This document shows positions 1-64,000 of a DNA stretch of 64,000 nucleotides, in pieces. The position numbers and the translations under genes are program-made. This DNA is from Clostridia bacterium. GTDB taxonomy: Bacteria > Bacillota > Clostridia > TANB77 > CAG-508. The notes beneath the pieces were generated by a model. The model was not told the origin of the DNA. It saw only the letters and a program-made list of their open reading frames with translations, and ran no database searches. The stretch covers positions 130,217 through 194,216 of the forward strand of contig JAFWIH010000005.1 of NCBI GenBank assembly GCA_017533795.1, given 5' to 3'. Each line of letters begins with the position of its first letter. Position 1 is the stretch's first letter.

Positions 1-295
1 TTTTATTTGCAGCATAAACTGATGTATCTGAATACTCAGATAACGATACATAGCTGCCTGTTCCAGTTGATAATGTTCCAGCTGGCTGTGAGTTTGAAGT
101 TCCTAACAATTTTTCTTTGATAGAAGGTACACCAAAACATGTACCAATAACTAAAGAACATCCTATAATTCCACTAAAAAAAGGGATAATAACAGCTTTA
201 GAAAAACTATTTTTATTGTTTTTGTTAAAACCAATATTAGAATAATTTTTTATAGCTTGAAAAGTATTCTTGTTTTCTACATTTTCTTTATCCAT
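1..295 (-). CDS. 5' part of a membrane-anchored protein whose gene runs off the left edge. Possibly an HtrA/S1C-type protease, but 98 aa cannot support a function.
   Basis: ATG at 295 with GGAGG at 303-307 (reverse strand). Translation MDKENVENKN...IIPFFSGIIGCSLVIGTCFG shows one TM helix followed by a Ser/Thr/Gly-rich linker. The frame stays open to position 1. Confidence 0.45.
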   Translation of the reverse strand, partial: MDKENVENKNTFQAIKNYSNIGFNKNNKNSFSKAVIIPFFSGIIGCSLVIGTCFGVPSIKEKLLGTSNSQPAGTLSTGTGSYVSLSEYSDTSVYAANK

Positions 296-426
296 TGTAA
301 AACCTCCTAAATAATCTATAGACATTATATTACAACACAAATGTGAAAGAAATGTGAAAAAAATGAAAAAAATTATTGTAAAAAAAAAAATATACATATA
401 TAATAATGAAATAGAAGGAGAGAAAA

Positions 427-918
427 ATGAAGAAAAATAATAATAGTGGAATAACATTAATAGCATTAATAATTACAATAATAATAATATTTATTATTGC
501 TGCAATTACAGTATATGAAGGTTCAAAATTAGTTGATGAAGCCAAATATGAGGATGTAAAAACTAATATGCTATTAATTCAAGCTGAAATTAAAAATTAT
601 GTAGAACAAGCAAAATTTGAAAATAAAACAATACAAGACATAACAACAAATGGTATAGCAGTAGAAGGAAAAGCAACATTAACAATTGCAGAACCAAGCA
701 ATCCTAATTTAGTTGTTGTTGATAATGAGCATTTATATAAAATAACAACAACAATGTCAGATTTAAAATTGAGTAATATAGATGCTGAAAAGTATTTAAT
801 AGTAATTTATACAGATTCAGAAAACAAAAAACTTACCGGGGATGTAGATGTATATTTTGTGCCTGGATTTGACAGTATAAATGGAGAAGATATACATTTT
901 CTATCAGAAATGGAATAA
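427..918 (+). CDS. Type IV pilin-like protein with a prepilin-type N-terminus; an orphan copy outside the pilus cluster
   Basis: N-terminus MKKNNNSG/ITLIALIITIIIIFII is a class III signal-like motif, nearly identical to the pilA N-terminus at 16636. AGGAG lies upstream. Confidence 0.7.
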   Translation: MKKNNNSGITLIALIITIIIIFIIAAITVYEGSKLVDEAKYEDVKTNMLLIQAEIKNYVEQAKFENKTIQDITTNGIAVEGKATLTIAEPSNPNLVVVDNEHLYKITTTMSDLKLSNIDAEKYLIVIYTDSENKKLTGDVDVYFVPGFDSINGEDIHFLSEME

Positions 919-940
919 AAAATACTAGAGGTTATATTTT

Positions 941-1567
941 ATGAAAGAAAAAGAGCTAGAAAGATTAACAAACCTAAAACAAATAGAAAAAAGTGTTTAT
1001 AAAGAAGGATACAAACTTATCTGTGGAATAGACGAGGCGGGGAGAGGCCCTTTGGCAGGCCCTGTAGTAGTGGCAAGTGTTATAATGCCAAAAGATTCTA
1101 TGATAGAAGGAGTAAATGATTCTAAAAAAATATCAGAAAAAAAACGAGAAAAATTATATGATTTAATTACGGCTGAAGCAGTCAGTTATGGGGTAGGTAT
1201 AATTTCTCAGGAAGAGATAGATGAAATAAATATTTTAAATGCAACTAAAAAAGGACTTACAGATTCTTTAAAAGAGTTAAAAACAAAACCAGACATAATA
1301 CTGGTTGATGCACTAAGAGACATAGATACATTAAAAATTCCTTATAGGTCTGTGATAAAAGGAGATGCAAAAATATACTCAATTGCGTGTGCATCAATAA
1401 TTGCAAAGGTTACAAGAGATAGAATAATGAGGGAATGGGATAAAATATATCCACAATATGGCTTTTCATCACATAAGGGATATGGAACAGCAAAACATAT
1501 ATCTGCAATTAAAGAATATGGACTGAGTCCATTACATAGAAAAAGCTTTACACAAAAGTTTATTTAA
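941..1567 (+). CDS. rnhB: Ribonuclease HII
   Basis: The GIDEAGRGPLAGPVV catalytic motif and the 208-aa length are typical of RNase HII. Confidence 0.93.
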   Translation: MKEKELERLTNLKQIEKSVYKEGYKLICGIDEAGRGPLAGPVVVASVIMPKDSMIEGVNDSKKISEKKREKLYDLITAEAVSYGVGIISQEEIDEINILNATKKGLTDSLKELKTKPDIILVDALRDIDTLKIPYRSVIKGDAKIYSIACASIIAKVTRDRIMREWDKIYPQYGFSSHKGYGTAKHISAIKEYGLSPLHRKSFTQKFI

Positions 1568-1596
1568 ATCATTGTATTATAGAAAGGAAGAGAAAA

Positions 1597-1740
1597 ATGA
1601 GCGAAAAAGAGCAAAATGAAAAAAAGAGAAAAAGAGTTGATAAATCTCAACTTGCAATAAAAATAGTTGCAACATTTTTAACATTAGCAATGGTGCTTCC
1701 AATTATAGCATCAGCAATACTTTATATAGTAGGAGAATAA
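1597..1740 (+). CDS. Small (47 aa) single-TM protein immediately upstream of cdaA; too short for the ORF track
   Basis: ATG at 1597 follows AAGGAAGAG. Translation MSEKEQNEKKRKRVDKSQLAIKIVATFLTLAMVLPIIASAILYIVGE. The stop lies 1 nt before the cdaA ATG. Confidence 0.45.
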   Translation: MSEKEQNEKKRKRVDKSQLAIKIVATFLTLAMVLPIIASAILYIVGE

Positions 1741-1741
1741 T

Positions 1742-2644
1742 ATGGAAAATATAAGTACATTGATACATAATTTTTATGAACAAAATTTACAAATATATCA
1801 ACAATATCCAATAAAACTAATAACACTTATTATAGATATTACAATGGTTATTTTTTTAGCTATTCAATTAGTAAAAATAGTAAAAGATTCTAGAGCTTGG
1901 CAACTTGCTAAGGGAATATTATTTTTAATAATTGCAAATGGACTAAGTGCGTTATTTGGACTAAACATTTTACATTATATATTATCTGCAGTAATGAATT
2001 GGGGAGTAATATTATTAATTATAATTTTTCAACCAGAACTTAGAAGAGCACTGGAACAATTAGGAACAAGTAAATTTACAAAGTATTTTGGAATTGATAA
2101 GGATATTATAACAAAAACTAAGGAAGATATCTATAAAATTGTTATTGCAGCAACAGAACTTGCAAAAGAAAAAAAGGGTGCGCTTATAGTTATAGAAAGA
2201 GACATAGAAATAAAAGATATTGTTGCAACAGGGGTAAAAATAGATGCAGAAGTTTCGCCACAGCTATTGGTAAATATATTTGAGCCAAACACTCCTTTAC
2301 ACGATGGAGCAGTAATAATTGGAAATAATAAAATAGAAGCTGCTGCATGCATGCTTCCATTATCGCAAAATAAAAATATCTCAACAGCTTTAGGAACAAG
2401 ACATAGAGCTGCAATAGGAATGTCAAAGGAATCTGATAGTTTAGTTGTAGTTGTTTCTGAAGAAACTGGAAAAATATCTGTTGCAAAAGATGGAAACTTG
2501 ATAGCAGATGTAAGAGAAGATACTTTAAAGAAAATACTAATCAGTAATGTTGTAACTAAAAGATTTGTACCACAAGAGCAACCACAAGTAAGACTTAAAA
2601 AGATTATAGGAGAGTTTTATGAGAAACATAAAATTAAAAATTGA
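1742..2644 (+). CDS. cdaA: Diadenylate cyclase CdaA (membrane-bound, DisA_N domain)
   Basis: Three N-terminal TM helices plus the motifs LHDGAVII and LGTRHRAAIG...VVVSEETGKISVA. Confidence 0.92.
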   Translation: MENISTLIHNFYEQNLQIYQQYPIKLITLIIDITMVIFLAIQLVKIVKDSRAWQLAKGILFLIIANGLSALFGLNILHYILSAVMNWGVILLIIIFQPELRRALEQLGTSKFTKYFGIDKDIITKTKEDIYKIVIAATELAKEKKGALIVIERDIEIKDIVATGVKIDAEVSPQLLVNIFEPNTPLHDGAVIIGNNKIEAAACMLPLSQNKNISTALGTRHRAAIGMSKESDSLVVVVSEETGKISVAKDGNLIADVREDTLKKILISNVVTKRFVPQEQPQVRLKKIIGEFYEKHKIKN

Positions 2645-3354
2645 ATATGATGGCAAGGACTTTAACCGGATGGCAAAAACAACCAAACAAACTTAACATA
2701 CAGGGAACAATAGAAAAAGCCATTGAAAGCATAGTTGGACATACTGTTAATTTAACCGCATCTGGAAGAACAGATGCGGGTGTTCATGCTTTAGGACAAG
2801 TTGCAAATTTTAAAACAGATTCACAAATACCAATAGAAAAATTTGCAGTTGCAATAAATTCTAGACTAAAAAAATCAATAGTAGTAAAAAGTGCAGAAGA
2901 AGTAGAAGAAAGATTTCATAGCAGACTTAATTGTAAGCGAAAGACATACAGATATATAATTAATAATTCAAGTCAAGGAACAGCTATATATAGAAATTTA
3001 GAATACCATATTTCAAACAAATTAGATGTAGAAAAGATGAAAGAAGCTGCAAAGTTTTTTGAGGGAGAGCATGATTTTAAAGCTTTTAAAGCAAGTGGAA
3101 CAAGTAGCAAAAGTAGTGTAAGAACAATTTATAATGCAGATGTTACTAAGGTAGATGACAAAATATATATAGAACTAACAGGAAGCGGCTTTTTATACAA
3201 TATGGTCAGAATAATAGCAGGAACACTTGTAGAAGTTGGAATAGGAAAGATGAATCCGGAAAATATAAAACAAATAATAGAATCTAAAAAAAGAGAAAAT
3301 GCTGGAAAAACATTGCCTGCACACGGACTTTATTTGGTTGAAGTAGAATATTAA
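2619..3354 (+). CDS. truA: tRNA pseudouridine(38-40) synthase TruA. It is intact only if a +1 shift is made at the in-frame CGG at 2667.
   Basis: ATG 2619 (SD AGGAG) encodes MRNIKLKIEYDGKDFN in frame 0. The conserved GWQKQPN...GRTDAGVHALGQ continues in frame +1, matching track ORF 2641..3354. Confidence 0.85.
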
Positions 3355-3422
3355 AAATAGTAACAAAACAAACAGACTATTCATAAAATGTAATAAAATT
3401 TTGAGAAAAGGAGAGGGGTTTT

Positions 3423-3809
3423 ATGAATAATCTGCTTGTTTTTTTTGCTTTGCCATTAGCAACAATCATAATTGCTATTGTATTAGAAAGAATATGGAAA
3501 AACTACATATTAGTAACTTTATTTACATTTGCGGTATATCTAATAGTAGCATTTGCTTTAGGTGATGCTACGCTTCTAGTTCTAGTAATTATTTATACAT
3601 TCTTAGCGTTTGTTGCAGCATTCTTAAGTATGGCATTTAGAAAAATAAACAAAAAACTAAAATGTTTAGAAGAAACAGAAAATTGTACAAATAATTGTAA
3701 TAATTCTAACAATACACAAAACCTAGCAATTAACGCTAGGGTTACGCCAAATTCATCAACTAATGGAAGAACAGGCTCATTTAGAGGTCAATATAGAAGA
3801 AGATTTTAA
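3423..3809 (+). CDS. Hypothetical membrane protein (3 TM helices, Asn/Cys-rich tail)
   Basis: ORF with GGAGAGGGG upstream and a hydrophobic N-terminal half. No recognisable domain. Confidence 0.5.
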   Translation: MNNLLVFFALPLATIIIAIVLERIWKNYILVTLFTFAVYLIVAFALGDATLLVLVIIYTFLAFVAAFLSMAFRKINKKLKCLEETENCTNNCNNSNNTQNLAINARVTPNSSTNGRTGSFRGQYRRRF

Positions 3810-3894
3810 AAAAATTTCTTAAAATACTTGTTTTTTAGCTGTTTTTGTAGGATAATATATATGTAGGTTTTTAAAATGAAAGGATACTACGTAT

Positions 3895-6186
3895 ATGAAG
3901 TTAATAGATAAATTTTTGAAGAAATTAAATACTAGTAGAAATACATTTGCTACATATATATTAACCTTAATATCTATATATTTGGCAGTAGATAGAATTA
4001 CTGAAATGTTAATAATGATTTTCTCGGGAGTTTCGATATCATATTGGGGGCCATTTAAATATACAATTGCAATGGCATGTGTTGTGTTTGCATACCTATT
4101 CTCAATACAATCAGAATTTGGAAAATCTAAAAACGTTAAGATAACTCTTTTCTATGTATATGTAATAGGTTTATATGTAATGGCAATTTCTATGATTACA
4201 CAATGGGTAAACGAACTTGCCTGGTTATTATTCTTATCTGTACCAAATTACACGGGAATAATATCTGAGTTTTCTGATTTAGTAAAACCAGCATTCACTG
4301 CTCTAGCATTATATTTTCCATTAGTTACAGTTCTTCCAATAATAAAGAAAATAGTGCTTGGTGTTAATGACAGTACAGAGATGAAACGTTCTTTATGGGA
4401 CTTTAAAGGAATAAACTTAACAGAAAGCAAAGAAGGAAAAGGACCATATTCATACGAAATGTTTATGTTTTCAGATAAAGAAACAGGAAAGCCTGTAAAG
4501 ATGCTAGAATCTAAAAGATTTCAACCAACATTGGTATGTGGTGCTTCTGGTACAGGAAAAACATCTTTAATATTTGAACCTATGATGGCAAGAGATATAG
4601 AAAAGAAGTTTTTCTTTAGAGAAGTTTCAAAAGAAATGGGATTTACAGCATTAAAAACAGGAATTGCTACATTAAGGTCACCATATAATAATGAATACAT
4701 TAACGAAAACTTTAGTTTAAATATGCTAGTGCCAAAAGAAGAAAAAGAAAAAGTATTTAAAGCATATATGAAAAAACTTATAGTATCAGATTCAGATAGT
4801 CTTATATACAAAAATATAGGAATAACTTGTATGGCCCCAGACTTTGAAGTTATATCACATATGATGGATGTATGTGAAAACTTCAAAATAAAGTATAATT
4901 TAATAGATCCTTCAAGCAACTCGTCAATGGGATTAAATCCATTTATCTATAAGGATCCATCAAAAATTGCAACAACAGTTTCATCTGTACTTAAAGGAAT
5001 GTACCTTTCAAAAAATGCAGAAAAAGAAGATGCATACAGTGAAGATGTAACATTACAAGCTGTTGAGAATTTAACAATATTATTAAAAGAAATATATCCA
5101 AGAATGAATGAGGGAGCTTTACCTAATTTAGAGGATATGTTAAAATTGCTAATAAACTTTGAGTTAGTTGAAAAAATGTGTAAAATACTTGAAGCTGACA
5201 ATAAATTAGCAGAAAAATATGCTATACAACTTGCATATTTTAAGAGGAATTTCTTTAAAGATGGAGTCGCAAGACAAGATACAGAAAGAGCAATTTCTAC
5301 ATCTGTTTCACAGCTAGATAATTTACTTAGAATTCCAGGAGTAAAAAGTGTGCTATGTAACAGACATGAAAATATAAACTTTGATGATATGCTTGCTAAT
5401 GGAGATGTTACATTTGTATGCACAAGAAGAGGAGAACTTGGTGCGACAGCACATAAAGCATTTGGATTGTTTTTCTTATTATCAATGCAAAATTCAGTAT
5501 TAAGCAGACCTGGATTTGAAAGTACTAGAATACCAAACATATTGTATATAGATGAATTTGCAGATTTCGTAGGAAAATCAACAGAATCATTATTTACAAT
5601 GTATCGTAAGTATAGAGTAGGTGTAGTAGTATCAGCTCAAAGTTTGGCACAATTTGGAGAAGAACACTCTAGATTTAGAGAAAATATTTTAGCAAACTGT
5701 AGAAGCAAAATATTTACAGGTGGGACTACACCAGATGAGGCTGAATGGTGGATGCATGAATTTAATAGAAGAAGAAAATGGAGCTACTCTAAAGACTTGG
5801 ATGTTAAAAATGGTAAAATTGAATACAATTCTAAATACGGAGGAGTAAAATATGATTGGGAAGACTATTTTAAACCTGGCAGATTATTAGGACTTGGATT
5901 TAAGCAATGCGCATATGAAATAGCTTCAGATAAAAAGCCATTCTATGGTGAAGGCGTATTAAACTTCATGGATTCAAAATACAAAGAACCACAATCAATA
6001 AAAAGATATGACTTTGACAGATTTAGTGATAAAGACAATGGTAGAGATGACACATATATAAGTGGTAAAAAAGTAGTTAATGATGATAGTGACAGCCCAG
6101 TTAAAACAGATACAAGTGACTCAAAATATTTCTATGATAACCAAGATGCGGTTTCATATAAACTACCTAGAAGAGGAAAAAAATAA
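3895..6186 (+). CDS. TraG/TraD/VirD4-family P-loop ATPase with a polytopic N-terminal membrane domain
   Basis: Walker A VCGASGTGKTS, Walker B ILYIDEFADF, followed by VVVSAQSLAQFG (TraG-D_C-like). About 5 N-terminal TM segments. Confidence 0.7.
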   Translation: MKLIDKFLKKLNTSRNTFATYILTLISIYLAVDRITEMLIMIFSGVSISYWGPFKYTIAMACVVFAYLFSIQSEFGKSKNVKITLFYVYVIGLYVMAISMITQWVNELAWLLFLSVPNYTGIISEFSDLVKPAFTALALYFPLVTVLPIIKKIVLGVNDSTEMKRSLWDFKGINLTESKEGKGPYSYEMFMFSDKETGKPVKMLESKRFQPTLVCGASGTGKTSLIFEPMMARDIEKKFFFREVSKEMGFTALKTGIATLRSPYNNEYINENFSLNMLVPKEEKEKVFKAYMKKLIVSDSDSLIYKNIGITCMAPDFEVISHMMDVCENFKIKYNLIDPSSNSSMGLNPFIYKDPSKIATTVSSVLKGMYLSKNAEKEDAYSEDVTLQAVENLTILLKEIYPRMNEGALPNLEDMLKLLINFELVEKMCKILEADNKLAEKYAIQLAYFKRNFFKDGVARQDTERAISTSVSQLDNLLRIPGVKSVLCNRHENINFDDMLANGDVTFVCTRRGELGATAHKAFGLFFLLSMQNSVLSRPGFESTRIPNILYIDEFADFVGKSTESLFTMYRKYRVGVVVSAQSLAQFGEEHSRFRENILANCRSKIFTGGTTPDEAEWWMHEFNRRRKWSYSKDLDVKNGKIEYNSKYGGVKYDWEDYFKPGRLLGLGFKQCAYEIASDKKPFYGEGVLNFMDSKYKEPQSIKRYDFDRFSDKDNGRDDTYISGKKVVNDDSDSPVKTDTSDSKYFYDNQDAVSYKLPRRGKK

Positions 6187-6223
6187 TTAAGTTTTATGTT
6201 CCAAAAGTATTAAAAATTTCATA

Positions 6224-6272
6224 AAAAATTACTCTACCCAAAAAATAATTAATTGGGTAGAGTAAATTTTTT
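6224..6272. terminator. Bidirectional intrinsic terminator between convergent genes
   Basis: 12-bp perfect stem TTACTCTACCCA / TGGGTAGAGTAA, flanked by an A-run on the left and a T-run on the right. Confidence 0.65.
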
Positions 6273-6275
6273 GTA

Positions 6276-7307
6276 CTATTTCTTCCAGCATTGAGGATCA
6301 GAAGCATAAAAGTTTCCTGTTAAACATTTGGCAACTGAAGGGCAACCCCTACAAAAATTTCTGAGTTGACAATTTGCACACTTTGAAAACTTATCATACT
6401 GTCGATACTCTTCCATCTTTTTGCCCCAGAATATATCATAAAAAGAATCATGCAAAGCGTTTCCAATAGGTGTTTTGCTCCTTCTACATGCATATACTGT
6501 GCCATCTGTTAACAATGTCATGTGGCATATTCCACAGTGGCATCCGTCCAATATAAGATTTTCCGAATTTTCAACACAGGAAATGTCAAACAAGCCTTTT
6601 TCATATAGAAAAAGCTTCCAAAGATGATCCTTGAGCGAGAAAAAAGTGTTACATCCGGTATGCTCTACATATTTATTCCACATTAGTTCAAGAAAATCAT
6701 GATATTCGTCAGGAGATGGTAAGAATTCATATCCATCTGGATTAGGACAATATCGTGCAAAAGCGAATCGATTAGCTCCGTGCTCTACAACAATATCAAC
6801 TAAATCAGGTAATTCGTTCATATTAATTGTTGATACTGTGGCCATAATTGTAGCTGTTATGCCTGCTTCTTTTAAACAATCAATTTTTTGCAAAGTTTCT
6901 TTAAAAGAGCCTGGCTTACGCATATAATCATGAGTTTGCTCTAATCCATCTAAAGACATTTGATAGGTATGACACCCTAAGCTTTTCAGTTTTGAAGCAA
7001 CTTCACTATCTAAATGAAATGGATTACCTAATATAGAAAATGATATTCCATTTGAATGTAGTAAATCAAGGAACTCCCAAATATTTTTGTACAGCAGTGG
7101 GTCTCCGCCAGTAATAGACATGGTTGGTCTTCTATCACACTCTTCACAAAAACTAATGTAATTGTAAAGAAGGTGCTTCATATCATCCATCTCTAAATCT
7201 GGTGTTGAACATTTAGCACCGTTACCATACAAATAACAATGTTTACACCTTTGATCGCATTTTTCCGTAATATGCCATTGTAAACCAAATGCTTGTTTTT
7301 CACACAT
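6276..7307 (-). CDS. Radical SAM enzyme with a C-terminal SPASM-type Cys cluster (peptide maturase)
   Basis: CDQRCKHC (CxxxCxxC) near the N-terminus. C-terminal CANCQLRNFCRGCPSVAKCLTG...DPQCW. A Cys-rich small ORF lies immediately upstream. Confidence 0.85.
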   Translation of the reverse strand: MCEKQAFGLQWHITEKCDQRCKHCYLYGNGAKCSTPDLEMDDMKHLLYNYISFCEECDRRPTMSITGGDPLLYKNIWEFLDLLHSNGISFSILGNPFHLDSEVASKLKSLGCHTYQMSLDGLEQTHDYMRKPGSFKETLQKIDCLKEAGITATIMATVSTINMNELPDLVDIVVEHGANRFAFARYCPNPDGYEFLPSPDEYHDFLELMWNKYVEHTGCNTFFSLKDHLWKLFLYEKGLFDISCVENSENLILDGCHCGICHMTLLTDGTVYACRRSKTPIGNALHDSFYDIFWGKKMEEYRQYDKFSKCANCQLRNFCRGCPSVAKCLTGNFYASDPQCWKK

Positions 7308-7333
7308 AATAACTACATCCCTAATCTGGTCAA

Positions 7334-7363
7334 TGTGGTGAGTCCCTTTATGGACTCACCACA
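7334..7363 (-). promoter_or_regulatory. Stem-loop between the precursor peptide gene and the maturase gene
   Basis: 12-bp perfect inverted repeat TGTGGTGAGTCC / GGACTCACCACA with a 6-nt loop. No U-tract follows it. Confidence 0.55.
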
Positions 7364-7396
7364 TATCATATACACGTACTACCTAGAACTCAATGA

Positions 7397-7564
7397 TTAA
7401 TCATCACATGCTCCACATCCAGTTTCGCAAGGAGGCTCACATGGCGGAGAAGTCATAGACTTACTGGAATTAACCTTTTTTTGGCTTGACAAATATTGCT
7501 GAAATGATTTTTTGGGGGCATAGACTACTTTGTTTTGCCAATAATTAGCTTTGCTTTTTTTCAT
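7397..7564 (-). CDS. Unannotated 55-aa Cys-rich RiPP precursor candidate
   Basis: ATG at 7564 with AAAGGAA 10 nt upstream. Translation MKKSKANYWQNKVVYAPKKSFQQYLSSQKKVNSSKSMTSPPCEPPCETGCGACDD. Same strand as the rSAM gene and 89 nt upstream of it. Confidence 0.65.
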   Translation of the reverse strand: MKKSKANYWQNKVVYAPKKSFQQYLSSQKKVNSSKSMTSPPCEPPCETGCGACDD

Positions 7565-7822
7565 GCTAATTCAATTCCTTTCAAACATAGTAAATTTGAT
7601 TTTAATAAGTTAAAAATGGTTTTTAAGCATAACCTCCATTCTTATGCCGAAATGTTACAATTAACTGCAATTCTTATATGCCTCACACCCTTCAAAATAG
7701 TACAATATACAAAAAACTATTAAGTTTTTTGTATATAAGTGAATAGATACAAATCTATTTTAGCACTTTTTACATATTATGTCAACATATGTGATATGTA
7801 CCATCAAACTGTGCATACTAAT

Positions 7823-8425
7823 TCATGAGTTAATTTCATTTAATTTAAAGTCAGAAAGATTGTAACCTAACTCATGTAACTTAGTATGAATCATACTTAA
7901 AGGTAACCCTACAACAGTGTAAAAATCACCTACAATTTTATCTACAAAAAATGAAGTCTTACCAGCAACTGAATATCCGGCCCTGTCTAAAACGTGTTCT
8001 TCATTATTTACGTACCACCAAATATCTTCATCAGAAATTTCTTTTTTAAAAATTACTTCACAGGTATCTGCGAAAGATATTTCTTTATTTTTATATAGGT
8101 CTTTTATAGTAACACCAGTTACAGCATATGTTGTTTTACCTTTCATTTTTTTCATGTTTTCAAAAGCTTCTTGTTTTGTTTTTGGCTTTTCAAAGATATG
8201 ACCATCCATATAAATAATAGAATCTGCAGCTAAAATTAGAGCTGGATCATTTAGTTTTGATGCAACTGAATTTGCTTTTATAAAGGATAAATCCATAACA
8301 TATTGATTAGGTTCTTGTGCATTACTTTCTTCAGGAACATTACTTACTAATATTTCATATTTAAAACCTAACATATTTAAAAGGTCTTGTCTTTGCTTAG
8401 AATTAGATGCTAATATTAATTTCAT
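7823..8425 (-). CDS. maf: Maf-like nucleoside triphosphate pyrophosphatase (septum formation protein Maf)
   Basis: MKLILASNSKQRQDLL is a typical Maf N-terminus. The track ORF start at 8458 is probably 11 codons too long. Confidence 0.88.
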   Translation of the reverse strand: MKLILASNSKQRQDLLNMLGFKYEILVSNVPEESNAQEPNQYVMDLSFIKANSVASKLNDPALILAADSIIYMDGHIFEKPKTKQEAFENMKKMKGKTTYAVTGVTIKDLYKNKEISFADTCEVIFKKEISDEDIWWYVNNEEHVLDRAGYSVAGKTSFFVDKIVGDFYTVVGLPLSMIHTKLHELGYNLSDFKLNEINS

Positions 8426-8496
8426 TTTAATCACTCCAATCTGTATAAAGTATAACATATAATTTGTTATTAGAGGAAGACATTTTATAAAAAAGC

Positions 8497-8525
8497 TTGA
8501 CTAGTGTAAGAAGTGGTGGTATAAT
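8497..8525 (+). promoter_or_regulatory. SigA-type promoter of the infC-rpmI-rplT operon
   Basis: TTGACT (8497-8502), 17-nt spacer, TATAAT (8520-8525). Confidence 0.6.
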
Positions 8526-8529
8526 ATAT

Positions 8530-8655
8530 ATCGTTACAAGAAGAAGTTATCCACTTCTCACCTTATCTTTGTGGAGAAAGGTTAGATAATTCAAGCATAA
8601 TGTTTTTTATTTTTGTGGATTAAATTGACTTGTAACAAAAGTCAATTTTTTTATT
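8530..8655 (+). promoter_or_regulatory. Probable L20-responsive leader with a terminator/attenuator hairpin at 8622-8653
   Basis: Position upstream of infC matches the Firmicute L20 leader. 10-bp stem AAATTGACTT / AAGTCAATTT plus a T-run, directly before the infC SD. Confidence 0.5.
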
Positions 8656-8669
8656 TGGAGGTGTTTTTT

Positions 8670-9179
8670 ATAAAACAAGAATTACCAATTAATGATAGGA
8701 TAAGAGCAAAGGAAGTACAATTAATTAGCGAAACAGGAGAAAAGTTGGGAGTTAAATCATTAACAGAAGCTTTAAATATTGCAGAAGAAAAAGACTTAGA
8801 TGTTGTTTTGGTTGCAACAAATGCTAATCCACCAGTTTGTAAATTAATGAACTATGGTAAATATAAATTTGAGCAAGCAAAACGTGAGAAAGAAGCTAAG
8901 AAAAAGCAAAAAACATTAGAAATTAAAGAGATTAGAATTACTCCTAACATAGAAGAACATGATTTTAGTTTTAAATCTAAAAATGCAAGAAAATTTTTAG
9001 AAGATGGAAACAAGGTAAAAATTACTGTTAGATTCAGAGGAAGAGAATTAAACAACGTTAAAGCAGGTGAAGCTGTTTTAAACAAATTTATTGAAAGTTT
9101 AGAAGACGTTGGAACAGTAGAAAAGAAACCTAAATTAGAAGGTAGAAATATGTTTATTATGCTTGCTAAAAAAGCTTAA
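8670..9179 (+). CDS. infC: Translation initiation factor IF-3, with a probable non-canonical ATA start
   Basis: IKQELPINDRIRAKEVQLI... is typical of IF-3. GGAGGTG at 8657-8663 lies 6 nt before ATA at 8670. The upstream part of the track ORF overlaps the leader hairpin. Confidence 0.88.
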   Translation: MKQELPINDRIRAKEVQLISETGEKLGVKSLTEALNIAEEKDLDVVLVATNANPPVCKLMNYGKYKFEQAKREKEAKKKQKTLEIKEIRITPNIEEHDFSFKSKNARKFLEDGNKVKITVRFRGRELNNVKAGEAVLNKFIESLEDVGTVEKKPKLEGRNMFIMLAKKA

Positions 9180-9214
9180 GTATATATAGAAAAAACGAAA
9201 GGAGTGCTTATATT

Positions 9215-9418
9215 ATGCCAAAATTAAAAACTAACAAAGCTGCAAGTAAAAGATATTCTTTAACAGCTTCAGGAAAAGTAAAGAGAACATCAGCTAATAG
9301 AAGACACTTATTAGCAAACAAAACAAAAAGACAAAAATTATCAAGTAGAAGACCAACAAAAGTCGCAGATAAAAGTTGTGAAAACACAATAAAAAAATTA
9401 TTACCATATGGTGGATAA
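9215..9418 (+). CDS. rpmI: 50S ribosomal protein L35
   Basis: MPKLKTNKAASKRY... and position between infC and rplT. Confidence 0.95.
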   Translation: MPKLKTNKAASKRYSLTASGKVKRTSANRRHLLANKTKRQKLSSRRPTKVADKSCENTIKKLLPYGG

Positions 9419-9454
9419 TTAAAACAAAAAGTATTTATAGGGAAGGTGAAATAA

Positions 9455-9805
9455 ATGGCAAGAGTAAAAACAGCAAGAACAACAAGGGCAAGACATAAAA
9501 AGATATTAAAACAAGCAAAAGGTTATTATGGTGCAAAACACTATAGATTTAGAAATGCAAACCAAGCTGTAATGAAATCTTTAAGATATGCATATATAGG
9601 AAGAAAAGACAGAAAAAGTGATTTCAGAAAATTATGGATAGCTAGAATTAATGCAGCAGCTAGAATGAATGGAACTACATACAGTAAATTAATTGCAGGA
9701 CTAAAAAAAGCAAATGTAACAATAAATAGAAAAATGCTTGCAGAAATTGCTGTAAATGATCCAAAAGCATTTACAGAAGTTGCAGAAATTGCAAAAAAAG
9801 CATAG
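9455..9805 (+). CDS. rplT: 50S ribosomal protein L20
   Basis: [26 protein letters not shown].... Confidence 0.96.
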
Positions 9806-9806
9806 A

Positions 9807-9932
9807 AAATTCGATTTCGACCAATGAGGACGGGAAAACGGTCAAAGGGGACGGAGGATTTTGACAGAAAATCTGTCAAAATTCTCCGTCCCCTTTGACC
9901 GTTTTCCCGTCCTCATTGGTTGAATTTGAATC
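9807..9932. repeat. GC-rich palindromic intergenic repeat, copy A (GGGGACGG-core family)
   Basis: Core 9820-9920 is a roughly 49-bp-arm palindrome with 2 mismatches around a 4-nt centre. It fills the gap between the convergent rplT and spoVAE stops. Confidence 0.85.
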
Positions 9933-9939
9933 AAAAGAA

Positions 9940-10326
9940 TTATTGCTTTTTAATTTTAGGCTTAGAAACGAGAGAAGCAATATATCCGAAAAATACTGCA
10001 GCAGCAATACCGCCAGCACTTGCTTTGATTCCTCCTGTAAAAGCTCCAACAATACCATCTTCTTTAACAGCCTCAATAGCACCTTTTGACAAATTATATC
10101 CAAAACCAGTCAAAGGCACAGTTGCACCAGCACCTGCAAAGTCAACTAAATACTTATAAATTCCAAGTCCACCTAAAATACAACCAACAGTAACATAAGC
10201 TACTAAGATTCTGGCAGGTGTAAGTTTAGTTTTATCGATTAAGATTTGACCAATAACACATAGAAGTCCACCAACAACAAAGCAGCGTAAAAGACCTAAC
10301 CAATCAATACTTTGTAAAAAATTCAT
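9940..10326 (-). CDS. spoVAE: Stage V sporulation protein AE (SpoVAEB-type)
   Basis: LTPARILVAYVT...VPLTGFGYNLSKGA... and position downstream of spoVAC and spoVAD. Confidence 0.88.
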   Translation of the reverse strand: MNFLQSIDWLGLLRCFVVGGLLCVIGQILIDKTKLTPARILVAYVTVGCILGGLGIYKYLVDFAGAGATVPLTGFGYNLSKGAIEAVKEDGIVGAFTGGIKASAGGIAAAVFFGYIASLVSKPKIKKQ

Positions 10327-10338
10327 AGGTTTCCTCCA

Positions 10339-11340
10339 TTATAACTCTATACTTATTGCATGAGCAATTCCAGGAATTGATTCTCCTTGTTGAGAACTAG
10401 TCGCATTCATTAATGCTCCTGTAGCAATAAGTAGAATATTTTTAATTTTTTTATTACGTAATTGATTAAAGAAATATCCAGAAAAAACACTTCCACAGCA
10501 TGCACATCCACTTCCACCAGAATGTGTATCTTGTTGTTCTTTATCAAAAATTAATACGCCACAATCATCATAATTTTGTTTAATGTCAAAACCTTCTTGT
10601 TTAGCCAAATCTGATAATATTTCTTTACCAATGTAACCTAAATCACCAGTTACTATTACATCATAATAACTAGGTTTTCGACCTGTATCTTTAAAATGAG
10701 TAATTAATGTATCTAATGCAGCAGGAGCCATAGCGGCACCCATACTATTTGCATCTTTTATACCCATATCAACTATTTTACCAGGAGTAATATATGTTAT
10801 AAAAGGACCATTTCCCTCTTTAGTAACAATTGCACTTCCAGCTCCAGTAACAGTCCACTGAGCAGTTGGTGGACGCTGATTACCCAGTTCTAGTGGAAAT
10901 CTAAACTGCTTTTCTGCACTACAAAAATGACTGGAAGTAGCACAAAGAACATTGTTTGCAAAACCTTCAGCAAAAATAGCAGCTAAAGATAATCCCTCAA
11001 CAAAAGTAGAACATGCACCAAATATTCCAAAATATGGAACATTGGAGTCTCTTAAACCAAAACTAGAAGAAATACATTGGTTAAGCAAATCTCCTGCAAA
11101 GCAATAATCAATTTCAGCAGGTGAAATTCCCGATTTAGAAATAAGAGTATTAACGGTTTCTTTTATAATTTTACTTTCAGCTTTTTCCCATGTGCTTTCG
11201 CCCCAAAATTCATCATCTAAACATTGGTCAAAAAATTTAGCTAGGGGTCCATTAGCCTCTTTTGGACCAACAATACATGCTGTTTCTAAAATAGTAGGTG
11301 GGGTGTCAAATTTAATTGTTTGTTTTCCGATTTTTTGCAT
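10339..11340 (-). CDS. spoVAD: Stage V sporulation protein AD
   Basis: 333 aa, thiolase-like, with typical SpoVAD sequence, positioned between spoVAC and spoVAE. Confidence 0.9.
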   Translation of the reverse strand: MQKIGKQTIKFDTPPTILETACIVGPKEANGPLAKFFDQCLDDEFWGESTWEKAESKIIKETVNTLISKSGISPAEIDYCFAGDLLNQCISSSFGLRDSNVPYFGIFGACSTFVEGLSLAAIFAEGFANNVLCATSSHFCSAEKQFRFPLELGNQRPPTAQWTVTGAGSAIVTKEGNGPFITYITPGKIVDMGIKDANSMGAAMAPAALDTLITHFKDTGRKPSYYDVIVTGDLGYIGKEILSDLAKQEGFDIKQNYDDCGVLIFDKEQQDTHSGGSGCACCGSVFSGYFFNQLRNKKIKNILLIATGALMNATSSQQGESIPGIAHAISIEL

Positions 11341-11372
11341 AAAAATCTCCTTTCAAAAACAGGTTATTTTCT

Positions 11373-11843
11373 TTAAACGAGAGTAATAGCCTGAGTATTA
11401 AAAATTAAGTAAATAAGGCCAACTAGTATAGAGGTCGAAATACCAAATACAAGTACAGGACCTGCAACAGTAAACATTTTTCCACCGACACCCATAACAT
11501 AACCTTCAGATTTATATTCCATTGCAGGGGAAACAACTGAATTTGCAAAACCTGTAATAGGAATAAGAGAACCTGCTCCAGCAAATTTTCCTATTCTATT
11601 AAAAATGTTTAAACCAGTTAAAAATGCACTAATTCCAATTAAAATAATAGATACAATTGTGCCGCTTATTTCTGAACTAAAGCCACGGCTATTGCAAATA
11701 TTTAATACTATTTGTCCAATAGAGCAAATTAAACCGCCAACCCAAAAAGCATTTATACAGTTTTTTAAGATTGGGGAATTGGGCGATTTATCATTAACAT
11801 ATTCTTGATATTGTTTTTTGGTTTCTAAAGGCTTAGCTTGCAT
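11373..11843 (-). CDS. spoVAC: Stage V sporulation protein AC
   Basis: FWVGGLICSIGQ...ITGFANSVVSPAMEYKSEGY... is typical of SpoVAC. Confidence 0.9.
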   Translation of the reverse strand: MQAKPLETKKQYQEYVNDKSPNSPILKNCINAFWVGGLICSIGQIVLNICNSRGFSSEISGTIVSIILIGISAFLTGLNIFNRIGKFAGAGSLIPITGFANSVVSPAMEYKSEGYVMGVGGKMFTVAGPVLVFGISTSILVGLIYLIFNTQAITLV

Positions 11844-11855
11844 AATGATTCCTCC

Positions 11856-12068
11856 TTATTTTCTATCTGTGTCAACAGTAAAACTTAAATCTAAATCAAC
11901 AAAATATTCTGAAATTTTATTTCCATCAATATTTGCTCTTTGATCTAATATTTCTACCGATTTTATATAATCTATGCTTTTTGATGCTTCAGCAATTGAT
12001 CTAACAATTGCATCCTTCCATGAAACCTCTGAAGAACCTGTAATAAGTATGTGCTTTTCTATATCCAT
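11856..12068 (-). CDS. Dodecin-family protein
   Basis: 70 aa. ILITGSSEVSWKDAIVRSIAEASKSIDYIKSVEI resembles the dodecin fold signature. Confidence 0.6.
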   Translation of the reverse strand: MDIEKHILITGSSEVSWKDAIVRSIAEASKSIDYIKSVEILDQRANIDGNKISEYFVDLDLSFTVDTDRK

Positions 12069-12183
12069 GATTGAACCTCCTAAATCTTTTTATATATAAT
12101 TTCCAAAAATTTATATTATATACTAGAATTTACAAATCTTTTATTATAAAATTAACAAAAATAAATAAGTACAAGGAGTAGTT

Positions 12184-13482
12184 ATGGATAAGATTAGAGA
12201 AATAGCATTAAATGCTTTATATAAAATAGAAAAAAATGGAGCGTATTCAAATATTGTTTTGGATGAAACTATTAAGAAAAATAAAAACAATATAACAACA
12301 AGAGATGTTGGATTAATTTCAGAACTCGTATATGGAGTTACAACATGGAAATTAAGTTTAGATGAGATTATAAAGCAACATTCTAAAATAAAACTAAAAA
12401 AAATATCACCTTGGATAATTAATGTACTTAGGATGGGAATTTATCAAATAGTTTTTTTAGATAAAATACCAAAATCGGCAGCTGTTAATGAGAGTGTTAA
12501 TCTAGCAAAAAAATATGGAAACAAAGGTGCTGTTGGGTTTACAAATGCAATCTTAAGACAAGTAGACGAAAGTGATTATAAAAAAATGTTTAGTATAGAA
12601 AATCCAGCAGAAAAAATATCAAAAACAAATTCCATGCCTTTGTGGATAGTCGAAAAACTAATAGCACAAAAAGGTATAGAACAAGCAGAAGAAATTTGTA
12701 AAAATTCAAATTTAAGACCTAGCTTAACAATTAGAATTAATAATTTGAAAACAGACAATGAACAATTTATATCAATTTTAAAAGAACAAAAAATAGAATA
12801 TGAAAAAACAGATAATGATAATTTTATTGTTTTAAAAAAGCAAAAAAATTTAGAAAACATGCAACTTTTTAAGGAAGGATATTTCACAGTTCAAGATTTA
12901 TCAGCAGGATTATCTGCCGAAGTTTTAGCACCACAAGAAGGTGAAAATGTACTTGACTGCTGTAGTGCACCTGGTGGAAAAACAACATATTTGGCAGAAT
13001 TAATGAATAACAAAGGATACATAGAAGCATGGGATATACATGAACATAGAGTAAAACTTGTGGAAAACAACAGTAACAGACTAGGAATAAACATAATAAA
13101 AACAAAAGTAAAAGATGCAACGGTTTATGATAAAAATTATAATGAAAAATTTGACAAAATATTACTTGATGTTCCATGTCTTGGAATTGGAGTAATAAAA
13201 AGAAAACCAGACATAAAATGGCAAAGAAAACCTGAAGACATAAAAGAAATTACGAAATTACAAATGCAAATATTAAATACATGCTCAAAATATTTAAAAA
13301 AAGGTGGAGAATTGGTATATTCAACATGTAGTATATTAAATGAAGAAAATGAAAACATTATTGAACAGTTTTTAAAAGACAATAAGAATTTTAAATTTTA
13401 TGATAATAATAAAAAATATATAAATATTAATACAGATAAAAATTATGATGGATTTTTCATTTCCAAGCTAAAAAAATATTAA
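12184..13482 (+). CDS. rsmB: 16S rRNA (cytosine967-C5)-methyltransferase RsmB
   Basis: NusB-like N-terminal domain, then VLDCCSAPGGKT and LLDVPCLGIGVIKRKPDIKW methyltransferase motifs. Confidence 0.88.
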   Translation: MDKIREIALNALYKIEKNGAYSNIVLDETIKKNKNNITTRDVGLISELVYGVTTWKLSLDEIIKQHSKIKLKKISPWIINVLRMGIYQIVFLDKIPKSAAVNESVNLAKKYGNKGAVGFTNAILRQVDESDYKKMFSIENPAEKISKTNSMPLWIVEKLIAQKGIEQAEEICKNSNLRPSLTIRINNLKTDNEQFISILKEQKIEYEKTDNDNFIVLKKQKNLENMQLFKEGYFTVQDLSAGLSAEVLAPQEGENVLDCCSAPGGKTTYLAELMNNKGYIEAWDIHEHRVKLVENNSNRLGINIIKTKVKDATVYDKNYNEKFDKILLDVPCLGIGVIKRKPDIKWQRKPEDIKEITKLQMQILNTCSKYLKKGGELVYSTCSILNEENENIIEQFLKDNKNFKFYDNNKKYININTDKNYDGFFISKLKKY

Positions 13483-13532
13483 AACTAATATTACAAAAGT
13501 ATTACATTTGCTTTACATTTATATTAAATGTG

Positions 13533-13561
13533 TTGACGTTTAATAAAGATAAATGTAAAAT
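13533..13561 (+). promoter_or_regulatory. Candidate promoter of the pilus operon
   Basis: TTGACG (13533-13538), 17-nt spacer, TAAAAT (13556-13561). Confidence 0.4.
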
Positions 13562-13686
13562 AAAATCACAACGGAAGCAAAAAATACAAAAGATTCAAAA
13601 AAAATACAAAAGATAAATTTTATTCAAGTATTTTAATGTGGAATTTGTAAAACATAATAATTGAAGTAATAAAAAAGGAGAAAACA

Positions 13687-15315
13687 GTGGCAAGTTGTTT
13701 AGGACTATATATTGAAAACAATTTAATAAAATTTGCAAAAGTTTCTAAAGAACGCGATAACCTAAAAGTTGAAGCCTTTGGATTAAGGTTTTATGATGAT
13801 TTAGGACAGGCAATTGATCAAATCGTAGAAGAAACTTATAGTTATAAAACGCCAGTAAGTATAAACTTATCAGACGAAATGTATACTTACTTTAACGTTT
13901 TTTCTTTGCTTGGAAAAAATTACTTGCCAAAAGTTGTACAGACAGAATTCGAGTCATATTGTACTGAAAAGGGATATAATCCAAATGTATTCGAAACAAG
14001 ATATGCATTAGTGGATGACTTAAATGATAAAGAAAAACTTAAAGTTATAAATATTAGTGCAAATAAACTTGAACTAAATAGAAGAACATCTCAATTAGAT
14101 TCATATAAATTAACAACCATAACGCCAATATCTATGGCGATAACTAATATTGCAGATTTACCTGAAAAGGAAAATGCAATTATTGTAAATATGGAAGAAA
14201 ATACTATAATTACAACGGTTATAGATCAAAAAATATATGATATTGATATATTAGATGAAGGTAGTACAGATGTATTAAGTAAAATAAATGCTAGAGAAAA
14301 TTCATATGCACAAGCATATGAAGCATGCAAAAACACTACAATTTATACTGCAGAAGGAAAAGACTTAGAAACAGAACAAAACTATATTGATGATGTATTA
14401 CCAACACTAAATCAAATAGTTTCACGTGTAAGAGAAACTATTGATAATAGCTTAACAAATATCAAAAAAGTTTATTTAACAGGTACATTAACATGTGTAA
14501 ATAATATTGACTTGTATTTCCAAGAGTATTTACCTGATGCTGATTGTAGAATACTTAGGCCAAGCTTTATATCAACAGAAGGAAATGAGATTAATATTAG
14601 AGAATATATTGAGGTAAACTCTGCCATAGCTTTAGGATTACAAGGCTTAGAAATTGGCGTAACAGGAATGAACTTTAAGAAAAAAAGTTTTTCAGATTTA
14701 CTAAAAATGGATATTGGAGGAGGCTCTAAAGCTAAAACTCCAAAAGCCAAAAAAACATTAAATTTAGATTTTTCTGATTGGCTTAAACCAGATTTTAGAG
14801 AGGCTTTTACAGCTGTAGAAATAAACTTGTTAAGAGTTGCAATAGGACTTATTATATTATTAATAGTATATAGTGGTCTATCAATATTTTTAACAAATCA
14901 AATGCACAAAAAAGAAAATGAAGTAAATGACCAAATCGCTCAAACACAAGAACAAATTAATCTAGCTAAAGATGACAAGGGAAAAATAGACACAAAAACA
15001 AACGAATATAAAGAAATGACAAAAGCATTACAAGAATTAAACGATAGGGTTAGTGACATAAACCAAAGTAGAAACATAATACCAAACTTATTAAATCAAA
15101 TAATGTTTGTTATACCAGAAAATGTTCAGATTACTTCTATAGAAAATACAACTGGCAAACACATTGTGATTGTTGCACAATCTGATAAATATGAACCATT
15201 AGGTTATTTTAAAGCAAAACTAAACTCTGATAGAATTCTATATGATGTAGTTTCTAATAGTGGCGTAAGTGACGGAAGTGTTATAAAAGTCACAATAGAA
15301 GGAGATTTACAATGA
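13687..15315 (+). CDS. pilM: Type IV pilus assembly protein, PilM-like ATPase-fold domain fused to a PilN-like TM and coiled-coil domain
   Basis: GTG start after AAGGAG. N-terminal LGLYIENNLIKFAKV (PilM-like). TM helix near residue 385, then a coiled coil. Sits in the pilus operon. Confidence 0.7.
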   Translation: MASCLGLYIENNLIKFAKVSKERDNLKVEAFGLRFYDDLGQAIDQIVEETYSYKTPVSINLSDEMYTYFNVFSLLGKNYLPKVVQTEFESYCTEKGYNPNVFETRYALVDDLNDKEKLKVINISANKLELNRRTSQLDSYKLTTITPISMAITNIADLPEKENAIIVNMEENTIITTVIDQKIYDIDILDEGSTDVLSKINARENSYAQAYEACKNTTIYTAEGKDLETEQNYIDDVLPTLNQIVSRVRETIDNSLTNIKKVYLTGTLTCVNNIDLYFQEYLPDADCRILRPSFISTEGNEINIREYIEVNSAIALGLQGLEIGVTGMNFKKKSFSDLLKMDIGGGSKAKTPKAKKTLNLDFSDWLKPDFREAFTAVEINLLRVAIGLIILLIVYSGLSIFLTNQMHKKENEVNDQIAQTQEQINLAKDDKGKIDTKTNEYKEMTKALQELNDRVSDINQSRNIIPNLLNQIMFVIPENVQITSIENTTGKHIVIVAQSDKYEPLGYFKAKLNSDRILYDVVSNSGVSDGSVIKVTIEGDLQ

Positions 15316-16052
15316 GAAAATTAATGATAACAGTTTTAATTTTATTGTTATTAGTTACTATTGGCTTTATGATATTTAATTCACTTAATATAGGAAATTT
15401 ACAAATACTTGGTGTATCGGGGCTTAATGAAGAAAACAAAAAATTAGATGCAAGTATTCAAACATTATCAAGATTAAGCAGTACCGATTATCAACAAGCA
15501 TTAGCTGATGTAACTATTAGCTCAAAACAATATGAAGAATCAAAAAAAGAATATGACGATTTAGTAACTGTAAGTACAGACTCTGAAGTTACAACTGCAA
15601 ACCAGTTACAAAAATATGAAATAGAATATTTATGGACAAGAATTGGTAATCATGCAACGTCGGAAAATGTTGTCCTTAAATTAGAAATAAAAGCAAACAG
15701 TACAAGTCAAGCTACAGGCTATTATGATTTAGCTTTTACAGCTACTGGAGATTACGTTGGAATAACAGATTTTATATACGATATAGAAAATGATTCATCT
15801 TTAGGATTCAAAATAGAAAACTTTAAAATGGAACCAGCAGGAAATGGACTACAAGGAACATTTACATGTACAAATGTTGCAATAAACATTGATCCATCAG
15901 AAATTTCGGGAAATAATTCTACTACAGAAAACTCAGAAGAAAATTCTGAAAATAAAACAACAGATAGACAAAACGGAGAAATGTCACAAGCAACTGAGGA
16001 GTACTTACAAAAAAACAACGGTAATAATAACAACACCAATAATAATCAATAG
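15312..16052 (+). CDS. PilO-like pilus assembly membrane protein
   Basis: N-terminal TM helix, then a coiled coil. Overlapping start indicates translational coupling to pilM/N. Asn-rich tail. Confidence 0.5.
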   Translation: MRKLMITVLILLLLVTIGFMIFNSLNIGNLQILGVSGLNEENKKLDASIQTLSRLSSTDYQQALADVTISSKQYEESKKEYDDLVTVSTDSEVTTANQLQKYEIEYLWTRIGNHATSENVVLKLEIKANSTSQATGYYDLAFTATGDYVGITDFIYDIENDSSLGFKIENFKMEPAGNGLQGTFTCTNVAINIDPSEISGNNSTTENSEENSENKTTDRQNGEMSQATEEYLQKNNGNNNNTNNNQ

Positions 16053-16069
16053 AGAAAGGAAGGTCTTAT

Positions 16070-16543
16070 ATGGCTAAAAATATTGTAAGAGAAGTTATAA
16101 TTGCATTATTGCTATGTTTAGCTATCTTATTAATACTTGCTGTTTTAATGTACTCTTATATACCAAACAATAAAGTAATACCAGAACCTGTGTCATATAC
16201 AGTACCTGAAGAAGCAAAAAAAGTATTAGAAGAGGCAGAAATGGATTCTTCACAAGTCATACTAACATATGAGGTTAATTCATCTGACTTAAGCACAGCA
16301 CAAAGAAGTAATAACTACAATCCAGGAAAGGTTAATCCATTTTCTTCATATCAAGTGCAAGAACAAACAACGGAAGGAACAGCTGGAAATACAGCAAATT
16401 CTTCTTCTGCAAATACAAATGGAACGACGGAAACGACCTCTGGGAAAACGACAAATAATAAAAGTTCATCAACAACAGAAAATACAAATACCAACAGTAT
16501 AACAAGTGGTGGCACATACTTTAAAGATAAAGGTACCAAGTAG
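16070..16543 (+). CDS. Hypothetical membrane-anchored protein of the pilus operon (Ser/Thr/Asn-rich tail)
   Basis: Single TM helix. Operon position between the pilO-like gene and pilA. Confidence 0.45.
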   Translation: MAKNIVREVIIALLLCLAILLILAVLMYSYIPNNKVIPEPVSYTVPEEAKKVLEEAEMDSSQVILTYEVNSSDLSTAQRSNNYNPGKVNPFSSYQVQEQTTEGTAGNTANSSSANTNGTTETTSGKTTNNKSSSTTENTNTNSITSGGTYFKDKGTK

Positions 16544-16635
16544 TTTAAGTTATTAACGTTGTACATGCAAATATTTTGCATATACACTAAACATAAAAAT
16601 ACGTTTTACTTAAAATAAAAGGAGGTGAAATACAA

Positions 16636-17061
16636 ATGAAAAAACAAGAAGGTATTACACTTATAGCATTAGTTATTACAATTATCGTGCTATTAATTTT
16701 AGCAGGTGTTACAATAGCTATGTTATCTGGTGAAAATGGAATACTTACAAGAGCTTCAGAAGCTTCTTTAAACAGCAAATTTGCTGATGCAGAAGATATG
16801 ATTTCTGTAAATGTTGCAGAACATGTAACAAATTACTACAACAAAACATATGTAAATAGTTCAGCTACAGGAGAGTCAACTCTTAATGAAGCTATAGCAG
16901 CAGGTGTTAATGGAGCTACATTACCAAGCGGTATCACTATAGATACTTTTACAGCAGGAGATACTTCAATAGTTATCAAAAATACAAGCGCTGGTAAACA
17001 AGTTACAGGAACAATCAGTGGTTCATCTGTAACATGGGGAGCAATTTCTAATATTGAGTAA
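16636..17061 (+). CDS. pilA: Major type IV pilin
   Basis: MKKQEG/ITLIALVITIIVLLILAGVTIAMLSGENGIL prepilin N-terminus. Strong GGAGGTG SD. Followed by the prepilin peptidase gene. Confidence 0.8.
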   Translation: MKKQEGITLIALVITIIVLLILAGVTIAMLSGENGILTRASEASLNSKFADAEDMISVNVAEHVTNYYNKTYVNSSATGESTLNEAIAAGVNGATLPSGITIDTFTAGDTSIVIKNTSAGKQVTGTISGSSVTWGAISNIE

Positions 17062-17131
17062 TGCTATAAATTAAAAAAGCCATACGCACACTTAGTGGTG
17101 TGTATGGCTAAAATTTTAAAGAGGAGATCAC

Positions 17132-17929
17132 ATGAACATTTTTCTATATTGCATAATATTTATAATGGGAATTTTATTTGGAAGCTTTTATACATTAGCT
17201 GTATATAGAATTCCTAGAAAAGAAGATATAACACATACTCATTCATATTGTCCTAATTGTAATGCTAAATTAGGTTTTTTTGAGTTGATTCCGGTTTTAA
17301 GTTATATATTTCTAGGTGGAAAATGTAAACATTGTGGCAAAAAAATAAGAATAAGATATCTTTTGTTAGAATTATTATCAGGCGCAACATTTGTACTTCT
17401 AGCTATGGGATTAAAATTAGATATTTATAATTTAAATATTCCCAATGTAGTATTTTTGGGATTCTCCTTTTTATACATAACTTTTATTTTTTTAATTGCA
17501 GGAATAGATAAAGAATATAGAAAAATAGAAAAAAGTGTTATATATTTTGGTACAATTATTGTAAGTACATATATGATATATTTATATATAGTAGAACATG
17601 CTAATATACATAGATATGTTATATATTTATTCGCTATGGTTATATTATTATACTTTGACAATACAGCTTTTAGAAAACATTCAGAAAACAGTTATACAAT
17701 TGGAATATTACTTTTAATTGCAATTATGGCAATATTCACAGGCGAAATAGCTACAATTTACACTATTGCAATAACTCTTATTGCATCTGGAATTTATATT
17801 ATACTAAGAAAAATAAAACTTTCAAGGTCTTCGGTAAAAAGACCAGATAATATAAGACAGGAACTTAGATTGGGATTTATATTGTGCTGTTCTAACATAA
17901 TAACATTATTATCATTAGTAAACATGTAA
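17132..17929 (+). CDS. pilD: Prepilin peptidase (A24 family)
   Basis: CPNC...CKHCGKKI zinc-ribbon-like motif followed by a polytopic membrane domain. Confidence 0.85.
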   Translation: MNIFLYCIIFIMGILFGSFYTLAVYRIPRKEDITHTHSYCPNCNAKLGFFELIPVLSYIFLGGKCKHCGKKIRIRYLLLELLSGATFVLLAMGLKLDIYNLNIPNVVFLGFSFLYITFIFLIAGIDKEYRKIEKSVIYFGTIIVSTYMIYLYIVEHANIHRYVIYLFAMVILLYFDNTAFRKHSENSYTIGILLLIAIMAIFTGEIATIYTIAITLIASGIYIILRKIKLSRSSVKRPDNIRQELRLGFILCCSNIITLLSLVNM

Positions 17930-17939
17930 AGGAGTAAAT

Positions 17940-18374
17940 ATGAAATTTAGAGGTAACAAGGGGATTACTGGAATAGATATTTCTGTTTCGTTAATAATTT
18001 TCGTTTTATTTGTTAGTTTAATTACTACTTTAGTATATAATTTTGCAGTAGCCTCAAGAAATGTAAATAGAAAAGCAGTAGCAACAGATATTGCAATAAA
18101 AAAAATAGAGGAGCTAAAGCAAACACCATATGACCAAATACTAGAAATAGATGAAGAGAATCCACAAGCAACTCAATATGCAGATAAAGATGGAGTGATT
18201 CTTGCAAGTGGAAGTGGACCATACAAAATAATAACTGACATAGAAAAATATACAAATGATGATATAGAAAATATTCAAGATGTTTTAAAAATAGTAAAAG
18301 TAAGAGTAGTATATAATGCACAAAACAGAGAAGAAAGCATAGAAATAAGTACAGTAATTACAAGGGAGGACTAA
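17940..18374 (+). CDS. Minor pilin / pseudopilin
   Basis: MKFRGNKG/ITGIDISVSLIIFVLF prepilin-like N-terminus with Asp at +5. Confidence 0.6.
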   Translation: MKFRGNKGITGIDISVSLIIFVLFVSLITTLVYNFAVASRNVNRKAVATDIAIKKIEELKQTPYDQILEIDEENPQATQYADKDGVILASGSGPYKIITDIEKYTNDDIENIQDVLKIVKVRVVYNAQNREESIEISTVITRED

Positions 18375-18375
18375 G

Positions 18376-18795
18376 ATGAAATCACAAAAAGGTGTTACAT
18401 TAACATCACTAATTATATATGTTATTGCAATGTCTATTGTAGTAGGAACTGTTGCAGCAATTACTAATTTCTATTATGGTAATATAAATGGCTTAAGTAA
18501 TAGAACATCAAGCTCAAAACAATACACACAATTTAATAGCTATTTTGTAAATGAGGTAAACACAAAAGGAAACAATGTAGTAGCAAATGCATCAAATGGA
18601 ACAAAAGTTGTTTTTACTAGTGGAAATCAGATTACATATTTAAGTAATGCAATATATTATAATAAAATAAAAATATGTAACAATGTAACTAGTTGCCAGT
18701 TTACAATTGATAATAACTCAAATACCGTAAGTGTTAATATGGTTATAGGTGGCAAAGGCTTTCAAAATGTATATAGCTTACAAAACAATGTATAA
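18376..18795 (+). CDS. Minor pilin / pseudopilin
   Basis: MKSQKG/VTLTSLIIYVIAMSIVVG prepilin-like N-terminus. Confidence 0.6.
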   Translation: MKSQKGVTLTSLIIYVIAMSIVVGTVAAITNFYYGNINGLSNRTSSSKQYTQFNSYFVNEVNTKGNNVVANASNGTKVVFTSGNQITYLSNAIYYNKIKICNNVTSCQFTIDNNSNTVSVNMVIGGKGFQNVYSLQNNV

Positions 18796-18829
18796 TAAGT
18801 ATAAGTACAAAAGAAAGGATTGAAAACAT

Positions 18830-20467
18830 ATGGATTTAAAAAGAAGACAACCAATTGGTATTGAACTTGTTAAAAGAGGAGTTGCAACTGAAGGAAATAT
18901 AAAGGCAGCGCTAGACTATCAAAAAGACCACAGAAATAAAAAAATTGGAGATATTCTTCATATATTAGAATTATGTGACGATCAAAAGTTAATAGAGGCA
19001 ATAGGTGAAATAGTAGGCCAAAAAGGTGTATTAATAGACAGCAGTGATATTAAACTAAATATTACTGAATATATATCTATAGAGGTTGCTAAAAAGAATA
19101 AAGCTATTCCATTTGAAATAGAAGGAAATCACATAAAAGTATGCTTTGCTGAAAATACAAACATAAGAAGCATGGAAAACATAAGAATGCTTATGCTTAA
19201 TAAAGAGCTAATTATGGATCCATATATTACTTTTGAGAGTGATATATTAAGCATATTAAAATCTATAGATAGTGTTTCTGCATCAGACATGTCAAGAACA
19301 AGAAGTGCTGATTCTGTTACAGCATTAGTAGACTCAATTATAAGAAATGCTATGGAAAAAAGAGCAAGTGATATTCATATTGAACCTATGGAAAACAGCG
19401 TTAGAGTTAGATTTAGAATAGATGGTGAATTATTTACAGAAGACAACTTACAAAAGGAAAATCAATCTCAAATTATAGGAAGATTAAAAGCTATTTCGAA
19501 TATGCATCAAGAAAAGCAAGAAGCTCAAGATGGTAGAATTCTTTTGTATGATGACTATAATATTCGTGTATCTTCTCAAAAAAATGTATATGGAGAAAAA
19601 TTTGTTTTAAGGTTACTAAAAAAGAATGCAGATATTAGGAATATTTTTGAATTGGGATTCCCAGGAGATGAAGAATCTTTAGAAAGAAGTGTAAATAAAA
19701 GAAATTCATTGACCATTATGGCTGCACCAACAGGAGAAGGAAAAACAACAACACTATATAGCATTATAGATTACTTAAATAGGCCAGAAATTAATATTAC
19801 AACTATAGAAGACCCAGTAGAAATACGTATACCAGGGCTTAATCAAATTGAAATTGACGAAAAAACTAGGTTTGCTGATTCATTAAGAACAGTTTTAAGA
19901 CAAGACCCTGATGTAATTTTAGTTGGAGAAATAAGAGATACAGAAACAGCAGAAATTGCTGTACAAGCTGGACAAACAGGACATTATGTTTTGTCTACAA
20001 TACACACAATTGATGCAATCGAAGTAATTACTAGACTAAGAAAAATGGGATTATCAGATTATGATATTGCATCTACTGTTGCAACAACAATTTCACAAAG
20101 ATTGGTTAGAAGATTATGCCCAAAATGTAAAGCAGAAAGACAATTTACAAAAGAAGAAATTGATTTAATAGAATCTATAGGTAATAGATATAATTTTAAA
20201 TTTGATTTAAAAGATAATAAAACTTATGATGCAATAGGATGTAAACATTGCAATAATACGGGATATTATGACAGAATTGGATTATTTGAGGTATTAGACT
20301 TTACAGAAGATATAAAAGAACTTATTATGCAAGGTGCATCAAGTATTGAAATTAAAAGAAAAGCTCTAGAAGATCATTACAATCCATTAATTATTGATGG
20401 AATTAATAAAGTAATCAAAGGAAGTACAACTTTAGAAGAATTAAATAAAAAATTAGTGCTTTATTAA
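18830..20467 (+). CDS. pilB: Type IV pilus assembly ATPase PilB (GspE family)
   Basis: Walker A AAPTGEGKTTT, then VGEIRD and a tetracysteine motif CPKC...CKHC. Confidence 0.9.
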   Translation: MDLKRRQPIGIELVKRGVATEGNIKAALDYQKDHRNKKIGDILHILELCDDQKLIEAIGEIVGQKGVLIDSSDIKLNITEYISIEVAKKNKAIPFEIEGNHIKVCFAENTNIRSMENIRMLMLNKELIMDPYITFESDILSILKSIDSVSASDMSRTRSADSVTALVDSIIRNAMEKRASDIHIEPMENSVRVRFRIDGELFTEDNLQKENQSQIIGRLKAISNMHQEKQEAQDGRILLYDDYNIRVSSQKNVYGEKFVLRLLKKNADIRNIFELGFPGDEESLERSVNKRNSLTIMAAPTGEGKTTTLYSIIDYLNRPEINITTIEDPVEIRIPGLNQIEIDEKTRFADSLRTVLRQDPDVILVGEIRDTETAEIAVQAGQTGHYVLSTIHTIDAIEVITRLRKMGLSDYDIASTVATTISQRLVRRLCPKCKAERQFTKEEIDLIESIGNRYNFKFDLKDNKTYDAIGCKHCNNTGYYDRIGLFEVLDFTEDIKELIMQGASSIEIKRKALEDHYNPLIIDGINKVIKGSTTLEELNKKLVLY

Positions 20468-20488
20468 AATAAAGGAGGAACGATATAA

Positions 20489-21583
20489 ATGATAGACATG
20501 GATAAAATTATTGAAACTGCAATAAAAAAAGATGCATCTGATATTCACTTAATATGTGGAAACAAACCAATTTTAAGAATATTTAGAGAGTTGGTTCCTA
20601 TAGAGACAATGGATGTTCTAACACCAGAAGATATGAGCGAAATGTATGATTATTTAGTTAAAGGAAACTTAGACAAAGATGAATTGTTTAATAGAACAAA
20701 AAAGGTAGATATGTCTTATGAATATAAAGATACTAGATTAAGAGTAAATATTTCATTGTCAGATGAAATACCATTATGTACAATGAGACTTATAAAAAAT
20801 GATTTACCAAGTTATGAATCACTTGGAGTTCCTGATGTAGTAAGAAAAATGATGTATCAGCCACAGGGATTAGTTTTAGTTACTGGAAAGACAAATTCAG
20901 GTAAAACAACAACTCTAAACGCTTTAATTAATGATATAAACGAGAATCAAAATAGAAAAATATTAACTCTAGAAAATCCTGTAGAGTATAAGCATAAATC
21001 TAAAAAATCTCTAATAGTTCAAAAAGAAATAGGAAAAGGTAGAGATGTATTGACATTTAGTGATGGCGTAAAGAATTCATTAAGAGAAGACTGTGATATT
21101 CTGGTTATTGGAGAGATAAGAGATAAAGAAACAATGGAAGCTGGAATAGAAATGGCAGAATCAGGGCACTTAGTAATTGGTACTTTGCATACAAAGTCAT
21201 GTGCAGAAACAATTGATAGAATGATTAATTTTTACGAAGTAAAAGAGCAAGAATCTATAAAATACTTATTATCTTCATTATTAAAACTTGTAGTTTCACA
21301 AAGATTACTTAAAGGCGTAGATGATAAACTAGTTCTTGTACCAGAAGTAATGGTAGTTGACAATATTGTTTCTGGCGTAATTAGAAAAGAAAAGCTTAGT
21401 GTATCAGAGATAGAAGACGCTATTCAAAGTGCTTCTGACAAGGGAAGCATAGGCTTAATAAATTCAATTGCAAAACTATTTGTTGAAGATAAAATAACAT
21501 TAGACCAAGCAAAAGCGCAAATAGAAGAAAAAAATATTGAAATATTAAATAGAACAATTATGCAATTAAAAATAAAACGATAA
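20489..21583 (+). CDS. pilT: Twitching motility / retraction ATPase PilT
   Basis: ASDIHL, Walker A GKTNSGKTTT, VIGEIRD and GHLVIGTLHT motifs. Confidence 0.88.
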   Translation: MIDMDKIIETAIKKDASDIHLICGNKPILRIFRELVPIETMDVLTPEDMSEMYDYLVKGNLDKDELFNRTKKVDMSYEYKDTRLRVNISLSDEIPLCTMRLIKNDLPSYESLGVPDVVRKMMYQPQGLVLVTGKTNSGKTTTLNALINDINENQNRKILTLENPVEYKHKSKKSLIVQKEIGKGRDVLTFSDGVKNSLREDCDILVIGEIRDKETMEAGIEMAESGHLVIGTLHTKSCAETIDRMINFYEVKEQESIKYLLSSLLKLVVSQRLLKGVDDKLVLVPEVMVVDNIVSGVIRKEKLSVSEIEDAIQSASDKGSIGLINSIAKLFVEDKITLDQAKAQIEEKNIEILNRTIMQLKIKR

Positions 21584-21603
21584 GATAAGGAGGAAGAACC
21601 TAT

Positions 21604-22956
21604 ATGCCTATCTACGTATATAGAGCTGTTACAAAAAGTGGGGTAATTGTAAAGAACAGAGTTGAAGAAGCAAGCAGACAGGTATTATTAAAAAAGATAA
21701 AAGATAACGGCTTAGTTCCTATAGATGTTATACAAACTGCATATAAAACTGCAAATTTAAGACAAAATAAAAGAAAAAAGAAAAACTTAACAGATGCAGA
21801 CGAAGTTTTACAATATGCAAACACAAGCCAAATAGGAAGTACGCAAATTAAAAGTTTATCAACAAGAGAAAAAATTAGCTTGTTTTTAACTAAAACAGAT
21901 AAAATAACACCAAATGATGTTGCAGTTTTTACACAGAACTTTTTGTTACTAAAAAAAGCAAATTTTAATAATATACATGCATTAAACACTATTATACAAA
22001 GTACAGAAAACTTATCTTTTAAAGGTGTACTAGAAGATATTTTGGCAGGTGTAGAAGCCGGAGAAAACATGTATACAACTATGGAGTATTATTCAAATAT
22101 TTTTCCATACATTTATATAAATATGATAAAAGTTGGAGAGCAATCAGGATCTTTAACTAATTCTTTAGAGCAGGCTTTAAAATATCTAGATGATACACAA
22201 AAAATAAATAGAAAACTAAAAAGCATTTTAATACCAAATATTGTACAATTTTTACTATTAATTGTATTACTTTTTGTAGGAACTTTATATGCTATTCCAA
22301 CAATACAAAATGTCTTTGTGGAATTAGGATCTAATGCGACTTTGCCAGCAATAACACTTTGGTTCCAGGGAGTAGTAAATAATTTAGTAAGATTTTGGTA
22401 TATACCTACATTTTTAATTTTAGTTGCAGGTAGTGCTATTGCATTTTATATAAATACACCTAAAGGAAAATATAATTTCCATTATTTTAAATATACTATG
22501 CCTATATTTGGAAAATTAATCTATAAGCTTGATTTTTCAAGGTTAATGAAAGCAATGTATTTAAATCTACAAAATGGAATGAGAATTCAAGATGCATTGG
22601 AAGTAAGTAAAAATGTTATTAAAAACTATATAATGCTTTCAATGGTTGAAACTGCAATAAACAATACTTTAATAGGTACATCATGGGTAGAACCATTTGA
22701 GAGGTCAAGTTTTTCTACTTCTATGCAAACAGAGATGCTTAAGATTGGTATGCAAACTGATCTTTCAGAAATGATAGGCAAATTAGTAGAGTATATGGAT
22801 GTAGAAATAGACATAGAAATAAACAGAATTATGAAAGTATTGCCAGAGGTTGTATATGCAATTGTTGGTGTAGTACTAATATTCTTCGTAATTGTTGTAC
22901 TTGTACCATGTATTCAAGTTTATATGGGTAACTGGTTATTTGATGCATATCTATAA
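21604..22956 (+). CDS. pilC: Type IV pilus platform protein PilC (GspF family)
   Basis: 450 aa with duplicated T2SS-F-like domains and 3 TM regions. Confidence 0.85.
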   Translation: MPIYVYRAVTKSGVIVKNRVEEASRQVLLKKIKDNGLVPIDVIQTAYKTANLRQNKRKKKNLTDADEVLQYANTSQIGSTQIKSLSTREKISLFLTKTDKITPNDVAVFTQNFLLLKKANFNNIHALNTIIQSTENLSFKGVLEDILAGVEAGENMYTTMEYYSNIFPYIYINMIKVGEQSGSLTNSLEQALKYLDDTQKINRKLKSILIPNIVQFLLLIVLLFVGTLYAIPTIQNVFVELGSNATLPAITLWFQGVVNNLVRFWYIPTFLILVAGSAIAFYINTPKGKYNFHYFKYTMPIFGKLIYKLDFSRLMKAMYLNLQNGMRIQDALEVSKNVIKNYIMLSMVETAINNTLIGTSWVEPFERSSFSTSMQTEMLKIGMQTDLSEMIGKLVEYMDVEIDIEINRIMKVLPEVVYAIVGVVLIFFVIVVLVPCIQVYMGNWLFDAYL

Positions 22957-22975
22957 ACCCGTAAGGAGGTTTTCA

Positions 22976-23869
22976 ATGAAAATTGGAATTGATTTAGGGG
23001 GAAGTCATATTGCCGTTGGATTAATTGAATCTAGCGGCAAAGTGCTTTCAAAAAAAGAAGTTCAGATTTTAAAAGAAGATGAGAATAATATTAAGGATGT
23101 AATAGAGAATTATATTTTTGGAGCTATAGAAGAATTTAGGCAAAAAGGTAAAATAGAAAGCATTGGTGTTGCAATTCCGGGTACAGTTAGCAAAACTACA
23201 GTTGTTAAGTCTGTTAACCTTGGTCTAGAGAATTATAATATAGTAGAAGCATTACATAAAAGAATACAAGAGCCAATAAAAATAAAAAATGATGCCAAAT
23301 GTGCAGCTATTGCAGAAAATACATATGGTTCAATAAAACAATATAGTAGTTCTCTTTTTTTGACTTTAGGAACAGGAATTGGTGGTGCTGCAATATTTGA
23401 AAATAAACTTCTAAGTCCTGAAGATGTTCCAGGGTTTGAATTTGGACATATGATAATAAAACATAATGGAAAGCTATGTAAATGTGGAAAAAGAGGCTGC
23501 TTTGAGCAATATGGGTCAATGAAAGCATTTAAGCAAAAAATAATAGAAGAGTTAGAACTAGATAATAAAATTGATGGAGAACAATTGCTTAAAGTAGTAG
23601 AAAATGAAAAAGATAGCCATATTATGCAAGAAATAATAGACGAATACATAACAGATTTAAGTATAGGTATATCAAATTTAATAAATATATTCGAACCAGA
23701 AGCTATAGGAATAGGAGGAAGCTTTGTTTATTTTGCAGATATATTATTACCAAAACTAAAAGATAAAATACTAAGCGATAACTTGTTATTTAATAAAAGG
23801 GAAAGTTTAATAATAAATACAGCAATGCTAGGAAATGATGCGGGCATGATAGGAGCAAGTCTGATTTAA
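22976..23869 (+). CDS. glk: ROK-family glucokinase
   Basis: MKIGIDLGGSHIAVG start after AAGGAGG, and a CKCGKRGCFEQ zinc motif. The track ORF start at 22892 lies inside pilC and is rejected. Confidence 0.85.
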   Translation: MKIGIDLGGSHIAVGLIESSGKVLSKKEVQILKEDENNIKDVIENYIFGAIEEFRQKGKIESIGVAIPGTVSKTTVVKSVNLGLENYNIVEALHKRIQEPIKIKNDAKCAAIAENTYGSIKQYSSSLFLTLGTGIGGAAIFENKLLSPEDVPGFEFGHMIIKHNGKLCKCGKRGCFEQYGSMKAFKQKIIEELELDNKIDGEQLLKVVENEKDSHIMQEIIDEYITDLSIGISNLINIFEPEAIGIGGSFVYFADILLPKLKDKILSDNLLFNKRESLIINTAMLGNDAGMIGASLI

Positions 23870-23880
23870 TTTCTAGCTAA

Positions 23881-23954
23881 AGAGTCAACCACCGGCTCCA
23901 ACCAATGGGGACGAGATTCCAACCACCGGAGACGGGTTCGATTTGGTTGACTCT
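23881..23954. repeat. GC-rich intergenic repeat, copy C (composite and degenerate)
   Basis: Outer 10-bp inverted repeat AGAGTCAACC / GGTTGACTCT. Contains CAACCAATGGGGACG and CAACCACCGGAGACGGGTTCGATTTGGTTGAC units. Confidence 0.75.
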
Positions 23955-24020
23955 ATTAGTTTAAAAGTTGACTTTAGGCTTAATTTATAGTATAATAATT
24001 GGCGTTGAAAGGAGATATTA

Positions 24021-25712
24021 ATGACAGAAAAAAAATTAACAAAAAATGATGGAAACGCAGGAAGCGTTAAGATTATTCCACTTGGTGGATTGCATGAGGT
24101 CGGCAAAAACATCACAGTTATTGAATACCAAGATGAAATAATTGTTGTAGACTGTGGAATGACATTCCCAGGTGATGATATGTTAGGAGTGGACTTGGTT
24201 ATACCAGATGTAACATATCTAATAAGAAATAAAGAAAAAATTAAAGGATTAATTGTAACCCATGGTCATGAAGACCACATTGGGGCTATTCCTTATGTCT
24301 TAAAGCAAGTTAATATGCCAATTTATGCAACTAGATTAACTGCAGGATTAATAGGGAACAAGTTAGAAGAACATAAGCTTAAAAGAAGCACTAAAATGCA
24401 TGTTGTAAAACCTGGAAGAACTATTAAACTTGGAAGTTTTAGAGTAGAGTTTATTCAAAGTAGCCACAGCATTCCAGATTCCGTTATGCTTGCAATAAAA
24501 ACACCTGTAGGCACAATACTTCATACCGGTGACTTTAAGGTAGATTATACACCTATAGATGGAAAGATAATTGACCTAGGAAGAATTGCAGAACTTGGGA
24601 AAAATGGAGTTTTAGCACTTCTTTCAGATAGTACAAATGCTGAAAGAAAAGGATTTACAATGTCAGAAAAATCTGTTGGAGAAGTTTTTGACAAATTGTT
24701 TTTCCATTGCCATAAAAGAATAATAATTGCTACATTTGCATCAAATGTTCACAGGGTACAACAGATTATAGATTGTGCAATAAAATATAAAAGAAAAGTT
24801 GCTGTAAGCGGCAGAAGTATGGAAAAAATAATAGAGACAGCAAAAGAACTAGGATATCTAAAATGCCCAGATAATATATTTATAGATATTGACATGATGA
24901 ATAACTACACAGATGAGCAACTAGTTGTAATTACAACAGGTAGTCAGGGCGAAGCTATGTCTGCACTTACAAGAATGGCTGCAGGTGAACACAGAAAATT
25001 AAAAGTAACACCAAATGATAGGGTAATAATATCAGCAAACCCAATACCTGGAAATGAAAAAAGCATATCTAAGGTAATAGATGACTTAATGAAAATCGGA
25101 GCTGAGGTTATTTATAGCGCATTAGAGCATGTACATGTTTCTGGACATGCGTGTCAAGAAGAACAAAAATTAATTTTTGCATTAACAAAACCCAAATATT
25201 TTGTGCCAGTTCATGGAGAGTATAAACATTTAATGGCTCACAGTGAAACTGCTCAACTTATGGGAGTTAAAAAAGAAAATATATTTATGATGACAAATGG
25301 TAGAGTTTTAGAATTAAAAGAAAATTCTGCAAAATTAACTGGAACAGTACCAAATGGAAAAATTCTAGTTGATGGCTTAGGAGTTGGAGATGTAGGAAAT
25401 ATAGTTTTAAGAGACAGACAGCATTTGTCACAAGAGGGATTAATAATAATAGTAATTACTATGGATAAAGCTTCAGGAGAGGTGGTAGCTGGACCAGATG
25501 TAATATCTAGAGGTTTTGTATATGTTAAAGAATCAGAAAATTTAATGGATGAAGTAAAAAGTGTTGTACGCACAGAAATAAGAAAGTGTGAAGAAGAAGG
25601 AATACAAGACTGGTCTACAATTAAAGGAACAGTTAAAGAAAACCTAAAAGATTATATATTTAGTAAAACAAGACGTAACCCTATGATTTTACCAATTATT
25701 ATGGAAGTGTAA
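24021..25712 (+). CDS. rnj: Ribonuclease J
   Basis: Metallo-beta-lactamase motif VTHGHEDHIGA, a beta-CASP region, 563 aa. Confidence 0.92.
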   Translation: MTEKKLTKNDGNAGSVKIIPLGGLHEVGKNITVIEYQDEIIVVDCGMTFPGDDMLGVDLVIPDVTYLIRNKEKIKGLIVTHGHEDHIGAIPYVLKQVNMPIYATRLTAGLIGNKLEEHKLKRSTKMHVVKPGRTIKLGSFRVEFIQSSHSIPDSVMLAIKTPVGTILHTGDFKVDYTPIDGKIIDLGRIAELGKNGVLALLSDSTNAERKGFTMSEKSVGEVFDKLFFHCHKRIIIATFASNVHRVQQIIDCAIKYKRKVAVSGRSMEKIIETAKELGYLKCPDNIFIDIDMMNNYTDEQLVVITTGSQGEAMSALTRMAAGEHRKLKVTPNDRVIISANPIPGNEKSISKVIDDLMKIGAEVIYSALEHVHVSGHACQEEQKLIFALTKPKYFVPVHGEYKHLMAHSETAQLMGVKKENIFMMTNGRVLELKENSAKLTGTVPNGKILVDGLGVGDVGNIVLRDRQHLSQEGLIIIVITMDKASGEVVAGPDVISRGFVYVKESENLMDEVKSVVRTEIRKCEEEGIQDWSTIKGTVKENLKDYIFSKTRRNPMILPIIMEV

Positions 25713-25724
25713 ATTTCCAACATC

Positions 25725-25764
25725 AACTGCGGTCAACCACGGGGGACGGGTTCGTTTTGGTTGA
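25725..25764. repeat. GC-rich intergenic repeat, copy D (single arm)
   Basis: GGTCAACCACGGGGGACGGGTTCGTTTTGGTTGA. It shares a 25-nt block with copy E in the opposite orientation. Confidence 0.75.
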
Positions 25765-25783
25765 AATGAAAGGATAGATATAA

Positions 25784-27436
25784 ATGGTTTATAAGGATTT
25801 GGCAGATATTATTTTCCCAAATGCAAAAGACATATCTTATTATGAGGAGAAATATCCAAGTAGAAATTTAAAAGAGGGAGCAATGGTACTAAGAGTTGCA
25901 CCAAGTCCTACAGGAAATGTACACATAGGAACTGTGTATCAGGCGTTGATTGCTAAAAAGCTTGCAAAGCAAACAGATGGGGTTTTCTTCTTAAGAATTG
26001 AAGATACAGATCAAAAAAGGGAAATAGATGGTGGAATATTACAAATAATTGATACTTTAAAAAATTTTGACTTAGAACCTGATGAAGGAATGATTTCTGA
26101 AACAGAAGAAAAAGGAGCATATGGTCCATATAAACAAAGTCAAAGAAAAGAAATCTACCAAGCATATGCTAAATACTTAATAGAGCAAGGAAAAGCCTAT
26201 CCATGCTTCTGCACGCCAGAAGAATTAGATGAGATAAGAGCAAAACAAGAGGCTGCTAAAATTAGACCAGGATATTACGGAGTATGGGCAAAGTATAGAA
26301 CATTTCCAGTAGAAGATGCAGTTAAAAAGATACAAGCAGGAGAACAATATATAGTAAGATTCAAGTCACAAGGTCGAGAAGATAGAAGAATAAAACATAA
26401 GGACATAATAAAAGGAAATGTTGATTTCCCGGAAAACGATCAAGATATAGTAATTATAAAATCTGATGGACTTCCAACGTATCATTTTGCACATGTAATT
26501 GATGATCATTTAATGGGAACAACACATGTAACAAGGGGAGATGAGTGGCTTTCATCAGTTCCATTACATTTACAATTGTTTTATGAACTTGGATTTAAAG
26601 CACCTAAATATGCACATACGCCAACACTTTTGAAAAGTGATAATGGTAATAAACGTAAAATCAGTAAGAGAAAGGATCCAGAAGCTGCAGCTTCATACTA
26701 TCAAGAGGTTGGAATTCCTAGCTTAGCAGTAAAAGAATACTTATTAAATATAGGAAATTCATCATTTGAAAATTGGAAAAGACAAAATAAGGAAAAAACG
26801 ATAGATGAATTTGAATTTCAGTTAAACAAAATGAGTGTTAGTGGTGCTTTATTTGATATGGTAAAATTATTAGATGTATCTAAAATTGTAATTTCTAGAT
26901 TTTCTGCTGAGGAAGTTTATGAACAAACTATAGCATGGGCAAAAAAATATGATGCAGAACTTTTAAAATTATTAGAAAATAAAGATTATTCGCTAAAAGT
27001 TTTAGGAATAGAAAGAGGCAATAAAAAGCCAAGAAAAGATATTGCAAAATGGTCAGATGTAAAAGATAATATTGATTACATGTATGATGAAGAATTCTTT
27101 AAAAAAGCACATAACTATGAATATCAAGTAATTTCAGATAAAAGTGATATTGATAAAATATTAACCCTTTATATGGAAAAATATTATAATGAAAATGATG
27201 ACAAACAAACATGGTTTGATAAAATAAAAGAACTTGCAGGAGAAATGGGATATGCAAAAGAGGTAAAAGAATTTAAGGCAAATCCTGAAGCTTACAAAGC
27301 TCATGTGGGAGACGTGAGTACAGTTTTAAGAATTGCATTAACAGGAAGAGCAAACACTCCAGACATGTATGAAATTATGCAAGTGCTTGGAAAAGAAAGC
27401 ATCAAAAAAAGATTCGAAAAGGCTATGGAAAAATAA
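25784..27436 (+). CDS. gltX: Glutamate--tRNA ligase (class I, GlxRS family)
   Basis: RVAPSPTGNVHIGT (HIGH), LRIEDTD, and KISKRK (KMSKS). Confidence 0.85.
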   Translation: MVYKDLADIIFPNAKDISYYEEKYPSRNLKEGAMVLRVAPSPTGNVHIGTVYQALIAKKLAKQTDGVFFLRIEDTDQKREIDGGILQIIDTLKNFDLEPDEGMISETEEKGAYGPYKQSQRKEIYQAYAKYLIEQGKAYPCFCTPEELDEIRAKQEAAKIRPGYYGVWAKYRTFPVEDAVKKIQAGEQYIVRFKSQGREDRRIKHKDIIKGNVDFPENDQDIVIIKSDGLPTYHFAHVIDDHLMGTTHVTRGDEWLSSVPLHLQLFYELGFKAPKYAHTPTLLKSDNGNKRKISKRKDPEAAASYYQEVGIPSLAVKEYLLNIGNSSFENWKRQNKEKTIDEFEFQLNKMSVSGALFDMVKLLDVSKIVISRFSAEEVYEQTIAWAKKYDAELLKLLENKDYSLKVLGIERGNKKPRKDIAKWSDVKDNIDYMYDEEFFKKAHNYEYQVISDKSDIDKILTLYMEKYYNENDDKQTWFDKIKELAGEMGYAKEVKEFKANPEAYKAHVGDVSTVLRIALTGRANTPDMYEIMQVLGKESIKKRFEKAMEK

Positions 27437-27438
27437 AT

Positions 27439-27625
27439 ATGGAATATAATATAGGAGATATAGTAAGAACAAAAAAACAACATCCTTGTGGAAGCAAGCT
27501 ATGGGAAATAATTAGAGTTGGTGTAGATTTTAAATTAAAATGCCAAGGATGTGGTCATGTTGTCACTTTAGAGAGACAAAAGGCAATAAAAGCAATAACT
27601 AAAATTGAAAAAAAGCGGTCAATAG
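27439..27625 (+). CDS. DUF951-family small protein. A +1 shift at the in-frame CGG at 27616 gives a 61-aa product.
   Basis: IVRTKKQHPCGSKLWEIIRVGVDFKLKCQGCGH is DUF951-like. The 0-frame (track ORF to 27756) reads straight through a terminator hairpin and the next gene's RBS. Confidence 0.7.
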
Positions 27626-27652
27626 GTACTTCCTATCTGATCGCTTTTTTTT
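27612..27652 (+). terminator. Intrinsic terminator after the DUF951 gene
   Basis: Stem AAAGCGGTCA / TGATCGCTTT (one G-U pair) followed by T8. Confidence 0.65.
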
Positions 27653-27724
27653 CACAAAATGCAATAATTTGTCATATAATAGAGTATAGCATCAAACAAG
27701 GTGTTATATTGGAGGTGACATTTA

Positions 27725-28003
27725 GTGGAACCACAAGAAAAAGGATATTATTATGATGAGCCACAATACAAATGTGGGGGAAATAAGAATTGCATTGGAA
27801 TTGTAGCAGTTATATTACTTGTTGCATTTGCTACTGTTATTGGACTAATAATTGGTGCTGCAATATCAACAGCTGTACTTGCTGCATTACCTGCTGTAAT
27901 TATATTAGCAGTTGTATTAGGGCTATTATTTATATTGGCAGTAATTTTAGCATTCTGTAACAAAAAGAAAAAAGGTAAAAAAAAAGAAGAACAGCATTGC
28001 TAG
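27725..28003 (+). CDS. Hypothetical small membrane protein (2 TM helices, Lys-rich tail)
   Basis: GTG start 6 nt after GGAGGTG. Highly hydrophobic core. Confidence 0.5.
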   Translation: MEPQEKGYYYDEPQYKCGGNKNCIGIVAVILLVAFATVIGLIIGAAISTAVLAALPAVIILAVVLGLLFILAVILAFCNKKKKGKKKEEQHC

Positions 28004-28039
28004 TTGATTATCTACTGAAAGATTAAAAATCACTTAAAT

Positions 28040-28120
28040 TGAGGACGAAAGAACGGTCAAAGGGGACGGAGGATTTTGACAGAAAACCTGTCAAAATCCT
28101 CCGTCCCCTTTGACCGTTCT
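28040..28120. repeat. GC-rich palindromic intergenic repeat, copy B
   Basis: Perfect 33-bp arms AGAACGGTCAAAGGGGACGGAGGATTTTGACAG (28050-28082 and 28088-28120). The right end overlaps the engB stop by 2 nt. Confidence 0.85.
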
Positions 28121-28700
28121 ATAGATATTTTTCTAATATTTCCCAAACAGCTTCATGATAAATTTTCCTTTCAGAAGAAAAAGGTAGAAAGATAGCATCT
28201 TTCATAGGATTAATACACTTTTGCAATTCTTGAACAGCAGCATCTACTTTTGTTATTGCAATCTTGTCAGCTTTATTTGCAATAATAATAAATGGCAATC
28301 CAGACTTTATTATATAGTCGTACATCAATTTGTCATTTTCTGTAGGTTTGTGTCTTATATCTAACAAGAACACAACTAAAGAAATTTGATTTCTTTTCTT
28401 TAAGTAGGCATCTGTAAAACTACCTACTTGAGCTTGTTCTTTTTTAGACATTTTGCTAAAACCGTAACCTGGTAAATCAACAAAGTAAAACAAGTCATCT
28501 ATATTATAAAAATTAATCTGTCTAGTTTTACCTGGTTCACTACTAGTTCTAGCAAGTTTTTTTCTATTAATCATAGTATTTATAAAGCTTGATTTTCCAA
28601 CGTTAGACTTTCCAACCAATACAATCTCTGGTAACCCATTTGTAGGGTATTGCGTTGGACTAACAGCCGAAACTTCAAATTTAGGATTATTAATTATCAT
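28119..28700 (-). CDS. engB: Ribosome biogenesis GTPase EngB/YsxC
   Basis: GKSNVGKSSFIN (G1), DLPGYG (G3), NKADK (G4). Confidence 0.92.
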   Translation of the reverse strand: MIINNPKFEVSAVSPTQYPTNGLPEIVLVGKSNVGKSSFINTMINRKKLARTSSEPGKTRQINFYNIDDLFYFVDLPGYGFSKMSKKEQAQVGSFTDAYLKKRNQISLVVFLLDIRHKPTENDKLMYDYIIKSGLPFIIIANKADKIAITKVDAAVQELQKCINPMKDAIFLPFSSERKIYHEAVWEILEKYL

Positions 28701-28740
28701 CTTAATGCTCCTTATCCATTATTATAATCAAAAATTAATT

Positions 28741-28786
28741 AACGGGGATAAGTTCGTCAACCAAAACGAACCCGTCCCCGTTGATT
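28741..28786. repeat. GC-rich intergenic repeat, copy E
   Basis: AACGGGGATAAGTTCG / CGAACCCGTCCCCGTT imperfect hairpin around TCAACCAAAA, between the serS stop and the engB start. Confidence 0.8.
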
Positions 28787-28788
28787 GA

Positions 28789-30072
28789 TTATTTCACCTC
28801 TATTTTTTCAAGTCCACCCATGTAAGGACGAAGTACTTCTGGAATAGTTATACTTCCGTCTGGGTTGTAGTTATTCTCAATAAGTGCTATTAACATACGA
28901 GGTGGGGCAACAACTGTATTATTTAAGGTGTGGGCATAGTAATTACCATTATCACCTTTTATACGAATACCAAGTCTGCGTGATTGTGCATCTGTTAAAT
29001 TAGAACAACTGCAAACTTCAAAATATTTTTGCTGTCTAGGAGACCATGCTTCAACATCTAAACTTTTAGCTTTTAGGTCAGCTAGGTCACCACTACAACA
29101 TTCCAAAGTACGAACAGGAATGTCCATACTTCTAAACAACTCTACAGAATATGACCACATTTTGTCATACCATTTATAACTATCTTCTGGTTCACAAATT
29201 ACAATCATTTCTTGTTTTTCAAATTGATGTATTCTATATACTCCACGTTCTTCTATTCCATGTGCGCCTTTCTCTTTTCTAAAACATGGGGAATATGAGG
29301 TCATTGTATATGGCATATCCTCTTTCTTTAAAATTTGATCTTTGAATTTACCTATCATTGAATGTTCACTTGTACCAATTAAATATAGGTCTTCACCTTC
29401 AATTTTGTACATCATAGCATCCATTTCTTCAAAACTCATAACTCCAGTAACAACATCTGAACGAATCATAAAAGGTGGCACACAATAAGTAAAGCCCTTA
29501 TTTATCATGAAATCACGTGCATAGGTAAGTACTGCAGAGTGAAGTCTTGCTAAATCTCCAACTAAGTAATAAAAGCCTTGACCTGCAACACGTCTAGCAC
29601 TATCTAGGTCTAATCCACCAATTGATTCCATAATTTCACCATGATAAGGTATTTCATAATCTGGAACAACAGGTTCACCATATTTTTTTATTTCAACATT
29701 TTCAGAGTCATCTTTTCCGATAGGAACAGACTCATGCATAATGTTAGGTATACGCATCATTCTTGTTTTTATTTCTTCAGCATAGGTTGCTTCTAATTTT
29801 TCATTTTCTTCAAGTTTGTTATTTATTTCCTGCACTTGGGACTTGATAGCCTCTGCTTCATTTTTTTTGCCCGCTTTCATAAGACTACCAATTTGATTGC
29901 TTAAGGACTTTCTTTCTGCCCTTAAATTATCACCATTTAATTTTGCTTGTCTGTTTTTGCTATCAAGTTCGATAACTTCATCGACAAGTGGTAGCTTATG
30001 GTCTTGAAATTTCTTTTTGATGTTTTCTTTTACAACATCAGGATTTTCCCTTAAAAATTTAATGTCTATCAT
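28789..30072 (-). CDS. serS: Serine--tRNA ligase
   Basis: N-terminal coiled-coil arm plus class II motifs (FRKEKGAHG..., GSGLA-like region). 427 aa. Confidence 0.93.
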   Translation of the reverse strand: MIDIKFLRENPDVVKENIKKKFQDHKLPLVDEVIELDSKNRQAKLNGDNLRAERKSLSNQIGSLMKAGKKNEAEAIKSQVQEINNKLEENEKLEATYAEEIKTRMMRIPNIMHESVPIGKDDSENVEIKKYGEPVVPDYEIPYHGEIMESIGGLDLDSARRVAGQGFYYLVGDLARLHSAVLTYARDFMINKGFTYCVPPFMIRSDVVTGVMSFEEMDAMMYKIEGEDLYLIGTSEHSMIGKFKDQILKKEDMPYTMTSYSPCFRKEKGAHGIEERGVYRIHQFEKQEMIVICEPEDSYKWYDKMWSYSVELFRSMDIPVRTLECCSGDLADLKAKSLDVEAWSPRQQKYFEVCSCSNLTDAQSRRLGIRIKGDNGNYYAHTLNNTVVAPPRMLIALIENNYNPDGSITIPEVLRPYMGGLEKIEVK

Positions 30073-30190
30073 AATAGCCCCTCCTTAAAATTTAATAGTC
30101 TAATTATATCGTAATTTTAAGGATTTTTCAACAAGTTTTAAGCTATTTTTAAGTTTTTATGATATAATTCAAAACGAAAGGGGAAAATAT

Positions 30191-30865
30191 ATGAGGATTT
30201 TATTAATAGAAGATGAAGAAATATTATCGAATTCAATAAAAAATGTTTTAAAAATAGACTATGATGTAGATCAAGCTTTTGATGGAGTTGAAGGTGAGCT
30301 GTATGCTAAACAAGACATTTATGATGTTATTATCCTTGATTTGATGCTACCAGAAAAAAATGGATATGAGGTTTTAGCAGAAATTAGAAAAGAAAAAATA
30401 ATGACGCCAGTAATTATACTTACAGCAAAAGATGGATTAAATGATAAATTACAAGGATTTAATAAAGGTGCGGATGATTATCTTACAAAGCCATTTGAAA
30501 AAGAAGAATTAAAAGCTAGAATTCAAGCAATAACAAGAAGAAATAATCCCGATTTTTATAAAAATGAAATTACATTTAAAGAATTAAGAATAGATTTATC
30601 CACAAGAAAAGCTTTTGTTAGGGATAATGAATTGAATTTGCAGGGGAAACAGTTTGATATGTTAGAGTATTTGATAAACTATAAGAATAGAATACTTACA
30701 AAAGATCAAATATTTGATAAGATATGGGGATTTGAAAGTGATACTACAACAAATGTTGTAGAAGTATATGCAAGTGGAATTAGAAAAGAATTAAAAAAAT
30801 TTGGATATGACAAATATTTTAAAACTGTAAGAGGAGCAGGCTATATGGTAGGAGGTAAAGATTAG
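30191..30865 (+). CDS. OmpR-family response regulator
   Basis: Receiver domain (ILDLMLP, LTAKD) plus a winged-helix C-terminus (VEVYASGIRKEL...VRGAGY). Confidence 0.88.
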   Translation: MRILLIEDEEILSNSIKNVLKIDYDVDQAFDGVEGELYAKQDIYDVIILDLMLPEKNGYEVLAEIRKEKIMTPVIILTAKDGLNDKLQGFNKGADDYLTKPFEKEELKARIQAITRRNNPDFYKNEITFKELRIDLSTRKAFVRDNELNLQGKQFDMLEYLINYKNRILTKDQIFDKIWGFESDTTTNVVEVYASGIRKELKKFGYDKYFKTVRGAGYMVGGKD

Positions 30866-32166
30866 TGAGCGAAGAAAAACAAGTAAAAAGGCAACTTCTT
30901 AAAAATATGCTTTTAAATTTGATAACATTTTCAATTATTTTTTATATCTTAGGAGTAATAATATTTGCTCAATTTAAGAATACTTTATACAATTCTGCAG
31001 ATAATGAATTAAAAAATTCACAGATGAGGGAATTAAATTTAGCAAATGAAAAAAAACAGGTACCATTTCCAGATATGGAAACAGATGAAAAGAATAAACT
31101 TGAACCAGAAAACTCAAAAAATGATTTGAATGAAAAAAGTCATAGCCCAAGGGTAGTCATAATTCAAAGAAATGAAAATGGCGAAATTGAATCAGACTCT
31201 GAAATAAACAGCTCTCTTAATAGCATTTTTGAATCTGCAATATTTAATAAAAATAGTATTGGCGAAATATATGAAACAGAAATTGAGGGATATGAATATA
31301 GAGGAATTAATTATAAAAATAGTGATGGAACCTATAAACAGCTGCTAATAAATATAGATTCAGAAAAAGAAATTTCAAAAAAATTTATTACAAATTTAAC
31401 AATTTCGTTTACATTGAGTTTAGTAGCAATACTAGTAGCAAGTTATGTCCTATCAAGAAAAACACTAAAACCAATTGTTGAATCATGGAAAAAACAAAAT
31501 CAATTTGTACAGGATGCATCTCATGAACTTAGAACGCCATTATCAATTATTAAAATAAAGCAAGAAAGCCTATTAGAAAATCCAGAGAGTAAAATAATTG
31601 ATAATGCAGAAGATATAAGTATTACATTAAAAGAAACACAACGTCTTACAAAGCTTATAAAAGAATTGATGGAAATTGCAAGAAGTGATTCAAATCAAAT
31701 AAAACTAAATAAAGAATTATTTGAAGCAGATAAAGAAATAAATGATTTGGTTTTGCTATATAAAGAAATAGCTGAAAATGACGGAAAAATATTAACTACA
31801 GATTTAAAATACAATGAAGAATTATATGCTGATATAAATAAGTTAAAAGAATTAATTGTCATTCTTTTAGATAATAGTATTAAATATACTAATAAAGGAG
31901 ACAGCATTGATATAAGAACATATAAAAAAGATAATAGATTTGTTTTAGAAATAGAAGATACAGGAATTGGAATAAGTAAAGAAGCAATTGATCATGTATT
32001 TGAAAGATTTTATAGAGAAGAAAAATCTAGAAATAGACAAAAAGGTGGAATGGGACTAGGTCTTTCAATTGCATATAACATTGTAATGCTCCATAAAGGA
32101 ACCATAAAATATGAAAGAAACAGAGATGTTGGAACAAAAGTAATTGTTACTCTACCAAGAAAATAA
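30865..32166 (+). CDS. Sensor histidine kinase (HisKA and HATPase_c)
   Basis: H-box SHELRTPLS, N-box LDNSIKYT, G-boxes DTGIGI and GGMGLGLSI. Two TM helices. Confidence 0.88.
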   Translation: MSEEKQVKRQLLKNMLLNLITFSIIFYILGVIIFAQFKNTLYNSADNELKNSQMRELNLANEKKQVPFPDMETDEKNKLEPENSKNDLNEKSHSPRVVIIQRNENGEIESDSEINSSLNSIFESAIFNKNSIGEIYETEIEGYEYRGINYKNSDGTYKQLLINIDSEKEISKKFITNLTISFTLSLVAILVASYVLSRKTLKPIVESWKKQNQFVQDASHELRTPLSIIKIKQESLLENPESKIIDNAEDISITLKETQRLTKLIKELMEIARSDSNQIKLNKELFEADKEINDLVLLYKEIAENDGKILTTDLKYNEELYADINKLKELIVILLDNSIKYTNKGDSIDIRTYKKDNRFVLEIEDTGIGISKEAIDHVFERFYREEKSRNRQKGGMGLGLSIAYNIVMLHKGTIKYERNRDVGTKVIVTLPRK

Positions 32167-32291
32167 AAATCTTTCATTTGATACTTAGGAAAAAACTTTG
32201 AAAATTTTTTGAAAAAATTTTTCCCTTTAAGGAAAGTTTAAGCTTTAGTGTTTATAATGGGATCAAATAATAAAACAAGGAGGAAAAAATT

Positions 32292-32585
32292 ATGAAAGAG
32301 AAAATTTTAACATTTATTATAGGAGTGTTGGTAGGAGCAATTCTTGCAACAGGGGGATATTACTTTTACTCAAAAGCAAACAATAACAATCATAGGGGAA
32401 TGCCTGGTGGAGAAAGACCAGCTATGATGAATCAAGATGGAGAGGACTCAGATAGAGGTACACCACCAGAAAAACCTTCAGATGATGATGGAAATGGACC
32501 AAAAGGCGCTCCAGACCAAAATGATAATTCAAACAACACTCAAGAAGACAATACAAATACAGATCAAACAGAAAATAATGTTTAA
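32292..32585 (+). CDS. Small membrane-anchored low-complexity protein
   Basis: GGAGG SD. One TM helix, then a Pro/Asp/Gly/Asn-rich tail. Confidence 0.5.
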   Translation: MKEKILTFIIGVLVGAILATGGYYFYSKANNNNHRGMPGGERPAMMNQDGEDSDRGTPPEKPSDDDGNGPKGAPDQNDNSNNTQEDNTNTDQTENNV

Positions 32586-32632
32586 GAATTTTGCTAAATA
32601 ATGTTACAAATAGCAAAAGAAAGGACAAAAAT

Positions 32633-33958
32633 ATGAAAAAGGGTACAATAATTCAAATTATAATTATAATTGCATTAGTTATTATTCTATGTTTAATGTG
32701 CAAAATACTTATATTTGATAATAACAACGAAATGCAGCGAGGTCCACAAGAGATGGAACAATTAAGCGGCGAAACCTCAGTAGATGCAAAAGGTGCAACT
32801 GAAGTTACAGATGAACAAACTTTAAATGGAACCTATGAATCGTCAACATCAGACGAATCTCCAATAAAAGTTTCAGATGGAGGAAATGCAACTATAGAAA
32901 ATTCAATAATTAACAAATCTGGAGGAGATGCCAGTAATACTGAAAGTAGTGAATTTTACGGAGTAAATGCAGGAATATTAACAACTAAAAATAGTACAAC
33001 TACAATTAAAAATTCAAAAATTACAACTAATGCAAAGGGAGCAAACGCAGTGTTTGCAACAGGAGAAGATGCAAAAGTATATGTATATGACACAGAAATA
33101 ACTACAACAGGGTCAAGTTCTTCAAGAGGTTTAGATGCAACTTATGGAGGATACATTGAGGCTAATAACGTAAAAATTACAACGCAAGGTGGAAGTTGCG
33201 CAACACTTGCTACAGATAGAGGAGAAGGAACAGTTATAGCAAAGAATTCTACTTTTGAAACAAATGGATCAGGTTCACCAATAATATATTCAACAGGAGA
33301 CATTTCAATTGAAAATTCAAAAGGTACAGCCAATGGAGCACAGATGACAGTAATAGAAGGAAAAAATATAGCAACAGTTACAAATTCAACATTAACATGT
33401 TCTGGAAAAGGAAATAGAAATGATGTAGATAATTGTGGAATAATGATATATCAAAGTATGTCAGGTGATGCAGGTGAAGGTACAGGAACATTTAATAGTA
33501 GTAACTCAACACTAGAAATTACAACAGATTCAAGTTATTATAAAACAGCACCATTCTTCTTTATAACAAATACAGATGCAGTTATAAACTTAGAAAACAA
33601 TAATATAAAATATGGTAGTGATACTCTTTTAAGTGCTAAAGGAACAAGTGAATGGGGAACATCTGGAAGCAATGGTGGCAATGTTACTTTAAATGCAACT
33701 AAACAAAAACTAGAAGGAAACATCGAAGCGGATAATCTTAGTACAGTAGTTATAAATTTAAATGATAATAGTAGTTTAGAAGGTACAATAAATAGTAATA
33801 ACACAGCAAAAAGCATAACTTTAAAATTAGACAGTTCTTCAACAATCACATTAACTGGAGATTGCTATGTAACAAGTTTAGATGATAGTGATTCAACTTA
33901 TAGCAATATAAACTTTAATGGTCATAAATTATATGTAAATGGAACTGCAATAAATTAG
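32633..33958 (+). CDS. Secreted or membrane-anchored protein with beta-helix-like repeats
   Basis: MKKGTIIQIIIIIALVI anchor. Repetitive N(S/A)T...I.N(S/T) turns suggest a parallel beta-helix. The start at 32633 is preferred over 32591. Confidence 0.55.
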   Translation: MKKGTIIQIIIIIALVIILCLMCKILIFDNNNEMQRGPQEMEQLSGETSVDAKGATEVTDEQTLNGTYESSTSDESPIKVSDGGNATIENSIINKSGGDASNTESSEFYGVNAGILTTKNSTTTIKNSKITTNAKGANAVFATGEDAKVYVYDTEITTTGSSSSRGLDATYGGYIEANNVKITTQGGSCATLATDRGEGTVIAKNSTFETNGSGSPIIYSTGDISIENSKGTANGAQMTVIEGKNIATVTNSTLTCSGKGNRNDVDNCGIMIYQSMSGDAGEGTGTFNSSNSTLEITTDSSYYKTAPFFFITNTDAVINLENNNIKYGSDTLLSAKGTSEWGTSGSNGGNVTLNATKQKLEGNIEADNLSTVVINLNDNSSLEGTINSNNTAKSITLKLDSSSTITLTGDCYVTSLDDSDSTYSNINFNGHKLYVNGTAIN

Positions 33959-33959
33959 A

Positions 33960-33988
33960 GAAAGGTGGTTATGACCACCTTTCTTTTT
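33960..33988 (+). terminator. Intrinsic terminator
   Basis: Stem GAAAGGTGGT / ACCACCTTTC, 4-nt loop, T5. Confidence 0.7.
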
Positions 33989-34058
33989 GCTTTTATATAA
34001 AAAATATGATATATTTATACTGAATTAAACTCAAATACAAATTGAAGGAGTAGAAATA

Positions 34059-35694
34059 ATGAAAAATGTTTATGATGCAACAGATGAACGAAAACGAGAG
34101 ATAATTGAATTAGAAAATATAGACATGATACTTAGAAAAAGATGGACACATGTTGGAATAGAAGACTTAGTATTAGTTAGAACATGTAACATATTTCCTA
34201 TGAATGGAATAGTACATCCAACAGATATAAATGAAATAACACAGCAAAAATCTAGTAATTGGACATTAAATGGAGCAATTTTAAATGGGGATGATTTTAT
34301 AATAGTTGAACCATTTATAGAACAAGTAAATAATCCAAATTTAGCTAATATAAATGAATTAGATACATGGTTTAATGGAGATTTAAAATTATCAAAGAAG
34401 TCAATTATTTTAATTTCAGAAGAAGTGTATAGAATCTTATTTAATGAAAATGCTCAATTTAGAGATGAAGTAGAAAAATATAATATAGCTTTATTTAGAG
34501 GTGATGAGAATTTAGCTTTACAATTGTTATTTAATAATAAACATTTTACATATTTAAATCTGAGCGAAAATGGAGTTATACCAGATAAATATGGAGATAT
34601 CGCTCAATATATAAAACAATTGCAAGATATAGAAAGGCAAGTAACACTCAAATTACAGCAAATAGGACAAAATGTTACATATGGAGAGAAACAAGTGTAT
34701 TATGAAGACGTAGAGCAAGCAAAAAAAGATGTCAATTCATTTAATACATGGCAACAAGTAGAAGAGGAACAATTATATATAGAAAATATAAATAAACGTA
34801 ATTCTAAAATGATAAGTGGACTAACTCCTGAAGTGGAAGGAGATATAGAACTAGATGAAGACTGCTATGCATCAACAGGAATTGGAAAAATTAGAGAAAA
34901 TCAAGAAGATGCAGTTTTGTTAGTAAAAGATAAAGAAATATCAGATTTTAAAATGTTGGTTGTTGCTGATGGAATGGGAGGAGAGCAAAAAGGAGAACTT
35001 GCTAGCCATCTAATAGTAAACAAACTAAAAGACTGGTTTGAAGGGTTAAGCACAGAAGAAAAAGAACTATATTATTCATCAGTTGAAAATTTGGAAGAAG
35101 ATTTAAAAAATAAAATACAAGAAATTTCATTTGATGTAGATTGGCACTTATATCGGGTTTGGTGGAGCTACTTTAGTATGTGCTGTAATTGGCAAGAAAG
35201 ATACATTAATTATAAATGTAGGAGATTCAAGGGCATATATAATTAATAAAGGAAAACTAGAACAAATATCAGTAGATGATGCAATTGTTCAAGAAGAATT
35301 AGAAAAAGGGAACATTCCGAATAAAGATGCAATGAGATTTCATAAAGATGCAGCTGGAATAACACAATGCATTGGTATGGGACTAGTAGACAATATACAT
35401 TCTAAGGTATTAAGCAAGAGCGATTATGATATGTTGTTATTATTTAGTGATGGTGTAACAGACTGTTTATCAGAAGATGATATTTCAGTAATATGCAATA
35501 CTACAAATAGAAAAGAAGTAATAAAAAAAATCGTTCAAAGAGCAATAGAACATGATTCGATTGCATCAAATGAATTATATGAAAACTATTCAGAATTTAA
35601 AATGTATATTCCAGGAGGAAAGGATAATACAACTGCAGCAGCGTTTATAAATGAAAGTAATAGAGTAGAAGAAGAAAAGAGTGAAGAAAGATAG
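34059..35694 (+). CDS. Protein with an unknown 270-aa N-terminal domain and a C-terminal PP2C-type Ser/Thr phosphatase domain. Needs a +1 shift at the in-frame CGG at 35154.
   Basis: VVADGMGGEQKGELAS lies in frame 0. GFGGATLVCAVIGKKDTLIINVGDSRAY...LLLFSDGVTD lies in frame +1 (track ORFs 34059..35246 and 35332..35694). Confidence 0.75.
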
Positions 35695-35711
35695 AAGAGG
35701 AGAGAAACTAA

Positions 35712-36278
35712 ATGGATTACGTAAAAGAAGTAGAAAATTATGTTATGGATAGAATAAAATGGCATAAAGAAACAGCAGATGATCACTTTGATTTCTGGAA
35801 TGAACATATAAAATATGTATATACAGAAGCAATTAAACTTGCTGAAAAGTATAATGCAGATTCAGAAATTGTAAAAATAGGAGCACTACTCCACGATATT
35901 GCATTAATTAACAAAGTAGGAACAAAGGTAGACCATCATATTAATGGTGCTAAAATAGCAGCGGAAGTTTTAACCAAGTTACAATATCCACATAATAGAA
36001 TACAAAGAGTTGTAGGATGTGTTTATAACCACAGAAGCAGTAAGAATGCAACAAACATTGATGAACTATGTGTTGCTGATGGTGATATATTGGCACATTT
36101 TGATAATATTCCTATGTTATTTGATATTATGTTTAATGTAAGAGGAATGCAATTAGCTGAAGGACGTGAAGAGATGAAAAAATATATAGAAAAAGATTAT
36201 AATGACTTAAGTGATAGAACAAAAAAAGTATTTAAAGATAGATATGAGGTTATAAAAGATGTTTTAATAGCAAAATAA
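35712..36278 (+). CDS. HD-domain phosphohydrolase
   Basis: GALLHDIAL (HD motif) and downstream His residues. 188 aa. Confidence 0.7.
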   Translation: MDYVKEVENYVMDRIKWHKETADDHFDFWNEHIKYVYTEAIKLAEKYNADSEIVKIGALLHDIALINKVGTKVDHHINGAKIAAEVLTKLQYPHNRIQRVVGCVYNHRSSKNATNIDELCVADGDILAHFDNIPMLFDIMFNVRGMQLAEGREEMKKYIEKDYNDLSDRTKKVFKDRYEVIKDVLIAK

Positions 36279-36407
36279 TATTTTTTTTTCTTTGTTTTTT
36301 TTAATTGTAATTATATTAATTTTATAATAAAATATTAATGTAAATTTAACACAACAGAAATAATTATATGATACAATACACAAGAATAATTGTGCGAGGT
36401 GGATTAA

Positions 36408-37895
36408 ATGGATGCACATGAACTAGCTGAAAAGCTAAAGAATACTCAACCTAAAACAGTTGAAGCACTTGAAGAAGTAGTAAAATGGTGTAGTGATAAT
36501 GCAGATAATTTAAATATAGGTGATTCAGATCAAAAGTATTTATATACTATGGCTACAAAATATTTGATGCAAATAAAGATAGGAAGATGGAATGATGATG
36601 ATGCAAAGGTAGCTGTACATACACTTGCAAAAATGTCAGCTTCGGAAATGGATATTGATGAAGAAGTTGCAGTGAAAATTCTTTCTGATGAAGAATATCA
36701 AGCTATGGCTAGGAGTAAAACGTCAAGAGCAGTATGTGTAAATCATGGTGATGATACCTATACTGTAGTCTATTCTCCAAAGGTAATTGAACAATTAAAA
36801 AGTAATCATCAAGATGATTTTCTAGATGGATTACAAACTGTTTTTCATGAAGTAGTACATGCTCAACAAGGAAGTGCAATACATAGAGCTGAAATAAATG
36901 GTCAAACTGTAGAATGGTCTGGCAATACATATAGATCAGCATTGGAAACAATAGTAAGACAGATAAAACCAGAATTTTATTATGACAATTATGATTCATT
37001 ATTTAAAGAGAATCAAGCACAATTTATTGGATTACAGAAAGCATTGGTATATATAAAAGCACTTAGTCCAAAACTTTATGAATTGTATGATGAACACGAA
37101 ATGATAGATAGATTACAAGGTTATGCAGACAAAATGAATGATGATAGGGACATGACATTTGGAAGTGTAACTGCTAGAGGAGATTCTTTAGTAGATATGA
37201 TATGCAGATTATATATAAAAGACCATCCAGAACAAATAAAAGAGTTTCCAATATTGCAAAGAGCATATAATGAAGATGGAAGAAAGAAAGATATAATTCA
37301 ATTGTTGCAGGATAGACAGGCACTAATTGATAGTGGACAAGCAAATGCTAAAACAGATGAATTGTATGAAACGATAGCTAATTATAGAAATTATGAAAAA
37401 GGAGAATTAAGAGGAGAATTAGATGCTTTAGATGAGTATGTAGCCGCAACAGGAACAGATGATGAATTTGTATTTCAGCTTATTGAACAAAGATTAGGGA
37501 GGACAACTTTAGATGAGCAAGTAGTTGCAAAATATATGGAAGATACAAGAAGACAGGCAGAAATAGCTAGAGGAAGAATTCAATCTGAAGCAGAATTAAA
37601 AGAAATAGAGAAAGAAGAACAAGAAATAGCACCTAGAGAAGAAGAAAGTATAAAGGATGAGGTCGGAGACCAATTTGAGCCTAAAACGGAAGGACAGAAG
37701 CAAGAAGAAGTACAGGTAGAGGCTATGTGGCAGAACAGATTTCAATCTTGGGATAGAAATTCAGTAAATCTTCCTAATGGTGCAAAAAGGAAAGAGGAAG
37801 CAGTAAGGGTTATGCAAGATATTGAAAGAGAAAGAAGAGAACAAGACAGAGAACAACAAATGAAAGATAATGAGCAAGAACATATGCAAAGGTAG
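36408..37895 (+). CDS. Hypothetical protein with an HExxH motif and a highly charged Glu/Arg/Gln-rich C-terminus
   Basis: FHEVVHAQQ at about residue 147. No other domain recognised. Local GC content looks higher than its surroundings. Confidence 0.5.
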   Translation: MDAHELAEKLKNTQPKTVEALEEVVKWCSDNADNLNIGDSDQKYLYTMATKYLMQIKIGRWNDDDAKVAVHTLAKMSASEMDIDEEVAVKILSDEEYQAMARSKTSRAVCVNHGDDTYTVVYSPKVIEQLKSNHQDDFLDGLQTVFHEVVHAQQGSAIHRAEINGQTVEWSGNTYRSALETIVRQIKPEFYYDNYDSLFKENQAQFIGLQKALVYIKALSPKLYELYDEHEMIDRLQGYADKMNDDRDMTFGSVTARGDSLVDMICRLYIKDHPEQIKEFPILQRAYNEDGRKKDIIQLLQDRQALIDSGQANAKTDELYETIANYRNYEKGELRGELDALDEYVAATGTDDEFVFQLIEQRLGRTTLDEQVVAKYMEDTRRQAEIARGRIQSEAELKEIEKEEQEIAPREEESIKDEVGDQFEPKTEGQKQEEVQVEAMWQNRFQSWDRNSVNLPNGAKRKEEAVRVMQDIERERREQDREQQMKDNEQEHMQR

Positions 37896-37901
37896 GTAAA
37901 A

Positions 37902-38354
37902 ATGAAAGAAAGTTATAGAGAAGCATTTTCGGAAATAAGTGATATATTTAAATTAATGCCAACTGTAATGTTAGATAAGATTCCAAGTAGATTTAAACAG
38001 ATTATAGAACAGGAAAAATCGACAACATATAGTGCAAGAATACAAGAACCATTAGAGGAATGTGTTCTAAAAGAAGAGACAATAATTATTTTGGCACTAA
38101 TATATAGAGATTTTTTATGTGACAAGACGGAAAGTGAACAACTAAAATTAAGAGATGCAAGAAAAATAAGGGAAGCAGAGGATGAATTAAGAGAAAAATA
38201 TAATCCTGATGATATATTTAAAAATAAGAGAACATCTAAAAGTAATGTTAATAATACTGAAAACTATACAACAAATTTACCAGCAACAATAAAACAAGAG
38301 CCATTATATAAGAAAATATTAAGTATTATAAAGAAATTTTTACATTTTACCTAA
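37902..38354 (+). CDS. Hypothetical protein (150 aa)
   Basis: Starts 4 nt after the stop of the previous gene. No recognisable motif. Confidence 0.5.
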   Translation: MKESYREAFSEISDIFKLMPTVMLDKIPSRFKQIIEQEKSTTYSARIQEPLEECVLKEETIIILALIYRDFLCDKTESEQLKLRDARKIREAEDELREKYNPDDIFKNKRTSKSNVNNTENYTTNLPATIKQEPLYKKILSIIKKFLHFT

Positions 38355-38437
38355 AAATAGGAAAGTCACAATAGTGTTCTAACTGAACCCCCATACGAAT
38401 ACAATTAAACAAAAGTATTCATGTGGGGGTTATTCTA

Positions 38438-38692
38438 ATGCGAGGAATATCAATAGAAGAACGTGCTACAAACATAGCACATTATATAATAGATTCAAAA
38501 GATACAGTTAGGGGAGCAGCTGCAAAATTTGGAATAAGCAAAAGCACAGTACACAAGGATGTATCTGAAAGACTTAAAAAAATTAACCCAGTATTAGCAA
38601 AAGAAGTACGTGTAATTCTTGACGAAAATAAGGCAGAAAGACATATTAGAGGAGGAATGGCTACGAAACTAAAGTATAGTCATAAAACTTGA
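38438..38692 (+). CDS. spoIIID: Sporulation transcriptional regulator SpoIIID
   Basis: AAKFGISKSTVHKDVSERL (HTH) and RHIRGGMATKLKY. ATG at 38438 is preferred over the GTG at 38423. Confidence 0.9.
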   Translation: MRGISIEERATNIAHYIIDSKDTVRGAAAKFGISKSTVHKDVSERLKKINPVLAKEVRVILDENKAERHIRGGMATKLKYSHKT

Positions 38693-38718
38693 GTTGTAAA
38701 GAAAGCTCAAGTTTTTTT
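38686..38718 (+). terminator. Intrinsic terminator after spoIIID
   Basis: Stem AACTTGAG / CTCAAGTT followed by T7. Confidence 0.6.
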
Positions 38719-38771
38719 ATGTCACAAACCTCAAGAATTCGACATATTATATAATATCCTATCATTTTGGG

Positions 38772-39320
38772 GTGATATATGTGCCAACATCGGGAAAAAT
38801 ATTACACCTTGATGGAGATAGAAAATATAGCGAAAAAGCCTATAAATACTATAAAAAAAGTGGATTAAATGCAGTTGTAAAAAATATCGCTGAATATAGG
38901 CAACCAAGAGTAGTATATAGATTACTTGAACATTATCAACCTGATATTGTAATAATAACTGGACATGATGCCATGATAAGAACTAATATAGGATATTATG
39001 ACATATATAATTATAGAAATTCAAAACATTTTATACAGAGTATTAAGGAAGTAAGAAAATATGATAGAGATTATAACAAAACTACTGTAGTTATTGCCGG
39101 TGCATGTCAAAGCTATTATGAAGCTTTAATAATGGCCGGCGCAAATTTTGCATCATCACCTGCTAGGATCTTAATTGACTATTTAGACCCTATAATAGTA
39201 GCAGAAAATATAGCATTGACAAATTATTATAAATATATAACAATTGATGATATATCAAACCTTCTTAGAGATGGGAAAAAGGGCATTAGTGGTATAGGTG
39301 CAAAAGGGAAAAAAAGGTAA
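38772..39320 (+). CDS. yabG: Sporulation-specific protease YabG (short form)
   Basis: GKILHLDGD...PDIVIITGHDA...YRNSKHF...AGACQSYYE matches the YabG core. It lacks about 110 N-terminal residues relative to B. subtilis YabG as I recall it. Confidence 0.8.
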   Translation: MIYVPTSGKILHLDGDRKYSEKAYKYYKKSGLNAVVKNIAEYRQPRVVYRLLEHYQPDIVIITGHDAMIRTNIGYYDIYNYRNSKHFIQSIKEVRKYDRDYNKTTVVIAGACQSYYEALIMAGANFASSPARILIDYLDPIIVAENIALTNYYKYITIDDISNLLRDGKKGISGIGAKGKKR

Positions 39321-39485
39321 TGTAACGTAATTGTAACGTAATTGTAATATAAACGTAATATTACACAAATCAATCGCTGAAACTACTGAAACTAAAGAGA
39401 TACAGAGATTTGACAAAACATTACCTCTTTTGACTTTTCACTCAAAAAGTGTTAAAATTTGTTCATCTTAAGAGAGGTGATTTCA

Positions 39486-39779
39486 ATGATTTGTAAAGCA
39501 GATATTGCAAATCTAAAAACAGACATCGTGGATAAAGTTGGACAAAAGATAATAGTAAAAGGTTCACTTGGTAGAAGTAAATTTTTTGAAAAAGAAGCTA
39601 CACTAGAAAAAGCATATCCAAATATTTTTGTAGTAAAATATGAGGAAAATAATAGAAATGTTACATATAGCTATACTGACGTATTAACAAGAACTGTAGA
39701 AGTTGATGTCTTTAATGGAGCTGAATATAGTCCATTAATACCACCAGCAGAGCCAAAAAAGAAAAAAACGACTGTTTAA
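39486..39779 (+). CDS. veg: Veg protein
   Basis: IVDKVGQKIIVKGSLGRSKFFEKEATLEKAYPNIFVVKY is typical of Veg. ATG at 39486 follows GAGAGGTGA. Confidence 0.88.
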   Translation: MICKADIANLKTDIVDKVGQKIIVKGSLGRSKFFEKEATLEKAYPNIFVVKYEENNRNVTYSYTDVLTRTVEVDVFNGAEYSPLIPPAEPKKKKTTV

Positions 39780-39795
39780 CAGTCGTTATTTTTTT
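39767..39795 (+). terminator. Intrinsic terminator after veg
   Basis: Stem AACGACTG / CAGTCGTT followed by a T-run. Confidence 0.65.
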
Positions 39796-39855
39796 GCATA
39801 AAACTGGTAAACACTAAATATATATGAATAAAAGAATATATAAGGAGGTAAAGAA

Positions 39856-41391
39856 ATGGTGGCAGATACAAAAAAAGAAAACTTAAATATAAATAAAGTA
39901 GTATGCGAAAAAGAAGAAAATATTACTATTGAAGGAGATATGATTGTACCAGATTCAAAACCAGACATATTAAGTGCGATAAATACAAGTGGAAATATTT
40001 GCATATATAAAAAAGAACTAATAGATGAAAAGTTGAAAATAGATGGATGTATAAATGCGTATATAATGTATATTACAGATAATAATGAAGACAATGTAAG
40101 AGGAATAAATGTCAGTCTTGATTTTTCTAAAGTATTAGATGCTCCGAATTGTAAGAATAATATGATTTTAGATATGTGGACTGAAATAAAAAATATTGAA
40201 TGTAGTGTTATAAATGGTAGAAAGATTAGTGTAAAAGCTGAAGTAAATGTAAAATATAAGGTTTATACTAATGAAAATATAGAACTTATTAATGATGTTG
40301 GAGAAGACAATGACATACAAGTATTAAAAAATACTATCTGTGTTAATTCATTAGTAGGCTATGGAAATACTAAAGCTTATGTAAAAGATACTATTATGAT
40401 AGATAATACAGATAATTTAGCAGAAATACTAAAAGCAAATATTAATTTAGTAGATAGAGATGTTAAAATAAGTTATAATAAAGTGCTAGTAAAATCAGAA
40501 GCAGAAATAAAAATTTTGTATTTAACAGAAGAAGGTAAAATAGTAAGTTGTACAAATAAAATACCAATTGTAGGATTTATAGATATTCAAGATGTAGCTG
40601 AAGATAATGCATGTGATATAAATTTTGAAATAAGAAACATGATATTAAAACCTAATAATACAGAAGAACATTCTATTTATATAGAATTAGAAGTTGAAGT
40701 GTCATGTATGGCATACGAAAAAAAAGAATTAAATTTACTAGAAGATTTGTATAGTCCTACAGAAGAATTAAATTGCATAAAAAAAGGAATTAAAGTGATA
40801 TCTAATAAACAAAAAAGAATAGAAAAATGCCATATAAATGAACTTGTAAATATACCAGAAACTGAAGAAAACAGTATTATTGATGTAGATTGTAAACCAA
40901 TAATTACAAAGACTAATAAATTAAACTCAGGATTAAATTATGAAGGTGATATAAAAATAGAATTTGTCCTAATGGGGAATGAATCCGAAATAAAAATAGT
41001 ACAAAGAACTATTCCATTTGAATTTGCTGCAGAAGATATTGGAAACACTGAAATCTTAGAGCTAGAAACCAATATAGAAGTCAACAATTGTGATTTGGTA
41101 ATAAAAACAGGCGGAGATGTTTCTGTAAATATAGATTTAGTATTTAATATAGATATGTATAAAAAAGAAAACATAAGTGTAATTGAAAATATTGAGGTGA
41201 TGGACAATAAAGACCTTGAAGACTATAGTTTAGTAATATATATTGTAAAACCTGGAGATTCTTTATGGAAAATTGCAAAAAAATTAAGAAGTACTGTTAA
41301 CGATATTGTAAAAGCAAATGCTATAGAAGATGAGAATACAATAAAAATAGGAGAAAAGTTGTATGTTCCTAGGTATGTAAAATATGCATAA
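39856..41391 (+). CDS. SpoVID-like spore morphogenesis protein (DUF3794/SPOCS-type repeats plus a C-terminal LysM domain)
   Basis: C-terminal YIVKPGDSLWKIAKKL...IKIGEKLYVP is a LysM domain. The N-terminal region has SPOCS-like repeated beta modules. Confidence 0.7.
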   Translation: MVADTKKENLNINKVVCEKEENITIEGDMIVPDSKPDILSAINTSGNICIYKKELIDEKLKIDGCINAYIMYITDNNEDNVRGINVSLDFSKVLDAPNCKNNMILDMWTEIKNIECSVINGRKISVKAEVNVKYKVYTNENIELINDVGEDNDIQVLKNTICVNSLVGYGNTKAYVKDTIMIDNTDNLAEILKANINLVDRDVKISYNKVLVKSEAEIKILYLTEEGKIVSCTNKIPIVGFIDIQDVAEDNACDINFEIRNMILKPNNTEEHSIYIELEVEVSCMAYEKKELNLLEDLYSPTEELNCIKKGIKVISNKQKRIEKCHINELVNIPETEENSIIDVDCKPIITKTNKLNSGLNYEGDIKIEFVLMGNESEIKIVQRTIPFEFAAEDIGNTEILELETNIEVNNCDLVIKTGGDVSVNIDLVFNIDMYKKENISVIENIEVMDNKDLEDYSLVIYIVKPGDSLWKIAKKLRSTVNDIVKANAIEDENTIKIGEKLYVPRYVKYA

Positions 41392-42055
41392 AATATATTC
41401 AAGAAAAAGAACAATACTTGATAAAAAAATAATTAGTATATTGGGCATACTTTTAGTTGCATTTACAGTAGTTGCAATTATATGTAAAGCAGTTGGACCT
41501 GTTTTTGATACTCTTTGCAAAGACGAAGCAAAATCTATTGCAACACTAATAACAAACAAAGAAGCAACAAGTGTAATGAAGCAATATAGTTATGAAGACT
41601 TATTTACTATTGAGAAAGACGAACAGGGAAATATATCAATGATAAAATCAAATGTGTTTCCTATAAATGAGATTATTTCTAGTATTCCAATAAAAATTCA
41701 AGAAGAAATAAATAGTAAAGGAAGAGATGATATCAAAATAGCACTAGGAACATTTACCGGAATAAAGCTGTTAGCAGGAAGAGGACCTGGCGTAAAAATA
41801 AGAATTTCATCTATAGGAAATGTAGAAACAGACTTAAAAAGCGAATTTTACAGTCAGGGAATTAATCAAACATTACACAGAGTATATCTACAAATAAAAT
41901 GTGAAATAACTATTTTAACTCCTTTTAATGATATGAAAGAACAAATTAATAATCAAGTATTAATTGCCGAAAATGTTATAGTAGGGCATATACCATCAAG
42001 TTACTACAATTTAGAAGGAATGAATAATTCTAATATTAGTGATATAATTGAATAA
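41384..42055 (+). CDS. yunB: Sporulation protein YunB
   Basis: N-terminal TM helix and GINQTLHRVYLQIKCEITILTP, which resembles YunB. 223 aa. Confidence 0.75.
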   Translation: MHKIYSRKRTILDKKIISILGILLVAFTVVAIICKAVGPVFDTLCKDEAKSIATLITNKEATSVMKQYSYEDLFTIEKDEQGNISMIKSNVFPINEIISSIPIKIQEEINSKGRDDIKIALGTFTGIKLLAGRGPGVKIRISSIGNVETDLKSEFYSQGINQTLHRVYLQIKCEITILTPFNDMKEQINNQVLIAENVIVGHIPSSYYNLEGMNNSNISDIIE

Positions 42056-42126
42056 AATAATATTAAAACCTTGACTTAGAAGTTAAGGTTTTAGTATTAT
42101 ATTAATATGAAACAAAGGAGGAAAAA

Positions 42127-43086
42127 ATGAAAAAACAAATTTCAAAAACTATGAAAGTAGTATTAGTTATTTTAGCAATTATTTTATTTGTTGCTATTTA
42201 TTTTAGTGTTATGAAATATTACACTAATTCACAAAAATCAAATGAACCGATTCAAGAAGAGATTTCACATGAAAAGTTATATGACCTAGCTACATTTCCA
42301 AAAATTGATGCATCACTTGCAACTCAACCATTAACAAATGCAATTGTTAAAGATTTTACAGGAGGAGAGGATTTTGATGAAACAATTTTAAATTACTCTA
42401 ATACACATCCTGGATATGTAAAATTAATTAATGATGAAGTAGATTTAATAGTAGTTACTGAACCATCAGAGGAAGAACTAGCTTTAGCTAAACAAAAGGG
42501 AGTTGAATTAGAAGTAATACCTGTAGTAAAAGAAGCATTTGTTTTCTATGTAAATAGTAAAAATCAAGTAGACAATTTAACTACAGAACAAATACAAAAG
42601 ATATATACAGGTGAAATAAAAAACTGGAAAGAAGTAGGTGGACAAGATGAAGAGATAAAGGCATATCAAAGACCTGTTAATTCTGGTTCGCAAACTGGAA
42701 TGTTATCTTTAGTAATGAAAGGTTTAAAACTTATGGAAGCTCCAAAGGAAAACCTTATAGGAAGCATGGAAGAAATAGTAAATATGGTTTCTAGTTATCA
42801 AAATGGAAAAAATGCAATTGGATATTCATACTATTATTATGCAACCACAATGTTTGAAACAATAGACCAAACAGTTGCAAGTAATATTAAACTACTTGGA
42901 ATAGATGGAGTAAAGCCAAACAATCAAACAATTAAAGATTCTTCTTATCCATTTACAACAGCATACTATATAGTCATAAATAAAGCTGACCCAGAAGATG
43001 CACCATCTAGAATTCTAGCTAATCAATTATTATCAGAAAGAGGACAAAAAGTTGCTGAAGACGCAGGATATGTTCCTGTAAAATAA
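42127..43086 (+). CDS. PstS-family (PBP2-like) substrate-binding lipoprotein or anchored protein
   Basis: QKIYTGEIKNWKEVGG...QRPVNSGSQ motif of phosphate-binding-protein-like domains. Confidence 0.7.
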   Translation: MKKQISKTMKVVLVILAIILFVAIYFSVMKYYTNSQKSNEPIQEEISHEKLYDLATFPKIDASLATQPLTNAIVKDFTGGEDFDETILNYSNTHPGYVKLINDEVDLIVVTEPSEEELALAKQKGVELEVIPVVKEAFVFYVNSKNQVDNLTTEQIQKIYTGEIKNWKEVGGQDEEIKAYQRPVNSGSQTGMLSLVMKGLKLMEAPKENLIGSMEEIVNMVSSYQNGKNAIGYSYYYYATTMFETIDQTVASNIKLLGIDGVKPNNQTIKDSSYPFTTAYYIVINKADPEDAPSRILANQLLSERGQKVAEDAGYVPVK

Positions 43087-44765
43087 TGAAAGGAATTATT
43101 TTAATGAAGGATAATAAAGAAGAAACAGAAGAAAAGCCAAAAGCAGTAGTTGAAATGGAAGAAAACAGTGATGCTGGAAAGGCTAAAAAAAGAATTGAAG
43201 AGAAAAAGGAGCAAGATGCAAAAACTGCAAATAAAAAGTTCATTATAAAATACATTATTTTTATATGTATATTATTAATAATAACTGCTGGAGCAATATG
43301 GCTTTCGATAAAGCAGTTAAATAAAGATGAAGAAGAATTACATACACAAGAAATAATAAGTGTTGATAAGCCAGAAGCGGAAGATAGTAAATACGCAGTT
43401 AATTCTTATAATGAAACATATAATGAAAATTCACTAAAAATACAGTATTATGCAGGAAATGATCAGCCTGTAGAAAAAACACATGGCGGAGAAGAATATG
43501 CTCAAATTGAAGGGCTACTTAATAAAGATATTCAAAATAGTATAAATAAAAGATTAAAAGAAACTGCTAAAAAACTAAAGGAAGGTAATAGAAGAACATT
43601 TTCAGATGTTACCGCAAATTTTGGAAATGTTTTATCAGTATATATACAAAATGAAGATTCTAAAGTAGAAACAATAAATATTGACTTAACTACAGGAAAC
43701 GACATACCAATTGAAGATGTATTTGTTTCATCGGCACCACTAAATTCATATATTATGGAGGGGGTATTTGAGAGTTTAGCATGGGATAAATTAAATTCAA
43801 ATTATGAAACAATATTTGGAAGACTTGATATGAATAATGTTGACACATCAGAATATGAAGATATAGCTTTAAAAGTAGTAAACAATTATAAAACTAAAGG
43901 GAAAAACGTAAAATATTACATAACAACTACAGGAATAAGAATCTATGAAATAACAGATAAAAGCATGTATAATTTAGAGTATGGAGATTTTTCTAACATA
44001 GGTATTGACTTTTTAGGACGTAGAGAAGATGTCGCAATTTATAAAAGATACTTAACAACCAAAAGCATATTTGAAAATGATAGCATAGGCGGAAAGAATA
44101 TTATTGTATTTACAGACAATATATATGATGATAAATACATGTATAATTTGGCATATGGACAAGAAGATAATGTGTTTGTGGAAGAAGCGTTAATATATTA
44201 TGCAAATGAATTAGACAAAGATAATAGTAGCTATGAAGCAATAAAAAATTATTTAAAAAATAAAATAAATGAAGACAAGCAAAGAATAAAGTCACAAACA
44301 GATAAAAATATGGGAGCTTTTTATCAAAAGGAAGTACAATTAACTAAATCAGAAAATTACTATTGTGCTTCTATAATTGAATATCAAGCAACATGTGATA
44401 TTTCTTACTTTAAAGATGAAGCATTTAAAGATTATGCAAAGATGCAAAATGAATCTAGAAATGAAGTTGGTATGAATGCTTTTACAGAATACAATAAAGA
44501 TGAGTATCCAAATTTAATTATTTCAAATATGAAAACAAGTGAAATGTACTTTGACTTAGAAGGCAACTTTATTGGAACTACAGAAGCAGAGGCTAAAGAA
44601 AAAACAAAAACAGAGAAAAAGGAAGTAACAACTGAAAAAAACACAGTTAATGAAAATACAACTAATACAACTACTACAAATACAACCATTAATGAAAATA
44701 AAAATGAGGTAAATAATAATATAGTAAATGAGACAAAAGTAGAAAACAATGTAATTGAAAACTAA
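43086..44765 (+). CDS. Hypothetical membrane-anchored protein (559 aa)
   Basis: Charged N-terminus, one TM helix, a large extracytoplasmic domain and an Asn/Thr-rich tail. The start codon is uncertain. Confidence 0.5.
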   Translation: MKGIILMKDNKEETEEKPKAVVEMEENSDAGKAKKRIEEKKEQDAKTANKKFIIKYIIFICILLIITAGAIWLSIKQLNKDEEELHTQEIISVDKPEAEDSKYAVNSYNETYNENSLKIQYYAGNDQPVEKTHGGEEYAQIEGLLNKDIQNSINKRLKETAKKLKEGNRRTFSDVTANFGNVLSVYIQNEDSKVETINIDLTTGNDIPIEDVFVSSAPLNSYIMEGVFESLAWDKLNSNYETIFGRLDMNNVDTSEYEDIALKVVNNYKTKGKNVKYYITTTGIRIYEITDKSMYNLEYGDFSNIGIDFLGRREDVAIYKRYLTTKSIFENDSIGGKNIIVFTDNIYDDKYMYNLAYGQEDNVFVEEALIYYANELDKDNSSYEAIKNYLKNKINEDKQRIKSQTDKNMGAFYQKEVQLTKSENYYCASIIEYQATCDISYFKDEAFKDYAKMQNESRNEVGMNAFTEYNKDEYPNLIISNMKTSEMYFDLEGNFIGTTEAEAKEKTKTEKKEVTTEKNTVNENTTNTTTTNTTINENKNEVNNNIVNETKVENNVIEN

Positions 44766-44770
44766 AAAAA

Positions 44771-44804
44771 GTTCCCTCTCTACAATAGAATGTAGAGGGG
44801 GAAC
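44771..44804. terminator. Hairpin between convergent genes
   Basis: Stem GTTCCCTCTCTACA / TGTAGAGGGGGAAC (one mismatch), with A7 on the left side. Confidence 0.55.
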
Positions 44805-44816
44805 TGGCCTTTTGAC

Positions 44817-45221
44817 TTATAAATCAAAGAACAATGTTTCAAAGTGTTCTTTGCCATCGAGTATGCCATAAATAATTATAGCATATGCGAATGGATGGAT
44901 TGTACAAGCAATTTGGTCATTAAATCTGTTCTTCATCATAAAAATATTAGATGGATTTACCCAAAGATATTTATTTCTTATATTTGCTACAACATTATTA
45001 TAAGAAAGACTTTTAGGAATACTAAGATTTAATGGTAAATCAAATTGCTTAAATACTTTCCCAAATTGAAACTCACAGTATGACACTAGTTTGTCTCCGT
45101 TAGGAGAAAGTGACAAAAAAACTTGTACTTTATCATCTGTTATTCGTTTTGTAAAATCACCTGGTACTTCAATCCACGTTGCTCCATTTTCTCTCAAAAT
45201 GTCAAATACAGCCTTTCCCAT
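44817..45221 (-). CDS. Hypothetical protein (134 aa)
   Basis: ATG at 45221 lies 5 nt after AGGAG. No recognisable motif. Confidence 0.5.
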   Translation of the reverse strand: MGKAVFDILRENGATWIEVPGDFTKRITDDKVQVFLSLSPNGDKLVSYCEFQFGKVFKQFDLPLNLSIPKSLSYNNVVANIRNKYLWVNPSNIFMMKNRFNDQIACTIHPFAYAIIIYGILDGKEHFETLFFDL

Positions 45222-45358
45222 AAGCACTCCTTTCTAATTAGAGTATTAACAAGTGCATGGGACAAAAGAAATAGCGATATTTCGCATTTCATATATATTA
45301 TAACAAATTTTACATAATGTGTCAAAGAGCAAACTAAAAGGTTATTCCTACTAAAATT

Positions 45359-45489
45359 ATACAGGTGGATTATATCATGAAATCTAATTGAATTAATGAA
45401 GAATTTATTATATAATTAGCCTAATAAAGAAAATTGGATATTTTATTTAATATATGCACGTAATATTGTAATCTTGCGAACAAGTTAAA
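45359..45489 (+). repeat. Duplicated promoter-leader module, copy 1 (about 93% identical to 49038-49167)
   Basis: Contains TTGAAT (45388-45393), a 17-nt spacer and TATAAT (45411-45416). Conservation continues about 65 nt into the 5' UTR. Confidence 0.8.
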
Positions 45490-45523
45490 TAAAGGAAGTA
45501 ACATTTTTAAAGGGGGATTTTAA

Positions 45524-46267
45524 ATGAACGAATATATCAATTTAACAATAGATAATATTGATGAAGAACATATTTGTTGTGCAATAGGAGATCCAAAACA
45601 TCAAGAAGGTGTTGATTGCAAAAAAGAATGGATTAAGAATAAATTAAAAGATGGGCATGTTTTTCGAAAATTAAATGCAAGAGGCAAAATTTTTATTGAA
45701 TACGAACCATTAGAAACTTCATGGGTTCCTATTAGTGGTAAAAATTATGAATACATATATTGCTTATGGGTCGCAGGTCGTTTTAAAGATAAGGGAATTG
45801 GAAAAGAATTATTAGAATATGCAATAAATGACGCTAAAGAGAATGGAAAAAGTGGTATTTGTACTTTGGCTTCTAAAAAGAAGAAACCATTTTTAGGAGA
45901 AAAGAGATTTTTTGAACATTTTGGATTTAAAGTAGTTGATAGTATAGGAGATTATGAACTATTAGCATTACAATTTCAAAATACTGAAACACCTAAATTT
46001 AATTATAGTGCAAGAGCTATGAAAATTGATAATCAAGATTTCACAATTTATTATAGCAACGAATGTCCTTATGTAGAATATGAGGTTAAAGAACTTTCAG
46101 ACTATGCTAAAGAAAAGAATATCAAACTAAATTTTATAAAGATAGATTCATTAGAAAAAGCAAAAAATGCACCTTGTATATTTAATAACTGGGCTAACTT
46201 TTATAAAGGAGAATTTATATCTAATACAATATTAAATGCAAATTCTTTAGAAAAACTATTAAAATAA
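45524..46267 (+). CDS. GNAT-family N-acetyltransferase with a YoaP-like C-terminal domain
   Basis: CLWVAGRFKDKGIGKELLEYAI (acetyl-CoA binding motif A). The Cys-containing C-terminal domain resembles YoaP. Confidence 0.7.
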   Translation: MNEYINLTIDNIDEEHICCAIGDPKHQEGVDCKKEWIKNKLKDGHVFRKLNARGKIFIEYEPLETSWVPISGKNYEYIYCLWVAGRFKDKGIGKELLEYAINDAKENGKSGICTLASKKKKPFLGEKRFFEHFGFKVVDSIGDYELLALQFQNTETPKFNYSARAMKIDNQDFTIYYSNECPYVEYEVKELSDYAKEKNIKLNFIKIDSLEKAKNAPCIFNNWANFYKGEFISNTILNANSLEKLLK

Positions 46268-46286
46268 AAATATGGAGATATAAAAT

Positions 46287-46958
46287 ATGAATATAAAATT
46301 ATTTATACAAGCAATAATAAAATATGCATTTGGTGTTTTAATTGTAGGTGGCTTATTGTTTATTCCTGCAAAATCATTTGAATACTGGAATGGTTGGTTA
46401 TTTATGGGATTACTATTTATTCCTATGTTTGTAGCAGGGATTATTCTAATGATAAAAAATCCAGAATTATTAAGAAAAAGATTAAATTCTAAAGAACAAG
46501 AAAATGAACAAAAGTGGGTTTTATTATTTAGCGGTTTAATGTTTATAGCAGGTTTTATTGTTGCAGGATTAAATTATAGATATAAATGGATAGAAATGCC
46601 TAATACCATCACAATTATATCTTCAATTCTATTTATAATTGCATACATATTATATGCAGAAGTATTGAGAGAAAATACTTTCCTTTCTCGTACTATTGAA
46701 GTACAAGAAAATCAAAAAGTTATTGATACAGGGTTATATGGATACGTTCGACATCCTATGTATGCAGCAACAGTATTATTATTTTTAACAATGCCATTGA
46801 TATTAGGTTCTATTATCTCTTTTATTATTTTTTTAATCTATCCTATTATTATCGGAAAAAGAATAAACAATGAGGAAAAAGTACTAGAAAAAGATTTAAA
46901 AGGATACACAGAATATAAGAAAAAAGTTAAATATAAAGTGATTCCATTTGTATGGTAA
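46287..46958 (+). CDS. Isoprenylcysteine carboxyl methyltransferase (ICMT/PEMT) family membrane protein
   Basis: GLYGYVRHPMYAATVLLF motif and 5 TM helices. Confidence 0.75.
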   Translation: MNIKLFIQAIIKYAFGVLIVGGLLFIPAKSFEYWNGWLFMGLLFIPMFVAGIILMIKNPELLRKRLNSKEQENEQKWVLLFSGLMFIAGFIVAGLNYRYKWIEMPNTITIISSILFIIAYILYAEVLRENTFLSRTIEVQENQKVIDTGLYGYVRHPMYAATVLLFLTMPLILGSIISFIIFLIYPIIIGKRINNEEKVLEKDLKGYTEYKKKVKYKVIPFVW

Positions 46959-47088
46959 AAATAAAATAGTAATTTGTCGCTCAGATTACTAAATGCTACG
47001 ATAAGTAGCATAAAAAATTAAATTGTAAACTGATTTTGCTTGTATATAATTAGGAAAAATGTAAAATGGACTAAAGGGAGTGATAAAA

Positions 47089-47925
47089 ATGTTATTTAAT
47101 GAAAAATTAAAAATGCTAAGGAAAGAGAATAATCTAACACAAGAGGAACTGGCAGAAAAATTAAACGTTTCTAGACAAGCTATAACTAAATGGGAGAGTG
47201 GTGACGGAACACCCGATATTGAAAATCTGAAACAAATTAGTATATTATTTACTACTACTATTGATGAATTAATAAAAGAGGATAAGATTGTAGTATCTGA
47301 AATTAAGGAAAAATACTCTTATATTGAAGAATTAGAAATTGATCATATAAAACATTTTGACATTCATATTTGTAAAATCAATGAATTAAATATTATGCCA
47401 AATTTTGAGGAAAAAGTTAAAATAGAATTATTTTCAAATGAACAAGAAAATTTAGAAGAAAGTTTTAAAGTTAGATATGATAATTTATATAATAAATTAG
47501 ATATTGATATTAAAGAAAGAAAACAAATTCAAGATATTACTATTAATATGTTTTTACCAGAAAAATATATTAATGATATAGAATTAAATTCAAAAATGAA
47601 AATATTAAATATATCAAATTTAGAATTAAATAAGTTAGAATATGATGGCGATTTAAAATATTTAAATGTAAAAAATTCAAAAGGAGAAATCGTATTAAAT
47701 ACGACAAAATGTGATATAGAAGCAAACTATGATAAATTAGAAGGAATGCTAGAAGTAAATACAATTAATTCAGTAGCTAGAGTAGAAATTCCTAAAGGTA
47801 CAGAATATAAAACAATAATAAAAGGTATTAATAATGAACTTATTGATGCAGTTAATACAGAAAATTCTAATAATGTAATTGAATTAAATGGAATGAATAG
47901 TAAGCTAATTATTATTGAAAAATAA
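47089..47925 (+). CDS. XRE-family HTH transcriptional regulator with an extended C-terminal domain
   Basis: LKMLRKENNLTQEELAEKLNVSRQAITKWESG is a canonical HTH_3 motif. Confidence 0.85.
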   Translation: MLFNEKLKMLRKENNLTQEELAEKLNVSRQAITKWESGDGTPDIENLKQISILFTTTIDELIKEDKIVVSEIKEKYSYIEELEIDHIKHFDIHICKINELNIMPNFEEKVKIELFSNEQENLEESFKVRYDNLYNKLDIDIKERKQIQDITINMFLPEKYINDIELNSKMKILNISNLELNKLEYDGDLKYLNVKNSKGEIVLNTTKCDIEANYDKLEGMLEVNTINSVARVEIPKGTEYKTIIKGINNELIDAVNTENSNNVIELNGMNSKLIIIEK

Positions 47926-47979
47926 AATTTGCTTGTGAATTGACTATTTATGCTACAATGCACACCGAAGGGAGAGAAA

Positions 47980-48321
47980 ATGGAACATATTTTAAAATTA
48001 CAACCTGAATATTTTGATTATATAAACAATGGGACAAAAAGGATAGAGTTAAGGTTATATGATGAAAAAAGACAGAAAATCAATATAGGAGATACCATTA
48101 TTTTAAAAAAAGAACCAGAATTAGAAATTTCTATGAAAGTAAAAGTTGTAGGACTATTACGATATAATAAATTTGAAGAACTATTTGAGGATTTTGATAT
48201 AGAAATAATGGCTGATAAATCAATGACAAAGCAAGAGTTATTAGATGTATTAGAAGAATTTTATACACCAGAGAAACAAGAACAATATGGTGTTTTGGGA
48301 ATACGTATTGAAAAAGAATAA
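47980..48321 (+). CDS. ASCH domain protein
   Basis: LKLQPEYFDYINNGTKRIELRLYDEKRQKINIGDTI resembles the ASCH signature. ATG follows GGGAGAG. Confidence 0.7.
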   Translation: MEHILKLQPEYFDYINNGTKRIELRLYDEKRQKINIGDTIILKKEPELEISMKVKVVGLLRYNKFEELFEDFDIEIMADKSMTKQELLDVLEEFYTPEKQEQYGVLGIRIEKE

Positions 48322-48323
48322 TT

Positions 48324-48367
48324 AAAAACACACTCAAAAATTCAGTTGAATCTAAGAGTGTGTTTTT
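48324..48367 (+). terminator. Intrinsic terminator
   Basis: 12-bp stem AAAAACACACTC / GAGTGTGTTTTT. Confidence 0.7.
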
Positions 48368-48636
48368 GTTGTAAATGGACAGATTAAGAATCACTTAGGA
48401 AGTTTACCGTTGTACACCAATAAAGCTGATGATTACTGATAAGAGAACTTAAAGTATAAATTCTTACTTCATTCGTCTGTTTCCGAAGTTCAAATACATA
48501 AGAGACTTTTTGTATATTGTAAGATTATTACATATTAGCAGTAAATAGAGCTAAACAGAGGTTATAAAATAATTATTTAAAATAAGTAAGGTCATATCAA
48601 AATAAATAAGAAATAGGCTTTTATAAGATGAATATG

Positions 48637-48665
48637 TTGACTTTTTTATAAAAAAAGTGTATAAT
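48637..48665 (+). promoter_or_regulatory. Consensus promoter driving a short noncoding transcript
   Basis: TTGACT (48637-48642), 17-nt spacer, TATAAT (48660-48665). Confidence 0.6.
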
Positions 48666-48671
48666 AAAAAT

Positions 48672-48756
48672 AGAAAATGAGAACCACAAAGTGGTTGCCA
48701 CGAAAAAAGTTAAAAATAAACCATTTCACTCGGCAAAGCAGAATGGTTTATTTTTT
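48672..48756 (+). ncRNA. Candidate antitoxin sRNA (about 85 nt) convergent with the small hydrophobic ORF
   Basis: Runs from the consensus promoter to a 14-bp terminator hairpin (48712-48755) plus T6. 5' hairpin AACCAC/GTGGTT. No SD or plausible ORF. Confidence 0.4.

Positions 48757-64000: not shown

Follow-up and report, generated by a model that had tools for sequence, protein, structure and literature searches.

Introduction

The closest described counterpart of the locus presented here is the ACGX system, which is represented in NCBIfam/TIGRFAMs by an enzyme model (TIGR04340) and a peptide model (TIGR04341) and is labelled there a 'hypothetical equivalog'. TIGR04340 enzymes occur commonly in Clostridia of the gut and rumen, and a literature search by ACGX name, accessions and repeat motif returned no experiment on any member of this family. 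Two other systems, SCIFF/ScfB-CteB-Tte1186 (ranthipeptides) and CLI_3235/CcpM, also pair a short clostridial Cys-rich peptide with an adjoining radical SAM (rSAM)/SPASM enzyme and, like the present locus, are chromosomal, lie among housekeeping genes and have no dedicated exporter; their models are presumably TIGR03973/TIGR03974 (SCIFF/ScfB) and TIGR04065/TIGR04068 (CLI_3235/CcpM). Maturases of the ScfB type and CcpM carry an N-terminal RRE domain. Two further systems bear on the chemistry considered below. SbtM (TIGR04082) converts Cys or Sec in a Gly-Cys motif to a thio(seleno)oxazole by β-hydrogen abstraction (Lewis et al. 2021, as summarised in PMC9204691), and the EGKCG repeats of other peptides are turned into multi-thiooxazole, copper-binding products, the captophorins, by O2-dependent MNIOs (PMC12668002).

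Here we analyse a 64,000-nucleotide stretch of contig JAFWIH010000005.1 from a Clostridia bacterium (the window), for which the original prediction had proposed a compact RiPP locus consisting of a Cys-rich precursor, a structured spacer and a maturase. Co-occurrence of the pair, conservation of the spacer and family scores all support this proposal. We show that the enzyme is an ACGX rSAM/SPASM protein from a sister clade whose precursors lack the ACGX repeat, and that the peptide represents a new, separate long-leader class of precursors within this known family.

Results

The maturase belongs to the ACGX family

The enzyme gene (7307..6276, minus strand) encodes 343 aa, with 16 residues before the CxxxCxxC motif of the SAM cluster (C17-x3-C21-x2-C24) and no N-terminal RRE domain. 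The CxxxCxxC motif and the SPASM-like Cys cluster that had been read from the sequence are borne out by Pfam, which recognised both Radical_SAM (PF04055, 73.9 bits) and SPASM (PF13186, 34 bits, residues 256-314); the protein therefore has the two features that define the rSAM/SPASM superfamily, CxxxCxxC and a Cys-rich SPASM domain at the C-terminus. The locus had also been called unannotated, which is right for the peptide, absent from the NCBI records, but not for the enzyme, which is 100% identical to MBR3162695.1 and already bears the NCBI name "radical SAM/SPASM domain protein, ACGX system".

When searched against NCBIfam, the enzyme matched TIGR04340 over its full length with 470.7 bits (curated cutoff 400; E 2.8e-141). 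This family, and not SCIFF/ScfB or CLI_3235/CcpM as had been suggested, contains its nearest relatives: neither of the latter maturase models is found in the best 25 of the 74 NCBIfam matches, so both score below 53.3 bits. The second-best model was SbtM, with 199.5 bits (E 9.5e-59), followed by AhbD with 127 bits; AhbD, NirJ2, NirJ1 and NirJ held ranks 3, 5, 9 and 10 (127-94 bits), while the models of thioether-forming maturases did not exceed 63 bits (SkfB 62.7, PapB 56.7, StsB 56.2). The non-peptide family to which the enzyme might have belonged, the anaerobic sulfatase maturases (anSME, TIGR03942), scored 61.3 bits, far below its cutoff of 349. An AF2 model of the enzyme (pLDDT 88.8) has the SPASM-maturase fold and no RRE, and its best fold matches, namely SuiB (TMq 0.77), SkfB, anSME (TMq 0.72-0.75), ChlB and PqqE, are generic SPASM maturases that do not discriminate between chemistries. 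By sequence, the PDB contained only distant relatives, the best being SkfB (60 bits). Nine Cys in addition to the CxxxCxxC triad are invariant in the enzyme alignment, so that two auxiliary clusters could each be ligated entirely by Cys.

Homologues of the enzyme are numerous (3412 at E<=1e-20, related families included). To count co-occurrence we used 104 homologous loci retrieved independently, through the enzyme alone: in 102 of them the enzyme gene is immediately preceded by a small Cys-rich ORF, across ~50% enzyme divergence, and only L080 and L107 have no recognisable peptide. The conservation of the pair on which the original prediction depended is thus there. Moreover, the two clades of a neighbour-joining tree built from 90 distinct enzymes correspond exactly to the peptide classes. 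One branch is the canonical clade, whose peptides have a short leader and (S)ACG[SA] repeats; the other is a sister clade, holding the window, in which the peptide leader is long and conserved (K-x-N-[YF]-W..V-x-Y..Q) and the cores are Cys-rich and hypervariable, several of them made almost entirely of Gly and Cys (GCGGGCGGGCIGGCGGGCL). All sister-clade members in the tree have long-leader or other non-repeat precursors. When profiles of long-leader peptides and of canonical ACGX peptides were compared by hhalign, homology was not detected (11% probability), so that a recognition logic common to both classes would be conjectural.

The precursor has a conserved leader and a core under purifying selection

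The precursor ORF (7564..7397, minus strand; MKKSKANYWQNKVVYAPKKSFQQYLSSQKKVNSSKSMTSPPCEPPCETGCGACDD) had been predicted to encode 55 aa with its own ribosome-binding site and four Cys in 12 positions. We confirmed each of these points: a Shine-Dalgarno sequence, AAGGA, is located 11 nt 5' of the ATG, and the Cys are C42, C46, C50 and C53. The predicted 89-nt gap to the enzyme start, on the same strand, is also exact. The HMM searches that had been proposed for both proteins placed the enzyme above the TIGR04340 cutoff, as described, and the peptide in no family of NCBIfam or Pfam, TIGR04341 included.

The putative leader comprises codons 1-38 (7451..7564, minus strand) and contains the motif K-A-N-Y-W-x5-V-x-Y-x6-Q, and the putative core comprises codons 39-55 (7400..7450, minus strand; SPPCEPPCETGCGACDD), with the stop codon at 7397-7399. 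Among the 22 long-leader precursors compared, W9 and Q22 never vary, Y15 is nearly invariant, and the cores are unrelated. Comparison of orthologues showed a conserved N-terminal third and a variable linker; four orthologous peptides retain the frame and the stop, with a core that is nearly invariant among them. Between the window and L111 the 17-codon core differs by 6 synonymous and 0 non-synonymous changes, which rules out a chance ORF and, judging from this pattern of substitution, means that the precursor is under coding (purifying) selection. Taken together, the conserved leader, the variable core, the purifying selection and the enzyme clade split that matches peptide class are the generic attributes of a RiPP precursor. 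Within the window core, acidic residues adjoin the Cys or are found 3 residues after them; of the four Cys a single one follows Gly (G49-C50), the others following Pro, Pro and Ala, and the ORF has no in-frame TGA (selenocysteine) codon.

A predicted promoter and a predicted terminator bound the operon

A Sigma-70-type promoter, TTGACA-17-TAAAAT with an extended TG (7757..7785, minus strand; 11/12 consensus match), is predicted to drive the operon, and its hexamers and spacing are kept in L109, L111, L113 and L001. It precedes a 5' leader of ~190 nt with two conserved elements. The first is a perfect A/U-rich palindrome, ATATACAAAAAAC-N-GTTTTTTGTATAT (7705..7736, minus strand; 14-bp stem, -13.5 kcal/mol, z = -5.3), which is invariant in L109 and L111-L113 and keeps its pairing in L001, where the uppermost part of the stem has changed; it may be an operator or an RNA hairpin. 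The second is the near-invariant box AAGAATGGAGGTTATG (7628..7643, minus strand), in which 3 of the 16 positions vary and the core ATGGAGGT is identical in 6/6 aligned sequences. The exact core AATGGAGGT is confined to the closest clade, as is the conservation of the 5' leader. Outside the palindrome, the leader is no more structured than its shuffles (z = +1.4), and a search of Rfam gave no family for either the leader, box included, or the spacer hairpin described below.

At the other end of the operon, the enzyme gene is followed by an intrinsic terminator (6223..6271, minus strand) with a 13-bp stem between an A-run and a U-run, followed by UUUUUU (-21.6 kcal/mol, z = -5.6); a weak match to the Rfam 'uup' hairpin falls on the same site, and the terminator also faces a convergent 763-aa gene. 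A promoter-like site at 7333-7306 was considered as an internal promoter for the enzyme gene and rejected, being unconserved in L109-L111 and having a -10 that overlaps the start codon. The neighbours of the operon are Maf, infC-rpmI-rplT, a TraG-D_C-like ATPase, DUF2651 and TruA. As had been predicted, no protease or exporter gene is adjacent; extending the search to 111 family loci revealed no recurrent one.

A conserved stem-loop separates the two genes

The spacer had been said to contain a perfect 12-bp hairpin at 7334-7363. The hairpin is there and is perfect, but the stem is 13 bp long and the element spans 7333..7364 (minus strand), with a 6-nt loop (-23.5 kcal/mol, z = -6.4 vs shuffles). 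Perfect hairpins with a stem of at least 12 bp are rare in the 64-kb window (just 5 distinct ones, vs ~0.3 expected), and 2 of the 5 lie within this operon. In close relatives the lower 9 bp are invariant, the top pairs change from C-G to T-A or to a T-G wobble (L109-L113), and there is one compensatory pair. Among 21 other loci examined, 19 (all except L005 and L007) have a stem-loop without a U-tract at the same position, with a different sequence.

Since it has no U-tract, the stem is not a canonical terminator. Judged from its structure and conservation, its most likely effect is to protect or generate a short mRNA covering only the precursor, which would keep the substrate in excess over the enzyme. 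That it does not set this ratio, and instead acts in translation by masking or timing the enzyme ribosome-binding site, binds a protein, or is simply a weak terminator, usually leaving the enzyme gene uncoupled, seems to us rather unlikely. The missing U-tract in the window and in most relatives would suit such roles, as would the end of the stem ~26 nt 5' of the enzyme start codon, and the invariant lower 9 bp are also compatible with a site bound in a sequence-specific manner. Across clades, however, it is the position and stability of the stem-loop that are conserved and not its sequence, which speaks for a general structural function, 3'-end protection for example, and the same arrangement is seen in many lanthipeptide and other RiPP operons.

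Discussion

We consider it probable that the two genes form a self-contained RiPP operon, with transcription, family, recognition, chemistry and fate as proposed here. It resembles the ACGX system in its organisation as two genes, that of the peptide immediately preceding that of the enzyme, in the stem-loop in the spacer, in having no linked protease or exporter, and in its host, an anaerobic Clostridia bacterium. However, and in spite of these similarities, the window differs from the canonical members in several respects: (i) its peptide and that of L001 have no TIGR04341 match at E<=10 (cutoff 28 bits), whereas canonical controls scored 59.4 and 55.3. (ii) Its leader is ~38 aa long and carries N-Y-W...Y...Q, while the canonical leader has ~12 aa and begins MALSNVAEF or MALKNLFG. 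(iii) Its core is one non-repeated segment of 16-17 residues containing Pro and Glu, with a lone CGAC remnant of the repeat. (iv) Its enzyme shares 48-53% identity with canonical members. Nor did the peptide match, at E<=10, the SCIFF or CLI_3235 peptide models of the systems originally proposed as relatives.

As we picture it from the sequence and its conservation, transcription would run from the promoter (7785-7757) through the ~190-nt leader, the 55-aa precursor, the stem-loop and the rSAM/SPASM gene to the terminator (6223-6271). The ACGX enzyme most likely modifies the adjoining Cys-rich peptide; having no RRE, it presumably recognises the leader motif by direct binding and would act on the four Cys-centred sites of SPPCEPPCETGCGACDD. 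As to the chemistry, our best guess ranks an oxidation of the SbtM type first and thioether (sactionine or ranthionine) cross-linking second, as the main rival.

The SbtM-type oxidation, which we put forward tentatively, would have the 5'-deoxyadenosyl radical take the Cys β-hydrogen, with cyclisation onto the preceding carbonyl to give one or more 5-thiooxazoles. SbtM is the best-scoring characterised family, its model matching the whole rSAM and SPASM region, and the window Cys are flanked by small residues like the SbtM target, as far as the summary in PMC9204691 describes it. The score nevertheless falls short of the SbtM cutoff of 350, and the N-terminal ~195 residues are missing (the match covers model positions 196-515), which makes a shared chemistry an extrapolation; in addition, the window peptide differs from SbtM substrates in having a single Gly-Cys site and no selenocysteine codon. 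Oxidation of the Cys β-carbon is also what anSME performs, an RRE-less rSAM/SPASM enzyme of similar length and fold. In contrast to anSME, and besides its low score, the window has neither a sulfatase among the neighbours nor a C-x-P-x-R motif, and a dedicated peptide gene adjoins the enzyme.

The main rival keeps the same operon and makes the enzyme a thioether-forming maturase of the sactipeptide or ranthipeptide type, which would link Cys sulfur to a nearby α, β or γ carbon (for instance C50 to D54 in C-x3-D, or Cys to Glu/Asp) and yield a small knotted peptide. Thioethers are the product of most characterised rSAM/SPASM enzymes that act on Cys-rich peptides (AlbA, SkfB, CteB, PapB), SkfB is both the best PDB sequence match and a top fold match, and the acidic residues beside the core Cys or 3 residues after them could serve such links. 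Even so, we hold it to be slightly less likely than the SbtM-type oxidation: the thioether maturase models score low when set against SbtM (at most 62.7 vs 199.5 bits), the sister cores made almost only of Gly and Cys offer hardly any side-chain acceptor, and the conserved Cys, as counted in the alignment, would permit fully ligated auxiliary clusters, while thioether formers typically keep an open cluster site for the substrate thiolate. It is far less probable that the enzyme acts on something other than the small peptide, either a non-peptide or another protein, as do AhbD/NirJ (tetrapyrroles) and anSME (sulfatases), in which case the peptide would be a chance ORF or a small protein, unrelated to the enzyme, that binds metal or Fe-S: AhbD and NirJ-type enzymes do stand within the top ten NCBIfam matches, and an RRE, a protease and an exporter are all absent, but all these models score far below their curated cutoffs (AhbD 127 bits vs 500), as does anSME, peptide and enzyme stay adjacent in nearly all loci despite their divergence, enzyme clades correspond to peptide classes and the core differences are synonymous only.

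As for the product, no protease or exporter is linked anywhere in the family; it probably has an intracellular role or makes use of generic host factors, and it is possibly a thiol- or metal-reactive peptide. If the SbtM-type chemistry holds, captophorins such as fontiphorin (PMC12668002) would be a possible, if hypothetical, functional analogue, since they too have several Cys flanked by small residues, with charged residues interspersed. They differ in being made, in Pseudomonadota, by an O2-dependent non-haem iron enzyme with a partner protein; as the MNIO route to thiooxazoles depends on O2, strict anaerobes would need one that does not. A broader scenario, which is speculative and which we hold to be doubtful as a whole, would make ACGX enzymes, the one in the window included, RRE-less relatives of SbtM that provide strict anaerobes with an O2-independent rSAM route to multi-5-thiooxazole peptides, an anaerobic equivalent of the copper-binding captophorins that MNIOs produce. 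In this scenario the long-leader clade would be a hypervariable library of thiol- or metal-reactive peptides, and many relatives would add S-methyl groups to the peptide by means of a TehB-like methyltransferase, expression of which requires a +1 frameshift at a rare CGG codon. An SbtM-like chemistry would in any case connect anaerobic rSAM chemistry with the newly recognised thiooxazole metallophores.

Whatever the modification, the curated peptide model TIGR04341 covers one of the two enzyme clades, and the second clade lacks a precursor model of its own: its peptides appear in the sources as 'hypothetical protein' or are not called at all. Annotation pipelines and RiPP-mining tools would gain a precursor model from the long-leader class. 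With products of 55 aa and 343 aa and no accessory genes, the pair found in the window is a minimal construct well suited to heterologous expression. A tblastn search (1e-3) found no TehB-like methyltransferase in the window; many relatives of the operon are accompanied by one.

The enzyme family and its two classes of precursor

The radical SAM (rSAM) ORF (7307..6276, minus strand) follows the peptide ORF after an 89-nt spacer and encodes 343 aa with a C17-x3-C21-x2-C24 triad, a Cys-rich C-terminus and Radical_SAM and SPASM domains in Pfam; the size, the spacing, the CxxxCxxC motif and the SPASM-like Cys cluster of the original prediction were all confirmed. By its NCBIfam profile the enzyme is a member of TIGR04340 ("radical SAM/SPASM domain protein, ACGX system"), with 470.7 bits where the cutoff is 400, and the runners-up stay under their own cutoffs: SbtM (199.5, cutoff 350), AhbD (127), NirJ-like enzymes, mycofactocin MftC (74.5), SkfB (62.7), the non-peptide family anSME (61.3), and PapB (56.7 bits). 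Since the enzyme falls in TIGR04340, and the SCIFF/ScfB and CLI_3235/CcpM models are not among its best 25 matches, the likeness to these systems first proposed is only generic; the window peptide, moreover, matches neither the SCIFF nor the CLI_3235 peptide model. An identical protein from a Clostridia MAG (MBR3162695.1) already bears the ACGX-system name at NCBI; the peptide, described at first as unannotated, has no NCBI record. The AF2 model of the enzyme is confident (pLDDT 88.8) and in structure comes closest to SuiB (TMq 0.77), SkfB, anSME, ChlB and PqqE; any N-terminal RRE domain of these proteins stays outside the alignment, and the window enzyme has no RRE. Besides the SAM-cluster triad, nine Cys are invariant in a 27-member family alignment (C187, C256, C258, C274, C310, C313, C319, C322 and C340), a number that suffices to ligate two auxiliary clusters entirely by Cys.

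Homologous loci were fetched through the enzyme alone: 21 from species-representative genomes, 80 from metagenomes and 7 by exact-protein look-ups. The co-occurrence on which the original prediction depended was found almost throughout this set: a Cys-rich small ORF lies directly upstream, on the same strand, in 102 of the 104 loci with sufficient upstream DNA, and the pairing of peptide and enzyme thus appears obligate. The two exceptions, L080 and L107, have ample upstream DNA and no recognisable Cys-rich small ORF anywhere in the locus, and their enzymes could be orphans or have their peptide encoded elsewhere.

Placed in a neighbour-joining tree, 90 distinct enzymes form two clades, and the division coincides exactly with the type of peptide. 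Clade 1 enzymes are 48–53% identical to the window enzyme, and their peptides are canonical ACGX repeats (for example MALSNVAEFAG...(PSACGSACGA..)n..GDK) that score 55–59 bits on the cognate peptide model, TIGR04341. Clade 2, which includes the window enzyme, is 53–76% identical to it, and its peptides combine a 30–70-aa leader with unrelated cores, such as NPCTCSCSTACGSCDGPCGDGSGD, DCSCNCSSGCSACSSSCGSCTSCSTSCS, ECESGCNNSCGTACASGCTDF, ECGDGPCGIGGCGDSGCDNY and GCGGGCGGGCIGGCGGGCL. There are three exceptions: the peptide of L084 is missing the leader motif, and no upstream peptide was identified in L080 or in L095, where the upstream DNA is just 190 nt. An alignment of 22 long-leader precursors shows no variation at W9, Q22 and C50 (window numbering) and hardly any at Y15 and C46, with the consensus K-T-N-Y-W-x3-V-x-Y-x4-S-A-Q; the leader is conserved, the cores variable. 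Clade 2 peptides gave nothing on TIGR04341 at E<=10, and profile–profile comparison with the canonical peptides returned a probability of 11%. The long-leader profile, searched against 5.8 billion proteins, retrieved 42 clusters, each called "hypothetical protein" wherever the source gives a name; the core subtype of the window is rare, with four clusters.

The combination of an rSAM/SPASM enzyme with a Cys-rich peptide as a type of system, the enzyme family and the annotation of this enzyme are already known. Missing from the databases queried are the sister-clade precursor class, its leader motif and the point that TIGR04341 covers only half of the ACGX family. No biochemistry of any ACGX-family member was found in the literature searched.

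The peptide gene and its operon

The 55-aa ORF with its own ribosome-binding site was where it had been predicted (7564..7397, minus strand; MKKSKANYWQNKVVYAPKKSFQQYLSSQKKVNSSKSMTSPPCEPPCETGCGACDD), with AAGGA before the start, and it is a real gene. Public assemblies hold the exact peptide and three orthologues, 65–78% identical, each about 85 nt 5' of an orthologous 343-aa rSAM gene, with Maf upstream in one of these loci as in the window. DNA alignment shows reading frame and stop preserved among relatives; conservation extends to MKKSKANYWQN.V.Y at the N-terminus and to SPPC[DE]P[PS]CETGCGACDD in the core (in the window SPPCEPPCETGCGACDD) but not to the linker, which is variable, and over 17 core codons the window differs from its close relative L111 by 6 synonymous and 0 non-synonymous changes.

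Operon signals frame both genes. A sigma-70-type promoter (7785-7757, minus strand; 11/12 match, extended TG) is kept in the close relatives L109, L111 and L113 and in the closest outgroup, L001, and would give a 5' leader of about 190 nt. On the same strand the leader carries two elements: just downstream of the promoter an A/U-rich palindrome with 14 perfect base pairs (7705-7736; -13.5 kcal/mol), and a box, AAGAATGGAGGTTATG (7628-7643), that is near-invariant across aligned relatives (3 of 16 positions vary). Their conservation is confined to the closest clade (L109-L113), the palindrome occurring also in L001; neither was matched in Rfam, and their function may be that of an operator, an attenuator or another kind of element. 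Past the enzyme stop lies a clear intrinsic terminator (6223-6271, minus strand; -21.6 kcal/mol, z = -5.6, then a U-run), and the transcription unit would therefore consist of the two genes.

Between the genes, the hairpin first described as a perfect 12-bp stem at 7334-7363 is present, and extends to 13 bp with a 6-nt loop (7333-7364, minus strand; -23.5 kcal/mol, z = -6.4). Perfect hairpins this large are rare: the 64-kb window has 5, where shuffled sequence gives about 0.3, and this operon contains two of the five. The lower 9 bp do not vary among close relatives, and the top pairs change from C-G to T-A (compensatory) or T-G wobble. Of 21 spacers taken from both clades, 19 form a stem-loop that is stable (-16 to -29 kcal/mol); L005 and L007, whose spacers measure 49 nt, have none. 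Kept across the family without shared sequence and mostly without a U-tract, this element points to a structural function of the RNA at this place. Most economically, it would protect the 3' end, or allow partial termination or processing, and so enrich the precursor mRNA; enrichment by such means is known for other RiPP operons.

Proposed mechanism and chemistry

Since it has no RRE, the enzyme would bind the leader motif directly, and the 5'-deoxyadenosyl radical would then act on the Cys-centred core. The most likely single chemistry, held tentatively, is an SbtM-like oxidation of Cys to 5-thiooxazole, for the following reasons: (i) SbtM is, by HMM score, the closest characterised family by a wide margin; (ii) it abstracts the Cys beta-H at Cys adjoining small residues (PMC9204691); (iii) several sister cores consist almost entirely of Gly and Cys, with few side chains for thioethers; and (iv) multi-thiooxazole Cu-binding peptides are made from similar Cys-repeat precursors by MNIO enzymes in aerobes (PMC12668002), a route closed to anaerobes. 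Thioether cross-linking is the main rival and only slightly less likely; other chemistries take the remaining probability.

Genomic surroundings

The operon sits in chromosomal DNA of a spore-former, AT-rich with 28.8% GC over the window, and the genes here run RNase HII, CdaA, TruA, DUF2651, a 763-aa ORF, rSAM, peptide, Maf, infC-rpmI-rplT, SpoVAD and RsmB. As predicted, no protease or exporter gene is adjacent, and clustering the flanking ORFs of 111 loci revealed no recurrent protease or transporter. The 763-aa ORF (3895-6186, plus strand), convergent on the rSAM gene and set among housekeeping genes, has weak TraG-D_C/VirD4-like matches (Pfam 29.6 bits; NCBIfam CD1115-type 32.6 bits) and may be either a remnant or a coupling-protein-like ATPase that has diverged.

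Five kinds of gene recur beside the pairs of the canonical clade (L002-L021, L082-L108), encoding an HxlR-family regulator (in 21 loci), a nitroreductase (in 22), a Sir2-like protein (in 25), a Macro-domain protein (in 12) and a PNPOx-ferredoxin fusion (in 14). They may hint at a redox, thiol or electrophile-stress setting, or may simply reflect synteny between related Lachnospiraceae. The sole recurrent neighbour in the long-leader clade is a TehB-like methyltransferase of about 195 aa (28 loci by ORF clustering, 35 by tblastn), absent from the window and fragmented in L001. One long-leader pair, a single case, has a divergent ZnuA/ABC-3/ABC_tran metal-uptake operon beside it (L024, 1-1986).

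Next to many rSAM genes of the long-leader clade, this methyltransferase gene is divided into two overlapping ORFs. The break falls at one and the same site in no fewer than 11 divergent loci, all outside the window, whose methyltransferases are 33–45% identical (junctions at L023 ~4512, L027 ~4468, L033 ~3187, L047 ~4005, L054 ~1920, L056 ~3224, L062 ~3990, L066 ~1885, L073 ~1855, L077 ~2296 and L079 ~4001); an unshifted version occurs in L069 (~2857). The 0 frame at the junction always reads NNN-CGG-NTA, with A, G or T as the first base of NTA, and the +1 frame GGN-TAY-TTT (G-Y-F-[VI]-G-N-F-F-G). Skipping the C of CGG restores ...NNG-GYFVGNFFG..., and the Pfam TehB match spans the junction (46 bits). 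CGG is a very rare codon in these genomes: the window has 3 among its 15175 codons, and in methyltransferase-bearing loci it accounts for 10 of the 165 Arg codons of the rSAM genes. The split has the look of a programmed +1 frameshift, conserved and placed at a "hungry" codon.

Elsewhere in the window, a ribosomal protein L20 leader match (RF00558; 8532-8659, plus strand; 51.1 bits, E 1.5e-08) lies just 5' of infC-rpmI-rplT, under the Rfam gathering score of 58.7, yet full length and in the expected location. Two families of long, near-perfect, GC-rich palindromes (9825-9903 and 28040-28120, and also 23919-23943, 25733-25757 and 55384-55474), with stems of 33 bp (28050-28120) and 42 bp (55384-55474) and the common motifs GGGGACGG and TTTGACA, are intergenic and follow genes, for example directly 3' of rplT; in appearance they are repeated terminator elements of REP- or MITE-like type. 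A 140-nt direct repeat (45353-45492 and 49032-49171) is 92% identical between copies 3.7 kb apart.
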